This document shows, one piece after another, positions 1 through 64,000 of a stretch of 64,000 nt of DNA; position 1 is the first letter of the stretch; the number at the start of each line of letters is the position of its first letter. The position numbers were made by a program, and so were the translations under genes. Source of the stretch: Acidimicrobiia bacterium (GTDB taxonomy: Bacteria > Actinomycetota > Acidimicrobiia > Spongiisociales > Spongiisociaceae). The stretch spans positions 16,949 through 80,948 of the forward strand of contig JBFGLM010000020.1 in assembly GCA_041576165.1 (NCBI GenBank), written 5' to 3'. The notes under the pieces were generated by a model. It was not told the DNA's origin. It saw only the letters and a program-made list of their open reading frames with translations, and did not search any database.

Positions 1-254
1 CGCCCCTGACTCGGCGTCGTGGCTGCGCGGCCGGGGCTGGGCGCTATACCAGGCGGTCGTGGCTCTTCCCTATTACTGGCACACCAATCCCACGATCGTC
101 CGTCAGGCCTCTCACGCGCTGGCCGAGATTTGCTCGGACCGCGAATAGTGGCCAAGCGAAACGGCCCTGGGTGCCTCTTCCTCAGCGCGCGAGTTGCTAG
201 TTGTATCTCACTGCAGAACGACTTCTCCTCCGGGTCCTCGTCCGTCTCGAGGCC

Positions 255-758
255 TCACGCCGTGAACGTGCCCGGCCGGGGTTGCAGCTCTGGTTGTGAA
301 TACTCCGGCTCCCACGGGAACCGGCCGGCCTCATCGTCATAACTCAGCTGCAGCACCGGCACCGATACTTCCGGCGGCCGCTGGTAGTAACGGTTGGCGC
401 CCAGCACGATCGTGCCCGGATTGGGGACCAGCTCCGGGATGATCCGACGGTCCCAGGCCTCGACCTCGATCATCCGACCGGGAAGGAGACTCTCCCCGGC
501 TCGTATCCGCCCGCCGAGCTCGTTGAGCAACGCGCCTGCCAGCGCTTCGCTCACACCGAATACCAGCAGCTCGGGATGATCGAGCCCGAACAGGCCGATG
601 GTGTACGCGAACGGCGGCCCTTCGTTCTGCGAGGGACAACAGCCGGGCGCAGAACAGCGCTCGCCACCCACGTATTGAATAGCCCAGCCGTACTGACGAA
701 CCATCCTGGTCAGGTGGGCGTCTTCCTGGTCGATCCACGCTTGCATGCGGGCATCCAT
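255..758 (-). CDS. DUF4262 domain-containing protein
   Basis: YGWAIQYV...PPFAYTIGLFGLDHPELLVFG...VLQLSYDDEAGRFPWE pattern typical of DUF4262; ATG at 758 preceded by AAGGGG. Confidence 0.8.
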   Translation of the reverse strand: MDARMQAWIDQEDAHLTRMVRQYGWAIQYVGGERCSAPGCCPSQNEGPPFAYTIGLFGLDHPELLVFGVSEALAGALLNELGGRIRAGESLLPGRMIEVEAWDRRIIPELVPNPGTIVLGANRYYQRPPEVSVPVLQLSYDDEAGRFPWEPEYSQPELQPRPGTFTA

Positions 759-929
759 GGCATTCCCCTTGTCGGTCTCAAATGAACGTATCGCGCAGGA
801 GTGACAAGAAGCCGCGGCCAGAGCACCGACCGAGGCTCCTGGCCAGTCCCGACCCATCTCCCTCCCGATCGGCGAATAGCCGATCGGGTGTACTTCTCAC
901 ACTGGCTGCGCCAACCGTGGGCCGCACGG

Positions 930-1652
930 TCAGCTGCCCACCGGCACTGTGGCGACCTCGTGTTCCATGTCTTCCGCCGCTACCTCGGGCAGCTCGTCAA
1001 CGACCGCCTCGGGATGATCCCGCATCGCCAGCTCCAGCGTCCGCGGGCGCAGCTTGACGCTGATTCGATCCGGCACCGGCCGCAGGGCGCGTACCCCCTG
1101 GCGTACCAGGCGGCCGCCGATCATCGTGAGCACTAGGAACAACCCGATCACCAGCACCACCACCCCAACGCCCTTGGCCGCTCGATCGACCGCGTCGATG
1201 ACGTTGTTGGCGAGATCGTTCAGCCCGATCGCACCCTCACCCGAGTTCTCCGACCCGGGCTCGATTCCGACCGCGGCTTCTGCCCGGCTGGTGAGACCAG
1301 TCGCGTCAATTACCTCGAGTGTGACGGTCCATTCCCCCTCACCGTCGTAGCGATGGATCGGATTCGGATCCTCGCTCCCAGCTCCGTCGCCAAAATCCCA
1401 TGCCCAGCCCTCGATCGTGGCGTCGCCGGCGGTGGAAGTATCAACGAACTCGACATCCATCCCCGATGACATCCACTCAAAGGACGCTTCCGGTCCGGTG
1501 GCTCCTTCTGCGGGAACCCACTCGTCGAAGTAATCACCGGGCGCACCGATCATGGCGAAGGCCGACCAGAACACAATAAGGAGAAGGACGACGCCCACCG
1601 CGATGAGACCACCGGCCCACCAGCGCGCGATGCGATCAGACGAGTTCAACAT
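930..1652 (-). CDS. membrane protein with PKD domain
   Basis: PEASF...VEFVDTS...WAWDFGDG...NPIHRY...WTVTLEV PKD signature between two hydrophobic segments; AAGGAGG 8 nt before ATG 1652. Confidence 0.8.
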   Translation of the reverse strand: MLNSSDRIARWWAGGLIAVGVVLLLIVFWSAFAMIGAPGDYFDEWVPAEGATGPEASFEWMSSGMDVEFVDTSTAGDATIEGWAWDFGDGAGSEDPNPIHRYDGEGEWTVTLEVIDATGLTSRAEAAVGIEPGSENSGEGAIGLNDLANNVIDAVDRAAKGVGVVVLVIGLFLVLTMIGGRLVRQGVRALRPVPDRISVKLRPRTLELAMRDHPEAVVDELPEVAAEDMEHEVATVPVGS

Positions 1653-1807
1653 GACCCGCACCTCCTTGGTCCGACTAGAACCAGGTTGCGACCACGGCGC
1701 TCAGCCGCCAAGGGACCATCGTCATCAATCTGGGCCAATTAGGCGGTAAGTGTCGGCTTCGCCAGGGCCGGGACTGCCGGCACCCGGCGAAGCCCACCTG
1801 GATGAGT

Positions 1808-2788
1808 TCAGCCCGCCATGCTGCGGTCGATGCTCCAGACACGAGACGGCATCGCTCCATCGCGTTGCGCCTCATACCGAGATCGGCCCGGACCCAGGAT
1901 CGTGTTATCGGTTCCTTCGTCCAGCACGTCGTCGTCCGGATTCTCGGTTATTACGAGATCGTTGAACGAGCCCGGACCCAGCCAGATCTTCGCCACGGCC
2001 GCTCCGAGTCCCGTCACATCGTTGTTCCGGATCTGCCAGTTACCGGATGGCTCACCTTCGACGCCGTGGTACACGGCCGCGGTGCCTGCATTGCCCGTGA
2101 ACGCGTTTCGGATCACCGAGACATCGTTGGCTCCGAGCCCGAAGATCCCACCGAACTCGATGTTCTTGAGGTTGTAGTGGTTCTTGACGAACCGGACGTT
2201 GGCCCTGGTTTCGCCGGTGATCAACGCCCCGAGGTCAAACACCCCGCCACCGTCGGCGAATCTGATGGCGTCGACGGTGTTGTAGGCGACCAAGAAGTTC
2301 GACAGCGCTGGTGCCGGATATCCAGCGGTCTCCGCGCCGACCCCTTGGACGAAGAGGGTTCCCCACGCTTCGGCATCGGCGATGTGGTTGTGCGAAACGG
2401 TGACGTCCGAGTTGCTCACCTCGAGAGTGAGGACGCCAACCGCCACATTCTGCATCGTGTTCCCGGTGTGACGACTTCCGCCCACGACCAACCGGCCGTC
2501 AGCGAAGCCGGCCACCGCGACTCCTTCCGCCACGCTTTCGAAGTGCGACCGCACGACATGGTGTGAACCGCTGACCGGACCCCACAGGACCGGGGGACAT
2601 TCGATCGCGATTGTGCCCGCAATCCAGACACCGTGAATAACGGCGGGATCTCCAGTTGCAAGGTCAAACGGCGGCCCGCGGAACACCGAATCCGATACCT
2701 GAGAACTGACTTGATCGACCCGCGGGTTGTCGCAGTCGTAGGGCCCGGCGGTTCCGGGTCCCCCGAACTGGATGATCCCGCCGAACAA
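1808..2788 (-). CDS. right-handed beta-helix (pectin-lyase-like) repeat protein, N-terminus probably disrupted
   Basis: Repeated VxxN/IxxN strands (VSHNHI, VAYNTV, VIRNAF, IRNNDV); in-frame TAG lies just upstream (2804-2806). Confidence 0.5.
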   Translation of the reverse strand: MFGGIIQFGGPGTAGPYDCDNPRVDQVSSQVSDSVFRGPPFDLATGDPAVIHGVWIAGTIAIECPPVLWGPVSGSHHVVRSHFESVAEGVAVAGFADGRLVVGGSRHTGNTMQNVAVGVLTLEVSNSDVTVSHNHIADAEAWGTLFVQGVGAETAGYPAPALSNFLVAYNTVDAIRFADGGGVFDLGALITGETRANVRFVKNHYNLKNIEFGGIFGLGANDVSVIRNAFTGNAGTAAVYHGVEGEPSGNWQIRNNDVTGLGAAVAKIWLGPGSFNDLVITENPDDDVLDEGTDNTILGPGRSRYEAQRDGAMPSRVWSIDRSMAG

Positions 2789-3115
2789 GAAGGTGTCGGG
2801 CTCCTAGCCAAATGAACGGCCGGAATTGGGCTTGCGGAACATGAGCGAACCCCCTTGATGAGGCGGCACCAGCGCATGGTGTGGGCACTCCCCGAATCGA
2901 ATCTACACGCCACATCCTGTGGCAGGGACCCATCCCGACATTGAGGCGATCGAGCGCATCACGACGGGACGCAATCCCACCAGGCGCTCGTTTCCGGCTT
3001 CGCCCTTGAGCTTCCTCCAAGCGCCGTCCGCCACTCTGGCCATGGCGGCACTGGAAGTCTCAGCATGGCGAAAGATCGGGCCCCAGCCGACGAGTTGGCC
3101 CCCTATGTTCTGGAG

Positions 3116-6100
3116 GTGGAGTTTCGCGCCCTCGGCTCGATCGAGGTCCACGATGGGGGACGCCCGGCCGCTCTCGGGGGGCCGAAACAACGAGCGGTGC
3201 TGGCACTGCTCCTCAAGGATGTCGGTCGAGTTGTCACCACCGACAGCCTGATCGATGGCGTGTGGGGCGACGACCCGCCGGACGCCGTCAGGAACTCGCT
3301 GCACACCTACATCTCCAACCTGCGTTCCATCCTGGGCGGTCGGATCGAGCGCATGGGAAGCGGGTACCGGCTCGACGTCGAGCCGGCCGAGGTCGACACC
3401 TGTCTCTTCGAGCAACTACTCGATGAAGCCCGAGCCGCGATGTCGGTGAATCCGGCTGTATCGGGTCAGACGCTGCGCGCAGCATTGGCGCTGTGGCGCG
3501 GCCGGCCCTACGGCGATCTGATCGACGTGCCCGGGCTGGCGGATGAGATCCGGCGGCTGGAAGAGCTGCGTCTGCTGGCGGTTGAGGCCCGGGTGGATGC
3601 CGACCTCGCAATCGGACGCCATCAGGCGGTGATTCCCGAGTTGGAGGCGCTGGCGGCGGAGCATCCACTGCGGGAAGGCTTCCGGGCCCGGCAGATGATC
3701 GCGTTGTATCGAGACGGACGCCAGGGCGAAGCGCTGCGCGCCTGCCAGCGGACCCGCCAGTACTTGAGCACCGAGTTGGGAGTCGATCCATCACCCGAGC
3801 TCCAAGAGCTGGAGGAACGAATCCTCCAACATGACCCGGAGCTTCTATCCCCCCGGGACGTACGTACCGAGGAGGTGGCATTCCTGTTCACCGATCTCGA
3901 GGCCAGCACAGTGCTGTGGGAGACGCGGCCCGACGACATGCGGCACGCCCTGGCAAACCACGACGAAATACTGGTCAAAGCGGTCGCAGACGCCGGTGGT
4001 CGAGTCTTCAAACACACGGGCGACGGGATGCTCGCGGCGTTCGGGACGGTGGCCGGCGCCGCGCAGGCAGCCGCCCAGGGCCAGACCCAGCTGCAAGCTG
4101 CCGATTGGGGTGCTTTGGGTCAGTTGAGAGTCCGCATGTCGGTTGACGTGGGGGAAGTGGATGCTCGGGGCGACGACTATTTCGGGGCGCCGATGAATCG
4201 AGGCGCCCGGATGATGAGCGCGGCGCACGGCGGCCAGATCGTGCTTTCGGCCCCGGCGCAGGACCAGCTACGTCACCAAGCCGGGGTCGAGATTCGCAGC
4301 CTCGGCGAGCACCGTTTCAAAGGGCTCGGAGCGCCGCAGCAGGTATACGAGCTCCTCGTGCCGGGCCTGGAGAATGAATTCCCGGACCTGCGGACCGACA
4401 CGGTCGCGGCCCAAACAGGCCGCCAGTTCGGCGACTCAATCCGCGGCTACGAGATCCGGGAGCGGATTGGTGTGGGCCGGTTCGGGGTTGTGTACCGGGC
4501 GTATCAACCCGCGGTCGGACGGGAAGTGGCGGTCAAGGTCATCCGTCCCGAGTACGCCAACCACCCGGCGTTTGTACGCGGGTTCGAGGCCGAAGCCCGG
4601 CTGGTCGCCAGGCTGGAGCATCCTCACATCGTGTCGCTGTATGACTTCTGGCGCGACCACGAAGGCGCCTACTTGGTCATGCCGTACCTGGCCGGCCGGA
4701 GTCTGGCCGGGTCGCCCTACGGGACGCTGTCGCTGGAGCGCATGGCCTCCATCATGCGCCAGGTCGGATCGGCGCTGGCCTACGCCCACCGGCAAGGAGT
4801 CATCCATCGCGACGTCAAACCGGCCAACATCCTCCTCGACGCCGACGGCAACGCCTACCTGGCTGATTTCGGGATCGCTGTTCGGGCCGTCGAGCAGGCC
4901 GGTGGTGCTATCCCCAGCTCGCAGACCTACCGCGCCCCCGAGGACCGCGCCGGCGGTGTCGTGGATGAACGGACGGACGTCTACTCGCTGGCTGCGGTCA
5001 CCGCCGAACTGCTGACCGGCACCACACCGCCCCCGGCCGAGATGTCCGGCCTGCCTGCGCAAGTAGCGACGACGATTGAGCGGGGCCTGGCAGCCGAACC
5101 GGCGGAGAGATTCGGCTCGGTTGATCGTTTTCTCTCGGCATTCCTGATCGCTGCCGGCGCCCCTGAAACAGTGCCGGCGCTCAGGCCTGCCGTCATTCGC
5201 AACCCGTACAAAGGTCTCGAAGCTTTCGTGGAAGAGGACGCCCGGGACTTTTTTGGCCGGGATGACGAGATTGCCGCCCTGCTCCGAATGGTGGAACGCC
5301 ACCGGTTCGTCACCGTGGTCGGACCGTCGGGATCGGGAAAGTCGTCACTAGTGCGAGCGGGTCTGGTCCCGGCACTTCGGTCGGGTCGATTGTCGGGTTC
5401 ACATCGTTGGCTGACCGTGACCACCCTCCCCGGTGCCCACCCCTTCGACGAATTGGCTACGGCGCTCGCCGACGTGGCCACCGAGCGCCTCGGGCCCCTG
5501 TCGGCCGAACTGCGTGCTGATCCAAACGGCCTCCTGCGCGTCGCCAAACGGCTCACCCGCGACGTTGACGGCGAGTTGGTGCTGGTCGTCGACCAGTTCG
5601 AGGAGCTGTTCTCGCTGGTCGGCGACGAGGAGACCCGCGCTGCGTTCATCGATGCGTTGCTGGCGGCGGTCCAGGATCCTCACAGCAGGCTGCACATCGT
5701 CGCAACCATCCGGGCCGATTTCTTCGATCAGCCGCTGCTGGATGACCGACTCGGACCGGTTGTCTCTACGGCCCACCTGGCTCTGGCGGTCCCCGCCCCC
5801 GACGCACTCCTCGAAACTGTCGAAGGTCCGGCTGCGGCGGCCGGTGTGAAGCTCGAGTCGGGTCTCGCGCAGCAGGTAGTGGCTGATGTACGCGAACAGC
5901 CCGGTGGCTTGCCGCTCATGCAATTCGTCCTGACCGACCTGGTCGACCGATCCGAAATGGGCCAGGTGTCCCTGGCTGCGTATACCCAAGCAGGAGGCGT
6001 GACGGGGGCACTCTCGCGCCGCGCCACCGCAGTCTACGTGGGACTCAACGACGCCGATCGAGCTGTGGCCGAACAGATCTTCCTCCGCCTCGTCACGGTG

Positions 6101-8893
6101 TCCGATGATGCAGACGACATCCGCCGACGGGTCCGCCGCTCCGAGCTGGAATCCCTCAGCCTCGCTCCCGTGTCCGTCGGCCGCGTGCTGGATGCGTTCG
6201 GCGCAGCCCGGCTGTTGACCTTCGACCGGGACCCCATCACGCGCGGCCCCACCGTCGAGGTGGCGCACGAAGCACTGTTGCGTGAGTGGGGCCACTACCG
6301 GCGATGGATCGACAACCGCCGGGAAGCACTGCTCATACATCGCCGCTTCAGTCTGGCCTGCGCCGAGTGGGAAGCCGCGGACCGTTCAGACGGGCATCTC
6401 CCCGGCGGCGGACGCCTCACTCAATACGAGGAATGGGCGACCGAGCCCTCCGTGGTGCTTTCCGAAACGGAACGCAGCTTCCTCCATGCCGCGATCGGGC
6501 GACGCGATCGCCAGACGTCCGAGCGCCTCAGCCGGCGCCGCACCATCATAGGCGGGTTTGCTGCGGCGGCTCTCATCGCGGTCGTCCTGGCTGTCGCGGC
6601 GTGGGTGCAGACTGGTAATGCGCGGGACCAGACGACATTGGCGCAGGAACGACAGACAGCGGCAGAACGGGCACGATTGCAGGCCGATGAGAATGCGGCC
6701 CGCGCCGAAACGCAGGCCGATCGAGCCAGCCAGGCCGAGGCGGTTGCTTCCGAGGAGGCCGCCCGAGCCGCAGAAGCGGCGAGTGTGGCGACAGCTCGCG
6801 AGCTGGTCCTGGCCAGCACAATCGAGGTCGACCCCGAGCTGAGTACTCACCTGGCCCTGGCTGCCATCGAGGCGTTCCGGTCGACAGGTGATGTGCCCTC
6901 GTCCGCAGTTGATGCCCTGCGGTCTGCAGCGGCAGACATACGGGTCCGAGCCCGATACCCGGGAGGTCGGTTCGCGTCAGTCAGCGCCGACGGCTCGACG
7001 CTTGCAACCACCGCCGGCCCCGACAACCGGCGCATTGCTCTCTGGGACCTGCCGACCGGCAAACCCCTGGAGATACTGCAGCTCGACGGAGTGGATCTGT
7101 GGAGCGCCGAATTCAGCCCGACAACACCCGAACTTCATGTCGAGGCGATATATGAGGACCGGGATTGGACCGAGGACCTGGTTTGGAACCTCGACACGGG
7201 TGAATGGGAAGGTCCGATGCCGGTCGGTGCCAAGGCCAGCGACCCGGGATCGTACGACGTCAGTCCTGACGGGAGTCGGGTTGCCCTCGGGCTTGGTGCC
7301 GTTGTCCGGATCTGGGATCGCCAGTCCGCCACTGTGACATTTGAAGCCCTGTTCGACCGTTCGGATACCTCGTGGACGCCGATGGCGTTCTCAGTCGACA
7401 ATCGGTTGGCATACGTCGTCTCGGAGGGCGAGAGCGCGTCGACGATACAAGTCGTCGACTCCGATGGCGGCGAGGGAGCAATCAACATCCACGTGCCCTT
7501 CCGGGCGGTCGGCATGTCGTGGTCTCCCGACGGCACGCGGTTGGCGACGGTCAATCCCGCCGGCCAGATGGCCGTGTTCGACGGCCGTGCCGGGGCGCAG
7601 TTGTGGCTGCGCGAAGACCTTGATCGCGCTCGCACCCCCGTCTGGTATGCCGGCGGAACGAGGCTCGTCATCGGCGGGGAGACGCTGTTCGAAGTGTTCG
7701 ATGCCGACACCGGCGAAACGATTCGCCTGATACCGGGAACCGACTTCAGCCAGCGCTACTCGGTGATCCCCGGCACTGAGCTGGTTGCGATCGGCGGCGA
7801 AGGCGAAGTCCAAGTATTCGACCTGTCTGATGGGCCGCTTCCCGAGGTTGGCTCCTTCGTGTCGACCGCCGCGCCGGAACCGTTCACGATGCAATTCGTG
7901 GAGGGACGGAACGAGCTCGTGACCAGGTCATGGCAGGGCGGTCACGCGATCATGCACCCAACGACAGGCGCAACGATCGAGGAACCCGAGTTTGCCGACC
8001 CGCTTGCCTTCGAGAACCCGTTCGGATTCACGGCGGTGAGCCGCAACGGTCTCTTCGCCGCCGGGAGCGACGCCAACGGGCAGTACCGCCTTTGGTCCAC
8101 CGCTGATGGATCCGTCATCTACACCGCCCCGGCCGGTTGGGAGATCAGAGGAATCAACGACGACGGCTCGACCGTTGTGATCAGCGGCGCCATCGACGAC
8201 GAACCGTCCACTCGCCTTGTGGCCACCGTCGACGGATCCAGCGTGGCGGACCTCGATGCGGGCGAGGTATCCAAGGTGGACTTCACGGCTGATGGCACCT
8301 ACATCGTCACCAATAACAACTTCGAGGGATCGCTCCCACCCATCCGCGTGTGGAATGCCGTGGACGGAACCCTCCTGGCCGCCTTCGGGGATGAACCCTC
8401 GCGAGACGACGACGGGAATCCGGCCGATCAGTTCAGCGGCTGGTGGAACGAATTCACCCCCGATGATCGGAGCCTCGTCATCGGTGGCTATGACGGTACG
8501 GTCCGGGTCCTCGACTTCTCGATGATTGTCAGCGGTGCCCAACCTCAGGATGCGCTGGTCCGGCGGATCGACGCACACGACAACTTCATCCTGTTTGTTG
8601 GCGTGTCGCCGGACGGCTCGATGGTGGCCAGCAGCTCATGGGACGAACCCGCCAAGCTCTGGGATCTCGAAACCGGTGACCCGCGTGGAGAGTTCGGCAC
8701 GACTGCCCGGACGGCCGTCGCCTTCCACCCGACGGAACCGCGACTGTACATTGCCGAGGGGGACACGGTCACGGTCCACACCCTGGATCTCGACGAATTG
8801 ATCGACATCGCCCGGTCACGGCTCACCCGCGACATGACGGATGCGGAATGCGAGCGCTATCTCCGTCGCCCGTGCGACGGAGCGTCAACCTGA
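3116..8893 (+). CDS. multidomain signalling protein: OmpR-type wHTH + BTAD + class III nucleotidyl cyclase + Ser/Thr kinase + nSTAND1-type NTPase + TM + WD40 repeats
   Basis: EFRALGSIEV/GPKQRAVLALL (SARP wHTH); ALALWRG...HPLRE...GVDPSPEL (BTAD); FLFTDLEAST and GDGML (cyclase); VAVK, HRDVKPANILL, DFG (kinase); NPYKGL, GPSGSGKSS, VVDQFEELF (STAND); hydrophobic helix; SPDG/WD repeats. ORF open from 3065; GTG 3116 preferred. Confidence 0.9.
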   Translation: MEFRALGSIEVHDGGRPAALGGPKQRAVLALLLKDVGRVVTTDSLIDGVWGDDPPDAVRNSLHTYISNLRSILGGRIERMGSGYRLDVEPAEVDTCLFEQLLDEARAAMSVNPAVSGQTLRAALALWRGRPYGDLIDVPGLADEIRRLEELRLLAVEARVDADLAIGRHQAVIPELEALAAEHPLREGFRARQMIALYRDGRQGEALRACQRTRQYLSTELGVDPSPELQELEERILQHDPELLSPRDVRTEEVAFLFTDLEASTVLWETRPDDMRHALANHDEILVKAVADAGGRVFKHTGDGMLAAFGTVAGAAQAAAQGQTQLQAADWGALGQLRVRMSVDVGEVDARGDDYFGAPMNRGARMMSAAHGGQIVLSAPAQDQLRHQAGVEIRSLGEHRFKGLGAPQQVYELLVPGLENEFPDLRTDTVAAQTGRQFGDSIRGYEIRERIGVGRFGVVYRAYQPAVGREVAVKVIRPEYANHPAFVRGFEAEARLVARLEHPHIVSLYDFWRDHEGAYLVMPYLAGRSLAGSPYGTLSLERMASIMRQVGSALAYAHRQGVIHRDVKPANILLDADGNAYLADFGIAVRAVEQAGGAIPSSQTYRAPEDRAGGVVDERTDVYSLAAVTAELLTGTTPPPAEMSGLPAQVATTIERGLAAEPAERFGSVDRFLSAFLIAAGAPETVPALRPAVIRNPYKGLEAFVEEDARDFFGRDDEIAALLRMVERHRFVTVVGPSGSGKSSLVRAGLVPALRSGRLSGSHRWLTVTTLPGAHPFDELATALADVATERLGPLSAELRADPNGLLRVAKRLTRDVDGELVLVVDQFEELFSLVGDEETRAAFIDALLAAVQDPHSRLHIVATIRADFFDQPLLDDRLGPVVSTAHLALAVPAPDALLETVEGPAAAAGVKLESGLAQQVVADVREQPGGLPLMQFVLTDLVDRSEMGQVSLAAYTQAGGVTGALSRRATAVYVGLNDADRAVAEQIFLRLVTVSDDADDIRRRVRRSELESLSLAPVSVGRVLDAFGAARLLTFDRDPITRGPTVEVAHEALLREWGHYRRWIDNRREALLIHRRFSLACAEWEAADRSDGHLPGGGRLTQYEEWATEPSVVLSETERSFLHAAIGRRDRQTSERLSRRRTIIGGFAAAALIAVVLAVAAWVQTGNARDQTTLAQERQTAAERARLQADENAARAETQADRASQAEAVASEEAARAAEAASVATARELVLASTIEVDPELSTHLALAAIEAFRSTGDVPSSAVDALRSAAADIRVRARYPGGRFASVSADGSTLATTAGPDNRRIALWDLPTGKPLEILQLDGVDLWSAEFSPTTPELHVEAIYEDRDWTEDLVWNLDTGEWEGPMPVGAKASDPGSYDVSPDGSRVALGLGAVVRIWDRQSATVTFEALFDRSDTSWTPMAFSVDNRLAYVVSEGESASTIQVVDSDGGEGAINIHVPFRAVGMSWSPDGTRLATVNPAGQMAVFDGRAGAQLWLREDLDRARTPVWYAGGTRLVIGGETLFEVFDADTGETIRLIPGTDFSQRYSVIPGTELVAIGGEGEVQVFDLSDGPLPEVGSFVSTAAPEPFTMQFVEGRNELVTRSWQGGHAIMHPTTGATIEEPEFADPLAFENPFGFTAVSRNGLFAAGSDANGQYRLWSTADGSVIYTAPAGWEIRGINDDGSTVVISGAIDDEPSTRLVATVDGSSVADLDAGEVSKVDFTADGTYIVTNNNFEGSLPPIRVWNAVDGTLLAAFGDEPSRDDDGNPADQFSGWWNEFTPDDRSLVIGGYDGTVRVLDFSMIVSGAQPQDALVRRIDAHDNFILFVGVSPDGSMVASSSWDEPAKLWDLETGDPRGEFGTTARTAVAFHPTEPRLYIAEGDTVTVHTLDLDELIDIARSRLTRDMTDAECERYLRRPCDGAST

Positions 8894-8975
8894 CCAAAGG
8901 CCCTGAGCCGTCTGCGCGGGAGAGGGACCAGCGATAACCGGTCCCTCTCCGAGTCAATCGGCCTCGGCCGGCGAT

Positions 8976-9698
8976 CTATCCGATCTCGCTTTCGGCTCCG
9001 AGGCCGATCGCCGTCCACGTGCCGCTCGAGCCCGTAACCGTGAGACCCAGAATGTATGTGGCATACGCTTCCCCAACGGATCCCCATCGGACGAGCCGGC
9101 CACCGACCCGCACCGCTCGCGAGCGGGTGATCTTGTTCCGATTGATCGCCCGGAAGAAACCGTCCTGGGGCTGGATGATCGCTTGCTGGTTCGTGAGATC
9201 CGACCTCACCATCGGCCTGCCGGAGCGAAACGTATCTCGGTCGTCGAAGTCGGCCGGTCGACGGTTTTCGTAGACGATGGTGTGGCCGGTTCTCCACAGG
9301 TAGATGATCGGGTCTTCGAACAACGCGGTGTGCGTGTTCGCCACCGTGAAGAACGTGAAGCGAGCCGTGGTCTCATTGTGGGGTTGACCCCGAAACAGCT
9401 CGTCCTCAGTGAAGCCTTTCAACGATGCGAAATAGCCGTACTGCTCCGAGCTGGTCGGGTCCGGGTTGATCACGCCCGATACCTTGTCGAAGATCTTCTC
9501 CCCGGGGACGAGGTCGACGACCTCGGCGCCACCCGCGCCGGGGGATCGGATCGGGCCCGCCGCTGGCCTGGTCGTTCCCGATGCGGGTAACGCCAGGCTC
9601 AGCGCCGCCAGCAAACCACCTCCTGCGGCGGCTCCAGCTCGGAGGAATGCCCGGCGACCCGGGTCGATGCACGTGGTTGTTGTGTCTGCGGCACGCAT
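8976..9698 (-). CDS. Tat-exported hypothetical protein
   Basis: GRRAFLRAGAAAGGGLLAAL twin-arginine signal; AGGGAGG before ATG 9698. Confidence 0.7.
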   Translation of the reverse strand: MRAADTTTTCIDPGRRAFLRAGAAAGGGLLAALSLALPASGTTRPAAGPIRSPGAGGAEVVDLVPGEKIFDKVSGVINPDPTSSEQYGYFASLKGFTEDELFRGQPHNETTARFTFFTVANTHTALFEDPIIYLWRTGHTIVYENRRPADFDDRDTFRSGRPMVRSDLTNQQAIIQPQDGFFRAINRNKITRSRAVRVGGRLVRWGSVGEAYATYILGLTVTGSSGTWTAIGLGAESEIG

Positions 9699-9934
9699 GG
9701 CGACCTCCCTTCTGCAGACCCGGCCATCTAAGATCGCCGCCCTTGGAGAAATCTTGAAGCCACACCGAACCTCGGCTGCCATGACCTTGGCTAGGTCCCG
9801 CCGGAAACTGCGAGATGGGATGCAGGAGCCGCACGTGGACCGGGTGGGGTGTCGCTCGCCATCGGGAGCCGATGACCTCGTAGCTGACTCTGTGCTACCT
9901 GCCGCGGGCGGCCGGGGACTCCGGACCTGCCAAG

Positions 9935-10396
9935 ATGCGCATCATGCAACGGGTGGTGACGGGGCTCCATCAAGCCAGCGACGGTGCATGGCTCGTTGAC
10001 CTCGGCTGTCTGCACCAGCAGACGGTCCCTGCGGGTCCAGGCGCCGTCGACGCCCCGATGTCTCTCGTGACGAGTGTCGACTGCGAGCTGTGCGACCACA
10101 TGGTGCTGCCGGACGGCCTCACTCTGGCGCGCACTACGCGGCGGTTCGATATCGAAAGTACACCAGCCGGCCTGCGCCGGCGCCACCGGGTGGCGGACGG
10201 CGTTTGGGGGGTACTGGAGGTCGATCACGGAGCCGTGGAGTTCACCGTCCACGGAGACCAGCCGCTCGCCCGGACGTTGCGCCAGGGCGACCGCCAGCCG
10301 ATCCCACCGGGGGTGGGACACGACGTCAGCCCACACGCCGACGCCCAGTTCAGAATCGAGTTCTGGCACCGGCCGGTGGCCGCTCCTGGCGGCTGA
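9935..10396 (+). CDS. DUF3565 + DUF1971 (TehB/YeaR-like cupin) fusion
   Basis: MQRVVTGLHQ...WLVDLGCLH...CELCD N-terminus, then RTTRRF...PAGLRRRHRVADGVWGVLEV...IPPGVGHDV. Confidence 0.7.
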   Translation: MRIMQRVVTGLHQASDGAWLVDLGCLHQQTVPAGPGAVDAPMSLVTSVDCELCDHMVLPDGLTLARTTRRFDIESTPAGLRRRHRVADGVWGVLEVDHGAVEFTVHGDQPLARTLRQGDRQPIPPGVGHDVSPHADAQFRIEFWHRPVAAPGG

Positions 10397-10503
10397 AGCC
10401 GCACGCTCGACCCGGCTCGCCCTACGCCGCCTAGTGAGGTGAGAGGGCGCCCGATCGCGAACAACGTCGTAGTGGCCCGACTCCAGACGGGGCAGCCCGG
10501 CGG

Positions 10504-10824
10504 TTGTACTCCTACGTGCTCGCCGACACGATCGGCGCCCGGGTGGGCGAAGACCTCTATGAGGAGCTCGGGCCAGGGTCGCTGCTCTGCAAGCCGCGCA
10601 AAGTGCCACACACCTTCTGGAACCCCACCGAGGAGGAGGCGCGGCTGCTGGAAATCATCGGCCCGCCGGGCCTCGACCGGTTCTTGACCGAACTCGGGCC
10701 GGTCGTGGCCGGCGAGACCGACTTCGACGCCATCGGTCGTCTCACGGATCGCCACGGCCTCACGTTCCCGACCGAGTGGATCGAGGACCTCCAGAACCGG
10801 CACGGCGTCACTCTGGCGGGGTGA
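10504..10824 (+). pseudogene. N-terminally truncated cupin-domain gene
   Basis: SYVL...IGARVG...LGPGSLLCKPRKVPHTFWN...ARLLEII is the second half of a cupin; motif-1 histidines and a credible start are missing. Confidence 0.5.
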
Positions 10825-10878
10825 AGTCCCTCCCGGAGGGGCAAACCGACAGACGGTGGCGAGGTTCGCCGCGCCGAT

Positions 10879-11394
10879 TCAAACCGGCTCGGCTACCTCG
10901 TCCTGCGCCTCGGCGGGTTGCACCCGACGCACTTGCAGGTACTCGTCCACCCCGTACACGCGCTGGGACCGCAGGTCCTTGGGCCGGATGTAAGGCTCCG
11001 CTACTGAGCTGGGGACGAATTCTGGATGGTCCACCAGGAACGTTTCCCCTTCGTTGATGAGGGTGGCGGACCCCTCTGCCATCACGTTCTTGAGCCAATC
11101 CGCCCTGTGCCCGTACGGGAGCGGGATGACGAACCCGTCTTCGGTTGCCCGGGCCTGCACCGGGGTCTCGTAGGCGGTACCAGACTTGCGGCCGTGATGT
11201 TTGATCACCGATGCATACGCTCCCGGCTGCCCCGCGGTCTTCATCTGCTCCGGATTCACCACGTCTCGCGCCATACGGCGGAGGGCGTTCTGCAGCGGCG
11301 GGCATTTCTTGCGCATCGCCACAGTGAACACAGCCCATATCGCGGCGAGTGCGAGGAACAAACCGGTGGCGTACTTGACGACTCGCGTCAACAC
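10879..11394 (-). CDS. deazaflavin(F420)-dependent nitroreductase (DDN)-family protein
   Basis: HHGRKSGTAYETPV...LPYGHRADWLKNV motif. Confidence 0.8.
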   Translation of the reverse strand: MLTRVVKYATGLFLALAAIWAVFTVAMRKKCPPLQNALRRMARDVVNPEQMKTAGQPGAYASVIKHHGRKSGTAYETPVQARATEDGFVIPLPYGHRADWLKNVMAEGSATLINEGETFLVDHPEFVPSSVAEPYIRPKDLRSQRVYGVDEYLQVRRVQPAEAQDEVAEPV

Positions 11395-11541
11395 GCGACC
11401 TCCTTAGAAGGATCTCCCCTCCAGGTTGATGCTTTCGTTGACGGCCGGGCAGAGGCAGACGGCCCCTTCTCGCGAAAGCTCTCGGACGTCGAATCTGATC
11501 TCTGGCTCGAGACGTCCCGACGCCGCCCGGTGCCCCGCCGG

Positions 11542-12354
11542 CTACGACACCATGAAGTCCCGCACTATCGACGCAACCAGGGCCGGGTCCGTCTGGTGGG
11601 CGATGTGGGCGTGGCCGTCGAGGACGTGGAGTCGTGACCCAGGGATCGCCGCGGCCGCCCGCTCGGTCGCCGCGTGCTGCTCCGTCGGGCTGTCCGATCC
11701 GGCCAGCAGCAGCGTTGGGGCGGTGATTCCGTCAAACTGGCCGGGTTCATAGACCCAGCCGGCCTCGGCCTGGAGCTCCCGCGGCACGGTGTGGACGATC
11801 CCGAGCCGGGTCAGCCATTCGGGGCTGGAGCGGATAGCTTCGACCTCCTCGTCGGTCATCTCCACCAGCCCGACCAGCAACGCCACCAGTGCACCTTCTC
11901 GGTCACCCGCGGCAAGCGCCGCGTCTATCGCCTCGACAGAGCCGGCCGGGTACGTGTAACCCAGGCCCGGCTCGTACAGCACCAGGTGGTGGATGTTGGT
12001 GGTGCGAGTGGCGCCGCCCATCGCGCAGTCGGCCCCATAGGAATGACCCCATAGCGCCACCGGTCCCCCCGTTCGGTCCGCCACCGCATCCACCACGGCG
12101 GCCACGTCGTCGAACTCGCGCTCAATCGAGTAGCTCGGGGCGTCCTCGCTGGCGCCGCGGCCTCGCCGGTCGACGATGTAGGTGGTCACGCGGTCGCGCA
12201 GCTCCTTCAGCAGCGGACCGTATGTTGTGTGGTCGCTAGTGGCCCCGTGGAACATCACGAGCGGCGGTCCTGAGCCTTCGACCCATACTGCGATCGACGT
12301 TCCGTCCGACGACCGCACCGTGAAGTTGGTCGATCGGATCGTTTGCCTGTTCAT
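11542..12354 (-). CDS. alpha/beta hydrolase
   Basis: FHGA oxyanion segment, DRRGRG, GHSYG nucleophile elbow, C-terminal GHAH; ATG 12354 after GGAGG. Confidence 0.85.
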   Translation of the reverse strand: MNRQTIRSTNFTVRSSDGTSIAVWVEGSGPPLVMFHGATSDHTTYGPLLKELRDRVTTYIVDRRGRGASEDAPSYSIEREFDDVAAVVDAVADRTGGPVALWGHSYGADCAMGGATRTTNIHHLVLYEPGLGYTYPAGSVEAIDAALAAGDREGALVALLVGLVEMTDEEVEAIRSSPEWLTRLGIVHTVPRELQAEAGWVYEPGQFDGITAPTLLLAGSDSPTEQHAATERAAAAIPGSRLHVLDGHAHIAHQTDPALVASIVRDFMVS

Positions 12355-12780
12355 CGATGCCTCCAATTCGCCAGCCGTGGTGCCTGTTGGCTCGGGACGG
12401 ATGCACGGCTCGAGCTGGGCCCCGGGGCGCTGTCGGGGCTGCGGTTGGGCCGGCGAGCGGGCGTCGAGACCTGGGTCGCAGAGCCAGGTGTCCCTGCGCT
12501 CGGGTGGGGCCGCCGCTGCATAGGCGAGCAGGCCCGAGAGGAAACACGGGCGAATGGGTGCCGGCCGCAATCGGGCGGCGGATTGCTGGTTGCCGAGGGC
12601 CGTGCTTTTCGAGGACGAAGATCGAGGGCTCGCGACGTGCCCCCGCAGCAGCATGCACCAGCCAAACCGTCCACACGGCTCCCCCTGAGCGGCTCTCAAG
12701 AGAGCTGATTCACCGACCTCAGGCAAACATACGCCCCGGCTACCGGGCCAACAAGCCGCCAAATGTTGGGCTACAGGGTC

Positions 12781-12831
12781 TCTTCCCCCACTGTGGGGAA
12801 GGGTTCGCCGACGAAAGGAGCCGGAAGGGGA
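12781..12831. repeat. REP-like palindromic element, related to copies at 25.6-25.8 kb
   Basis: TTCCCCCACTGTGGGGAAGGG...GACGAAAGGAGCCGGAAGGGG resembles CTCCCCCTGCGGGGGAGG...GACGATGAGGAGCCG...GAGGGGG. Confidence 0.4.
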
Positions 12832-12854
12832 GCGCGCCACTGCGCCACGTGGAT

Positions 12855-13400
12855 TCAGAGACGGTTATCGAGCTGGGTCATGAACGGAGTAGTGCCAAGC
12901 TCGGTCCAGATCTCTCGCGCTCGCCCGGCCGCGAACGCCCGGTCGGGGTGTCCGGGCGGCAGCAGGATGGCCAGCTCGCCGAGCCAGTCGGCCGTGTCAG
13001 GAATCAGCCCGGCCTGCTCCAGCGCAGCAGCCGCTGTCGGCGTAGCACCTGCTACGTCGCCGGACGCCAGGGCTGCGGTCCCCGGACGGTCTTGACCCAG
13101 GAGGCGGTCCGGGGGTCGAGGGAGGGCCGCTGGTCCAGGGTTCGCGGTACCTCCGCGACCACCTCCCAGTCCCGGGCGCGGACGGCGGCCAGCCCGATCC
13201 GCGGGTATTCATAGCCGGGCCAGAACGAATCGGCCGCTTGCGCATGCTCCAACGCTGCTTCGTGCTCGCCACCAGCAGTGGACGCCACCATCAATGCACA
13301 GTGCAGATACCAGCGATCTTGATACGACTCGGAGCCCGGTGCGACCGACATTGCGACGGAGCGGCGCGCCGGCCGCAGGACCGGACTCGGTTGATGGGGC
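12855..13400 (-). pseudogene. frameshifted remnant of a helical/TPR-like C-terminus
   Basis: EHEAALEHAQAADSFWPGYEY...WVKTVRG continues after a shift in a G-run near 13080 as TAALASGDVAGA...AREIWTELGTTPFMTQLDNRL-stop; no intact 5' part. Confidence 0.4.
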
Positions 13401-13566
13401 ACCGACGTGCCAGTTTCCAGTCGCTCTGAACGAACCGCCCGCGCCTGGTCGTTGCCCAGTCGCGAAGCTCGGAGGTGGGTGCCACGCCGGGGGCGTACCG
13501 AACCGGGCAGCGGGCCGGCCGACATCGTCCCCCCTCGAATCCGCTGCCGAGTGCGGGCTGGCCCTA

Positions 13567-14376
13567 TCAGCCGCTGTCCCGGGCCTGCCAGGCTTCGGCT
13601 AGTTCGGGTAGGTAACGGAGCAGGTGTGCCGAGCAGGTTGCGCCAGTGGAATCGGGCCCCCAGCACGCAGCGACCATCTCATCGAGGTGGTATTCCTGCA
13701 TGTAGTCGTCGACGAAATCCACGACTTCCAGGTTCTGTGGTTCGTAGTCGAAGAAGTGCACGATCTGGCCGTCGCGCACCGCGTACGACGCGTGGAAGGG
13801 CACCGCGCCGACGCCCAAGCCGTCCAGGATCACGTCTTCGTAGCGCCCGTCACATTCGACGATCGAGCCGCCGGACCGTTCATGCGTCTGCTCGGTTGTA
13901 CGGCACGTGATGTCGGTGTGGCGCACATTGATCGCCTCGTGGACGGTGAACTGGTCCATGATCGCCGCACGTCCCGATTCGCTCGTGATGGAGTTGCCGA
14001 GAGTGAGAGTGGCGTCATCAGCGATCAGTGCCCAATATCGACCCTCGTCGTGGCCGCTGGCAGCAATGAAGGCAGCGGCCGCCTCGTCGGGTCCCAGAGA
14101 ATCAGTATCAACCACGTTGGATCCGCCGACTGGCACCAGGATCGCCACGATCGCAACGATCAACGCCGCGACCGCAGCCATGACGAGCGGCACCTTCCAA
14201 TTCCCGTGCTTGGTGTCCGGGGTTATCAAACGGCGGGGTTGGTCGTCGGTTCTGTGCGTGCCCATTTCTTCTCCCTTCAAGTCGGGCGCCCCTCCGGCGC
14301 CCGCCGGATGCTGTGACCGTGACACGGGCACGGGATTGGACGCTTGCAGTTGATCGAAGGCGAGTTCAATGTCCAT
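13567..14376 (-). CDS. single-TM protein with extracytoplasmic NTF2/SnoaL-like domain, putative anti-sigma partner
   Basis: Start overlaps the ECF sigma stop; LQASNPVP N-terminus, TM helix, LIADDATLT...YAVRDGQIVH. Confidence 0.6.
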   Translation of the reverse strand: MDIELAFDQLQASNPVPVSRSQHPAGAGGAPDLKGEEMGTHRTDDQPRRLITPDTKHGNWKVPLVMAAVAALIVAIVAILVPVGGSNVVDTDSLGPDEAAAAFIAASGHDEGRYWALIADDATLTLGNSITSESGRAAIMDQFTVHEAINVRHTDITCRTTEQTHERSGGSIVECDGRYEDVILDGLGVGAVPFHASYAVRDGQIVHFFDYEPQNLEVVDFVDDYMQEYHLDEMVAACWGPDSTGATCSAHLLRYLPELAEAWQARDSG

Positions 14377-14902
14377 GACGCCCTCCCGCGCGGGACGACT
14401 CAATTGAGGCGAGCGCACCTGCGAACCGTTTCTTGGCCCGATGCAGTCGCTGGCCGGCGGCCGCCTCTGAAATGCCGAGCGCCGTTGCGATCTCCGCGGC
14501 CGAGAGCTCCTCCCATGCCGCCAGGCGGAGGATTTCCCGATCGGACGGCCGCAGCGTTTCCAGCGCCGCCAGCGCTGCCGCGTCCTGCGCCCGCCGCACC
14601 GTCACCTCCTCGGGTGGAGCCGGGTCGGAAGGAGCCAGGCCGGCAATCTTGCCGACCAGCCGCCGCTGTCGATACCGCGACCGCCAGCGGTTGGTGACCA
14701 CCCGGTAGGCGACGCCGTACAGCCAGGGGAGCGGCCGATCCCAATCGATCTCCTCGGCCCGCCTCCAGGCGATGGCGAACACGTCGGCGGCGGCGTCGTC
14801 TGCGTCGGACGGCCCGACCCGGCGGATGCAGTACGCCAGCACCTGTTGATGGTGCCGCTGATACACCGCCGTGAGGCGATCGGCATCTTGCTCGGTTCGC
14901 AC
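14366..14902 (-). CDS. ECF-type sigma-70 factor
   Basis: Region 2 (VLAYCIRR...ADDAAADVF...WLYGVAYRV) and region 4 (LRPSDREILRL...EIATALGIS...RLHRAKKR). Confidence 0.9.
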   Translation of the reverse strand: MRTEQDADRLTAVYQRHHQQVLAYCIRRVGPSDADDAAADVFAIAWRRAEEIDWDRPLPWLYGVAYRVVTNRWRSRYRQRRLVGKIAGLAPSDPAPPEEVTVRRAQDAAALAALETLRPSDREILRLAAWEELSAAEIATALGISEAAAGQRLHRAKKRFAGALASIESSRAGGRHGH

Positions 14903-15123
14903 CTCGCGCTCCGGTTGCCTGACCAGGCGTAGTTGTCCGGATGTCCTTCAATCTTGACACGTCGAGACATCCCGCGGCAGCTGCATTGGCGATGGTGAGC
15001 GCCCCCGGCTCGGACGGCGAGAAACAAGCACCCGGGCTCTTGTGGGAGGCGTAGTATTCGTAGGTTGCACGGGAGGTCCGAGGGTGTCTTCCCGCCTCCC
15101 GGTGTGCGGAGAGGAGCAGCACG

Positions 15124-15516
15124 ATGGCCCATCCCCACTACGACCTCTTGCAAGGCCTAGACGAGGCGTTCAACGCCGGCGACTTCGACGCCGTTCTCAA
15201 TCTGCTCACGGACGACTTCACGATCCACATTGCTGGCCGCAGCAAGATGGCCGGCGATCACACCGGCAAGGAGATGTTCGCCGGTCTGATCGGTCAGTAC
15301 ATCGAAGTGCTGGGCCCTGAGCCGCAGATGGAGACCCACGCCATCCTGGCCGATGACGAACACGGCATCATGCTGCAACGGGTCCGGGCCACCAAGGCAG
15401 GGCACAGCGCCGATATACGGACTGTGAACATCTTCCACTTCGACGGCGGGAAGCTCTCTGAGATGTGGAGCTGGGACGAAGACCCGTACCTGGCCGACGC
15501 GTTCTACGACTCCTGA
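15124..15516 (+). CDS. SnoaL-like / NTF2-family protein
   Basis: AFNAGDFDAVLNLLTDD...AGDHTGK...FHFDGGKLSEMW; GAGGAG RBS. Confidence 0.85.
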   Translation: MAHPHYDLLQGLDEAFNAGDFDAVLNLLTDDFTIHIAGRSKMAGDHTGKEMFAGLIGQYIEVLGPEPQMETHAILADDEHGIMLQRVRATKAGHSADIRTVNIFHFDGGKLSEMWSWDEDPYLADAFYDS

Positions 15517-15739
15517 TCGTTCCGCCGCCCGCTGCTGGGGTGAGCTGATCCTTTGAGTCGGGCGGCCCGTCGCCGCCCGACCCTGCCGCACGCTGAGTCA
15601 GACGATGACGGCCGGGCGGTGAGCGGTCGCCGGCGGTTCGATCTCAGGGTTGTCAGGGTGTGGCCGGGGTGACCCCCAATAGTCGGCCGCGTCATCGGCC
15701 GTGCATGCTGATGACAAGAGTCCGAAAAGGGAGTCACCC

Positions 15740-16090
15740 ATGACCACCGAAGTCCCGCAAACCCGGGAATCGCACCACTGGGCGGTCGGCGCCCATCTGT
15801 CGGCGCTCGTCGCCCTGTTCGGCATTCCGTCGCTGCTCGGCCCTTTGGCAGTGCTGCTGTTGCGTAGGGGCGACCCGTACGTCGAAGCCCAGGCCAAAGA
15901 GGCTTTGAACTTCAACATCTCATTCCTGATCTACGGCCTCGTGGCCGCCGTGTCGGTGCTGCTCCTTGTGGGCTTCATCGCGCTGCCGCTCGTCATCGTG
16001 ACCTGGTTCGTGCTCGTGATCGTGGCGGCTGCGGCGGCGTCCCGAGGCGAGGACTACGAGTACCCGTTCACGATCCGGTTCATCAACTGA
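15740..16090 (+). CDS. DUF4870 membrane protein
   Basis: WAVGAHLS...GPL...AKEALNFNIS...GEDYEYPFTIRF. Confidence 0.85.
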   Translation: MTTEVPQTRESHHWAVGAHLSALVALFGIPSLLGPLAVLLLRRGDPYVEAQAKEALNFNISFLIYGLVAAVSVLLLVGFIALPLVIVTWFVLVIVAAAAASRGEDYEYPFTIRFIN

Positions 16091-16308
16091 TCGGGGGCGC
16101 ACGGCGCCGGTTCTGCCCGGGATCGGTGCGGCGACGTCGGATCGGGCGGCCATCATCTCCGCGCCTAGACCACCGGTGGGCCCCGTGTCCTTGACGTGAA
16201 CGTCTCCGCGTCTGGCTGGCCGTGGATGTCCGGCAGCGTGCTGGTGGAGATGCGGCCACCTATTGCGGCGATTGCGAGCCGCTGCCGTCAGGTCGTAGGG
16301 TGCCGCGT

Positions 16309-17016
16309 ATGGATCATGCGCACGTGTACGAAGCCGGTCGGGAGCGGATCGCCGCCCTTCTTGCCGGCGCTCCGGATGGGGCCGCTCGCTCGGTCCCGGC
16401 CTGCCCGGGCTGGACGGTCAAGGACGTGGTTGCCCATCTTGCCGGGCTGGCGGGCGACTGGCGGGCCGGCAACCTGGCCGGTTACGGCGGCGAAGAATGG
16501 ACGGCTGTCCACGTCACGGCCCGCCATGATGACGACATCGAAGGCATCATGGCCGAGTGGTCAGATCATGCCGCGGCGATGGCTCCTGCCCTCGCCGATC
16601 CAGAGGCGGCCGGGCTACCCAATTACATGCCGATGATCGTGATCACCGATCTGGCCGCCCACGAACACGACATCCGAGGTGCCTTGGAGCGGCCCGGCGC
16701 GCAGGACTCTGAAGCAGTGCACATCGGCCTTGCCTCGCAGATCGGCGGACTCCGGCTGCATTTCGCTCGCCTCGGCTTGCCGCCGCTCGGGGTCGAAGCG
16801 GTTGGTCTGCGCGACTGGATGGTGGGCCGTGGCGACCCGGTGGCTACGGTCCGGGGTGACGGCTTCGACCTGTTCCGGGCCACCGGCGGGCGGCGCACCA
16901 TCGGCCAGGTCAGGCAGCTCGATTGGGAAGGCGAATCCGAGCAGTTCATCGAGAATTTGCTGCAACCACCGTACAGCTGGCCCGAGGTTGATTTTGAGCG
17001 GGCGAGCCGTCCGTGA
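16309..17016 (+). CDS. mycothiol-dependent maleylpyruvate isomerase (MDMPI/DinB)-family protein
   Basis: VPACPGWTVKDVVAHLAG and HEHDIRGAL motifs. Confidence 0.85.
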   Translation: MDHAHVYEAGRERIAALLAGAPDGAARSVPACPGWTVKDVVAHLAGLAGDWRAGNLAGYGGEEWTAVHVTARHDDDIEGIMAEWSDHAAAMAPALADPEAAGLPNYMPMIVITDLAAHEHDIRGALERPGAQDSEAVHIGLASQIGGLRLHFARLGLPPLGVEAVGLRDWMVGRGDPVATVRGDGFDLFRATGGRRTIGQVRQLDWEGESEQFIENLLQPPYSWPEVDFERASRP

Positions 17017-17085
17017 GCTGCGCAACCAGCGTCCTCTTTGAGCATGCGCACCGCCCGGCGGTGCGGTGAGAGCCGTGTCTGCCTA

Positions 17086-18471
17086 CTACCCGGCGGCGGT
17101 GTTGATGAAGCGCGGCACCTTGCCGGTCGCCGGATCTCGTTCCAGCACGTCGACCTCTGTGGCCGTGACGCGGGCGGTGGCTCCGGCCGCGGCGAGCGCG
17201 GCGGTGACGTCGCTCTCGACGCGTGTGATGTCGGCAGGTCCGCTGGTGACCAGCGCCAGCTCGATCTGACTGCCGGTCGGGACCGCGGTCACGCGAGCCT
17301 GATACTCGCTGATGGTCTGGTGGCGCAGCAGGGCTGACCGGACAGTGAGCGGGTGGACGGTGATGCCGTCGATGGTGAGGAGTTCGTCGTTGCGGCCGTT
17401 GACGGTGGCGCGCTGATGGCCGTGCTCAGATGCGGGCGGGAGCTCGGTCATCGAGTCGTCCATGCGGTAGCGGATCAGGGGCTGAGCGTGACTTGTGAGG
17501 TTGGTGACCAGCACGTGGTGGGCAATGGTGCCGGCCGGAACGGGCTCGTCGTCGGCGTCGACGAACTCGATGATGGCCCGGTCGCTAGCGAACGTGAACT
17601 CGTCGCTGCCGGGCGGTGCCGTCCCGGTGAGCCCCTCGGTCGATCCGTATGAGTTGCCCGGCCGGATGCCGAATCCGGCCACCATCCGCTCAACGTGGTC
17701 CGGCAGCAGCTGCTCAGCAGTGGTCAGCATCATCTTCGGTTCGATCTTCAACAGGTTGGCCGTCGCTGCATCGCCCAGGCGAGCCAGCACCGAGGGATAC
17801 CCGACCAACACCGCGGGGCGGGCGCGGTTGAGTCGTGCGACGATCTCCTCGAAGTGCAGCGTGACCGGGGCGTACGTGATCGTCGCTATGGACGACAGCA
17901 CGCGGGTCATTGAACGAGTGGCATGGACCGCGCTCGGTGCCATGACCATGGCAACAGGGATCGGGAATGGAGGCGGCCAGCCCGTCGTCGCCGTGACTTG
18001 AGCCATACCCGCCCGGAGAACCGCTGCAGTGAAGTCGGCTATCCCCTCGTGAGATAGTACAAACACGCCACGAGTGCCGGAACTGCCGCCGGACGCGAGC
18101 GTGATGTAGTGGTCGAGCAGCAGTTCGGGTTCTTCACCGACGCCGGCCAGGTGGCGTTCCACCAGCCCCCGGGTGAGGCGGCGATCGGTGAAGACATCGT
18201 CGAGCTCGGTCATCATGTCCTGCTTGGTCATAACCGGCAGCTCCGCCAGGCGATCGAGAGTGAAACCCTCGGCATTGATCTTCGCCAGCCGGCGCCGGTG
18301 GAACGGCGACCAACTGGAAGCGGTGCGCACCAAGTTCGCGAGCGCGGTGTCTTGGTGTGCTCGCAGCCGCCAGCTGTCCCAGCTCAGGCGTTCCACGTGC
18401 TGGGGCATGACGGTCACGAATTGGGCTGCAGCTTGCTCGATCCAGGTCGCAGACGCGGTGCGGGGGCTCAT
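17086..18471 (-). CDS. phenylacetate-CoA ligase / F390 synthetase-like adenylate-forming enzyme
   Basis: LPVMTKQD, SGGSSG P-loop, YGSTEG, PLIRYRMDD, GR, TGK near C-terminus; ATGA overlap with the TetR gene. Confidence 0.85.
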   Translation of the reverse strand: MSPRTASATWIEQAAAQFVTVMPQHVERLSWDSWRLRAHQDTALANLVRTASSWSPFHRRRLAKINAEGFTLDRLAELPVMTKQDMMTELDDVFTDRRLTRGLVERHLAGVGEEPELLLDHYITLASGGSSGTRGVFVLSHEGIADFTAAVLRAGMAQVTATTGWPPPFPIPVAMVMAPSAVHATRSMTRVLSSIATITYAPVTLHFEEIVARLNRARPAVLVGYPSVLARLGDAATANLLKIEPKMMLTTAEQLLPDHVERMVAGFGIRPGNSYGSTEGLTGTAPPGSDEFTFASDRAIIEFVDADDEPVPAGTIAHHVLVTNLTSHAQPLIRYRMDDSMTELPPASEHGHQRATVNGRNDELLTIDGITVHPLTVRSALLRHQTISEYQARVTAVPTGSQIELALVTSGPADITRVESDVTAALAAAGATARVTATEVDVLERDPATGKVPRFINTAAG

Positions 18472-19076
18472 CTGGCGACTCCTTCGGTCGTGGCCGATTG
18501 GGCCAGCTCGGCGATGGTGCGGACGAACTCGTCGACGTCGACGTCGACGACGGCTAGGTGCTCGATCACGAGACCGGTATTCACGGCCAGCAGAGCGACG
18601 GCGAGTTCGCGAGCCGGGCGGTCACTGGGCCGGCCCAACCTTTCGAACAAGTGCGTTAGCGTCGCGGCCACCTTGGCGATGGTGCGCTCGTGCATAGCCC
18701 GGTAACGGTCGTTCAATTCTGGACGGCGCCAGGCATGGATACGGAACTCGGTCAGTGCCGCCTGCCACGCAGGGCTGCGCACCGAGACCGAGAACGCATC
18801 GCGCATCACGTCCTCCACCCGTCCGTCCTCGAGCGAGTCGATCAACCGGTCTGTCGCGCGCTGGCGATCCTCGATGCTGACTTCCAGGACCGCCAGCATC
18901 AGGTCGTCCTTACTCCCGAACTGGGAGTAGATAGCGCCCTTGGAGAAGCCGGCTTCCTCGGCAATAGCGTCGACGCTGGCGCCGTGATAGCCCAACCGCT
19001 CGAAGTGCTGCCGGGCCGAGGCCAGGATCTTCTCGCGGTTCGCCCGAGACTGCTCCGCGCGGCTGAGGCGTGTCAT
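18468..19076 (-). CDS. TetR-family transcriptional regulator
   Basis: GYHGASVDAIAEEAGFSKGAIYSQFGSKDDL HTH. Confidence 0.92.
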   Translation of the reverse strand: MTRLSRAEQSRANREKILASARQHFERLGYHGASVDAIAEEAGFSKGAIYSQFGSKDDLMLAVLEVSIEDRQRATDRLIDSLEDGRVEDVMRDAFSVSVRSPAWQAALTEFRIHAWRRPELNDRYRAMHERTIAKVAATLTHLFERLGRPSDRPARELAVALLAVNTGLVIEHLAVVDVDVDEFVRTIAELAQSATTEGVAR

Positions 19077-19114
19077 ACCAGTAGTATTAAAATACTATTA
19101 GTATTAGAAGTCAA
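19075..19114 (-). promoter_or_regulatory. putative leaderless promoter with two palindromic TetR operators
   Basis: Minus strand TTGACT-17nt-TTTAAT ending about 10 nt before the ATG; palindromes AATACT-ATT-AGTATT (19091-19105) and ATAC-CAGTA-GTAT (19075-19087) in an AT-rich patch. Confidence 0.65.
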
Positions 19115-19139
19115 GCGGTATCTCCGTAACCGTATCCAA

Positions 19140-19218
19140 GCTGTGGCTGTGGCTGTGGCTGTGGCTGTGGCTGTGGCTGTGGCTGTGGCTGTGGCTGTGG
19201 CTGTGGCTGGGGCTGGGG
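19140..19218. repeat. hexanucleotide microsatellite (GCTGTG)11 plus two GCTGGG units
   Basis: Directly visible intergenic tandem repeat. Confidence 0.95.
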
Positions 19219-19223
19219 TGGCG

Positions 19224-19877
19224 CTACCCGAGGCGGGGCGGAATCTGCCGCTCGCCGTGGGCGTCGAGGTACCACGACGGTGCCGTCATATCACCGCGCC
19301 AGGCGAACAATGCCAGCAAAGCCCGGTTGCCGGTGCGGATGGCATGCACGGCGTTGCTGGGGTGAAGCGAGTAGGTGCCGGGCGGTACTGCTCGGAAGCC
19401 GGTCCCGCCCACTGCGAACTCGGCGTAGCCGGCCAGCGGCAGATAGATCTCGACGGCCGGGTGGGCATGAGGCGGGTACAAGGTGTTGGGTCCCAACACG
19501 AACGCGCCGAGGATCACGCGGTCGGAGTACACCGGTCCGTGGGGTCCGACTATCTCGCCATTGGCGAATTCGTTGAGGAACGGCCGAGTCCAGTCGTCTT
19601 CCGCGTAGAAGCGCGTCCAGTAGGCGGCGCCAACAAGCGGCGCAAGCGCTTCGGCCAGATCGCGGCACCGGTCGTCGCGAGCCTCGGCCAGCATCGCCCC
19701 GATATGACGAAGGCCGGGCGGCGCCTCGCTGACCACTGGTCGCGCCGAACCACGCGCATCCCGGATGAGCCGCCCGAGGATGGCTAATTCTCGGCCGAGT
19801 GCGCCTCCGACGGCAGCGTCTGCTTCCAGCCGGCCGCCGACGTTCGAGAGGAAGTGTTTGGTGCGCTCGTCGCTCAT
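19224..19877 (-). CDS. dimethylsulfoniopropionate-lyase-family cupin (DddQ/DddL-like)
   Basis: EIVGPHG...LGPNTLYPPHAHPAVEIYLPLAG...HPSNAVHAIRTG...LLALFAWRG. Confidence 0.75.
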   Translation of the reverse strand: MSDERTKHFLSNVGGRLEADAAVGGALGRELAILGRLIRDARGSARPVVSEAPPGLRHIGAMLAEARDDRCRDLAEALAPLVGAAYWTRFYAEDDWTRPFLNEFANGEIVGPHGPVYSDRVILGAFVLGPNTLYPPHAHPAVEIYLPLAGYAEFAVGGTGFRAVPPGTYSLHPSNAVHAIRTGNRALLALFAWRGDMTAPSWYLDAHGERQIPPRLG

Positions 19878-19997
19878 ACCGTTTCTGGCAGCCTCACAGG
19901 TATCAACCCTGCGTGAGTCGCAACGTTCCCGAATGAGCCGGAAGCCCCTGTTCGACTGTGTACCGAACCCCTACGGTCGTGGTGTTGGAGGTCATCT

Positions 19998-20255
19998 GTG
20001 CGCACGCTGGACAAGAACCGGGCTCCCATCCGGCCGGACCATCGGCCGCCAACGTCGGTTCATCGACGAGGCTGGCTGCGAACGGTGGCGGGCTGGTTGA
20101 TCCTGTCGGTCACCTTCCTCGTCTCGCTCTGGTTGGCGGCGGCCGCCGTGCTGGCCTTCGCCGAGGGTTATACGCAGGACGCGCTGTTCTTCTTGTTTGT
20201 CGCTGTTGCCGGCTTGTGGCTGATGCCCCGTATCCGCAGGTGGAGCCGGGGTTGA
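19998..20255 (+). CDS. small hypothetical membrane protein
   Basis: Two hydrophobic helices; GGAGG before GTG. Confidence 0.55.
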   Translation: MRTLDKNRAPIRPDHRPPTSVHRRGWLRTVAGWLILSVTFLVSLWLAAAAVLAFAEGYTQDALFFLFVAVAGLWLMPRIRRWSRG

Positions 20256-20258
20256 AGG

Positions 20259-21605
20259 TCAAGGTAAGAACAACCTGGTGCGCGTCACGACCCGGTTGAG
20301 GTCGCCGCTCTCCGTGTTTATGGCGACCAGCGCTACCTGGTGAGGCTCCATGTAGCTCGGGTCCTCGCCCATCTCACACACGACCAGCCAACTGTTGGCG
20401 AATTCGATACAGCCAATCGGATGGTCGACCGTCCACCTTCCGAGCTCCTCACCTGTACTCGTGTCGCGCACTGCCACCACCGGACTCCAGAAATGGTTGA
20501 GCGCAGCCGGGTCGGCATGATCGACGTAAGCGAGGCTCCGCCCGTCTACCGACAATGCCGCCAGCCCGGCATAGTCATCACCCAACAGGTCGATGCCGAT
20601 CGACGTGGTCAGGTCGGTGAGATTGCCTTCGGCGTCGCCCAAACCCTGCACGACCGTCCTAGCCCGCTCGATGAAATATACGGTCTCACCATCTTCGAGA
20701 GACTTGAACGGCACGGGGGTGGCCGTTTCTTCGCCGGTGTCGGGATCGAACATGCGCCACTCATCAGCCCAGCAACGTTCGAGGACCAAGACCTGTCCGT
20801 TGCGCGACATCAGCTCCGGGCATTCCGACTCCACCGCTACCGACGGGTCCCGCACCTGCACGACTTGCGACAGGCCCCGGTGCCGCACCGCCGCCCAGTC
20901 CCCCTCCACGTCGTGCGCGCCGTCCGCCCACCAGTTCGTCACCCACTCGCCCGAGCCGCCTTTCCAGATTTCGAATGCGTTGAATCGTTGCGCCACCACC
21001 CGCACCGGCATGTCGGACCCGAACAACGACTCGACCAGGCCCGGCGAGGGCTCGGACGGCACCAGGGGAGGGAGATCGTCGATCACGAGCTGACCCTCGA
21101 AGGTGCCGATGTTGAACACCTTCTCTTCGCCCGTCGAAATGTGGGTCACCCTGACCCCGGAGGAGGCCTGGGCAGTGGTCGGATCAACCAGGCCCGGGCC
21201 CAGGGCAACCACCTCGTACGGACCAACGCAGGCCTCGCCGGCACATTGGCGGCGCAGGTAGTCGGCCGGGAGCTCGTCATCGGCCTGACCGTCCAACTGG
21301 ATGCCATTCCCATGCGCTGACCAGGCGGCCTGTTCATAGGCGCCGGCCGCCAGCGCGGCCAGGTAGTTGGCAACGTGCCGCTCGGCCTCCTGGGTGGTCC
21401 ACGCCACCTCGGTGGGCGGCTCCGGCGTGGCAGTCGTAGTGCTAGCGATCGTGGTGGTGGCTGCGCTCGTTGTCGTGGCCTCGGCCGTCGTTGACGACGT
21501 GGTCGTCGCAAGAGCGGTCGTCGGCGCGGATGTGAGCTCGGCGGAGGATCCACCACCGGAGCAAGCCACAACGACCACCAACCAAGGTAGGAGGACACGG
21601 TGCAT
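20259..21605 (-). CDS. hypothetical lipoprotein with Thr-rich linker
   Basis: LVVVVAC-SGG lipobox, Thr/Ser/Ala-rich linker, beta-rich C-terminus. Confidence 0.7.
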   Translation of the reverse strand: MHRVLLPWLVVVVACSGGGSSAELTSAPTTALATTTSSTTAEATTTSAATTTIASTTTATPEPPTEVAWTTQEAERHVANYLAALAAGAYEQAAWSAHGNGIQLDGQADDELPADYLRRQCAGEACVGPYEVVALGPGLVDPTTAQASSGVRVTHISTGEEKVFNIGTFEGQLVIDDLPPLVPSEPSPGLVESLFGSDMPVRVVAQRFNAFEIWKGGSGEWVTNWWADGAHDVEGDWAAVRHRGLSQVVQVRDPSVAVESECPELMSRNGQVLVLERCWADEWRMFDPDTGEETATPVPFKSLEDGETVYFIERARTVVQGLGDAEGNLTDLTTSIGIDLLGDDYAGLAALSVDGRSLAYVDHADPAALNHFWSPVVAVRDTSTGEELGRWTVDHPIGCIEFANSWLVVCEMGEDPSYMEPHQVALVAINTESGDLNRVVTRTRLFLP

Positions 21606-21695
21606 GTATCTCAGACGCTGAAACCGTCCAGCAGGTTCCAGTCCGCGGCCTCGCCACTTCTACACGGCGCGGTCACGAGGTGAGCAGCCTGGACT

Positions 21696-22118
21696 TCACA
21701 GGAGTTGCCCCGCATCGATCGGATCGATGCGTGCCAGGCCGTCTACGTCGTCGAAAGCACGGTCGGGGGACACAATCACGTCGATCCGCGATTCAGCGCA
21801 GGTTGCGACGTGGACGAGGTCCCTCGCCGAAAGTGCCTCGAAGTAATGCACCATGCCGGTCATGCGCCGCATGACCGCGTCGGTGATCGGGAGCACCGGT
21901 GCGAAGATGTCGAGGGCTGCTTCGGCCATCGCCACCCCCCTCGTTCGGTCCCCGATGGCCACGAAACGATGATGGATCTCCTGGATCACCTCGGCTGATG
22001 TCACGGCGTCGACTCGCCGCTGGACGATGGCCTCCAGAAGGGACCGACATGGCTGCTGCATGGGATGTTGCGACCCACCGGCATACATGATCACCGCGGT
22101 GTCGATGAAGAAGCTCAC
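21696..22118 (-). CDS. vapC: PIN-domain toxin VapC
   Basis: FFIDTAV...SAEVIQE...LSARDLVH...SPDRAFD acidic PIN residues; GTGA overlap with the antitoxin. Confidence 0.88.
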   Translation of the reverse strand: MSFFIDTAVIMYAGGSQHPMQQPCRSLLEAIVQRRVDAVTSAEVIQEIHHRFVAIGDRTRGVAMAEAALDIFAPVLPITDAVMRRMTGMVHYFEALSARDLVHVATCAESRIDVIVSPDRAFDDVDGLARIDPIDAGQLL

Positions 22119-22360
22119 GAAACCTCGCCCAACGCACCAATCTCGATTTCCTCTTTCATTGTGTCCCAATCAGGTGCCGGAGCATCTAGCGAGAACAGCA
22201 ACTCGAGCGCCGCCTTGCCGTCTCGTCGGGTCGGGACCAGATAGGCATCAATTGCGGCGCGTATCACCGCCCCCAGCGATGACTGTTGCTCCTCTGCGAG
22301 TCGCTCGAGTGCCTGTCGTTGACCGGGAGTGAGGAGCACCTGTGTGCGTTCCGAATACAT
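22115..22360 (-). CDS. vapB: ribbon-helix-helix (CopG-like) antitoxin
   Basis: RTQVLLT...LERLAE...SLGAVIRAAIDAY; directly upstream of the PIN gene. Confidence 0.8.
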   Translation of the reverse strand: MYSERTQVLLTPGQRQALERLAEEQQSSLGAVIRAAIDAYLVPTRRDGKAALELLFSLDAPAPDWDTMKEEIEIGALGEVS

Positions 22361-22394
22361 GCACATATCATAACATGTGTCACCCGCAGCAGAA

Positions 22395-22988
22395 TCACGC
22401 CGGCGCCCACGTACTAGGCGAGATCGAGCAGCACGACCGGCATGCCGAGCGTGGCGAGCTGGCCGGTGTATAGCGCCACGACGCACAACCCGCCCGCAGC
22501 AAGCGCGGCCTCACCGAGGCGGACCAGCCAGCGCGGCGCCCAGGATCCTTGTCCCTCCGGTGAGAGAAGGAAGGGCACAATCCCCACGACGCCGACGGTG
22601 CCGATCCATCGCCCCGCGACCCGATGAACCCGGCCAGCTGTATCGGGGTCGGATCGGTAATGCGGTCGGCAACAGACACCAGCGCCATCCAGGTCGTGAA
22701 CGCCGCCAGGCCGACACTCACCGAGACGATGGCCACCATCTCAGCGGAGGCCGTCGCCATAACCCCAACCGGATTGCGGCGGGCGATGAGCACTGCCGCC
22801 AGCGCCGGCAGCGGAGCGCCCACCATCCACAGGCTGAGGTGTCTCACAACCGGGGCCGGGCTGGCAGCAACCGCCGCCACGTAGTCGGCCACGTTCCCGT
22901 CCGTCACGGCGGTATCGAGGTCGGTACCGGTCGAGGCCCACACCCCGGCGCCGACCGACATGGTGGCGGCGCCCGCCAAGGCGATCAC
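22395..22988 (-). pseudogene. degenerate membrane-protein gene
   Basis: Hydrophobic helices in the first ~130 aa, then low-complexity out-of-frame-looking sequence. Confidence 0.35.
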
Positions 22989-22989
22989 A

Positions 22990-24108
22990 CCCGCTGTTCG
23001 TCCTCGGATGGCGGCCGGCTGCTGCTCGGGCTATCCCGGGCCAGCGTCCACGGACGCGACCAATTGTCGCCCATCCTGACGCGCTGACGGACACGGCCCG
23101 CCAGGCGCTCGAGGCGCGGCTCGACGATCCGGTCGGGGCGCTGGCTGCCATCGATCCGGGACTTGCCCACCAGCTCGGCGTCTGGCTCGACACACCCATG
23201 GCTGGCGGTGCCTGGACTACGACCCGGGTTCCCCGACACTGGCCGAGCGGCCGGCCATCGTGACCCGCATGCTGTTCGACGGGGTGTCGCCTAGTTCCAA
23301 CGGCGACGACGTGCGTGCCGCGGCTGAAGCGGAGGCCCGCGCGCGACTCGCCGGGGATGGACTTTCCGAGTTCGAGCCGCGGCTGGCGGTGGCGCGGCGG
23401 GCCTATCCCAACCGGGAGGAGAACGTCGTGACGTCCGACCACCTGCCCAGCGGGTTGATCCGCCGCTGGGTGGTAGAGGCCGGTCGCCGGCTGGTCGATC
23501 GCGGCTTGCTGGCGCGGGTCGACGACGTGGTCTGGCTGGACGTCGATGAGATCATCGAGGCGCTGCTGGGCAATCCCGGGCGATTTGGCTGTGTCAATCA
23601 CGTGCCGCAGGTCGGAGTACGCATGGGTGCGTTCTCATCCCGGGTCCGACTTCATCGGCGAGCGGGATGAACTGCCCGATATCTCCGCCCTGCCCGGGCC
23701 GATGCGCCGGACCATTTCGGCGCTGCTGTGGCTCCTGGACCAGGAGTTCCCGGCCGGACGCGAGCAAGACGACGGCGGCGAGTCGATCGTGACAGGCAAC
23801 CCCGCGTCACCGGGAACGGTGACCGGGCCCGCCCGCATCGTGCTGGGCGAATCCGACTTCGCCAAGGTCGGTCCGGGCGACGTAATAGTCTCGCCATAGT
23901 CTCGCCGATCACTACGCCGGCCTGGACGATGCTGTTCTCGATGGCGGCCGCGGTCGTGGCCGACGGGGGAGGCGTGCGGTCCCACGCCGCGATAGTGGCC
24001 CGAGAACACGGGATCCCGGCGGTGATCGGCGCACCGGGCGCCACGGCCACCGACGGCCAACTCGTGACCGTTGACGGAACTACCGGGCGGGTGGTGGCTG
24101 CGAACTGA
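22990..24108 (+). pseudogene. frameshifted PEP-utilising enzyme (PEP synthase / rifampicin-phosphotransferase-like, phospho-His swivel domain)
   Basis: Pieces in three or more frames: ...RRAYPNREEN...; GNPASPGTVTGPARIV...GDVIVSP; ITTPAWTMLF...SHAAIVAREHGIPAV...VTVDGTTG; an 11-bp tandem duplication at 23885-23906 causes the last shift. Confidence 0.8.
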
Positions 24109-24153
24109 ACTACCCGGTGACGGCTGGCCCGGGCGCATAGGATCGCGACCGAG

Positions 24154-24627
24154 ATGAGTGGCCCGTCCCGGTTGCTGGCAGCTGCGTTTCGTGCACCCGA
24201 CGTGGTCTATCGCGTGGGTCTCGGGTGGATGCTGGGCCGGCGATTCCTCGAGCTGACCCATCGAGGCCGCAAGTCCGGCCGGGACTACAGAACTGTGCTC
24301 GAAGTGATCGCTTTCGTGCCAGATCGGGAGGAGAGCGTTGTGGCCTCCGCATATGGCGTCGGGGCCGACTGGTACCAGAATCTCATGGCGGGTGGGGCGG
24401 TCCGCGTCAGAACCGGGCGCCTCGATTACGCGCCCGAACACCGGGTCCTGGGTGCGCAAGAGGCGCAGGAGGTTGCAGCTGGGTTCGTCGGCCGCCATCC
24501 CTGGGAGGCCCGGCTGGTGCCACGCGTACTCCCCGCCATCGGCGCCGCCCCACCCGAAGGCGCGGCCGGCGATCCGGCCGGCATGCTGGCGAGCTTGCCG
24601 CTGGTCGCATTTCGGCCGCAAGAGTGA
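24154..24627 (+). CDS. deazaflavin(F420)-dependent nitroreductase (DDN)-family protein
   Basis: LTHRGRKSGRDYRTVLEV...ADWYQNL. Confidence 0.85.
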   Translation: MSGPSRLLAAAFRAPDVVYRVGLGWMLGRRFLELTHRGRKSGRDYRTVLEVIAFVPDREESVVASAYGVGADWYQNLMAGGAVRVRTGRLDYAPEHRVLGAQEAQEVAAGFVGRHPWEARLVPRVLPAIGAAPPEGAAGDPAGMLASLPLVAFRPQE

Positions 24628-24683
24628 TCTGCAGGGGCTTTTCGCTCGAGCACCTGGAATTCGCGGCCGATACCAGCAGGACA

Positions 24684-25061
24684 GTGACCACGGTCCATCC
24701 TGAATCGCGTCGCCGCTGGCGACTGAGGGAATCGATCCTCTCCCGGCGGGGACTTCCCTGGCTGGTCCTGGCGCTGACCGCGGTGACCGCCTTTGGCTAT
24801 GCGTTTGGTGTCGAGTACTACTGCTCTAGGTATGGCGGCACGGATTGCTCGTGGGGGTTCAGCTGGTTGTTCGCCGGCGCCTATGCAGCGCTGGCCGCGG
24901 CTATGACCGTGATTCTCGAACTGGCCGGGGTGGTGTTGGTCCGGGTCTCGGATCGCCGACATCTCATGGCACGCTTCACGGTGTTCCGCTCGGCGGTGGC
25001 GTTGTTGGTGTGGGCAGTGCCCATGTACGCCGTCGTTCTGGTGGCGACGCTATATCGCTAG
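24684..25061 (+). CDS. hypothetical membrane protein
   Basis: Three hydrophobic helices in the 3' part of ORF 24225-25061; GTG at 24684. Confidence 0.5.
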   Translation: MTTVHPESRRRWRLRESILSRRGLPWLVLALTAVTAFGYAFGVEYYCSRYGGTDCSWGFSWLFAGAYAALAAAMTVILELAGVVLVRVSDRRHLMARFTVFRSAVALLVWAVPMYAVVLVATLYR

Positions 25062-25537
25062 GCGGTCACGATCCCGGACCACCGTTCTAGCTCGGCGGCG
25101 AGGTCCAAACGCTCGACCACGGCCCGCGTCTCATACTCGCCCCAGGAGTCGCGCGGAAGCATCCACATCACCTCGAGTTCGTTGCCGTCCGGGTCGGCAC
25201 TGTACAGGCTGAGCGTGGCGCCGTGCGACGATTCACCTCCCAGCGCGCCGGCCGCAAGGAGCCGCTGCCGGTAGTCAGCCAGATCGTCGATGGTCGCCAC
25301 CTGCCAGGCGAGGTGATACAACCCCGTGGTGCCTCGCGACGAACGGGGCGCGCCGGCGCCCATCCCAAACAGACCAAGATCGTGGTGGTTGGAGCTGTCA
25401 GGACAACGGAGAAATGCAGCGTTGAAACGCTCCTCCCGGCTGATCACCGTGAAGTCGAGCGTGCTGGTGTAGAAGTCGACCGCCTGGTCGAGATCCGACA
25501 CAAACAGCACTGCATGGTTGAGACGTGTAATTGGCAT
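25058..25537 (-). CDS. VOC (glyoxalase/extradiol dioxygenase) family protein
   Basis: LNHAVLFV, HHDLGLF, GLYHLAW, DPDGNELE. Confidence 0.9.
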   Translation of the reverse strand: MPITRLNHAVLFVSDLDQAVDFYTSTLDFTVISREERFNAAFLRCPDSSNHHDLGLFGMGAGAPRSSRGTTGLYHLAWQVATIDDLADYRQRLLAAGALGGESSHGATLSLYSADPDGNELEVMWMLPRDSWGEYETRAVVERLDLAAELERWSGIVTA

Positions 25538-25569
25538 AGTGACCCTTCTCTTTCTACCCCATTCTCGTC

Positions 25570-25825
25570 TACTCCCGCCGCAGCGGGAAGGAGCCCAGAG
25601 CCGGCCCGGAACGCGTTTCTCCCCCTGCGGGGGAGGTGGATTCGGGGACGATGAGGAGCCGAGTTCGGAGGGGGAGTGCCAGCTCGCCCGGCAAGCGGAC
25701 GCCCCCGCCGCCCCTCTCGCGCAACCGACATCTCCGGGGGAGGAAATCGCGCGGTACCGGCCTGGACCAGGGTTTCCTCCCCCAGCGGGGGAGAAGGTGG
25801 ATCGCTGCTCGGTAAGCGAGGGGTG
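25570..25825. repeat. cluster of REP-like GC palindromes
   Basis: CTCCCGCCGCAGCGGGAAGGAG, CTCCCCCTGCGGGGGAGGTGG and CTCCCCCAGCGGGGGAGAAGGTGG in the VOC-YceI intergenic space. Confidence 0.5.
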
Positions 25826-25870
25826 ACGGAGGCGACGTCGGGCGCGTGGCCCCCTCCGCCGCTCGCCCTG

Positions 25871-26413
25871 TCAGGCCTTGGCGGCCTGGACCACGATGTC
25901 TATGTCGAACTGCTTGCTCACCAGCCACCCGCCGGCCTCGAGGGCGACGTTCCAGTTGAGCCCCCAGTCCTCGCGATTGAACGTGCCGGTGGCGGCAAAG
26001 GCAGCTTTTTCGTTGCCCCACGGGTCGACGCTGATCCCGAGGTAGTCGACGTCCAGCACGATTGGCTTGGTCACGCCGTTGATCGTGAGATCACCGGTGA
26101 GCCGGTAGGACGAACCTTCGGGCTCAACCGAGGTTGACCGGAAACTGATCGTCGGATGTTCGGCAGCATCGAGGAAGTCGGGCGACCGGAGATGGTCGTC
26201 CCGATCGGCGGTCCCAGTATCGATGCTCGCAGCCACCACCGACACCTCCACCGAGCTGTCGTCCGGGGTCTCGCCGACGGTGATCGATCCCGAAAACTCT
26301 CTGAACGAGCCCCGGACCTTGCTGACCATCAAGTGTCGGGCACTGATCTCGACCTGGCTGTGGGCCGGGTCGATAACCCATGTGCCGGTTTGGGGAAGCG
26401 TCTGGACGCTCAT
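25871..26413 (-). CDS. YceI-family polyisoprenoid-binding protein
   Basis: WVIDPAHS...RHLMVSKVRGSF...SIDTG...RDDHLRSPDFL...GDLTINGVTKP. Confidence 0.92.
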   Translation of the reverse strand: MSVQTLPQTGTWVIDPAHSQVEISARHLMVSKVRGSFREFSGSITVGETPDDSSVEVSVVAASIDTGTADRDDHLRSPDFLDAAEHPTISFRSTSVEPEGSSYRLTGDLTINGVTKPIVLDVDYLGISVDPWGNEKAAFAATGTFNREDWGLNWNVALEAGGWLVSKQFDIDIVVQAAKA

Positions 26414-26437
26414 GCCATCTCCCTTCTTACTCAATAT

Positions 26438-26479
26438 CTGACTGGTCAAGTACCCTAGACGATTTAATTGAGCTGTCAA
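26438..26479. promoter_or_regulatory. putative MarR operators between divergent yceI and marR
   Basis: TGAC-TG-GTCA (26439-26448) and TTGA-GCTG-TCAA (26468-26479) palindromes. Confidence 0.5.
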
Positions 26480-26503
26480 CTGTTGATCAGTAAGATATCT
26501 GGC

Positions 26504-26956
26504 ATGAGCTCCGACTATGACCTTCGCATGCACACGTTCGGGGTCTGCCTGGAGGCGTTGACGCGCTTGAACAAGGCATTCGATCGATCGCTCAGGCAGC
26601 AGGTCGGTCTCAGCCTCGGCACGTTCGAGGCACTTCTCCGGATCGCCCGATCGGGCGGGTACGTGGCGATGGGGGACCTGGCAACCCAGATCGCTCTAAC
26701 GTCTGGCGGGGTCACGCGGCTGGTCGATCGTCTCACCGCTGAGGGCATGGTCGAACGTCGGCCGTGCCCGACCGACCGTCGGGTGAACTACGTGGCGATC
26801 ACCGAACAGGGGCAAGCCAGGCTGGATGAAGCGATCAAGGTCCATCAGGTAGACATTGAGAACGAACTCACCGGCAGGATCACCGAGGACGAGCGGCGCA
26901 CGCTCGTTCGCGTGATGGAACGCCTCCGGGAACCGGCCGCGGTCGACTCCACCTGA
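26504..26956 (+). CDS. MarR-family regulator
   Basis: LTSGGVTRLVDRL...VERRPCPTDRR...ITEQG. Confidence 0.92.
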   Translation: MSSDYDLRMHTFGVCLEALTRLNKAFDRSLRQQVGLSLGTFEALLRIARSGGYVAMGDLATQIALTSGGVTRLVDRLTAEGMVERRPCPTDRRVNYVAITEQGQARLDEAIKVHQVDIENELTGRITEDERRTLVRVMERLREPAAVDST

Positions 26957-26999
26957 CCCCGCGCGAGAATCGAAACGCAGCCAGCTGCTGGGAGCTTTG

Positions 27000-27299
27000 T
27001 TATCGGATTGCGCGAACCTCGTCGTAATTGCCGAACGCGGCGTCACTCTCGATGAGTGCGCCGAGCTTGGCAGCCCATTCCTGGGTCTCGGGCCGATCAT
27101 TGTTTTTCTCGGCTTCTTCGGCCGAAGAGAAATCGACCACAATCATGTAACGCCCGGGATGATCACGATCGGCGAGGAGCCGGCTGCCGATATAGCCAGG
27201 CGCTACCCCGGCCTCGGCCTCATGCCAGGTGGTGAGCAGTTGCTCCAGTGCCCCGGTATCCGCCGCCCGCACGCTCATGGTCTGGACGTATCGCACCAT
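27000..27299 (-). CDS. small ABM-like (dimeric alpha/beta barrel) hypothetical protein
   Basis: ADRDHPGRYMIVVDFSSAEEAEKNNDRPETQEW; AAGGAGG before ATG. Confidence 0.7.
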   Translation of the reverse strand: MVRYVQTMSVRAADTGALEQLLTTWHEAEAGVAPGYIGSRLLADRDHPGRYMIVVDFSSAEEAEKNNDRPETQEWAAKLGALIESDAAFGNYDEVRAIR

Positions 27300-27378
27300 C
27301 GTCCTCCTTGCGTGGCGTCTCCAGGCTACGCCTGCCGCCGGCTCGACGGCGGGCCGAAATTGCCCGTATGGTGCACCG

Positions 27379-28167
27379 ATGGATGTACTGACTCGCCACA
27401 ACGTGACGGTCGGCGGAGACCCCAATGGTCAACCCATGGTGTTCGCTCACGGGTTCGGGTGCGATCAGTCCATGTGGGCTGACGTCGCCGCGGCGTTTCC
27501 CGACTTCAAGACTGTCCTGTACGACCTGGTCGGATCAGGAAACTCTGAGATCACGGCCTACAAGAAGAATCGGTACTCGGATCTCGCCGGCCACGCCGAC
27601 GACGTGGTCGAGCTATGCCGGGCACTCGAACTGAGTGACGTCGTGTTCGTCGGGCACTCGGTGAGTGGGATGATCGGAGTGCTCGCGGTCAAGAAGGATT
27701 CCGACTTGTTCGACAAACTGGTTCTGGTCGGGCCATCCCCCCGCTACGTCAACGACGGCGATTACGACGGCGGTTTCTCCGAAGACGACATCAAGTCGCT
27801 ACTCGAGTCGCTCGACGCCAACTATTTCGGATGGTCGAGCACCATGGCCCCCGTGATCATGGGCAGCCCCGACCGCCCCGAACTCGGCCAGCGGTTGACA
27901 GAATCGTTTTGCCGCACCGACCCATACATCGCCAAGCATTTTGCGCGGGTGACGTTTCTCTCGGACAACCGGGACGACCTCCCCGATGTGCAGGCGCCGA
28001 CATTGGTCATGCAATGCTCCGACGATCCGATTGCGCCGACGCACGTCGGCGAATACGTACGCGACGCCATTCCCGACAGCCGGATCGCGTATCTCGCTGC
28101 AACCGGACACTGCCCGAATGTCAGCGCCCCGGGTGAGGTCATCGCGGTGATGCGAGAGTTCGTGTGA
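27379..28167 (+). CDS. rsbQ: RsbQ-like alpha/beta hydrolase (KAI2/D14 family)
   Basis: HNVTV...FAHGFGCDQSMW...GHSVSG...SPRYVND...ATGHCPN. Confidence 0.88.
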   Translation: MDVLTRHNVTVGGDPNGQPMVFAHGFGCDQSMWADVAAAFPDFKTVLYDLVGSGNSEITAYKKNRYSDLAGHADDVVELCRALELSDVVFVGHSVSGMIGVLAVKKDSDLFDKLVLVGPSPRYVNDGDYDGGFSEDDIKSLLESLDANYFGWSSTMAPVIMGSPDRPELGQRLTESFCRTDPYIAKHFARVTFLSDNRDDLPDVQAPTLVMQCSDDPIAPTHVGEYVRDAIPDSRIAYLAATGHCPNVSAPGEVIAVMREFV

Positions 28168-30308
28168 GCGTTCCGCCGAGCGATGTCCAGAGCCGGTTGG
28201 AGGAGGCGCCATGCGGGTACCTGGTCACGGATACCGACGGCTCCATTCGGTGGGCGAACGAAACATTCAAAGCGTGGACGGGCTACTCGCCGGAAGATCT
28301 GACGGGTCGCCGTTTCCGGGACCTCCTGACGAAGGGCTCGCAGATCTTTTATGAGACCCACCTCGGTCCGCTGCTGGGCATGCAGGGTCAACTGAGGGAG
28401 GTAGCCGTCGAAATCCGTCGGACCGACGGCAGCGTCATGCCGGTGCTGGTCAATGCCACCGTTGCACCTTGCGCATCATCAGGCGACAAAGAGGTCCGCG
28501 TGGTGGTGATCGACGCCACGGAACGCCGCTTGTTCGAGCAGGAGTTGACCAATATGCAGCGCCGGTTGCAGCGCCTGCAGGATGTGGCAACGTCACTTGC
28601 CGGCGCGCTGGGAATCGACGATGTCGTCGCAGTGACGCTGTCGGAGGCGGTCGATGGGATCAAGTCGGACGTGGGGATTCTGGGGCTCGCGCACGAGGAT
28701 GGGTTTCAGATTCTCGGCAATCGAGCCACAGCCGGTGAGGATCGCAGAGACTGGGAGGTGGAGGGACACGAGGACGTGCCGTTCGTAGCGGAGGTCATGG
28801 CTCGGGCGGTTCCTCGGTTTGTCGACCACGCCGCCGGGGGTCAGAAAGAGCTGCCGGCCGGGTGGGCCGGCGGTGCGCGCTGCAGCCGCGTGGCCATTTT
28901 GCCACTGATCGTCAATCAGCGATCAATCGGTTTCCTCTGTCTCGGATCGCTCGATCTGACCGTGTACACACACGGCGAGCGTGCATTCATGACTGCGCTG
29001 ACTGACATGTGCGCCCAGGCGCTGGAGCGGGCTCGGCTGCACGATCAAATCCAGACCAGGGCCGGCCAGACCCGGTTCCTGGCCGAGCTGATGGTCCGTC
29101 TCGAAGAGGTCATAACGGTGCGACAGCGCGCCCAGCGGCTGGTCGACTTCATCGTTCCTGAGCTTGCCGACTACGCCACCATCGAGATCCCAGCGATGGG
29201 TCCGGCACCGGTCGGCTTGCGACACCGCGATCCGGCGTTGGAGGACACACTCCGTCGCTTGCGCACCAGTGCCGCAGCGGGCGCGCAACAGGCGCACTCC
29301 CTTGCGGCAGCCCGCGAAACCGGCGAGCCGCAACTGTTGACGGCTATCGACTCCTCGATGTACCGGGCGTATGGACTTGACGCTCAGCAGCTGGAGTGGT
29401 TGGAGACGATCGCGCCTCGGTCCTATGTGGGATTGCCGTTGGTGGATCGAGGTCGAGTGGTTGGCTCGCTGATGTTGGCCCACTCCGAATCCGGCCGTCG
29501 GTTTCGGACTGAGGATCTGGAGTTCCTCACACGGCTCAGCCAGCGGGCTGCGCTGGCTCTCGAAAACGCTCGTCTCTACGAACACGAGCGGGACGTCGCG
29601 CGCCAGCTTCAGGCGTCGCATTTCCCGCGGGAGCTACCGGAGCATCCTGGGATACTCCTTCACGGTCTGTACCGGCCGGGGGCCGAACTGGTCGACATCG
29701 GCGGTGACTGGTACGACGCCTTCCAGATCAGCTGTGAGCGCATCGGTCTGGTGCTGGGCGATGTCGTTGGGCGGGGCGTCCCAGCTGCCGCCACAATGGG
29801 CCAGCTGCGGACTGCGCTTCGCGCCCACGCTCTGGAAGGCCACGGCGTGGCCTCGACAATCGCACGACTGGAAGCGTTCGCCACCACGATCGACGGAGCG
29901 CGGGCTGCGAGCGTCGTATACGGCGAGTTGGACACCACAACTGGCGTGCTCCACTACGCCTGTGCCGGGCACCCGCCCCCAGTCCTCATAGCGCCCGGTG
30001 AGCGCCCAAGGGTCCTCATGGCGGGTCGATCGCCACTGCTGGGAGTGGGGTCGGATGATCGCGCCGCGGGCCAGACCGATGTCCCGATCGGGGCCACGGT
30101 GTTGTTCTACTCCGATGGGCTGGTCGAGGATCGAACCCGTTCGATCTCCGACGGTATTGACGTCCTCAGCGACAACCTCGAGAAGAATCCGGATTTGGCT
30201 ACCAAGCTGGATGTGCTGGCCGACCGCATGGTGGCGAGCGACGAACCGGACGACACCTGTGCGCTATCCGTGACACGCTGGGCGGCGGAGCCTGACGCCG
30301 GCGCCTAG
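28164..30308 (+). CDS. RsbP-like PAS-GAF-GAF-PP2C (SpoIIE) phosphatase
   Basis: EAPCGYL...IFYETHLGPLL PAS; two GAFs; GGDWYD, GDVVGRG, AGHPPP, YSDGLVE, DDTC; GTGA overlap with rsbQ. Confidence 0.88.
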   Translation: MSVPPSDVQSRLEEAPCGYLVTDTDGSIRWANETFKAWTGYSPEDLTGRRFRDLLTKGSQIFYETHLGPLLGMQGQLREVAVEIRRTDGSVMPVLVNATVAPCASSGDKEVRVVVIDATERRLFEQELTNMQRRLQRLQDVATSLAGALGIDDVVAVTLSEAVDGIKSDVGILGLAHEDGFQILGNRATAGEDRRDWEVEGHEDVPFVAEVMARAVPRFVDHAAGGQKELPAGWAGGARCSRVAILPLIVNQRSIGFLCLGSLDLTVYTHGERAFMTALTDMCAQALERARLHDQIQTRAGQTRFLAELMVRLEEVITVRQRAQRLVDFIVPELADYATIEIPAMGPAPVGLRHRDPALEDTLRRLRTSAAAGAQQAHSLAAARETGEPQLLTAIDSSMYRAYGLDAQQLEWLETIAPRSYVGLPLVDRGRVVGSLMLAHSESGRRFRTEDLEFLTRLSQRAALALENARLYEHERDVARQLQASHFPRELPEHPGILLHGLYRPGAELVDIGGDWYDAFQISCERIGLVLGDVVGRGVPAAATMGQLRTALRAHALEGHGVASTIARLEAFATTIDGARAASVVYGELDTTTGVLHYACAGHPPPVLIAPGERPRVLMAGRSPLLGVGSDDRAAGQTDVPIGATVLFYSDGLVEDRTRSISDGIDVLSDNLEKNPDLATKLDVLADRMVASDEPDDTCALSVTRWAAEPDAGA

Positions 30309-30366
30309 CCAGCCCCAGTTTGTTGCCGGCTGGGTTGTCGCGGCTGTACGCCGCAGATATCGCTGA

Positions 30367-30930
30367 TCAGGCGGTGGCCGGCTGCGGCCCTGGGTAGAGC
30401 AGCCGCTCCTTGGCGAAGCCTCGGAGGGCCCGGGTGGCCAAGACGGTCACGAACAAGTTGATCGCGAAGTGCCACCACACCCGATAGCTGCTCGAGAATG
30501 GTCCTGCAGATACAAGGCCAAAGAAGGTCGAGATCCCGATCGCCTTGCCGAACATGACCCAGGTCGCAGTGAGTGCCACATGCTCCGCCACGTGGACCCC
30601 CTGCCACATGATCGCTCTCTTCAGCAGCAGGTGATCGTTGATCGACAATTGTTTGCATACCAGCACTAGGCACATGCCGATCAAACCGACGAAGAAGATG
30701 CCGTTCCCGATCAAATGAAGCAACTCGGTGCCGGTGGCGCCGCCGCCGGCAAGCATGTCTCGGCCGAACACGGCCCATGGCGTTAGCCACGGTGCCTCCA
30801 GCGGATGTGCGAACCAGTATCCGAGCTGTGCGACATGCTCGACAAAATGAGCTACCTGGAAAGCGACGCCGGCCACGGCGATGTAGGTGATCGCCCGAAA
30901 TGTCCGCGCGCTGACGCCTGCCCTCAACAT
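30367..30930 (-). CDS. His-rich membrane protein (DUF6008-like)
   Basis: QVAHFVEHVAQ...ELLHLIGN...QGVHVAEH...WWHFAIN in TM helices; AGGAGG RBS. Confidence 0.6.
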   Translation of the reverse strand: MLRAGVSARTFRAITYIAVAGVAFQVAHFVEHVAQLGYWFAHPLEAPWLTPWAVFGRDMLAGGGATGTELLHLIGNGIFFVGLIGMCLVLVCKQLSINDHLLLKRAIMWQGVHVAEHVALTATWVMFGKAIGISTFFGLVSAGPFSSSYRVWWHFAINLFVTVLATRALRGFAKERLLYPGPQPATA

Positions 30931-31235
30931 GGGTGTCCTCCTGAGCCCCCAGCAATGTCCCGGTATCGGAAGGTGACGACGGGACGACCGACTATTCCTA
31001 GATTGTCATAATTCCGACAAAAAAATGTAACACATCTTGGACGTTTGGAGGACACGAACTGGTTTCCGGATCCCTGAAATATCACCGTCTCTCGGTCGGC
31101 GCGGGAGCTCTCCGCTGTGGCCGAGCCGGCCGCTGCGCCGGAATCGTTTCGCTCCAGGCGGGCAAGCGCACCCCTCTCGAACGTCAGGTCCCTTGGCCCT
31201 ATCAAGCGGTGGGCGCGACGGCATACCTTCACAGT

Positions 31236-31715
31236 ATGAGCTCGGAACAACGCAAACCTCCGTTCACCCCGCCCGGATGGCTCAACGCCGTTACTCGCAC
31301 TGTTCTGCGTACGCCGGGGCTCGAGCGCCTCGTCGGACGCTCGACCGCCCTCGTCACCTTCACGGGGCGCAAGACCGGGAGGTCGTATACGACGCCGGTC
31401 ACCTACACCCGCCGGGGCGACCGGGTGATCCTGACTGCTCATCCATCACGACAATGGTGGCGCAACCTGCAGGCCCGCCCGCACGTCGGACTCCGGCTCG
31501 CGGGAGTTACGTTTGCCGGGACGGCCCGGGTGGCGCCGCGCGATGGTGCGCTCACCGCGCTCACCTCCTTTTTTGAGGATCAGCCGATGGCGGCCCGGGC
31601 CGCCGGGTTGAAGAAGGACGCAACCGGCACCTTCAACGCGCAGGATCTCGAGGATCGCCTCACCGACACGGTGGTTATCGTCGTCGACCTCGCACCCGTC
31701 GACTCGACCGTATGA
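31236..31715 (+). CDS. deazaflavin(F420)-dependent nitroreductase (DDN)-family protein
   Basis: FTGRKTGRSYTTPV...WWRNL. Confidence 0.8.
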   Translation: MSSEQRKPPFTPPGWLNAVTRTVLRTPGLERLVGRSTALVTFTGRKTGRSYTTPVTYTRRGDRVILTAHPSRQWWRNLQARPHVGLRLAGVTFAGTARVAPRDGALTALTSFFEDQPMAARAAGLKKDATGTFNAQDLEDRLTDTVVIVVDLAPVDSTV

Positions 31716-31783
31716 ACGCAGGCCGACGGGGGCGGCGGCCGCCGGCCGGGTCGGGGGCCGTGCGACCCGTATAGGCTCGGGCG

Positions 31784-32956
31784 ATGTCGCGTACCCGTTC
31801 GGTGGGAGTCACGCTGGCCGTCTTGACGCCGGCTCGCCTGGTGCTCAACTCAGCCCATCGGTTCGTGTATCCGTTTCTACCGGTAATCGCGCGCGGGTTG
31901 GGCATCTCTCTCGAGTCGGCGGGAGCCCTGGTGGCAGCTCGCTGGGGAGTTGGCATGACCACCCCCCTGGTTGTGCGGGGGGTCGGGCCGGAGCACCGGC
32001 GCCGGTTGATCCTCACCGGGCTCTGGTTGTTCTCCGTTGGGGCGGTGGTGACCGCTGCCACGTCAGTGTGGGTCGGTGCGCTGTTCGGCTTCGCGGCCAT
32101 GGGCCTGGCCAAGTCGACTTTCGATGTGTCCGCCCAGGCCCACATTGCCGACCGGGTTCCTTACCAGCGGAGAGGCCGGGCGCTCGCAGTCATGGAACTG
32201 ACCTGGGCCGGCGGCTTCCTCGTAGGGGCGCCGTTCGCAGGCTGGTTGATCGATCGCTCCGGCTGGCAGGCGCCGTTCTGGGTGCTGGCCGGTTTCGGCG
32301 CGGCCTCGGTCGTCGCAGTCATGGTGCTGATCCCTCACGACGGGGAAGTGGCTGGGAGGATCACCGGACGTCTGGACCTGGACCGGTCATCGTTCTCTTT
32401 GCTCGTGCTCATGGCGATGTTCTCGGGCGCTTCCGAGCTGATGTTCACGTCGCTCGGTGCATGGCTGGAAGGTTCATTCGGGTTGTCGATACTGGTGATC
32501 GGAGGCGTGGCCACCATCCTCGGTTTGGCCGAGCTGACCGGGGAGGGAAGCGTCCTCCTCATCACCGACCGGCTGGGAAAACGTCGGGCCGTGGCGGTCG
32601 GCCTGGCCCTAGCCGCGCTGGGGTACGCAGGTACGGGAGTCTTCAACGCCGGCTTGGTCCTCGGGCTCGGCTTCTTCGCACTCGCGCTGGCGGCATTCGA
32701 GTTCACGATCGTGTCCGCGATCCCGCTCGCCACCGAAGTGCAACCCCAAGCGCGCACCCAGTTTCTCTCACTGGGCATATTGGCGATGGGTGCCGGGCGA
32801 GCCATCGGTGCCCTTTTCGGGCCCCGCCTCTACGAAGCGTTCGGAGTTGCCGCCAATGCCTGGGTCGCGTCCCTCTGCAACATCGCCGGTCTGCTGCTGT
32901 TGTTTGCGCTCGTCGAGGAAGGACACACAGCGTCTGTTACCGAGAATGTGCCATAG
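31784..32956 (+). CDS. MFS transporter
   Basis: About 12 hydrophobic helices; ADRVPYQRRGRA and TDRLGKRR loop motifs. Confidence 0.88.
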   Translation: MSRTRSVGVTLAVLTPARLVLNSAHRFVYPFLPVIARGLGISLESAGALVAARWGVGMTTPLVVRGVGPEHRRRLILTGLWLFSVGAVVTAATSVWVGALFGFAAMGLAKSTFDVSAQAHIADRVPYQRRGRALAVMELTWAGGFLVGAPFAGWLIDRSGWQAPFWVLAGFGAASVVAVMVLIPHDGEVAGRITGRLDLDRSSFSLLVLMAMFSGASELMFTSLGAWLEGSFGLSILVIGGVATILGLAELTGEGSVLLITDRLGKRRAVAVGLALAALGYAGTGVFNAGLVLGLGFFALALAAFEFTIVSAIPLATEVQPQARTQFLSLGILAMGAGRAIGALFGPRLYEAFGVAANAWVASLCNIAGLLLLFALVEEGHTASVTENVP

Positions 32957-33203
32957 GAAGCAGAATCCGGGCCACAGCAGGGGATTTCGGCCTCTGTGCA
33001 GCTGACGAGCGCCCTCGTAGAATGCGAGAGTACGGGGAGTATCCCGAACAGCGCAGTCGTCAGGACGGCCAGATGGCCCGGCTGCGCCGGCCCCCAGGGC
33101 GGGAGAGACCGACCATGATTGTTGTGGATGGAGGTCTCTCATCAATGCCTGATCAGCACCCTCAGCTCGTGAGCCGGGGCGCAAGCATGGTGGTGGAGGC
33201 CCG

Positions 33204-35921
33204 GTGACGAGCATCCAGGCGACCCGTCATGACCGATCGTGGTGGGCCGAAGAAACTCAGGCCGTCGTGGATGAACTCGCGACTGACCGCGACACGGGGC
33301 TTTCGGCGGTTACTGCTCGGAGTCGGTTCGAGGAATACGGACCCAACGAACTCGGTGCCGAACCGGTCCGACCGCCGTTGTTCATCTTTGGATCGCAATT
33401 CGCCAACACAATGATCGTCGTCCTGCTGATTGCAGCGGTGATCACGCTGGTCATCGGCGAAGTCAAAGACGCCATCGTGATTGGAGCGATCCTCACGCTG
33501 AACGCGGTTATCGGGTTCGTGCAGGAGTACCGGGCCGAGCAGGCCATGGCTGCGCTGCGCACCATGGCTGCCGCCACTGCCAGAGTCGTGCGGGGCGGGG
33601 TCGAGTCCACGATTGCCGCTGCCGAGCTCGTTCCCGGGGACCTCGTCATCGTCGAGGCCGGCGACGTGGTTCCTGCCGACGTGCGGTTGTTGGAGTGCCC
33701 GAACCTGCGGGTCAACGAAGCTCCGCTCACCGGAGAGTCGGTACCGGTGGACAAAGCACCCGAGCCCATCTCCAAGGACGCCGGGGAGTTGGTTGCCGAC
33801 CGGCGCAACATGGTTTTCAAAGGGACGTCCGTGGTCTACGGGCGCGGCGTTGGTGTCGTGGTCGCCACCGGCATGGACACTGCGCTCGGTCGCATTGCCG
33901 GGTTGCTCAAGGCACACCAAGCACCCCGGACGCCGTTGCAGCGGCGTTTGGCGGTGCTGGGGCGATGGTTGGCAGCCGCCGCACTCATTGTTTGCGTCGT
34001 TGTGTTCTCGGTGGGGGTTCTGCGGGGCCAGGACGTGACCTTGATGTTCTTGACGGCCGTGAGTCTGGCTGTCGCTGCCATACCCGAGGCGCTGCCGGCC
34101 GTCGTGACGATATCCCTGGCGTTGGGGGCCCAGCGGATGGTCAGTCAGAACGCGCTCATCCGCAAGCTGCCGGCAGTCGAAACCCTCGGATCGGTAACAG
34201 TGATTTGTTCGGACAAGACCGGGACGCTGACGCAAGGACGGATGCTGGTCGAGCGGGTGTGGACACTCGACGGCGAGCTGGGAGTGACCGGCAACGGCTA
34301 CGAGCCAAGTGGCTTGATAACCCGGGGCGGTGAACCCGTCCAGGTTGTACCGGACAGTCCGTCCGGACGGCTCCTACTGGCCGGCGCGCTGTGCAACGAC
34401 GCCTCGCTGGTGGCGCCGTCCCAAGCGGGAGGCGATTGGGAGACCGCCGGTGATCCAACCGAGGGAGCGTTGCTGGCGCTGGCCGCCAAAGGGGGGTTCG
34501 ACGCCGACGCGGTGCGGCGTACAGCTCCTCGGGCCGCCGAGGTGCCGTTCGATTCGGCTCGCAAGCTAATGGTGACGCTGCACCGGGATCCGTCGAGCCA
34601 GGGCCTCATTGCGGCCAAGGGAGCGGTCGAGGCGGTCGTGGCAGCGGCCGGCTCGGTCGCCGCAACAGCGGGGGACCAGCCCTTGACCGATGGGGTGCGT
34701 GACCGGTTCCTGGAACGGGCGACCGCTTACGCAGGTGAGGGCTATCGGGTGCTCGCCCTGGCCGGGCGCTTCACCTCCGATGGCGGCATACTCGACCTGG
34801 CGGACACGGACCTGAAGCTGGTTCTGTACGGGCTCGTGGCGATGGCGGACCCGCCCCGCCCGGAGTCTGCGGCGGCAGTTGCAGCGTGCAAGTCGGCCGG
34901 CATAACGCCGGTCATGATCACCGGTGATCATCCGGCTACGGGTGAAGCGATCGCAAACCGGCTCGGGATTCTCGACGGACGGCAGGTCGTGACTGGTACC
35001 CGACTCGTCGCCGGACTTGATGCCGACCTCGCCGAGCGTGTCGATCGGATCGGTGTCTACGCCCGCACCTCTCCTGAACAGAAGCTGGACATTGTTCAGG
35101 CCTGGAAGGCGCGCGGCGATGTGGTGGCCATGACGGGGGACGGCGTAAACGACGCTCCCTCGTTGCGAGCGGCCGACATCGGGGTGGCGATGGGTGTTGC
35201 CGGCACCGAGGTCTCCAAGGAGGCGGCCGACATGGTGCTCATCGATGACAACTTTGCCACCATCGTCGCCGCGGTCGGCGAAGGACGTCGCATCTACGAC
35301 AATATCCGGCGTTTCGTCCGATACACCTTGACCTCCAACTCGGGTGAGATCTGGGTGATGTTCCTTGGGCCTTTTGTCGGGTTGTCTTTACCGCTACTTC
35401 CCGTTCACATCCTGTGGATCAATCTTGTCACCGACGGCCTTCCCGGGCTCGCATTGGGGGTCGAGCCTGCCGAACGCGACGTAATGCACCGCCCGCCGCG
35501 TCCCCCGACCCAGAGCATCTTTGCGCACGGCTTGTGGCAGCACGTGCTGCTGGTCGGTTTGTTGATGGGCGTGATTCCGCTCGGCCTGGGCATTTGGGGC
35601 TCTGCCACGGGCCGGCCGTGGCAGACCATGGTGTTCACCTCGCTGGCGCTCCTCCAGCTGGGCCACGCTCTGGCCGTGCGGTCCGAAACTGAGTCGCTGC
35701 GGTCGCAGAAGCTGACCACCAATCTGGCCTTGCTGGGAGCGGTGGCGGGCACGCTCCTCTTGCAACTGATCGTTGTGTACTGGTCGCCGCTGCAAAACCT
35801 CCTCCGCACCGATCCTTTGAGTCTCCTGGAACTGGGTGTTGTCCTGATCTCCTCCACCCTGGTGTTTTGGGCGGTTGAGCTCGAAAAAGCCGTCCGGCGT
35901 CGGGCCCGGCCGAAGGCGTAG
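33204..35921 (+). CDS. P-type cation-translocating ATPase (P2A, Ca2+/CtpF-like)
   Basis: TGES, IPEALP, CSDKTGTLT, MITGD, GDGVNDAP, WINLVTDGLP. Confidence 0.95.
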   Translation: MTSIQATRHDRSWWAEETQAVVDELATDRDTGLSAVTARSRFEEYGPNELGAEPVRPPLFIFGSQFANTMIVVLLIAAVITLVIGEVKDAIVIGAILTLNAVIGFVQEYRAEQAMAALRTMAAATARVVRGGVESTIAAAELVPGDLVIVEAGDVVPADVRLLECPNLRVNEAPLTGESVPVDKAPEPISKDAGELVADRRNMVFKGTSVVYGRGVGVVVATGMDTALGRIAGLLKAHQAPRTPLQRRLAVLGRWLAAAALIVCVVVFSVGVLRGQDVTLMFLTAVSLAVAAIPEALPAVVTISLALGAQRMVSQNALIRKLPAVETLGSVTVICSDKTGTLTQGRMLVERVWTLDGELGVTGNGYEPSGLITRGGEPVQVVPDSPSGRLLLAGALCNDASLVAPSQAGGDWETAGDPTEGALLALAAKGGFDADAVRRTAPRAAEVPFDSARKLMVTLHRDPSSQGLIAAKGAVEAVVAAAGSVAATAGDQPLTDGVRDRFLERATAYAGEGYRVLALAGRFTSDGGILDLADTDLKLVLYGLVAMADPPRPESAAAVAACKSAGITPVMITGDHPATGEAIANRLGILDGRQVVTGTRLVAGLDADLAERVDRIGVYARTSPEQKLDIVQAWKARGDVVAMTGDGVNDAPSLRAADIGVAMGVAGTEVSKEAADMVLIDDNFATIVAAVGEGRRIYDNIRRFVRYTLTSNSGEIWVMFLGPFVGLSLPLLPVHILWINLVTDGLPGLALGVEPAERDVMHRPPRPPTQSIFAHGLWQHVLLVGLLMGVIPLGLGIWGSATGRPWQTMVFTSLALLQLGHALAVRSETESLRSQKLTTNLALLGAVAGTLLLQLIVVYWSPLQNLLRTDPLSLLELGVVLISSTLVFWAVELEKAVRRRARPKA

Positions 35922-35977
35922 GAGCGCCAGCTCGCCCAGCGGAACGGGCGTACGATGTTCACCACCTCGCCCGGGAT

Positions 35978-36369
35978 GTGGCTCTGAGTCAGCGCGGGGC
36001 TCGGAGGGATGGCGTCGCTGGCTACAACAGGAGGCCCGGACAGGACAGGAGGCGGATGAAGAACGGTCGACCCGCGACCGTCTCCGGAACGACCTCGACT
36101 TCCAGGAGAGCAACCGGGCCCGCGTGGAGCGCTTCGGGGACGAGGCGCCCGTCGATTCCAACGTCGTCACCACAGAGGATGCGCAACGGCTCGCCGCACA
36201 AACCGCGGCGGCGGTGCAAGGCACGGAACTTGGGGTCGCAGAGGCTGAGGCCCGAGAGAACCAGGCCCGTTCGCGGCTCGAGCTAGCTGACGAGCGCATG
36301 CGATCGGCCCGCCGGACCGATGAGGAGTGCAGCAAACGCTCCTCGAGCAATACAAAGCCGACTGCATAG
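35978..36369 (+). CDS. hypothetical coiled-coil protein or fragment (start unclear)
   Basis: E/R/A-rich helical frame 35875-36369 filling the gap between ATPase and PPK2; no clear start. Confidence 0.25.
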
Positions 36370-36439
36370 CGGGTCGGTAGGCCGTCGGCAGCCAGTCGGG
36401 CCGGATCGCGACACGCATAGCCGGATCGAACCCGATAGC

Positions 36440-37258
36440 GTGAGGTCCGTGACTGGAATCCAGCGGGATGCCCGGGATCGCAGCCTGGCGCCACCTTTAG
36501 CCGACGTTGACCTGACGCCAAAGCTCAAGAAGTCGGACGAGCTCGAGCGGCTCAGGCTGGCGCAGGATCGTCTGCACCAATTGCGGCTCCAATGCGGTGG
36601 GAAGCTGGGCGGCGGGGCGCTGGGACCGCCGGTCACTTTCGTATTCGAGGGATGGGACGCAGCCGGGAAGGGGGGCGCGATCAAGCGGCTGGTCGCCCGG
36701 ATGGATCCCCGACATTTTCGGGTCGTCCAGTACGGGGCGCCCACCGCCGACGAGCTGCGCCACCACTGGCTGACCCGCTTCTGGCCTCAGCTACCGGGAT
36801 GGGGTGGTATGGCCATATACGACCGATCGTGGTACGGCCGAGTCCTGGTCGAGCGTGTCGAAGGTTATGCCAGCGATGAGCAGTGGGAGCGGGCGTACAA
36901 CGAGATCCGGGACTTCGAGCGGACCCTGCATTCCGAGGGGATGGTGTTGATCAAGTACTGGTTGCATATCTCTCACGAGGAGCAGTTCCGCCGGTTCGAA
37001 GCCCGCCGGCAGAACCCACTCAAGTCGTACAAGCTCACAGAAGAAGATTGGCGCAACCGAGCGAAACGCCACTACTACGAGAAGGCCATCGAAGAGATGT
37101 TCAAAGAGACATCGATCCCTGAAGCGCCGTGGATCGTCGTACCGGCCGAAAACAAACGTTACGCCCGTGCGTTCGTGCTGGAACAAGCGATTGAGATGAT
37201 GGAGGCCGGGATGCGGCGCCACGGCCTCGACCCGCTGCCGCTGCTCCGACGCGACTGA
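36440..37258 (+). CDS. ppk2: polyphosphate kinase 2 (PPK2) family
   Basis: FEGWDAAGKGG Walker A, DRSWYGRVLVERVEG, YKLTEEDWRNR; start uncertain (ORF open from 36320). Confidence 0.92.
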   Translation: MRSVTGIQRDARDRSLAPPLADVDLTPKLKKSDELERLRLAQDRLHQLRLQCGGKLGGGALGPPVTFVFEGWDAAGKGGAIKRLVARMDPRHFRVVQYGAPTADELRHHWLTRFWPQLPGWGGMAIYDRSWYGRVLVERVEGYASDEQWERAYNEIRDFERTLHSEGMVLIKYWLHISHEEQFRRFEARRQNPLKSYKLTEEDWRNRAKRHYYEKAIEEMFKETSIPEAPWIVVPAENKRYARAFVLEQAIEMMEAGMRRHGLDPLPLLRRD

Positions 37259-37270
37259 CCGAATGTCGGG

Positions 37271-37792
37271 TCAGGGGAGCCCGGCGATGTACGTGACGAG
37301 GCCGTCGATCTCTGCGTCGCTCAGGGTAGAGGTGTAATTTGACGGCATGATGCCGCTATTGAACCCGCTGGCGACCGACGCGTTCGGGTCGACGATCGAC
37401 TCGCGCAGGTAGGCCTCGTCGATCGTGCGTCCGTCGGGCGCCGTGGAGCCGAACAAGCCGGCCCAGGTGGGCCCCACCCGTTCGCTTCCATCAATCGAGT
37501 GGCACGCAAGACATCCCACGTTCTGAGCGATCGTGGCACCGTCGACGTCGAGGTTCGCTGCGCCCTCGTCGGCGGCCGGGGCCGACTCTGACGCCGCGGG
37601 CATCATCGGCATCATCGTATCGGGCCTGTGCGAGGCCTCGCGCGACACCAGGACCAGAAACAGGAGGCCCAACACTGCGAAGAAGCCTGCCAGGACTCCG
37701 ATTCCGAACAGCGCACCACGTGGCGGGGGCTGGAGCGTATCCGGATCCGCGTGAATCTCGTCTGCTTGGTGCATGGTGGCAGTTGACGACAT
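37271..37792 (-). CDS. membrane-anchored monoheme cytochrome c
   Basis: TM helix, CLACH, GPTWAGL, YLRESIVDP, IMP axial Met. Confidence 0.9.
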   Translation of the reverse strand: MSSTATMHQADEIHADPDTLQPPPRGALFGIGVLAGFFAVLGLLFLVLVSREASHRPDTMMPMMPAASESAPAADEGAANLDVDGATIAQNVGCLACHSIDGSERVGPTWAGLFGSTAPDGRTIDEAYLRESIVDPNASVASGFNSGIMPSNYTSTLSDAEIDGLVTYIAGLP

Positions 37793-37902
37793 CCCGGTGA
37801 CCGAGGACCAGGGCAGCAACGTCCATCAGGCCGGGCCGAATGACCCTAAAAAGCCCGGCCGTGCGTGCGGATCATGGGTCAACCCGATTAGAGGATGACG
37901 AG

Positions 37903-38457
37903 GTGGCCCCACTCACGCGACGCGAATTCCTGTTCCTTGGCGTAGCGACCGGAGCGACTGCCGCGGTAGGCGTCGTGCTTCCGATCATGCGCACGGTCGA
38001 GGGAGAACCGGTGGCCACTTCGCAGCCGGCGCTGGTCGGCCTGTTCCCGCGCCAGTCCGTGGCGAAGGTGTCGGACCTGATGCCGGGCGAGCCGGTGCTG
38101 TTTGACTATCCGCTCGCTGGTCAGGCGAACATGCTCGTCAAGTTGGGAACGCCGGTCGCTACCGGAGCAGGGGCGGACGGTGATCTGGTGGCGTTCTCAC
38201 GCATCTGCACCCACATGGGTTGTGTGATCGACGAATACCGGGCGGACGTCAATGTGCTGGGACCCTGCCCGTGCCACTTCTCGACATTCGACTTTGCCCA
38301 CAATGGCCAGGTCGTGCTGGGGCAGGCCACGCAGAACCTGCCGCAGGTTTTGCTCGAGATCGATGGAGACGACATCTACGCGGTCGGCGTCGTCCGGTTG
38401 ATCTACGGGTTCAATGATCCGCTCGTCAGTGCCGAACAGCTGGAGGTGGTCTCGTGA
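37903..38457 (+). CDS. aioB: Rieske [2Fe-2S] small subunit of arsenite oxidase/iodate reductase family (AioB/IdrB-like), Tat signal
   Basis: TRREFL Tat motif; CTHMGC and CPCHFSTFD; GQATQNLP...AVGV..LIYG; symbol is family-level only. Confidence 0.88.
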   Translation: MAPLTRREFLFLGVATGATAAVGVVLPIMRTVEGEPVATSQPALVGLFPRQSVAKVSDLMPGEPVLFDYPLAGQANMLVKLGTPVATGAGADGDLVAFSRICTHMGCVIDEYRADVNVLGPCPCHFSTFDFAHNGQVVLGQATQNLPQVLLEIDGDDIYAVGVVRLIYGFNDPLVSAEQLEVVS

Positions 38458-40934
38458 CGCAAGCGCTCCCTGCCAACGTACCGCTGCCGCCCCCCGACGC
38501 TGAACAGCGCATCATTTGCTGCGAGTACTGCCCGGTGGCGTGCGGTTACCAGGTCTACATCTGGCCGCTCGACCGCGAGGGTGGGCCGGCCGCAGCCGAC
38601 AACGCTCTCGGCGTTGACTTCCCGACGGCGCCGCTCAGCGGCCGCTGGCCGTCTCAGAACATGCACACCGTGGCCGAGGTCGACGGGGAGATGCGCAACG
38701 TGCTCATCATGCCCGATGCCGACATCCAGGCCGTGAACGTTGGAGGCACGCACTCGGTGCGAGGCGGCGCCCTCGCCAAGAAGCTGTACAACCCGGGAAG
38801 CCTCACCGGCGATCGCTACCTGCGACCCATGTTGCGGGTCCGGGGGGACCTGGTTCCAATTTCCTGGGACGTGGCCATTGACCTCGTCGCAAAGCTGTCT
38901 CGCCATGTAGTGGACAACTACGGCGAGCTGGCGTGGGGTATGAAGATCTACTCGTATCAGTTCTTCGAAAACACCTACGCGGCATCGAAGCTGGCTTTAC
39001 TCAACATCGGGACACCCAACTTCTCGCCCCACCATGCCCCGGCCGAGGGCGACGACGTGCCCGGCCTGTCAGACACCGGTATCGACGCATTCGGCTCCTC
39101 GTTCGAAGACGACAGAGCGGCTGACGTGCTGTTCATCGCGGGCTCCGACCCGTACGAGACCAAGACCGTGCGGTTCACGACGTGGCAACAGCCCGGGGGC
39201 GCGACCATCATCTACGTCGATCCCCGCAAGACGTTCACTGCCGCCTATGCGGAGGCTCACGGCGGCCTGCACCTGCAGCTGCTACCCGGCACCGACACGG
39301 CGCTGTACAACGCCATCGTGCGGGAGATCATCGCCCAGGGTTGGGAGGACGAAGAGTTCGTTTCTCAGTACACGGCTTCGCGGGCCGACCTGGACGCTGA
39401 GGACGGCTGGCGCCGACAGCTGTTCGGCCTGACGTTCGATGAGCTGCGGGAATACCTCTTCTCGCACGCCGACTTCACCCTCGAGGGCGCCGAGAGGGAA
39501 ACCGGAGTGCCGGCCGACAAGATCCGGCGAGCGGCGGAGCTGATGACGGGTGGCGGCGGAGACCGGCCGAAGACGACGATCCTTTTCGAGAAGGGTGTGT
39601 ACTGGTCGCACAACTACGAGAACACCGCCGCGATCGGCAATCTGGGCGTCGTGACGGGTTCTGTCGGGCGCGAAGGTCGGGCGATCAGCCGCATGGGTGG
39701 TCATCAGCGCGGAGGCATGAAGGCCGCCGGCTATCCCAAGGACAAGTCGCCCGACGAATACCAGGGCAACAAGATCGAGATGGACACCGAGCGGTGGTTC
39801 GTGCAAGGAAACACCCGCTTGCGCTGGATTGTCGGCACGAATTGGCTGGGGGCGATGGGCGCCACCCAGGCGCTGGTCGATGTCACCCGCCGTCTGACCT
39901 CGATTGGCCCCGTCGTGCCGTCGACCGACCCTGATCGGGCCTTCGAAGCCCTCAAGGCCCGTATCGACCAAGGCGGCACGGTCATCGTCCATCAGGAGAT
40001 ATATCCCAACGATTCGACGCCCTATGCCGACATCATTCTGGCCGCCGGCGGATGGGGAGAGGACAACTACACACGCAACAACGCGGAGCGCCGGCTGCGG
40101 CTATACGAGAAGATCGCCGATCCTCCTGGTGAGGCCAAGCCGGACTGGCAGATCTTTGCCGAAGTGGGTCGCAAGATGGGCTACGACGGGTTCGATTGGG
40201 CCGACACCAACGAGATCTTCGAGGAGACGGCTCCGTTTGCGTCGGGCCGCAAGGACTACACGGCGCTCATCGAAAAGGCGCAAGCGGACGGGGTTCGTGC
40301 CCACGATCTGCTCAAGACATACGGCAACACCGGCATCCAGACGCCGCTCACCCTCGAGGGCGGAGAGCTGGTCGGCACGCCTCGGCTGCACGCCGATCTG
40401 GCTTTCAAGACCAACTCGGGCAAGGCCAACTTCGTGCGGGCCGACTGGGATGACGTGAAAGCGCGCAATGCGATGCTGGCGCCGTCCGGCGATGAGCTAT
40501 GGGTGACGAACGGGCGGGTCAATGAATTGTGGAACAACTTGTTCGATCACGCCCGCCGCGAGATCTCGAACGAGCGCTTCCCAGTCAACTTCCTCGAGAT
40601 CTCGGAGAACGACGCAGCCGCCCGGGGCGTCGTGTCGGGTGATTTGCTCTCGATCGAGTCGGACGGAGTGCTTGATCAGCTAGGCCAACCAACGACGGGC
40701 TCGTTCACGGCCGTTGCATACGTCAGCCCGCTGGTTCCGGACGGCGTGACGTTCACGTACTTCCTGTTCCCCGGCCAGCCGTCCAACACTGTGACGCCCG
40801 CCGATACCAGCCTGCAGCCGATCAATCTGCGTTACAACTTCAAGCTCGGCAAGGGTCGGGTCTCCAAGATCGGATCCACCCGGCTCACCGAGACGATGTC
40901 CTTCGCTCCTCGGAATCTGGTACCAGGAGTGTGA
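38454..40934 (+). CDS. aioA: molybdopterin DMSO-reductase-family large subunit, arsenite oxidase/iodate reductase (AioA/IdrA-like) clade
   Basis: CEYCPVACGY [3Fe-4S] motif, HSVRGG, ENTY, EKG.YWS, RMGGHQ, NAERRLRLY, NGRVNE.W; symbol is family-level, substrate not established. Confidence 0.9.
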   Translation: MTQALPANVPLPPPDAEQRIICCEYCPVACGYQVYIWPLDREGGPAAADNALGVDFPTAPLSGRWPSQNMHTVAEVDGEMRNVLIMPDADIQAVNVGGTHSVRGGALAKKLYNPGSLTGDRYLRPMLRVRGDLVPISWDVAIDLVAKLSRHVVDNYGELAWGMKIYSYQFFENTYAASKLALLNIGTPNFSPHHAPAEGDDVPGLSDTGIDAFGSSFEDDRAADVLFIAGSDPYETKTVRFTTWQQPGGATIIYVDPRKTFTAAYAEAHGGLHLQLLPGTDTALYNAIVREIIAQGWEDEEFVSQYTASRADLDAEDGWRRQLFGLTFDELREYLFSHADFTLEGAERETGVPADKIRRAAELMTGGGGDRPKTTILFEKGVYWSHNYENTAAIGNLGVVTGSVGREGRAISRMGGHQRGGMKAAGYPKDKSPDEYQGNKIEMDTERWFVQGNTRLRWIVGTNWLGAMGATQALVDVTRRLTSIGPVVPSTDPDRAFEALKARIDQGGTVIVHQEIYPNDSTPYADIILAAGGWGEDNYTRNNAERRLRLYEKIADPPGEAKPDWQIFAEVGRKMGYDGFDWADTNEIFEETAPFASGRKDYTALIEKAQADGVRAHDLLKTYGNTGIQTPLTLEGGELVGTPRLHADLAFKTNSGKANFVRADWDDVKARNAMLAPSGDELWVTNGRVNELWNNLFDHARREISNERFPVNFLEISENDAAARGVVSGDLLSIESDGVLDQLGQPTTGSFTAVAYVSPLVPDGVTFTYFLFPGQPSNTVTPADTSLQPINLRYNFKLGKGRVSKIGSTRLTETMSFAPRNLVPGV

Positions 40935-40968
40935 TGGGCGGTCGGCCGCGTCTCGGGCAGGGCAGCTG

Positions 40969-41430
40969 ATGCCTCGGGCCGCCGTGAGCGCCCGGATGGA
41001 GCACAGGTATCGAGCGGTGAGACGCTGCTTGGAGGAGCCACCAGATGATCTGTGGGTCGCGCCCGGCGAGAACGTACCGATCATGCGTGCTTCGTTGCCG
41101 ACCGGGATTGAGATCCACCACGAAGTGGACGTAGAGATGGGTGCTTTCTATGAGTTGACCGAGCCGATCAAGATGTGTGGTCGGGATGTGGTGATACATG
41201 CTCACGGCCATGAACGTCTGTATCCCCGCTTCACCGGTTCGCTCGAGGCATACCCGACCAGGCGGGCCACCCAGCTGGAGCTGGCTGGAACATACGAAAT
41301 CCCCACCGGCGCGCCCGGGGTCATAGTTGACCACGTCCTCCTCGGACATCTCGCAGAGGCAACCCTCGCCGACTTGTTCGGCGTGGTAATGAGCAAAGTC
41401 AGCCAGTGCGCCGGTGTGGTCGAAGCATGA
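40969..41430 (+). CDS. hypothetical protein
   Basis: RLYPRFTGSLE...TQLELAGTYEIPTGAPG..VD...AEATL; co-oriented downstream of the Mo enzyme. Confidence 0.6.
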   Translation: MPRAAVSARMEHRYRAVRRCLEEPPDDLWVAPGENVPIMRASLPTGIEIHHEVDVEMGAFYELTEPIKMCGRDVVIHAHGHERLYPRFTGSLEAYPTRRATQLELAGTYEIPTGAPGVIVDHVLLGHLAEATLADLFGVVMSKVSQCAGVVEA

Positions 41431-41578
41431 GGCATGCAGCCGACGGCTCTGAGGAGCTCCGCGTCTGAGCGTCTGCCAGCCCGCGGCACGGGTTCCGGGG
41501 AGCCGGGTGACGGCCTGTCGCGCCGTCCGGACCGAGAAGCCTGAAGCGGGGCGGCAGGCAACGGCGTATCGTTCGGGG

Positions 41579-41932
41579 ATGGATGTTGACTATCCCGGCT
41601 TCGGGACGATCGTCATAGACGGCAGCATGTTCGATCACGATGTTGTGATAGAAGGTGGCGTCGTGCGTCCCCGGGACAAGGGCCCGTCGAAGGGCCTCAA
41701 GGCCCGATTCGGGCACACTCCGCTGACGGCGGCGGAGGACATCCCGTGGTCGAAACCCCAGCTAGTCATCGGCTCGGGTTACTCGGGTCGGCTCCCCGTT
41801 GGTCCCGACGTCGAGGTCGCTGCGGCAGATCACGGCGTCGAACTGATAGTCGTGCCGACCGCTGACGCCTGCTCCCTGCTACGCGCAAGGACACCTTCGG
41901 ACGTGAACGCCATCCTGCACGTCACCTGCTGA
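41579..41932 (+). CDS. Mth938-like domain protein
   Basis: FGTIVIDG..FDHDVVI...GHTPL...LVIGSGYSG.L...NAILHVTC. Confidence 0.85.
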   Translation: MDVDYPGFGTIVIDGSMFDHDVVIEGGVVRPRDKGPSKGLKARFGHTPLTAAEDIPWSKPQLVIGSGYSGRLPVGPDVEVAAADHGVELIVVPTADACSLLRARTPSDVNAILHVTC

Positions 41933-42045
41933 CCGCCAGGGAGATTCCTCGAGCCGACACAGTGGCGAGCGCGGTCGTCGCCGGGCCGCGCTTGACCGGT
42001 TGGTCGCCTGCTCAGCGATCGACGCCTCTCGCTTGGGGGAGGGGG

Positions 42046-43671
42046 TCAGCGGTGGGCCCATTCGAGGAAATCTACCCTGGCCCAGGTATTGACTACCGCC
42101 TCGGGGCGAACACCGGCCTGCTGCATCACCGCAACGGAGTGGGCCACATTGTCGAGCTCATGCAGCCGGTGGGCGTCGCTGTTGGCTGCGAGCAGCACAC
42201 CGGAAGCAACCGCGGAGGCGACCAGGTCTGCTGAGAGGTCGAGCCGGTCGCGGTGTCCGTTGACCTCGAGCGCCGTCCCGCTTGCGGCCGCAGCTTCAAG
42301 AACGGCATCTACGTCGAGATCGAATGGGGGGCGAATTCCGATACGGCGCCCCGTTGGGTGAGCGAGCACGCGAACAGCCGGGTGGGCCAAGGCTCGGACC
42401 ACCCGTGCCGTCTGTTCCTTCCGGCTGAGGTCGAAGTGCGAGTGGCAACCGGCAACAACGAAGTCGAGCCACCCCAGCGTCTGATCGTCGAGGTCGGGGT
42501 TTCCATTGCGGTCGATGTTGATCTCGGCGCCATGCAGGATGACCAGATCTGAATATCGAGAACGGAGCTCGTTGATCTCTGCGCGCTGCGTGCGCAACCC
42601 CGCCGCGTCCAGCGCTCCAAAGCGGAGTCCCACCGGGTGGTCGGTGATCACCAGATAGCCATACCCCCGCGCCTGCGCTTGGTTCGCTGCGTCCTCGAGA
42701 CGCATGTGGCCGTCTGGCGACCAGTCGGTGTGAACGTGGAGATCTCCTCGCAGGTTCGAGGCCGTCACCAGGTTGGTGGCGTCGATCAGGCGGCCCGTCC
42801 TGGCAGGAGGAGGAATCCACGCTACGCCGGCACCGGCGTAGACGTCTTCTTCCGTTGAGTGATCGGTGTGTTCGCGGAACAGCAGGCGTACGTGGTCGGT
42901 GGGTCCGGTCGCTGCGACGAGCGCTGAGCCCGCGCGAGCGGGTGGGCTCAAGAGCACGGTCGCAGCGGCCCCGCTGTGTAGTCGCAGTGCGACCCGATCG
43001 GCGGCAGCCTCGGACCCGGACGCAAGCGCCGTCCGTGACAGAAAGTCGATTGCTGGCTCAATCCGGTCAGTGACCATTAGCAGATCTAGCGCCTCCACCC
43101 ATTCGGTCACCCGCCGGACTTGGCCGGCAACCTGCACGGCGCCGTCAGCGTATTGATCGAGGTGGGCGGCCAGGCGACCGGCGATCACCGCCGCATCATG
43201 CGCCGGCAGTGCCTCTGGCGAGGGCGGCATGGTCAAGACCCGTTCCCACATCGCCGCCGTGGCCGGGCCGACACCGTTGAGTGTTTCGGCCGCGCCGGCG
43301 TCGATGGCGAGCAGCAGGTCATTGACGGTGTCGATACCCAAATCGACCTTCATTGCCCGGAGTCGATCGGCTCGCATTCGCGGGAGGCGAAGCATCGTTG
43401 ATGCATCGCGCGGATAGCGGCTCAGCATGTCCTCTAGTTCCGGCACGCGGCCGGTCTCACGAAACTCACGGATGACCCGCGCAATGCCGCTCCCGATCCC
43501 GTTGACCCTTGTTAGTTCTTCATCGGAACCCTTCAGATCTTCAGGCAGGTTGTCCAGTGCCCATACCGCTCGTTCGTAGGCTCTCGCCCGGAACGACCGT
43601 CGGGTGTCACTCCTCAGAAGTTCGGACAGCTTCCACAGCGCCGCGCCGAGCTCTCTTCGCTTTGATGTCAC
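42046..43671 (-). CDS. polX: family X DNA polymerase-PHP fusion (non-canonical polymerase site)
   Basis: FRARAYERA, GIGSGIA HhH; PHP motifs DLHVHTDWSPDG, ITDH, AHPTGR, NSDAH. Confidence 0.9.
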   Translation of the reverse strand: MTSKRRELGAALWKLSELLRSDTRRSFRARAYERAVWALDNLPEDLKGSDEELTRVNGIGSGIARVIREFRETGRVPELEDMLSRYPRDASTMLRLPRMRADRLRAMKVDLGIDTVNDLLLAIDAGAAETLNGVGPATAAMWERVLTMPPSPEALPAHDAAVIAGRLAAHLDQYADGAVQVAGQVRRVTEWVEALDLLMVTDRIEPAIDFLSRTALASGSEAAADRVALRLHSGAAATVLLSPPARAGSALVAATGPTDHVRLLFREHTDHSTEEDVYAGAGVAWIPPPARTGRLIDATNLVTASNLRGDLHVHTDWSPDGHMRLEDAANQAQARGYGYLVITDHPVGLRFGALDAAGLRTQRAEINELRSRYSDLVILHGAEINIDRNGNPDLDDQTLGWLDFVVAGCHSHFDLSRKEQTARVVRALAHPAVRVLAHPTGRRIGIRPPFDLDVDAVLEAAAASGTALEVNGHRDRLDLSADLVASAVASGVLLAANSDAHRLHELDNVAHSVAVMQQAGVRPEAVVNTWARVDFLEWAHR

Positions 43672-43716
43672 CCGGGGAGTATGCCCGGCCCGCGGGCGAC
43701 CCGGGCCGGGCGCAGG

Positions 43717-44418
43717 TCAAACCGGACGACCTTCGGCGTCGATCACGTACGTGTTGCCGGTCGAATTCGCCAGCTCCTGGAGGAGGCGCAGCTTGTATAG
43801 CTCTGGATTGTCTCGCATCAGCGATGCGGCGTTTGCCAGATTGCGCAGCGCCGCCGTTTCCCCTCGAGCGCGTTCGAGTGCGGCCTGGCCGGCCAGCCGG
43901 GCCTCCACGATTTGCGCCAGCAATCTGCGCTGTTCGCCCGGCACTACCAGGTCGCGCACAGCCAGGCGCGATACATCGACGCCCAGTTGGGCTGCAGCAT
44001 CCTGCGCCGCCGCCAAGAGTGGATCGTCCAGCTCGGCCCGGTTGGCGATGAGATCCTCCAGCGCAGCTGCACCGACCGCCGCCCGCAGCGCCAATTGCAC
44101 CTCGACGTACAACTGAGATCGCCAGTCGCCCGCACGCAGCGCTGCGACCGGGTCGGTGACGTTGGTGACCACTGCGACCGTGGCCCGGACGGTGACCCCG
44201 TCGGATGTCAGGATTTCCTGGCTTGGCACGATCAGCGTCTGTGGGACTGCGGCCATGCGCGAGACCCGATCTCTGCGCCGCGAAAGGCGATACCGGCCGG
44301 GAGGAAGCACGCGCGTCACCTTGCCGTTGCGCAGCAGCACGACATGCTCGAGCTCGGTTACCACGATCCGACGTGGCGGTTTGGTCACTTGTTCAGGCGT
44401 ATACATTGTCCAGGCCAT
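43717..44418 (-). CDS. slipin / SPFH (band 7) family protein
   Basis: QEILTSDGVTVR...VRDLVVPG...LERARGETAALRNLANAA.LM.DNP.L..LRLLQ. Confidence 0.88.
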   Translation of the reverse strand: MAWTMYTPEQVTKPPRRIVVTELEHVVLLRNGKVTRVLPPGRYRLSRRRDRVSRMAAVPQTLIVPSQEILTSDGVTVRATVAVVTNVTDPVAALRAGDWRSQLYVEVQLALRAAVGAAALEDLIANRAELDDPLLAAAQDAAAQLGVDVSRLAVRDLVVPGEQRRLLAQIVEARLAGQAALERARGETAALRNLANAASLMRDNPELYKLRLLQELANSTGNTYVIDAEGRPV

Positions 44419-44519
44419 CGTTGTCCTCGTGCGGCCGGGGTCGGTCGGCACCGCCGTACGGCGGGAGCCCGAAGCTCGCAGAGCCGTGCGGCGATGTGCG
44501 CCGAAGCGCGTCCGACCTT

Positions 44520-44710
44520 CCCAAGCCGGTAAATGGGGAGTTGAACCCCGGTTCGTTAACCGTTGCCGGCAGGCCAACGGGGAAACGGGCGAGGCTACGC
44601 CCGCCCGGCCTCAGACTCTGCCGGCGGGGAACAGCCTACGGCGACCCGTGCGCTGCTCGCACTGCTTTTAGGCCACCGCTGGGTCGTTGGAAGGACTTCC
44701 CGCCGGATGT
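44520..44710 (-). ncRNA. candidate structured ncRNA with a tRNA T-arm-like motif upstream of the slipin gene
   Basis: Three nested stem domains; minus strand GGGG-TTCAACT-CCCC; see findings. Confidence 0.35.
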
Positions 44711-44842
44711 CAGAATCGGCACGGTCTCCCTGTGGTCGTAGCCCAAGGGACAGGCTATGACGTCGTCGAGATCCGGTCGGTGCTGGTCGCGCAGCCCGCA
44801 GACGGACGGGGCACGCCAGGCGGTATCAGGATCCGCGGCAGG

Positions 44843-45400
44843 TCACCCGCTACCGGGATCTATCTTCACGCCTGAGAAGCTGACATCGACAGCTTCCGCG
44901 TAGCGCCGGCCGTTCTTCTTGTCGTGACGATGGAAGGTGGGCGGGTCAACGTGAACGTCGATCTGATACGAAGCGGCTTCGGGCACCGTCACGTTGGCGC
45001 CGTAGTGGTACAGCCACGGATGCCACAGCATGGGGAGCCGTCCCTCGAATGCGACGGCGCCGGTCGATTCGTCGGTCACCTTGACCGTCACCTCGAGCCC
45101 GGGGATGAACCGGTGGTCGGCCGCGTCACGAACCGAGATCTCGATGTGGGCGTTGTATTCGTCAGGCTCGCGCCAGACGAGGCTGCCGTCGACCATCTCG
45201 TGCATACCCTCGGCGCCTTCGATGGCATAGGCCACAATTACGTCACCGACGTGCTCATCGCCACCCGCGTCAGCGACCGTGTTGGCCATGTGGTGGAGAG
45301 CCGTTACGTATGCGTCACCCTGGGCCTGAGCCATGCGATGCTGATGAGGGGCGGCCTCGTCCGACGCCTTGGTCGGCGGGACACCGGTCGTCTGAGTCAT
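44843..45400 (-). CDS. P19/Tp34-like 'iron transporter' family protein without signal peptide
   Basis: YAIEGAEGM...AHIEISV...RFIPGLEV...PMLWHPWLYHYGANV; GGAGG RBS. Confidence 0.75.
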   Translation of the reverse strand: MTQTTGVPPTKASDEAAPHQHRMAQAQGDAYVTALHHMANTVADAGGDEHVGDVIVAYAIEGAEGMHEMVDGSLVWREPDEYNAHIEISVRDAADHRFIPGLEVTVKVTDESTGAVAFEGRLPMLWHPWLYHYGANVTVPEAASYQIDVHVDPPTFHRHDKKNGRRYAEAVDVSFSGVKIDPGSG

Positions 45401-45554
45401 GATGTGGCCTCCGCTGCTTCCTGCGATGTGCACCATCAGTACCCGGCTACCGGGCTGAGGAAACACGACGCACCGATGACGCGGCTGGCGCCGGTGGGTT
45501 GCCCCCGGGCCAGCCGCATGGGACCGGCCTGCATCTGACGCGCTGCCCTGGCTG

Positions 45555-47048
45555 CTATTCGCCGACCACCTCCACCGTACGTGCGCCGGGTTCGCCACCG
45601 AGGGCGATGCGGCGCAGGGCAACGTTGTTGTCGGAGCGTATCTCCTCGAGCCGGCCGTCTTGGTTGGTCGCCACCTCCAGGAGGTACTCGCCATTCGGGA
45701 CGTCCGTGATGTCGATCCACTGGCCGGGAACGCTCTGGTAGTAGGAGTCGCCCCAGCCGACTTGGAGGATCTCCCTTATCCACATGGCTCCGAAGAAACC
45801 GCATCTCGTCTCGAGGGCAGCATCCGACGGGCGATAGTCGGCGTGGGGAATGGTCAGGTCGATGGGGTCGGTGGGCATCAGGCAGAAGGCCTCCTTGCCG
45901 CTGACTGCGACCGGGTTGCCGGCGTCGTCGATGATGCGGTATTGCGCGAAGTCCTTGAAGTGCCAGTGCCGGTGACCTGGCACCGGGTCATATTCGAGTT
46001 CCCCGACGAGTTCGCGGGACACGATCACGCCGTCCTGGTAGAGGTATTGATAGGCGTCCATCACTGGTTCGCCGAGACGCCGAAACCCTTCGACGACCAG
46101 CGGACCATCGCCACCGTTCCACACGTTGGCGCCGAAAATGATGGCGTCGACCCCCTCAGAGCCCGGGTCGTCCGGGCCGGCCATCATGATGTTGAACGGT
46201 GGGAGGGCGATCAGGTCTGGCAGACCGCTGGCGTCGGCGGCAACTTCTGGAGCCTGGGGGGTCTGCGCCGCCAGGCCGTGGATGTCGCCGACTGGCGGCC
46301 CCGTGGCCAGATCTCCGAGTCCCCCGTCGGTCTCGTCGCCGGTGGCGACCGTTACTGCCATTGAGGCGCGGGCCCGGTTGGCAGGGATTCCGAACAATCT
46401 GCGGTATCTGGGTTTGATCTCGATGTCGAGACGGTAGGTGCCGTCCGGCACTGCACGATCTACGAAAATCGAATCGGGTGCCCGCCCGGTCCAGCCGGCG
46501 TCGATGCCCCACACCATGCCGGTGGTGAGTTCACTGACGACGCAGGAATCGGCAAACTCGGACGTGGACGGACCGGTGTCATCCAGTCGTGCCCGATCCC
46601 ACGTGAGCGGACAGAACGGGATGTCGGCAGAATGGACGACGCCGCCGGCTTCTGTCGACATTGTGACGTTGAAAAAGGCGTCGAATCCCTGGCTGAGATC
46701 GGGCACCGTCCAACCGGGTAGGCGGCGCGTGCGGGCTATCTCACCTGCGTCGTCACGCACAATTTGCCGAGCGGTGATCTCGCCGTCGCGCTGGCGGTTC
46801 ACGTGTACTTCGAACTCGCCGCCGGTGGCTGCTACGAAGCTGGGCAGTCCTTCGAGGACGAAGGAGCCTTCTGGGGACCGGACCTGGTCGATCTCGGACT
46901 CAGTGACGATCAGCCGCAGCGAAGGGAAGCTCGGGCGGGGCGAAGGTTGCGCGTCGGACTCGGCTTCCGCTCCTATCGACGCGCCGCTGATCAGGAGCGC
47001 GGTGATGATGGCCAGGCTGGCCAGACGGGTCACACGGATGAACCGCAT
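45555..47048 (-). CDS. secreted lysyl-oxidase-family protein
   Basis: Signal peptide; GHRHWHF Cu-binding motif; KEAFCL; GWGDSY; WIDITDVPNGEY. Confidence 0.85.
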   Translation of the reverse strand: MRFIRVTRLASLAIITALLISGASIGAEAESDAQPSPRPSFPSLRLIVTESEIDQVRSPEGSFVLEGLPSFVAATGGEFEVHVNRQRDGEITARQIVRDDAGEIARTRRLPGWTVPDLSQGFDAFFNVTMSTEAGGVVHSADIPFCPLTWDRARLDDTGPSTSEFADSCVVSELTTGMVWGIDAGWTGRAPDSIFVDRAVPDGTYRLDIEIKPRYRRLFGIPANRARASMAVTVATGDETDGGLGDLATGPPVGDIHGLAAQTPQAPEVAADASGLPDLIALPPFNIMMAGPDDPGSEGVDAIIFGANVWNGGDGPLVVEGFRRLGEPVMDAYQYLYQDGVIVSRELVGELEYDPVPGHRHWHFKDFAQYRIIDDAGNPVAVSGKEAFCLMPTDPIDLTIPHADYRPSDAALETRCGFFGAMWIREILQVGWGDSYYQSVPGQWIDITDVPNGEYLLEVATNQDGRLEEIRSDNNVALRRIALGGEPGARTVEVVGE

Positions 47049-47305
47049 GATGACCTCCTAGACGTTGAGCCCGGGGGAACCGAGGTCGCTAGCCAGCGGA
47101 CCCGGGCAGCCCGTGGTGGCGGTAGGTCGCGGAATCGTCTGTCAACCGGAGGTGCTTGTCAACGGTCGTTTCCCCGTTTTGGGGCGTCGCAGTGTGGTGA
47201 CTCCCACATGTCGGGATTTGGCCTCAGGGGAGGTGAAAGACCCTCGAGCCGGTACCACTTGGCGCTCGCCGTTGGGCCGTGTTCGTGTGGTGCGGCTGCG
47301 GCGCC

Positions 47306-50300
47306 TCAGTCGTCGTCGGCCAGGCTGTCGTAGCCTCGCCGGAGCTGTTCAACCCGACGGATCGCCACGATGAGGCTCGAGATCTCGGGGGCGCCTTCGA
47401 CAGTCAGGCTGCGGAAAAAGCGAGCGAGCTGCCCGACGGCCGCAGTGCGGTCTGCCAAGTAGTGGTCGAGTGCCTCAGATGCCGGCCGGCCGTCGGCAGT
47501 GGCGAGCACATCTTCAGCAAAGCGCCGCCGTAGCGCAACCAGATCATCAGTGATCACACGCAGCGCTTGCCGCTGCCATTGGCTGCTCACCGGCATGGCC
47601 GTTACCTGCTCCTCTAGCCAGTCGAGCTGAAGAGCCGAACCCACCTGGAGAAACACTCGGGCCACATCGAGCACCGGCTGTTTGGTGGCGTCCGCCACCT
47701 CTACCATGTCGAATCCGTGCTCCAGGTCGAGCTGATACGTATGCGAGGCGGCCACGTGGTCCGGCACACCTGTAGCAGCCAGCGCATCACGCTCGCTCTC
47801 CCGGGCATCCCGCCAGGCCGACGGCCCGACCTCTCGTATGCCCTGAGCCAGCTCTCGGAACCCGGGATGGAACAGATCGATCCGGTCCTCCACCGATTTG
47901 CGGTCGTGGTGGATGAGCTGCCAGCGGGTGAGTTCTTCCACCAGCCGGTCGATGCCGGCAAGCAATTCCCGCTGTAGTCCCGGCTTGACGCTGCCTACGA
48001 GATCTTCGACCGCCTTCCATCTCTCCTCGGCGTCGGAGATGATGCGGGCTACCCGGTAGGCCCGAACAACATCCTGGGGTGTGGATGCGGTTTCGGCGAC
48101 GAGCCGGGATACAAAGGTGATGCCCTCGGAGTCGATGACCCGATTCGCCACCTGGGTCGCGACGAGTTCACGCCGGAGTGGATGCTCGGGAATCACGTCG
48201 CCGAACCTCTGTACGACCTCGGCGGGGAAATAGTTGGCCAGCTCATCGTCGAACGCCGGATCATCCGGGATGCGCGAAGCCAGGATCTGATTGATCAGGC
48301 TCCGTTTCGCATACGTCAACAAGGTCGCCAGCTCGGGACGCAGCAAACCTTCTCCGGCCTGCGCACGCTCCCGCAGTACCTCTGCGCTGGGCAAACGCTC
48401 GAGGCGCCGGTCGAGCAGCTGCTCGCGTTCGAGCTGGGACATGAGATCCTCATACGCCTCGAGCCGGGTGGCCGATCTGTCCGCCTCCTGGCTGAGAATC
48501 TGGGCCTGGAGGAAGTTCTCATACAGGATCGCATCCACCACGTCCGGAGCCACGTGCTGTACCAACTGGTTACGGTCATCGCGATCAAGCTGTCCACGCT
48601 CGATAGCGATTCCCAACAGGATCTTCAGATTGACTTCCCGGTCTGAGCAGTGGACTCCACCGGAGTTGTCGATGAAGTCGGTGAAGATGCGGCCGCCGCT
48701 CGCGGCGAATTCGATCCGGCCCCGCTGCGTGAAGCCGAGGTTGCCGCCTTCACCGACCGCCTGGCACCGCAATGCGACGGCATCCACCCGGATGCCATCG
48801 TTGACCCGGTCTCCCACTTCGGCGTTGGACTCGCCCGAGGCTTTGACGAATGTGCCCACTCCGCCGTTCCAGAGCAGATGAACCTCGGCTTGCAGAATGG
48901 CCCGGATCACCTCGTCGGGGGTGCCCGCCGTGAGGTCTGTGCCGAGGGCGTCGCGGGCTTCCTGGGACAGATCGATGCTCTTGGCCGATCGAGGCCACAC
49001 TCCGCCCCCGGCAGAGATCTTGTCGCGGTCGTAATCGTCCCACGATGAGCCGGTCAATTCGAACAGCCGGGAGCGCTCGGCCCACCCCGTGTCGGGATCC
49101 GGGTTGGGATCGATGAAGACGTGGCGGTGATCGAAGGCGGCGATCAGCTGTATGTGCTGCGAGAGCACCATCCCGTTGCCAAAGACGTCGCCGGACATGT
49201 CCCCGATGCCGACCACTGTGAAATCCCCGGTGTCGGGGTTGATATCGATGTCCCGGAGATGCCATCGGACCGATTCCCACGCGCCCCGGGCCGTGATGCC
49301 GAGCTGCTTGTGGTCGTAGCCGGCCGACCCTCCAGAGGCGAACGCGTCGCCGAGCCAGAAGCCGTACTCTGCGGCGATCTCGTTAGCCGTGTCTGAAAAA
49401 GTGGCCGTGCCCTTGTCGGCTGCGACGACGAGATACGGGTCGTCTCCGTCCTGGACTACAACATGCTCCGGGTGCACCACAACGTCGCCGACCCGATTGT
49501 CGGTGACATCCAGCAGGCCGCGGATGAAGGTGATGTATGCTGCGCGGACCTCTTCCAGCGACGGGCGGCGATCCGCCCCGCGCAGGACAAACCCGCCTTT
49601 GGCTCCGGTCGGGACAATGACGGCGTTCTTCGTCATCTGGGCCTTCATCAGGCCCAAAACCTCGGTGCGGTAATCCTCCCGGCGCACCGACCACCGGATA
49701 CCTCCTCGGGCCACACGTCCACCTCGGAGATGAACGCCTTCAACGCCCGGCGCATAGACGAAGATCTCAAAGAGGGGCACTGGCCGGGGCATGCCGGGGA
49801 CGTCCGCAGAAATGAACTTGAAGGACAGGCTTTCTCGGTCCGGCCGAAAGGCGCTGGTACGAACAGTCGCCTTTATCAGGTTGAGGAAACCACGCAGTAT
49901 GCGGTCCTCATCCAGCGACTCGACCCGGTCGAGGTCCGCGACGATCGCAGCCGCGATTGCGGCCTCCCGCTCGGCATCAGCGGACTCTGGGTCGAACCTG
50001 GCGTTGAAGAGTTTCACCAGGTTGTTGGCGATGTGCGGCTGAGCGGCGAGGGCGTCGTTCATATAAGGGGCCGTGAAGTCGGAGGCGACCCGCTGCCAAT
50101 ACGTCCGGTAGGCCCGCAGGATGGCCACGTCACGGTGATCGATGTCGGCATCGATGATGAGCCGGTCGAGAGAGTCACTCTCAGCCCGGCCCTGGAGGAC
50201 GGCCGTGATAGTCGCAGCGACTCGCTCACCGCACTGTTCGACGTCCAGCGGGGTGCCGTCGGTCCGCAACACGCCGAAATCGTGAATGTGAATGCCGGCG

Positions 50301-52105
50301 GCGCTTTCCTCGAGCTCGGTCGGCACCTCGTCGATGACACGCAGGCCGAAGTGCTCCAGCGTGGGCATGATCTCGGACAGCTCCAGTCGGCCGTTGTCTT
50401 TGAAGATCGAGATCTGGGTGCGCGGCTCCTCCTGTTCGGTCGCGGGCCGCACGCCTACTACGGGTGAAACGCCCGATGCGAGCTGTTCCAGGCGTTCGAC
50501 GTCGGTGACTGCCACCTCCAGTGGGACAGATGTCCGGTAGGCCTCGGGAAAACTGGCGGCCCAGCGGTTACTCAGATCCTCGCCCCGGTCGTCGCCAAAG
50601 GTGTCGGCCAGGGCCTCGGAGAGCCGCTCCTCCCAGGTGCGCGCCATGTTGATGACCTCGGCTTCGAGGTCCTCGACGTTGACGCTGGGAACGTCCTCCC
50701 CAGTGATCCACACCGTGAAATGAATGCGGGCAGTGTCCGACTCACCAAGCGCCAGCTGGTAATCAATGGAGGAACCCCCCAATCGCTCCAGCATCAACGT
50801 CTGTAGCCCTTTGCGTAGTTCGGCGTTGAACCGGTCGCGTGGCAACACCACCAGGACCGACACGTTGCGCTGCAACAAATCCCGGCGGACGAACAAACGA
50901 ATGTTCTCCCGTTCCTGGGCCTCGATCAGGCCGACGATGGAGTCGCGGATGTCTTCTGTGGGAGTGGAGAACAGCTCATTCTTGGGAACGGTGTTGAACA
51001 GCTGGACGACCTGTTTGTAGTGGTGTGACCCGGCGATCGCATCCTCGTCGGCGAGGATTTGGGCGAGCCGCCGGCGTAACAGCGGAACGGACTCCGCTGC
51101 CTGCATGTATGCCTTGGATGTGAACAGTCCGATCAGGCGGGCCTCACCCGACACGCGGCCGTCCTCGTCAACCCGGCGCACGCCGATGTAGTCCATCCGA
51201 GCTCGGCGGTGCACCCGCGAGTAGCTGTTGGTCTTGGTCACGACAACCAGGTCGCCTACCTCATAGCGGCGGCGCAGGGCCGGGTTGAGTTCTTCGAGCA
51301 AGACCGGATGCCGGAATTGCGACTCCTCGGTGTCCGCCAGCAGGCCCAGGCCGGAGTGGGGAGCCGCCTGCACGGCGCGTCCGTCCGGGGTGTCGACGAT
51401 CTCGTACTCGCGATAACCAAGGAAAACGAAGTTGTCGTCGAGGAGCCACTCGAGGAAGTCCACCGTCTCCTCTATCTCGTCGTGGGCGTAGCGGGCAGTG
51501 CCTTGACGGGCGACCTTCATCATGCGATAGACGGCGCCCTGCATTGGTTCGAAGTCGTCGGTGGCCCGGCGAACGTCGCCGATCACGCGGGTGACAACTT
51601 CCTCGACGTTGGCGGCCTCCTCCGAGCTCAGCAGCCGGTCAAGCTGATAATGCTGAACCGATTCCCGCAACCCGGAATCACGTGCCGGCCGCAGCTCAAC
51701 CAGCTCGCCCTCGGGCGTTCGGGTGGCCCCAATCACGGGATGGATGAGCGCTTCGACCGTGTAACCACCGCCGGTGAGGGCCATCGTCACGGAATCGACC
51801 AGGAACGGGGCGTCCGGCGCGACCATTTCAACCACGGCGCCGGGGCGTTCGTAACCGTGGGTTGCGCGAGAGGGGTTGAAGGCCCTGACCAACACTTCGC
51901 GACCTTTGCGAACCCTCGCAAAGTCGAGGAACCCCTCGATTTGAGCGCACATCTCTTCTTCTGAGAGAAGTTCGAGATAGTCGCTGGGTATCCGTCGGAC
52001 GTACGCCCGCGCGAAAGCCTGGAGGAGCGGGGTGGGCTCACTCGCACTGCGGCACAGTGCTTCGACAACGGCCTCGAGCGGACGACTGCTGGCGACCTCA
52101 GTCAT
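47306..52105 (-). CDS. gdhB: large NAD-specific glutamate dehydrogenase
   Basis: 1599 aa; GVHLRGGRVARGGIRWS, AQMTKNAVIVPTGAKGGF, YLVVAADKGTATFSD, GIGDMSGDVFGNG, GEGGNLG. Confidence 0.96.
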   Translation of the reverse strand: MTEVASSRPLEAVVEALCRSASEPTPLLQAFARAYVRRIPSDYLELLSEEEMCAQIEGFLDFARVRKGREVLVRAFNPSRATHGYERPGAVVEMVAPDAPFLVDSVTMALTGGGYTVEALIHPVIGATRTPEGELVELRPARDSGLRESVQHYQLDRLLSSEEAANVEEVVTRVIGDVRRATDDFEPMQGAVYRMMKVARQGTARYAHDEIEETVDFLEWLLDDNFVFLGYREYEIVDTPDGRAVQAAPHSGLGLLADTEESQFRHPVLLEELNPALRRRYEVGDLVVVTKTNSYSRVHRRARMDYIGVRRVDEDGRVSGEARLIGLFTSKAYMQAAESVPLLRRRLAQILADEDAIAGSHHYKQVVQLFNTVPKNELFSTPTEDIRDSIVGLIEAQERENIRLFVRRDLLQRNVSVLVVLPRDRFNAELRKGLQTLMLERLGGSSIDYQLALGESDTARIHFTVWITGEDVPSVNVEDLEAEVINMARTWEERLSEALADTFGDDRGEDLSNRWAASFPEAYRTSVPLEVAVTDVERLEQLASGVSPVVGVRPATEQEEPRTQISIFKDNGRLELSEIMPTLEHFGLRVIDEVPTELEESAAGIHIHDFGVLRTDGTPLDVEQCGERVAATITAVLQGRAESDSLDRLIIDADIDHRDVAILRAYRTYWQRVASDFTAPYMNDALAAQPHIANNLVKLFNARFDPESADAEREAAIAAAIVADLDRVESLDEDRILRGFLNLIKATVRTSAFRPDRESLSFKFISADVPGMPRPVPLFEIFVYAPGVEGVHLRGGRVARGGIRWSVRREDYRTEVLGLMKAQMTKNAVIVPTGAKGGFVLRGADRRPSLEEVRAAYITFIRGLLDVTDNRVGDVVVHPEHVVVQDGDDPYLVVAADKGTATFSDTANEIAAEYGFWLGDAFASGGSAGYDHKQLGITARGAWESVRWHLRDIDINPDTGDFTVVGIGDMSGDVFGNGMVLSQHIQLIAAFDHRHVFIDPNPDPDTGWAERSRLFELTGSSWDDYDRDKISAGGGVWPRSAKSIDLSQEARDALGTDLTAGTPDEVIRAILQAEVHLLWNGGVGTFVKASGESNAEVGDRVNDGIRVDAVALRCQAVGEGGNLGFTQRGRIEFAASGGRIFTDFIDNSGGVHCSDREVNLKILLGIAIERGQLDRDDRNQLVQHVAPDVVDAILYENFLQAQILSQEADRSATRLEAYEDLMSQLEREQLLDRRLERLPSAEVLRERAQAGEGLLRPELATLLTYAKRSLINQILASRIPDDPAFDDELANYFPAEVVQRFGDVIPEHPLRRELVATQVANRVIDSEGITFVSRLVAETASTPQDVVRAYRVARIISDAEERWKAVEDLVGSVKPGLQRELLAGIDRLVEELTRWQLIHHDRKSVEDRIDLFHPGFRELAQGIREVGPSAWRDARESERDALAATGVPDHVAASHTYQLDLEHGFDMVEVADATKQPVLDVARVFLQVGSALQLDWLEEQVTAMPVSSQWQRQALRVITDDLVALRRRFAEDVLATADGRPASEALDHYLADRTAAVGQLARFFRSLTVEGAPEISSLIVAIRRVEQLRRGYDSLADDD

Positions 52106-52375
52106 GCATCATCACGTCCCTTTGAAGTTACTCGGATCACGCAGCTGCGCATGCAAATGGCCAAAGTGAGTGTGGTTTGGGTGACACTCGCGCATCCTGC
52201 GAGTAGCTGAGCATCACGCGGGCGGCTCGACAGCAGGATACGCCTCACCTCCGCCCGAACGCGAATCCGCATGGAGATAGTTGCCGCATAAAGTGTTGAT
52301 AATCCCACTCTAAGTGAGATATGCTGGCGGCCGAGATCTTCCGTCCGTTGACGATCTTTTCGCTGGGGAGGCGCC

Positions 52376-53860
52376 GTGGGTAAACGGTCAGGGCGGCATA
52401 GCGCCACGTGGGTAGCAGGACTGCTGCTGCTCGCGGGTGCGTTTTCCCTCCAACCAGCACCAGCCTCCCCTCCTGCCGATCGGCCGGCCACACTCGGGGT
52501 GCGCGTCCCGGCCGAGCTCTGGCTGGACAGCAGCTTCGAGCAGGTAGAAAGCGACTACGACGCCGCCGAGGACTACGGGTCGCTCTACAACGTAGCTGAC
52601 CGCATCGCCCTTGACGACAAACACCCCACCGGGGCGGGAATCGACATCGCCATGATCGACACCGGCGTGGTGCCGGTTCAGGAGCTGTCGCATGGCAATG
52701 TCATCCTGGGGCCTGACTTTTCCTTCGAGGACGCCCAACCGTCACTGCGGTCGCTCGACACAAACGGCCATGGCACCCACCTCGCTGGGATCATCGTGGG
52801 TCGCAGTACCGGGGACGACGAGGTCGAACGAGACGACGAATGGAATGATGAGTTCCTGGGTCTCGCTCCCGAAGCCCGACTGATCAGCGTCAAGATCGGC
52901 GCTGCCGACGGCTCGGTCGACGTGAGTCAGGCTGTAGCGGCGATCAACTGGGTGATCGAAAACCGTCGGGCAAATGGGTGGAATATTCGGGTTCTCAACC
53001 TGGCGTACGGCACAAACGCGAGCCAATCCTATGAAGTCGATCCCCTGGCCCACGCAGTTGAACGCGCCTGGCACGCCGGAATCGTGGTGGTGGTGGCCGG
53101 CGGCAACGACTCCCGGGGAAGCCAGCTGCGGAACCCGGCGATCAACCCCTACATCATCGCGGTGGGGTCGGGTGATCGCGAAGGCAAGAAGGCTGTTGTA
53201 TCCGAGTTCAGCAGTACCGGAGACAAAGATCGCGGACTCGACCTGCTGGCACCCGGCGAGTCGATCGTGAGCCTCCGCAACGCTGGGTCGTTCTCCGATG
53301 CATACAACGAGGCTGGGCGCGTCGACCAGCGCCTGGTACGTGGCACCGGGTCGAGTCAGGCGTCCGCGGTGGTCACTGCGGCTGTGGCCGTGCTGCTAGA
53401 AGACCGTCCCTGGCTGACGCCGGACCAAGTCAAGGCGCTCCTCCTAGCAAGCGCAAAGGGTAAAGGGACCGGGTTCCTGAACGTGAAGGGCGCATTGAAG
53501 GAGGAAGCCCCCGGTGACGCGCAGGGTTGGACGAGGTCGAGTGGGACCGGCTCCATCGACCTCGCCAGGGGCACGTTCTTGAAGACCGATCCGCTGGGCA
53601 ACGTCATCGGCGAGTCTGACATCTTCGGCGTCAATTGGGGTGACACGGCGTGGACCCGTGACGTCTGGTCGGACAATCGCTGGCTTGGTCGAGCCTGGGA
53701 CAGGGACGTCTGGCAAGGCACAGCTTGGTATTCCGTGCTGTGGGCGCAGGGAAAGTGGTCGGGGAACGAGTGGACCGGCAACGAGTGGTCGGGGAACGAG
53801 TGGTCGGGGAACGAGTGGTCGGGGAACGAGTGGTCCGCGTGGGGATGGAGCGAGAAATAA
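52376..53860 (+). CDS. secreted S8 subtilase with C-terminal Trp-pentapeptide (SGNEW) repeats
   Basis: Signal peptide; IDTG, HGTHLAG, AGGN, GTGSSQA catalytic motifs; repeat tail. Confidence 0.9.
   Translation: MGKRSGRHSATWVAGLLLLAGAFSLQPAPASPPADRPATLGVRVPAELWLDSSFEQVESDYDAAEDYGSLYNVADRIALDDKHPTGAGIDIAMIDTGVVPVQELSHGNVILGPDFSFEDAQPSLRSLDTNGHGTHLAGIIVGRSTGDDEVERDDEWNDEFLGLAPEARLISVKIGAADGSVDVSQAVAAINWVIENRRANGWNIRVLNLAYGTNASQSYEVDPLAHAVERAWHAGIVVVVAGGNDSRGSQLRNPAINPYIIAVGSGDREGKKAVVSEFSSTGDKDRGLDLLAPGESIVSLRNAGSFSDAYNEAGRVDQRLVRGTGSSQASAVVTAAVAVLLEDRPWLTPDQVKALLLASAKGKGTGFLNVKGALKEEAPGDAQGWTRSSGTGSIDLARGTFLKTDPLGNVIGESDIFGVNWGDTAWTRDVWSDNRWLGRAWDRDVWQGTAWYSVLWAQGKWSGNEWTGNEWSGNEWSGNEWSGNEWSAWGWSEK
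53624..53851 (+). repeat. coding 5-aa periodic Trp repeat (15 units, five (S/T)GNEW)
   Basis: FGVNW GDTAW TRDVW SDNRW LGRAW DRDVW QGTAW YSVLW AQGKW (S/T)GNEW x5 SAWGW. Confidence 0.95.
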
Positions 53861-55029
53861 TGACCGTGAGTGCGCGCCGGCCTACATCTACCCAGCCCAC
53901 AGGCCTCTGGCCCGTGCAGGGCTTGATCCTGGCGATGGTTGGTCTCGCCGCAATCGTTCACCTGGTCTTGATCGGTGATCGGCCCCCCCTCGATGTTCCG
54001 CTTCAGGTGCCGTGGTGGCTTCTGGCCGCTGGATTTGCGGTTACAGGAATGTTGGTCACCCACATCACAGTCCGTACCCAAAGCCACACCCTGACGCTCA
54101 TCGAGGTTCCGCTCGTCCTCGGGCTGGCGCTCGCTGCTCCCTCAGCATTGATCATTGGCCGGCTGATCGGCGCAGCCCTTGCGATCTGGCTGCACCGCCG
54201 GCTCCCACCGATCAAACTGATCTTCAATCTGGCGCTGGCCTATCTCGAGACCGCAGTGGCGATCGTTGTCTACCGCTTCGTCCTCGGCTCCTCCAGCCCG
54301 GTCGATCCTCCGGGGTGGGCGGCGGCGTTCGTTGCAGTGCTCGCCGTCCAACTTTTGGGACTCTCGGCCGTGCGCACGGTTTTGCGCATCACGGACGCCC
54401 CGCGCCCGCAGCAAGCAACGGCCACCGCGATCGTCTCGACGACACTTGCCCTGACGTCCGCGGTCGTCGGCCTCACGGGCCTCGTCCTGGTTTGGACCGA
54501 CTCGCGCCTGGGCTTGCTACTCGTGATCCTGACGGGTGCGCTCTACAACCTCACAAAGTCGAGCGTCGTTTGGCAGCAGCGCACGACGGCGATCAGAGAA
54601 GTCTCAAAGCTCGCCAGTCGGCTGGGCGGGCTCGAACGGGATGACCTGCTGAGGCAGTCGCTGATGAACAGCCGGGACCTGCTCAGGGCCCAGGCCGCTG
54701 AGGTGGTTCTCACCGGCGACGGTGGTGCCGGCCAAGTCATCCAAATCACACCCGACGATGATGTCATCATCCGTCCGGCGACCGGTGAGAACGAGGCGTG
54801 GATGCGGCCAATCCTGAGCGCATCAACCGAGCGCCAGATCCCGGCTCAGGAGGACTATCTGCAGGACCGCGGATACCAGCTCGGTATGGTCACTGCCATC
54901 CCGGGCAGGGAGGGACCAATTGGCCTGCTGGCCGTATTCGATCGGGTCGGACCGAGGCCTCGCTTCGAGGAGGCCGACCGGGAGCTGCTCGAAGCTATCG
55001 CGGCGTACACAGGTCTTGCCTTGCGATGA
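53860..55029 (+). CDS. multi-TM sensor + GAF protein without output domain
   Basis: TAATG coupling to the protease; about 7 TM helices; GAF ending GLLAVFDR...FEEADRELLEAIAAYTGLALR-stop. Confidence 0.8.
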   Translation: MTVSARRPTSTQPTGLWPVQGLILAMVGLAAIVHLVLIGDRPPLDVPLQVPWWLLAAGFAVTGMLVTHITVRTQSHTLTLIEVPLVLGLALAAPSALIIGRLIGAALAIWLHRRLPPIKLIFNLALAYLETAVAIVVYRFVLGSSSPVDPPGWAAAFVAVLAVQLLGLSAVRTVLRITDAPRPQQATATAIVSTTLALTSAVVGLTGLVLVWTDSRLGLLLVILTGALYNLTKSSVVWQQRTTAIREVSKLASRLGGLERDDLLRQSLMNSRDLLRAQAAEVVLTGDGGAGQVIQITPDDDVIIRPATGENEAWMRPILSASTERQIPAQEDYLQDRGYQLGMVTAIPGREGPIGLLAVFDRVGPRPRFEEADRELLEAIAAYTGLALR

Positions 55030-57176
55030 ATCTGGTCGGGACGAACGAAACGTCTCACCCCGCAACGTCTCCGACCGCGACCGTTATAGATCGAGTCAGA
55101 GGGAACCTGGTCCGTAACTCGTCGTCCGTCGTCTGGCTCATCACGTTGGTGATGCTGGGGGTGGGCGTCGGCGTTCACCGTTTCGCGCTGATCGGCTCCC
55201 CGGAACCGCTGATGCCACCGATCTCCGTTCCGTGGTGGGTACTCGCATTGGGTTTCGCACTCTCCAGCGTGTTCGTTGTCCACCTGCCGGTTCGCAAGGA
55301 CGCACACTCGGTGTCGCTCAGCGAAGTGCTGATGGTGATCGGGCTGGCCTTTGCCGCGCCGTGGGTCCTGATCGTAGGGCGGCTGGTGGGTTCGGCTGCA
55401 GCACTGATCTTCCATCGACGGCAGCCGCTCACGAAGCTCGTGTTCAATCTCTCGTTGGCCTACCTAGAGACCACAGCCGCGCTGACTGCGTATCGTCTGT
55501 TGCTCGACGGGGGCTCACCGGTCGAGGTGCGAGGTTGGTGGGCGCTGGTCGGGGGCGGGGCGATTGCCGTCGGACTGAGTTTGGGGATGGTGACACTGGT
55601 CATCGCCTTCCATGATCAACGCCGGCCGACTTCGCAGGTGCTTGCATCCCTACTGGCGGGCGGGATGGTCAGCATCGGGGCTGTCATCATCGGTCTGGTA
55701 TACGTGCTTCTGATCTGGGCCGATCCCCGCAGTGTGGCCGTACTCGCGGTGATGACCTTCCTCATGTACGCCGCGCTCCGGGCGTTTGGGCGGCTCGCCG
55801 AACAGCACAACGACCTGCAGGCAGTGTTCTCATTCGCGACGGGCATTCACCGTCCGTTGTTGTGGGACGAGGTGGTCTCCACAACCCTCGAGGAAGTACG
55901 CGTGGCGCTCCGTGCGGATTCGGCGGATCTCATCATCTTTCGGGAAGGAAGGTCGGCCGTCGCCGACCGGGTGAGCATGCTCGGAGATCGGCCCGTCACT
56001 CACTCCGAGATTGATAAGGCTGCAGCGCGCGAAGTAACCCGGTTGCTTCTCGCCAACCCGACCAGCCGTGTGTTCTCCCCCAGCAAAGGGCCCGCCCACC
56101 TGCGAGAGCGGTACGCCGAGGTTGGGTTCAGAACGGGGATTGTCACGCCCGTTAGCGGTCCGGACGGGGTCGTCGCAATCCTTGCGGCCGGCAACCGTTT
56201 GGGCCCGGTGGCGTCATTCGGCGCCGACGATCTGCGGCTGCTGGAGGTTCTGGCCAAACAGACGGCAGACACGATGGCCAGGAGCAAACTCGTGGAAAAG
56301 CTGAGACATGAGAGCGCGGAGCGGGAACGACAGGCTGCCGACATGGTCCGATCCAAGGACGAATTCCTGGCATCGGTCTCCCACGAGCTGCGCACCCCGC
56401 TCACGGGCGTTCAGGGATGCGCCGAGCTCCTGGCCGAACAGCTGCACGACATGCAGCCCGCGGAGGTTCAGGAGCTCGTGTCCCATCTGTCTCAACAAAG
56501 CAAGGAACTCTCGGAGCTGGTCGATGATCTTCTGGTGGCGGCACGCGCGGATATCGGCAGTCTCACGATCAAGAAGATCAGCATGGAAGTAGGACCGGAG
56601 ATCGATCGGGCGGTGGCCTCCGTCTCACATGTCGCCGGGTTCGATCGGGTCGAGATCGAGGTCCAGCCCGGCTCGGCGTTCGCCGATCCGCTGCGAGTGC
56701 GACAGGTGGTGAGGAACCTTCTGACCAACGCACTTCGGTACGGCGGCGAACGCGTCCAGCTCCAGGCCTGCGTCCGGGAGGGCGTGTGGTCCATCGAAGT
56801 CTCCGACGACGGGGAAGGGGTTCCCGAGGAGCTGGCTCAAGCAATCTTCCGGCCGTACCGCAGCGCACACACGCTCAAAGGTGTTACCGGTTCAGTGGGT
56901 CTGGGGCTGACGGTGGCCCGCGAGCTCGCTCAGTTGATGGGCGGCACGCTGACATACCGTCGTCGGCTCGAACGATCGGTGTTTGACCTGCGGCTACCCG
57001 CCGCCGAGGTCGACAATCCCGGCGTGGGCTCGGCCAGCGACCAGCCTGAACGCGGGGCGCTGCGACGCGCGCTCGGATCGGCCTACGACTTTGTCTCGCC
57101 GCTTGGCGAAACGTATGACCACATTGAGGTCGACGCCACCGCAGGCGACGACGTTGCCGGCTTGGTCACGGACTGA
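55026..57176 (+). CDS. membrane sensor histidine kinase (multi-TM + GAF + HisKA + HATPase)
   Basis: ATGA overlap; SHELRTPL H-box, NLLTNALRY, DDGEG, GLGL. Confidence 0.92.
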   Translation: MNLVGTNETSHPATSPTATVIDRVRGNLVRNSSSVVWLITLVMLGVGVGVHRFALIGSPEPLMPPISVPWWVLALGFALSSVFVVHLPVRKDAHSVSLSEVLMVIGLAFAAPWVLIVGRLVGSAAALIFHRRQPLTKLVFNLSLAYLETTAALTAYRLLLDGGSPVEVRGWWALVGGGAIAVGLSLGMVTLVIAFHDQRRPTSQVLASLLAGGMVSIGAVIIGLVYVLLIWADPRSVAVLAVMTFLMYAALRAFGRLAEQHNDLQAVFSFATGIHRPLLWDEVVSTTLEEVRVALRADSADLIIFREGRSAVADRVSMLGDRPVTHSEIDKAAAREVTRLLLANPTSRVFSPSKGPAHLRERYAEVGFRTGIVTPVSGPDGVVAILAAGNRLGPVASFGADDLRLLEVLAKQTADTMARSKLVEKLRHESAERERQAADMVRSKDEFLASVSHELRTPLTGVQGCAELLAEQLHDMQPAEVQELVSHLSQQSKELSELVDDLLVAARADIGSLTIKKISMEVGPEIDRAVASVSHVAGFDRVEIEVQPGSAFADPLRVRQVVRNLLTNALRYGGERVQLQACVREGVWSIEVSDDGEGVPEELAQAIFRPYRSAHTLKGVTGSVGLGLTVARELAQLMGGTLTYRRRLERSVFDLRLPAAEVDNPGVGSASDQPERGALRRALGSAYDFVSPLGETYDHIEVDATAGDDVAGLVTD

Positions 57177-57220
57177 AACGACCGCCCGCATCATCCCCCG
57201 ATGGCCTCGGGCGCGCGGCA

Positions 57221-58678
57221 TCAGCCGTCGTGGGCATGGGCGGCCATGTCGAGCAGGGCCGTGAGTGTGGTCTCTAGCTCGCTGGCAGCGACATCGTCGA
57301 TCCGGTCGCGCTCTCTGGCCTCTGCGATCTCGTCGACCAGGCGATTGGCATCTTTCTCCAGCTCTGCCGGGTCGCGGCTGTCCGCCCAGTCGTCGATGAG
57401 ATCCTGGGCGCGCTTGGCGAGCTCTTTGCGGACCTTGGGATGGGCATCCTTGTCTGAGATCACACTGTTGACCTGATCGACGAGCAACGCCAACGCGTCA
57501 GGGATGGTCTCAGGTCCGGCTGCCGTCGTGGTGGTCGTAGGCGGTGCGGTGGTGGTTGGTGGGGTGGTGGTGGTCGAGGCAACAGTGGTCGTGGGACCGG
57601 TGGTGGTTGTGGTGGCCTCTGTGGTGGTCGTTTCCGCAATTGGAGGCGGCGGGGCGACTTCTTGTGCTGCTGGCTGCCCCTGGCGGGTGAGCAAGCCGAG
57701 TATGAGCCCCGACACGGTGATGATCAGGATCAACGCAGCGGTGCGGACCATCCACATCTGGGTCCGGGAGTCGACCATGTCCGTCATTCCCGGTTCGAGC
57801 ACCATCGTAGGGTCGGCCGCCCCGGCGACCTCGGCAGCAGAGGCCGGCACCGGCAACGCCAGCGGGAGGGTGGGATCGGTCCGGCTGATCGTTGACAACG
57901 CCGCCGCAAGCTCGTGCGCAGTGGGCCGGTCTCGGGGGGCCTTGGCGAGACACGACAAAATCAATGCCTCGAGGCGATCGTCCAGCGGCGCGACATGTGA
58001 CGGGGGAGCCGGGAGATCATGCACGTGTTGGGCGGCAACGCTGATCGGGTTTTCGCCCACAAACGGGACCTCGCCGGTTGCCATCCGGTACAGCATCACC
58101 CCGAGCGAATACACATCTGAGGACGGCCCCACCGGATCGCCGGTGGCCTGTTCGGGGGAGAAATAGGCCGCCGTGCCGAGCTGCGCGGCAGTCATGGTGA
58201 GATCCGACGTGTCCCAACTCAGTTGGGCGATCCCAAAGTCAGTCAGCTTCAGACCACCCTGGCCATCGAGCAGGATGTTCGCCGGCTTGACGTCGCGATG
58301 GACAACTCCCCGATCATGTGCGTGCCCGAGCGCTTCGGCTACGGCGGCGCCAATGTTCGCAACCTCTTGTGATGGGAGCCGGCCTTGGGTATGGAGGCGC
58401 TCAGCCAATGTGGTGCCTTCGACATATTCCATCACCAAGAAGGCGCCTTCGTCGTCAATCCCCGCGTCGTAGACGGCCACGATGTGCGGGTGGGACAGCG
58501 CCGCGGCCGCCTCGCCCTCGCGAGCGAACCGTTCGGCCATTCCGGGTTGACCGGCGATACCGGCCAGCAGGCGTTTCAGGGCTACATCGCGGCCGAGCAG
58601 TCCGTCGTGTGCCAGCCAAACGGATGCCATCCCCCCGGTGCCGAGCAGCCGCACGGACTCATACCGAGTATCGAGCAT
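57221..58678 (-). CDS. membrane-anchored Ser/Thr protein kinase
   Basis: GTGGMASV, VALK, HRDVKPAN, DFG, GTAAYFSPE; TM; Thr-rich linker; helical extracellular tail. Confidence 0.93.
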   Translation of the reverse strand: MLDTRYESVRLLGTGGMASVWLAHDGLLGRDVALKRLLAGIAGQPGMAERFAREGEAAAALSHPHIVAVYDAGIDDEGAFLVMEYVEGTTLAERLHTQGRLPSQEVANIGAAVAEALGHAHDRGVVHRDVKPANILLDGQGGLKLTDFGIAQLSWDTSDLTMTAAQLGTAAYFSPEQATGDPVGPSSDVYSLGVMLYRMATGEVPFVGENPISVAAQHVHDLPAPPSHVAPLDDRLEALILSCLAKAPRDRPTAHELAAALSTISRTDPTLPLALPVPASAAEVAGAADPTMVLEPGMTDMVDSRTQMWMVRTAALILIITVSGLILGLLTRQGQPAAQEVAPPPPIAETTTTEATTTTTGPTTTVASTTTTPPTTTAPPTTTTTAAGPETIPDALALLVDQVNSVISDKDAHPKVRKELAKRAQDLIDDWADSRDPAELEKDANRLVDEIAEARERDRIDDVAASELETTLTALLDMAAHAHDG

Positions 58679-58897
58679 GTCTCGACTCCCTCCGCTCCCC
58701 TCGATGGGTCTGAAAGACAACGATATGGAGGTGTCAGTCGGTTCCGCGGGGCCACATTCGGTTGCAGACTGCCGGTCGCCGAGCGGTGATGACTGTGGTC
58801 CTGGGCTGACTAGTCCCGATTGGCGTGCCCGGTTTGGTTATCCAGTTCTCCGAGTTTTTGGCGATCAATGACTTGTGATTCATCGGGAGAAGTGTTC

Positions 58898-60664
58898 TTG
58901 ACGAAGCAAAGCACGCGGCACAAGGCAGGTCGGCTGGCAGCAGCCGCCCTGGTCGTGGCGGCCATCGTCCCGGTGAGCTCTCCTCCGTCGAGTGCTGAGA
59001 CCGTCGAGGTGATCGTGCGGGAGGTCACGCCGGCGACAGACGCGGCCGAGGCTGCCGTCATGGCCATGGGAGGCGAGGTCGCGGACCGGCTCGACATCCT
59101 CGGCGGTTTTGTCGCCAGGATCCCGGCCGACCAGGCGGGCGAGTTGCAGGAGCATCCGGCGGTCGTGGCGGTCACGCCCAACGCATCGCTGCAGCTGTCC
59201 ACGGCCGGTTGGGACGACGCCAGCGGGGTGGACTTCAACCCGAACACCTACGAAGGGGCCGTCAACACCGTCGCCGGGGGAATCCTCCAGGTGAGCGACT
59301 ATTGGAGTCGCGGATTCACGGGGGCAGGGGTGGACGTGGCGCTCATCGACTCGGGCGTGGTTCCGGTCAACGGGCTGACGTATCCAGGCAAGGTAATCAA
59401 CGGGCCAGATCTGTCGTTCGAGTCGCAGTCAGACGATTTGCGCTACCTCGACACGTTTGGCCATGGCACGCACATGGCGGGAATCATCGTCGGACGAGAC
59501 GACGGTGCCCCGATCGATGCCAACTCGAACTCGGATTTCCTCGGGGTGGCGCCGGGTTCGCGCCTGGTCAACATCAAGGTTGCGGACCACGAGGGTGCCA
59601 CCGATGTGTCCCAGGTGATCGCTGCCATCGATTGGGTGGTGCAACACCGGAACGACAACGGCATGAACATTCGGGTCCTCAACCTGTCGTTCGGAACTGA
59701 TTCGACCCAGTCCTACCTTCTCGACCCGCTGGCATACGCCGTCGAGCGGGCGTGGGAGGCCGGCATCGTGGTGGTCGTGGCAGCAGGCAATGACGGCAAC
59801 TCGAGCGACTTGCGGAACCCGGCCATGGATCCTTTCGTCATCGCGGTTGGAGCAACCAACTCGGCGAAGACGCGACCGGGTGTGTCACAGGTCATGAGCT
59901 TCTCGAACTGCGGCACCAGCGCTCGCTCGGTCGACGTCGTCGTCCCGGGTCAGTCGATCGCCTCGCTCAGGAATCCGGGATCAGCGGCCGATCAGGATCA
60001 CCCCGAGTCGGTCGTCGCCGGGCGTTACATGCTGGGTTCCGGCACCAGCCAGGCGGCTGCTTTCGTGTCCGGTATGGCAGCACTGGTGGTCGATGAAAAC
60101 CCCACGGCGGCGCCGGATCAGGTCAAGGCTGCGTTGATGAACGACGCAAGCGCGAAGTTCAAGAAGAGCGATCCCAACTGCTACGGCGCGGGCGTCCCGA
60201 ATTTGGATTGGATTGCCAGCTCAATCAAATCTGACGGACTACCCGTGACCGTTCAGACGCACGCCCCGGCAACCGGGCTGGGCACGCTCGAGGGAGCTCG
60301 CGGCTCCGAACACCTCGAGCATGAGGGCGTGGTTCTGGAAGGCGAACAAGATATCTTCGGCAACGCCTGGGACGGTTGGTGCGACCCCCTCACCACGATC
60401 TGCCATGACACCTTCTGGAACGGGGGGGACTGGAACGGCGCCACCTGGACCGGCGGTTCCTGGTCGGGTGGTTCCTGGTCCGGTGGGTCCTGGTCGGGAG
60501 CATCGTGGTCGGGTGGCTCGTGGTCGGGTGGGTCCTGGTCGGGTGGCTCGTGGTCGGGCAACACTTGGTCGGGTGGTTCCTGGTCGGGCGGGTCCTGGTC
60601 GGGCGGTTCATGGTCGGGCGGTTCATGGTCAGGAAGCATATGGCTCGGGCTCAGCTGGGACTGA
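58898..60664 (+). CDS. secreted S8 subtilase with prodomain and C-terminal Trp-pentapeptide (SGGSW) repeats
   Basis: Signal peptide, I9-like prodomain, IDSG, HGTHMAG, AAGN, GSGTSQA; start uncertain (58820-58898). Confidence 0.92.
   Translation: MTKQSTRHKAGRLAAAALVVAAIVPVSSPPSSAETVEVIVREVTPATDAAEAAVMAMGGEVADRLDILGGFVARIPADQAGELQEHPAVVAVTPNASLQLSTAGWDDASGVDFNPNTYEGAVNTVAGGILQVSDYWSRGFTGAGVDVALIDSGVVPVNGLTYPGKVINGPDLSFESQSDDLRYLDTFGHGTHMAGIIVGRDDGAPIDANSNSDFLGVAPGSRLVNIKVADHEGATDVSQVIAAIDWVVQHRNDNGMNIRVLNLSFGTDSTQSYLLDPLAYAVERAWEAGIVVVVAAGNDGNSSDLRNPAMDPFVIAVGATNSAKTRPGVSQVMSFSNCGTSARSVDVVVPGQSIASLRNPGSAADQDHPESVVAGRYMLGSGTSQAAAFVSGMAALVVDENPTAAPDQVKAALMNDASAKFKKSDPNCYGAGVPNLDWIASSIKSDGLPVTVQTHAPATGLGTLEGARGSEHLEHEGVVLEGEQDIFGNAWDGWCDPLTTICHDTFWNGGDWNGATWTGGSWSGGSWSGGSWSGASWSGGSWSGGSWSGGSWSGNTWSGGSWSGGSWSGGSWSGGSWSGSIWLGLSWD
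60404..60664 (+). repeat. coding 5-aa periodic Trp repeat (17 units, mostly SGGSW)
   Basis: HDTFW NGGDW NGATW TGGSW (SGGSW/SGASW/SGNTW) x11 SGSIW LGLSW, with variable synonymous codons. Confidence 0.95.
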
Positions 60665-60740
60665 GCTGGGACTGAGCCAGACCGGCACACTGCCGGGCTG
60701 TCTTTGTCTCAGCCTTGTTCACCCAGAAGTGGCTGCGGGT

Positions 60741-61802
60741 CTACCTCGCCCCGCCGCGCATCGCGGCAGCGGCCCGTTCAATGCCGTCCGTGGTCGTGTA
60801 GACGTGGGTGGAGAACCGGATGGCGTTCTTCACGCCGCCCGCCTTCACCCCGCAGGCCCTCAGGGTTGCTTGGGTGGCTGCCACGTCTGCCACGGGCACG
60901 CACACCAGGGTCGAGCCGCTCCAGGCGACGTTCATGAGATCGGCCAGGGCGGCGGCCATGGCCCGGGGCCGCTCCAGCGTGCCGTCCGCCCGCCAACCAT
61001 TGAGCAGGGTGAGTGACTCGGCAGCGCCCACCCACAGGTGCCATGCCATCGAGAGATCGAACCTGGCGGCGGTATCGGCCAGCGACAGCGGCCGCCCGAT
61101 GTATCGAGCGTAGGGCTCGTCGGCGGCCCGCCAGTTGGCATTCCACGGGATGAGCCTCTCCTGCCGGTCGTCGCGGACGACGAAGAACGCCGTCCCGCGT
61201 GGACATAACAAGTGCTTGTAGGCGGCGCATACGACGTAATCCACGCGGTCCAACACGCCGCCTACCCCAACAAACGGCAAGGCGTGGGTTGCATCGATCA
61301 GCACCCGGGCCCCGACCTCCTCGCTCCGGGCCAGGATCTCTCGTATGGGTGCGACCCGCCCGGTCTGCATCTGTACGAGGCTGAACGCCACCAGCGATGT
61401 GGTGGGCGTGATCTGGGTCGCCAGCGAATCGAGTGGCACCTCACGGACCTTGACACCCCGGCTCTCGGCGACGAGCAGCGGGAAGAGGAGCGACGTGAAC
61501 TCGTCCTGATTGACTAGCACCTCGTCATCGGCTTCAAGGCTGGCGGCCACCGTCCCGACGCCCACCGAGGCGGTCGACACGAGGGCCACCCGGCGGATCG
61601 GCACCCCGATGAGGTGGGAAAACTCCCGCCGGGCCCTGTCTGCCACACGGTCCCAATCGTCAATCCAGTCCGCCGCTCCCTGTTCCCACTGGGTGAGAGC
61701 TGCGCGCATAGCGTCGGCGGTGGGTCGCGGCGCGAGGCCGTAGGTGGCCGTGTCCAGGTAGGTGATGCCCTCGGCTGGATGAAATGCGATAGATGGATCC
61801 AC
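60741..61802 (-). CDS. class V PLP-dependent aminotransferase-fold protein
   Basis: YLDTATYG, DATHALP, AAYKHLLCPRG PLP lysine, IRFSTHVY. Confidence 0.88.
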   Translation of the reverse strand: MDPSIAFHPAEGITYLDTATYGLAPRPTADAMRAALTQWEQGAADWIDDWDRVADRARREFSHLIGVPIRRVALVSTASVGVGTVAASLEADDEVLVNQDEFTSLLFPLLVAESRGVKVREVPLDSLATQITPTTSLVAFSLVQMQTGRVAPIREILARSEEVGARVLIDATHALPFVGVGGVLDRVDYVVCAAYKHLLCPRGTAFFVVRDDRQERLIPWNANWRAADEPYARYIGRPLSLADTAARFDLSMAWHLWVGAAESLTLLNGWRADGTLERPRAMAAALADLMNVAWSGSTLVCVPVADVAATQATLRACGVKAGGVKNAIRFSTHVYTTTDGIERAAAAMRGGAR

Positions 61803-61862
61803 CCCCGAATCCTAGGAACCCAACGACATCCGAAAGTCGATGGGTGCGCCATCGGGAGGCCG

Positions 61863-61970
61863 AAATGGCGGAGGCCCCGTCGGATGAAACGGGGCCTCCG
61901 CGGGTGGGACTCGATGGCCTGGAAGGTGAGGAGGAAGGAAGAGCTACCTTGTGAGCACGAGCCCCGTATT
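61863..61970 (-). ncRNA. candidate sRNA with a CU-rich anti-SD loop
   Basis: Minus-strand stem GGGGCTCG/CGAGTCCC, inner AAGGT/ACCTT, loop CTCTTCCTTCCTCCTC, followed by a 13-bp hairpin. Confidence 0.45.
61868..61901 (-). terminator. GC-rich hairpin, probable intrinsic terminator
   Basis: Perfect 13-bp stem GCGGAGGCCCCGT/ACGGGGCCTCCGC, 8-nt loop; only a short U-tract on the minus strand. Confidence 0.55.
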
Positions 61971-62130
61971 CAGTTGTCTCAGTGAACTGTGCCCGGCTGG
62001 TGTGAGAAACGTTTGAGCGGAGTGTGAACGCTTAGTGAAGACTGCCCGAGGGCCACGGCGGAAGGTCACGACTTGGTGGGTTACCCGGGTGCGGTCCGTC
62101 CCTCTGAGGGACGGACCGACGCTGGCTCAC

Positions 62131-62319
62131 CTACGGGTTGAATAGGCCGATCAGGCCACCGGCGATGGCGCCGGCGCAGGTGATGAGCGCGGGTACTAGG
62201 ACAGAAAGCCCGGACCCCTCGGGACCTGCCGCGGCAACAACGACCAGGCTCAGCACCAGCGCCAGCAATGCTCCCAGAATCGCTCCGGTGATGGCATTGG
62301 CGGCGAGTTGCAGGTGCAT
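62131..62319 (-). CDS. small hypothetical membrane protein
   Basis: Two hydrophobic helices; GAGGGGGAG RBS. Confidence 0.6.
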   Translation of the reverse strand: MHLQLAANAITGAILGALLALVLSLVVVAAAGPEGSGLSVLVPALITCAGAIAGGLIGLFNP

Positions 62320-62521
62320 GCGAGCTCCCCCTCGGTCGGTGGTGTGATCCGCAAGCGCTCTCAACTGCATCAGATGGCGATCGACCGCCCGCCCGGCTCG
62401 CCTTAGTCAAAGATTTCGCGTTCTTGGATTTTTCTTCCACGCTCTGGGTGGCGCTCGTCACGATATGTCGTCTTGCCGTTGGGTGAGCGGTTGGTGCCGA
62501 CAGCGGCGGTGATGGAGCGAA

Positions 62522-63337
62522 TCACGCGGCCGATTCACAGCTGGCCATGGCCTGGCGGAACTCGTCGCTCCAGACGGGCAAGGGCCCGCGGTCGGTCCAG
62601 CGGACGACCCGTTCGATGTGTCCATCCCTCCACCAGAAGATATCCGGGGTGAGCGAGCCGGGACCCAGGTTGAACATCGCAACCCCGAGCGCGAGCAGGT
62701 CGGCCCAGATGCGGGCGTTGTCCACGGGTCGAAAAACGAGCAGATCCTGACATGGGATCACCGCCAGAGCGCCGGCGGAAGCCGCCCGGGGAAGAAAGCG
62801 GCCGACGTCCAAGAGTAGAGATGAAGCCCAGAAGCTCCCCCCGACCCGCGTGAAGCGGTATCCGTCCGGTGACACAAGGCGAGACCGCGTGCGTGGTTCA
62901 TCCCACAGCGTGGCGTTTCGCGCGTCGTTCCACATCACGTCGGACTCGACGTTCCATCTGCCGGCAGCCTCGCTGGTGACCGAAACGGCACCTATCGGAA
63001 TTTTCATCATGAGCGTCTCCCGCAGGCCGGGCGTGATCGACCGGCTCATTGGCATTGCGTGGTCCTGGTCGCCACCGAGCCTGACCCGAAGTCGGGGTTT
63101 CACTGCTTCGTACCAACCCGGGAAGTCGACCGAGGCGGACGTCAACTGATCGAAGTGCCAGCTGACCCGCTCGGGCCATTCATCCCGGGGGAGGCGGCCG
63201 AGGTGCTGAGCGAGGTTGATCAGGCCGTAGCGGCCGTGCTCGGTCACTACGTCGTCGCCGTCGGGCCACGCGCGGATGCCGGCGGCCTCGAAGTACGCCA
63301 GCGCCAGCTGACTGATTTCCGAGAGGTCGGGTGTCAT
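62522..63337 (-). CDS. hypothetical protein
   Basis: About 270-aa ORF with normal composition (YGLINLAQ...LVFRPV...GPGSLTPDIFWWRDG). Confidence 0.65.
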   Translation of the reverse strand: MTPDLSEISQLALAYFEAAGIRAWPDGDDVVTEHGRYGLINLAQHLGRLPRDEWPERVSWHFDQLTSASVDFPGWYEAVKPRLRVRLGGDQDHAMPMSRSITPGLRETLMMKIPIGAVSVTSEAAGRWNVESDVMWNDARNATLWDEPRTRSRLVSPDGYRFTRVGGSFWASSLLLDVGRFLPRAASAGALAVIPCQDLLVFRPVDNARIWADLLALGVAMFNLGPGSLTPDIFWWRDGHIERVVRWTDRGPLPVWSDEFRQAMASCESAA

Positions 63338-63462
63338 GGCCGGACGGTACGAAACCGGCGATGGCGCGTGAAGATCTTGACGGGCCAATTCGCGGTCGTT
63401 ATGGATGGAGGGTCCGGGCGAGGGTCTTCCCGCAACCTCGTTTGGTCGCTACGGTCAGCAGC

Positions 63463-64000
63463 ATGTGGAGGAGTCGGGCTCGGGGGGCCGGGTGGCTGGC
63501 AGTCGGGGTGTTGGTCGCCGCCTCGTGTTCGACCGGTTCGGAGTCAGCCGAATCGACATTTGTCGTCGCCGTCGAGATTCCGACAACGAGCCCGGTCGAC
63601 TCGAGTGCGAGCGTCTCGTCAACGAGTGCGGCTGCTGCGACCAGCGTTGCGTCCACCACGGTCCCGGAGACGAGTGCCGAAGGACCGCTATTGCCCGATC
63701 CGATCGATGACGCCGCCACTCTGACCGATCCGGACGCGCCGCCGCCCGCGGTCGACCTCCAGGCCAACACATGGGCCGAGCTGGTCGGCGTGTGGTCCGA
63801 TATCGATGCATATTGGACGTGGCTGAACGCTCATCCCACCGATGACCCGGAGGTACTGAGCGTCATCTTCGACCCGGAGGGCCCGGAATTCGCCGAGCAG
63901 CAGGAGGAGATGCGCACACTCCTTGGTAGCGAATGGAGGATCATCGCCCCGAGTACGATCGGAGAGGTTGTTGGGTTTGGATGCTGTCCGGATCCCGCCG
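63463..64000 (+). CDS. hypothetical lipoprotein, runs off the window
   Basis: MWRSRARGAGWLAVGVLVAASC lipobox-like N-terminus, Ser/Thr-rich linker, open to the window end (not in the ORF track). Confidence 0.6.
   Translation, partial: MWRSRARGAGWLAVGVLVAASCSTGSESAESTFVVAVEIPTTSPVDSSASVSSTSAAAATSVASTTVPETSAEGPLLPDPIDDAATLTDPDAPPPAVDLQANTWAELVGVWSDIDAYWTWLNAHPTDDPEVLSVIFDPEGPEFAEQQEEMRTLLGSEWRIIAPSTIGEVVGFGCCPDPA

What the first reader, a model, noticed from the sequence alone, without database searches (positions are those of the whole stretch)
37271..40934. AioA/IdrA-like molybdoenzyme with aioBA order, IdrA-type motifs and no peroxidases
Seen: Tat-Rieske gene then large subunit (GTGA overlap). 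From recalled alignments, canonical AioA has CHFCIVGCG, FDHGGAGGGFENTW, HNRPAYNSE and RMGGHQEG. This protein has CEYCPVACG, YSYQFFENTY, HHAPAEGDD and RMGGHQRG, closer to what I recall for iodate reductase IdrA and the related AioA-like clade. Established: characterised iodate reducers carry idrA-idrB-idrP1-idrP2 with two cytochrome c peroxidases; none is adjacent here and the order is B-A. Inference: a member of an uncharacterised sister clade in an actinobacterium, substrate unknown (iodate/iodide, arsenite, antimonite or another oxyanion).
Basis: partly seen in the sequence, partly recalled or inferred. Interest (0 to 1): 0.8.

Follow-up and report, generated by a model that had tools for sequence, protein, structure and literature searches.

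The report
Hypoxia-wired, peroxidase-free iodate-reductase relative
A marine-metagenome bacterium carries a three-gene molybdenum-enzyme cassette that databases call arsenite oxidase, but its predicted catalytic pocket is of the iodate-reductase type and its promoter holds a conserved match to the actinobacterial low-oxygen (DosR/OsdR) switch, so it likely lets oxygen-starved cells dump electrons onto iodate or a similar anion without the peroxidases of known iodate reducers.

Summary
There is an intact Tat-Rieske gene, an 826-aa Mo/[3Fe-4S] subunit and a divergent membrane-anchored cytochrome c. No IdrP peroxidase was found in the 96.5%-complete genome.

B-before-A is also the order in idr clusters (P-P-B-A), so it is not diagnostic.

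Trees place the protein in its own clade (100/99), sister to IdrA plus a Chloroflexota-rich branch, and apart from AioA and from the Halorubrum enzymes. Four of the eight AioA second-sphere residues are changed as in IdrA (Glu453→Arg in 115 of 115). His194 is specific to the clade.

New here: an OsdR/DevR-type palindrome at 37832-37847, followed by a -10-like hexamer exactly 22-23 nt later. It recurs in 19 related loci; 18 of them carry a divergent cytochrome c or cupredoxin gene. The genome encodes DevR/DosT-like regulators. No Acr3 was found in the carriers.

Best reading: a hypoxia-induced, exported oxyanion reductase, with iodate the likeliest substrate; untested. Peroxidase-less IdrA relatives are already noted in print (two members), and this scan noted another branch on other DNA (e1-6708702). 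I found no description of this clade, its carrier gene or its promoter.

The parts
37271..37819 (-). Membrane-anchored monohaem cytochrome c (one hydrophobic helix, CLACH); likely start ATG 37792 or 37774; predicted redox partner of the Rieske subunit
   Evidence: Pfam Cytochrom_C. Closest solved structure is the cytochrome c domain of an oxidase subunit II, 1W2L, E 1.6e-17. The same slot holds a cytochrome c in 10 and a cupredoxin in 8 related loci, window included.
37832..37847 (.). OsdR/DevR(DosR)-type palindrome CGGGCCGAATGACCCT
   Evidence: It scores 14.0 bits with a matrix trained on 17 other loci; only 21 sites score that high in 5.1 Mb. It matches the published OsdR consensus.
37870..37875 (+). 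Predicted -10 hexamer GATCAT, 22 nt after the palindrome
   Evidence: An xAxxxT hexamer starts 22-23 nt after the box in 18 of 18 loci and in L016. Chance is about 0.07 per locus.
37840..38457 (+). Tat-exported Rieske [2Fe-2S] subunit (AioB/IdrB type); likely true start GTG 37903
   Evidence: TIGR02694 132 bits, cut-off 95.65. TRREFL followed by a hydrophobic stretch. 41% to NCP973 IdrB. Best PDB matches are AioB.
38454..40934 (+). Mo-bisPGD/[3Fe-4S] catalytic subunit, 826 aa; C23-C26-C30-S101; pocket S167, H193, H194, A195, D201, K380, R413, H417, R419
   Evidence: TIGR02693 444 bits, cut-off 359. AlphaFold model pLDDT 90.5, TM 0.83-0.87 to AioA structures. Residue census; trees.

Best explanation
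This three-gene cassette encodes a likely exported molybdenum enzyme that is predicted to be switched on under low oxygen and to work as a terminal reductase for a high-potential oxyanion, most likely iodate. Shown: intact B and A genes, Tat motif, [3Fe-4S] motif, AioA fold, IdrA-type pocket residues, a conserved DosR/OsdR-type box with a fixed-spaced -10 hexamer, and DevR/DosT-like regulators, a bc complex, a caa3 oxidase, TatC and MoaA in the genome. Inferred steps: (1) falling O2 activates the DevR-like regulator, which binds 37832-37847 and turns on B-A, perhaps also the divergent cytochrome. (2) The folded AB pair is exported by Tat and probably stays membrane-bound through the uncleaved signal helix of B. 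(3) Electrons run quinol > bc complex > anchored cytochrome c (or cupredoxin in relatives) > Rieske > [3Fe-4S] > Mo, taking the place of the O2-starved caa3 oxidase. (4) The Arg-lined funnel binds an anion, which is reduced by oxygen-atom transfer; for iodate the product would be HOI, then iodide. (5) At sub-micromolar marine iodate the flux would be small, so by-product oxidant is left to housekeeping enzymes such as the genome's two-domain catalase-peroxidase instead of IdrP1P2.
For: Pocket: at the site of NT-26 Glu453, 32 of 32 AioA, haloarchaeal-branch and intermediate sequences have Glu, while 115 of 115 of the window's nearest homologues and 71 of 72 idr-locus proteins have Arg. Arg201 and Glu207 are lost in both groups too (residue roles from PMC10448176). 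Tree: clade + IdrA + Chloroflexota-rich branch 100/100, the same with a site-mixture model. AU tests reject clade+AioA (p 2e-7) and clade+Halorubrum group (p 9e-6). The tested enzyme I could place on the Arg side (NCP973) is an iodate reductase. Promoter: 17 of 29 clade upstream regions match the published OsdR consensus against 1.3 expected, versus 2 of 83 idr (1.6 expected) and 0 of 6 aio regions. The -10 spacing holds in 19 of 19. The genome has a DevR-like regulator (best PDB hit DevR, E 8e-62) beside a DosT/DevS-like GAF kinase and a Usp-like ORF, with boxes of 10.7 and 13.8 bits there. OsdR controls the respiratory nitrate reductase Nar2 in Streptomyces (PMC5069765). idr in marine aerobes is induced at low O2 and proposed to be an electron sink (PMC11445184). 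No arsenic context: no ars or aioXSR gene was recognised among the neighbours scanned. Acr3 over cut-off was found in 0 of 24 distinct clade genomes plus the window's own, against 39 of 200 in the class; there is no ArsB. The best-matching runs are labelled marine metagenome.
Against: No member of this clade has been assayed, and no expression data were available. The AU test also rejects clade+IdrA without the Chloroflexota-rich branch (p 0.002), so the clade is two nodes away from any tested iodate reductase. His194 (113 of 115) replaces the Asp of IdrA (68 of 72), so the pocket is not identical. NCP973 itself has Cys, not Arg, at the Glu453 site. Cytochrome c and blue-copper proteins are also the classical acceptors of arsenite oxidase (NCBIfam name), and the genome has a caa3 oxidase, so the carriers do not fix the direction. 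IdrP1/P2 were found in the active enzyme bands of DN11 and SCT (PMC10149662) and may be needed for turnover. Twelve clade loci lack both box and carrier. In several relatives a DevR-like regulator with a PAS kinase lies next to the cassette, so the box might answer a signal other than O2. Many other high-scoring sites in the genome precede genes with no obvious hypoxia link. The Acr3 contrast is confounded by habitat, kinship and incomplete genomes. One run with half of the words is labelled soil.
Confidence: 0.45

Rival explanations
1. Hypoxia-induced reductase for an oxyanion other than iodate (nitrate, chlorate, bromate, selenate or tellurate).
For: Same promoter and pocket evidence. The clade-specific His194 differs from IdrA. 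There are no peroxidases. OsdR/DevR regulons include nitrate respiration. Of three of the genome's other Mo-enzyme ORFs scanned, none passed the NarG or NapA cut-off; the rest were not classified.
Against: No enzyme of the Aio/Idr branch is described with such a substrate in the papers read. The nearest tested relatives reduce iodate.
Confidence: 0.22
2. Divergent arsenite (or antimonite) oxidase passing electrons through the anchored cytochrome c or cupredoxin to caa3 oxidase.
For: Passes TIGR02693 and TIGR02694. Keeps His199, Lys413, Arg447 and His451. D169A and E453A lowered NT-26 activity by only 30% and 65%. The carriers are of the types Aio uses. Halorubrum homologues also lack Asp169.
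Against: Proteins of idr loci get the same annotation. Glu207, Arg201, Asn200 and Glu453 are all changed. AU tests reject grouping with AioA or Halorubrum. No ars, aioXSR or Acr3 context. A hypoxia box fits poorly with an O2-dependent chain.
Confidence: 0.15
3. Oxidase for a low-potential anion (sulfite, phosphite, thio- or methyl-arsenite) or for iodide, feeding a microaerobic chain.
For: Arg-lined funnel. The carrier is homologous to the entry cytochrome of an oxidase subunit II, and a caa3 oxidase is present.
Against: No sulfur-, phosphorus- or arsenic-handling neighbours were recognised. Iodide oxidation (about +0.7 V, recalled) is uphill for an ordinary cytochrome c (recalled). The promoter is of a hypoxia type.
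Confidence: 0.13

Closest known systems
Iodate reductase IdrABP1P2 (Azonexus hydrophilus NCP973, NZ_CP151407.1; Denitromonas IR-12; Pseudomonas SCT; Azoarcus DN11)
   Same: Tat-Rieske plus Mo/[3Fe-4S] subunit, B before A, 40%/41% identity to NCP973 IdrA/IdrB. Ser at Asp169, loss of Arg201 and Glu207, Arg at Glu453 in most IdrA. A c-type cytochrome gene nearby.
   Different: No IdrP1/P2 in locus or genome. Outside the IdrA clade. His194 instead of Asp. OsdR/DevR-type promoter, whereas NCP973 has a sigma-54 regulator and kinase upstream. Membrane-anchored divergent carrier.
Arsenite oxidase AioBA (P. banfieldiae NT-26, A. faecalis)
   Same: Fold (TM 0.83-0.87), C-x2-C-x3-C-x70-S motif, His199/Lys413/Arg447/His451, B-A order, no peroxidases, cytochrome c or cupredoxin partner.
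   Different: 28-30% identity. Asp169, Asn200, Arg201, Glu207 and Glu453 changed. No aioXSR or ars genes. Grouping with AioA rejected.
'Unknown clade' of Reyes-Umana et al. (PMC8692401: Halorubrum/Halobiforma and Dehalococcoidia MBT97654.1)
   Same: Lies between AioA and IdrA and lacks peroxidases.
   Different: Halorubrum proteins (P0434, P0435) keep H-N-R...E and HQE and branch earlier; union with this clade is rejected. I could not fetch MBT97654.1. One Dehalococcoidia protein (P0097) falls inside the window's clade, while other Chloroflexota proteins form the next branch, so overlap with that published member is not excluded.
OsdR/DevR(DosR) regulon promoters (PMC5069765)
   Same: 16-bp palindrome close to AGGGCCGATCGGCCCT; a DevR-like regulator, GAF kinase and Usp-like and PNPOx genes are clustered in the genome.
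   Different: An Aio/Idr-type enzyme is not among the targets in the passages I read.

Membership tests
Aio/Idr branch of the DMSO reductase family | [3Fe-4S] motif C-x2-C-x3-C-x70-S, partner Tat-Rieske subunit, AioA fold | tested here: met
   C23, C26, C30, S101; TRREFL; Foldseek top 11 all arsenite oxidase
Arsenite oxidase AioA | Scores above TIGR02693 cut-off | tested here: met
   444 vs 359 bits; uninformative, because the NCP973 idr genes carry the same annotation
Arsenite oxidase AioA | Second sphere Asp169, His199, Arg201, Glu207, Lys413, Arg447, His451, Glu453 | tested here: not met
   4 of 8 kept (His199, Lys413, Arg447, His451); S167, A195, D201, R419 at the others
Arsenite oxidase AioA | Branches with tested AioA | tested here: not met
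   AU p 2e-7
Arsenite oxidase AioA | aioXSR/arsR or ars genes in the neighbourhood | tested here: not met
   no Acr3 over cut-off and no ArsB in the genome; one LMWPc-family gene of untested type
Arsenite oxidase AioA | Oxidises As(III) | not testable with these tools
   Needs an assay
Iodate reductase IdrABP1P2 | Two adjacent dihaem peroxidase genes idrP1, idrP2 | tested here: not met
   0 CCP_MauG in the genome; 0 of 39 clade loci with an IdrP hit, 20 of them with 3 kb or more upstream
Iodate reductase IdrABP1P2 | Inside the IdrA clade | tested here: not met
   IdrA clade 100/100 excludes it; clade+IdrA alone rejected, p 0.002
Iodate reductase IdrABP1P2 | IdrA-type pocket residues (my census, not a published definition) | tested here: inconclusive
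   Matches at the Asp169, Arg201, Glu207 and Glu453 sites; differs at Asn200 (His vs Asp)
Iodate reductase IdrABP1P2 | Reduces iodate | not testable with these tools
   Needs an assay
Halorubrum branch of the published 'unknown clade' | Groups with Halorubrum homologues and keeps H-N-R...E / HQE | tested here: not met
OsdR/DevR regulon member | Conserved consensus box at activator distance from a -10 element; cognate regulator in the genome | tested here: met
   DevR-like hit at E<=1e-50 in 12 of 12 box-carrying genomes searched, but also in 6 of the 9 others
OsdR/DevR regulon member | Regulator binding and hypoxic induction | not testable with these tools
   No RNA run listed; needs EMSA or transcriptomics

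The most novel reading that the evidence does not exclude
This clade is a peroxidase-independent respiratory reductase of the arsenite-oxidase lineage that marine Acidimicrobiia have wired into the DosR dormancy programme. It would be an unrecognised route of iodate (or other oxyanion) reduction in low-oxygen sediments, counted as 'aioA' in surveys. It would also be a living intermediate showing that the arsenite-to-anion pocket switch came before the peroxidases were recruited.
Probability: 0.4. Interest if true: 0.88.

Novelty: new variant of a known kind. Interest (0 to 1): 0.7.

Why it matters
Current surveys define iodate reducers by idrABP1P2 synteny and count everything else that passes the aioA model as arsenite oxidase. 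If this clade reduces iodate, the iodine cycle gains a group of actinobacterial and archaeal players and marine 'aioA' counts are inflated. If it reduces something else, it is a new activity for the one Mo-enzyme branch that lacks a protein ligand. Either way it makes two open questions directly testable with two or three genes: whether IdrP1P2 are required for catalysis, and which pocket changes turned arsenite oxidase into iodate reductase. The ISME paper itself names this transition as open.

Tried and rejected
Gene order as a marker: rejected.

P0124 as a stand-in for Halorubrum: I guessed this from its acidity. Its homologue search returned no named haloarchaeon among the 120 listed; the named Halorubrum proteins came from P0127.

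Plain pattern count for the box over the whole window: 5 matches against 4.9 expected. The pattern alone is not significant; the support comes from position, conservation and -10 spacing. The first enrichment used a pattern I chose after seeing the window site. The matrix excludes the window but was trained on sites picked with that pattern. The spacing test is the independent one.

The sigma-70 scan found no promoter.

Carrier type as an indicator of direction: uninformative. Cytochrome c genes also flank aio and idr clusters.

Expression: no RNA holder listed.

Taxonomic names through cluster look-ups: none given.

Saunders 2019 and Rascovan 2016 could not be read, so their AioA-like trees are unchecked.

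Single CCP_MauG hits in 4 clade genomes are unlinked; the three that gave a tblastn hit are 20-28% identical to IdrP over most of their length, and L194 gave none. G268 turned out to be a true idr locus and was dropped from clade counts. G448=G283 and G435=G287 were counted once.

No complex prediction was run: an enzyme-carrier pair would not have moved the odds.
Full report
Observation. The window holds a Rieske ORF (37840-38457) and an 826-aa large subunit (38454-40934) overlapping at GTGA, with all four quoted motifs. Divergent from them is a cytochrome c with one hydrophobic helix (37271-37819). Flanking genes are unrelated housekeeping functions: PPK2, a P-type ATPase, a PolX/PHP protein and NAD-glutamate dehydrogenase. 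GC3 of the large subunit (0.82) is close to that of two neighbours (0.77). The AlphaFold model (pLDDT 90.5) matches arsenite oxidase first (TM 0.83-0.87). The genome (5.1 Mb, 96.5% complete, 7.5% contamination) has one copy, TatC and MoaA. It has no CCP_MauG match and no IdrP homologue.

Gene order is not diagnostic. The plasmid of the iodate respirer A. hydrophilus NCP973 reads peroxidase, peroxidase, B, A, cytochrome c, and its A gene is annotated as arsenite oxidase. B precedes A in the idr and aio loci mapped.

Placement. A 31-row tree rooted on distant Mo enzymes gives AioA, an intermediate pair, the Halorubrum branch, then a 100/100 clade. That clade holds (a) the window's group (100/99; Acidimicrobiia, Thermoplasmata, one Nitrososphaerales and one Dehalococcoidia protein) and (b) a Chloroflexota-rich branch plus IdrA. 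A site-mixture model agrees, as does a 52-row tree; an earlier FastTree run left the group unresolved. AU tests reject joining the group with AioA, with Halorubrum, with IdrA alone or with the Chloroflexota-rich branch alone; these groups were named after seeing earlier trees. The frameshifted L061 and partial matches were left out. The group is patchy: 1 of 60 near relatives (the other hit, G056, is an idr locus) and 8 of 400 class genomes (after removing G268; two of the 8 are partial at contig ends).

Pocket. Engrola et al. (PMC10448176, parts 1-2 of 5 read) list eight second-sphere residues. In an alignment of 242 proteins the window keeps His199, Lys413, Arg447 and His451 and has Ser, Ala, Asp and Arg for Asp169, Arg201, Glu207 and Glu453. 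Glu453 is Glu in 32 of 32 AioA, haloarchaeal-branch and intermediate rows. It is Arg in 115 of 115 nearest homologues (114 of the 119 listed hits that were 780 aa or longer, plus the window; at least one, P0122, belongs to the next branch) and in 71 of 72 idr rows; NCP973 has Cys. Asn200 is His in 113 of 115 here but Asp in 68 of 72 IdrA. So the switch from an acidic funnel, suited to neutral As(OH)3, to a basic one maps to the branch shared with IdrA. The Halorubrum enzymes, which the ISME paper links to arsenite oxidation at organism level, sit before that switch. That an Arg favours an anion is inference.

Neighbourhood. None of 39 clade loci has an IdrP hit (20 have at least 3 kb upstream, two of them duplicates). 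No ars, aioXSR or phosphate-transport gene was recognised among 32 and 119 neighbouring ORFs scanned, the latter taken from 195 called, some from other branches. The recurring partner is a divergent, singly anchored one-electron carrier: cytochrome c in 10 distinct loci and cupredoxin in 8 (two of the 8 by motif or BLAST cluster only). Thermoplasmata loci have Moco genes instead. Acr3 passes its cut-off in 0 of 24 distinct clade genomes and not in the window's own, against 39 of 200 class genomes. Only 9 of the 24 have a reported completeness of 90% or more, so this is modest evidence.

Promoter. Noticing Usp, Hsp20, PPDK and NarL-type regulators near relatives, I looked for a DosR-type box (pattern recalled). 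CGGGCCGAATGACCCT lies at 37832-37847. The exact pattern occurs upstream of B in 11 of 33 clade loci (0.7 expected) and in 0 of 111 others. Scored against the published OsdR consensus (PMC5069765, abstract and passages), 17 of 29 non-redundant clade loci pass (1.3 expected), against 2 of 83 idr and 0 of 6 aio loci. A matrix built from 17 other loci scores the window site 14.0 bits, a level reached 21 times in the genome. In all 18 loci examined, and in L016, an xAxxxT hexamer begins 22-23 nt after the box; it is TAxxxT in 12 of 19. The large subunits of these loci are 60-90% identical, median 68%. They are kin, so not independent, but the spacer sequence itself is not conserved. Eighteen of the 19 box loci carry the divergent carrier (L112 at about 0.8 kb); the remaining one is cut short. 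Twelve clade loci have neither. The genome encodes a DevR-like regulator next to a DosT/DevS-like GAF kinase, Usp-like and PNPOx genes, with boxes in that cluster; no NCBIfam model names it above cut-off. Many other top-scoring sites precede unrelated genes.

Mechanism. The cell has a bc complex and a caa3 oxidase and a two-domain haem peroxidase of KatG size. An enzyme predicted to be induced when O2 fails, with an IdrA-type pocket and a dedicated carrier, is most simply a substitute terminal reductase fed from the bc complex. Published models feed IdrAB from cytochrome c and treat IdrP1P2 as detoxifiers of a side product (PMC8692401, sections 8-10 and supplement 2 read). In marine aerobes idr is induced by low O2 and by iodate above 0.1 uM and is proposed to be an electron sink (PMC11445184, passages and discussion). 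Iodate is therefore my first choice (0.45), another oxyanion second (0.22), then arsenite or antimonite oxidation (0.15) and oxidation of another anion (0.13). Against iodate: His194, the distance from tested enzymes, and the co-migration of IdrP with active Idr (PMC10149662, passages). The five runs holding half or more of the words come from two studies, four labelled marine and one soil.

What is known. Reyes-Umana et al. already name a peroxidase-less 'unknown clade' and call the Aio-to-Idr transition open; their supplement lists Halobiforma and one Dehalococcoidia next to the IdrA members. Wells et al. (PMC10100899, passages) treat AioA and IdrA as one lineage and argue that iodate reduction is ancestral; my rooted trees put AioA basal instead. 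Li et al. (PMC13455634, part 1 of 5 and passages) survey only idrABP1P2. Ten literature searches turned up no description of this clade, its carrier or its promoter, and no paper holds idrA, Acidimicrobiia and iodate together. Subscription journals, Yamazaki 2020, Saunders 2019 and bioRxiv supplements were not visible and could hold such sequences in trees. The scan itself noted a peroxidase-less IdrA relative in a Dehalococcoidia genome (e1-6708702); I did not see its sequence.

Verdict. The feature is real: a new variant of a known kind, interest 0.70. It should not be filed as AioA or as IdrA. It likely works like IdrAB without IdrP, under predicted hypoxia control.

Noticed in passing
P0134, P0150, P0151, P0155 and similar; L173: A separate family of 1100-2100-aa Aio-like proteins with the [3Fe-4S] motif and GGHQKGW (Lys at the Glu453 site). 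One is named from Ca. Anammoxibacter. It branches between AioA and the Arg clade.
   Followed up: partly
L031, L117, L130, L137 and L033, L116, L128, L129, L133, L151: Two peroxidase-less lineages nested inside the IdrA clade, with several kb upstream and no IdrP hit. These may be repeated losses of idrP.
   Followed up: partly
P0125, P0436-P0443, L160: An intermediate group that keeps H-N-R...E and HQE but has lost the AioA glycine loop and Asp169.
   Followed up: partly
L188/L190/L195 (G268:C3:76269-81635) and L091 (G056): True idr clusters with peroxidases in genomes of the same order as the window's host. In G268 a cytochrome c similar to the window's (38%) lies just upstream of the peroxidases.
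   Followed up: partly
L012: The record is titled Kiloniellales, yet it carries the Acidimicrobiia-type cassette with the box and a DevR-like gene elsewhere; it may be misbinned or misnamed.
   Followed up: no
L003 and L005: One Thermoplasmata genome holds two copies of the large subunit; L005 is flanked by Moco biosynthesis genes.
   Followed up: no
L001, L002, L015, L017: A subgroup lacks the box and the carrier; L015 and L017 have an altered Rieske motif (C-S/T-H-M-G-W...C-P-G-H), so the disulfide Cys pair is missing.
   Followed up: no
G000:C43 (L094:3747-8738) and G000:C13 (L096:5807-8812): Two further Mo enzymes below every NCBIfam cut-off shown: a 1149-aa type II DMSO-reductase-family subunit with its Fe-S partner, and a 1001-aa DmsA/PhsA-like protein.
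   Followed up: no
window 41691-41706: A second box-like site (11.5 bits) that lies inside ORF 41507-41932; probably chance.
   Followed up: no
window 44843-47048: A lysyl-oxidase-domain protein (497 aa) followed by an Fe2+-transport-domain protein.
   Followed up: no
window 40969-41430: A 153-aa ORF right after the large subunit, with no Pfam or NCBIfam match; it did not cluster with neighbours of the related loci compared.
   Followed up: partly
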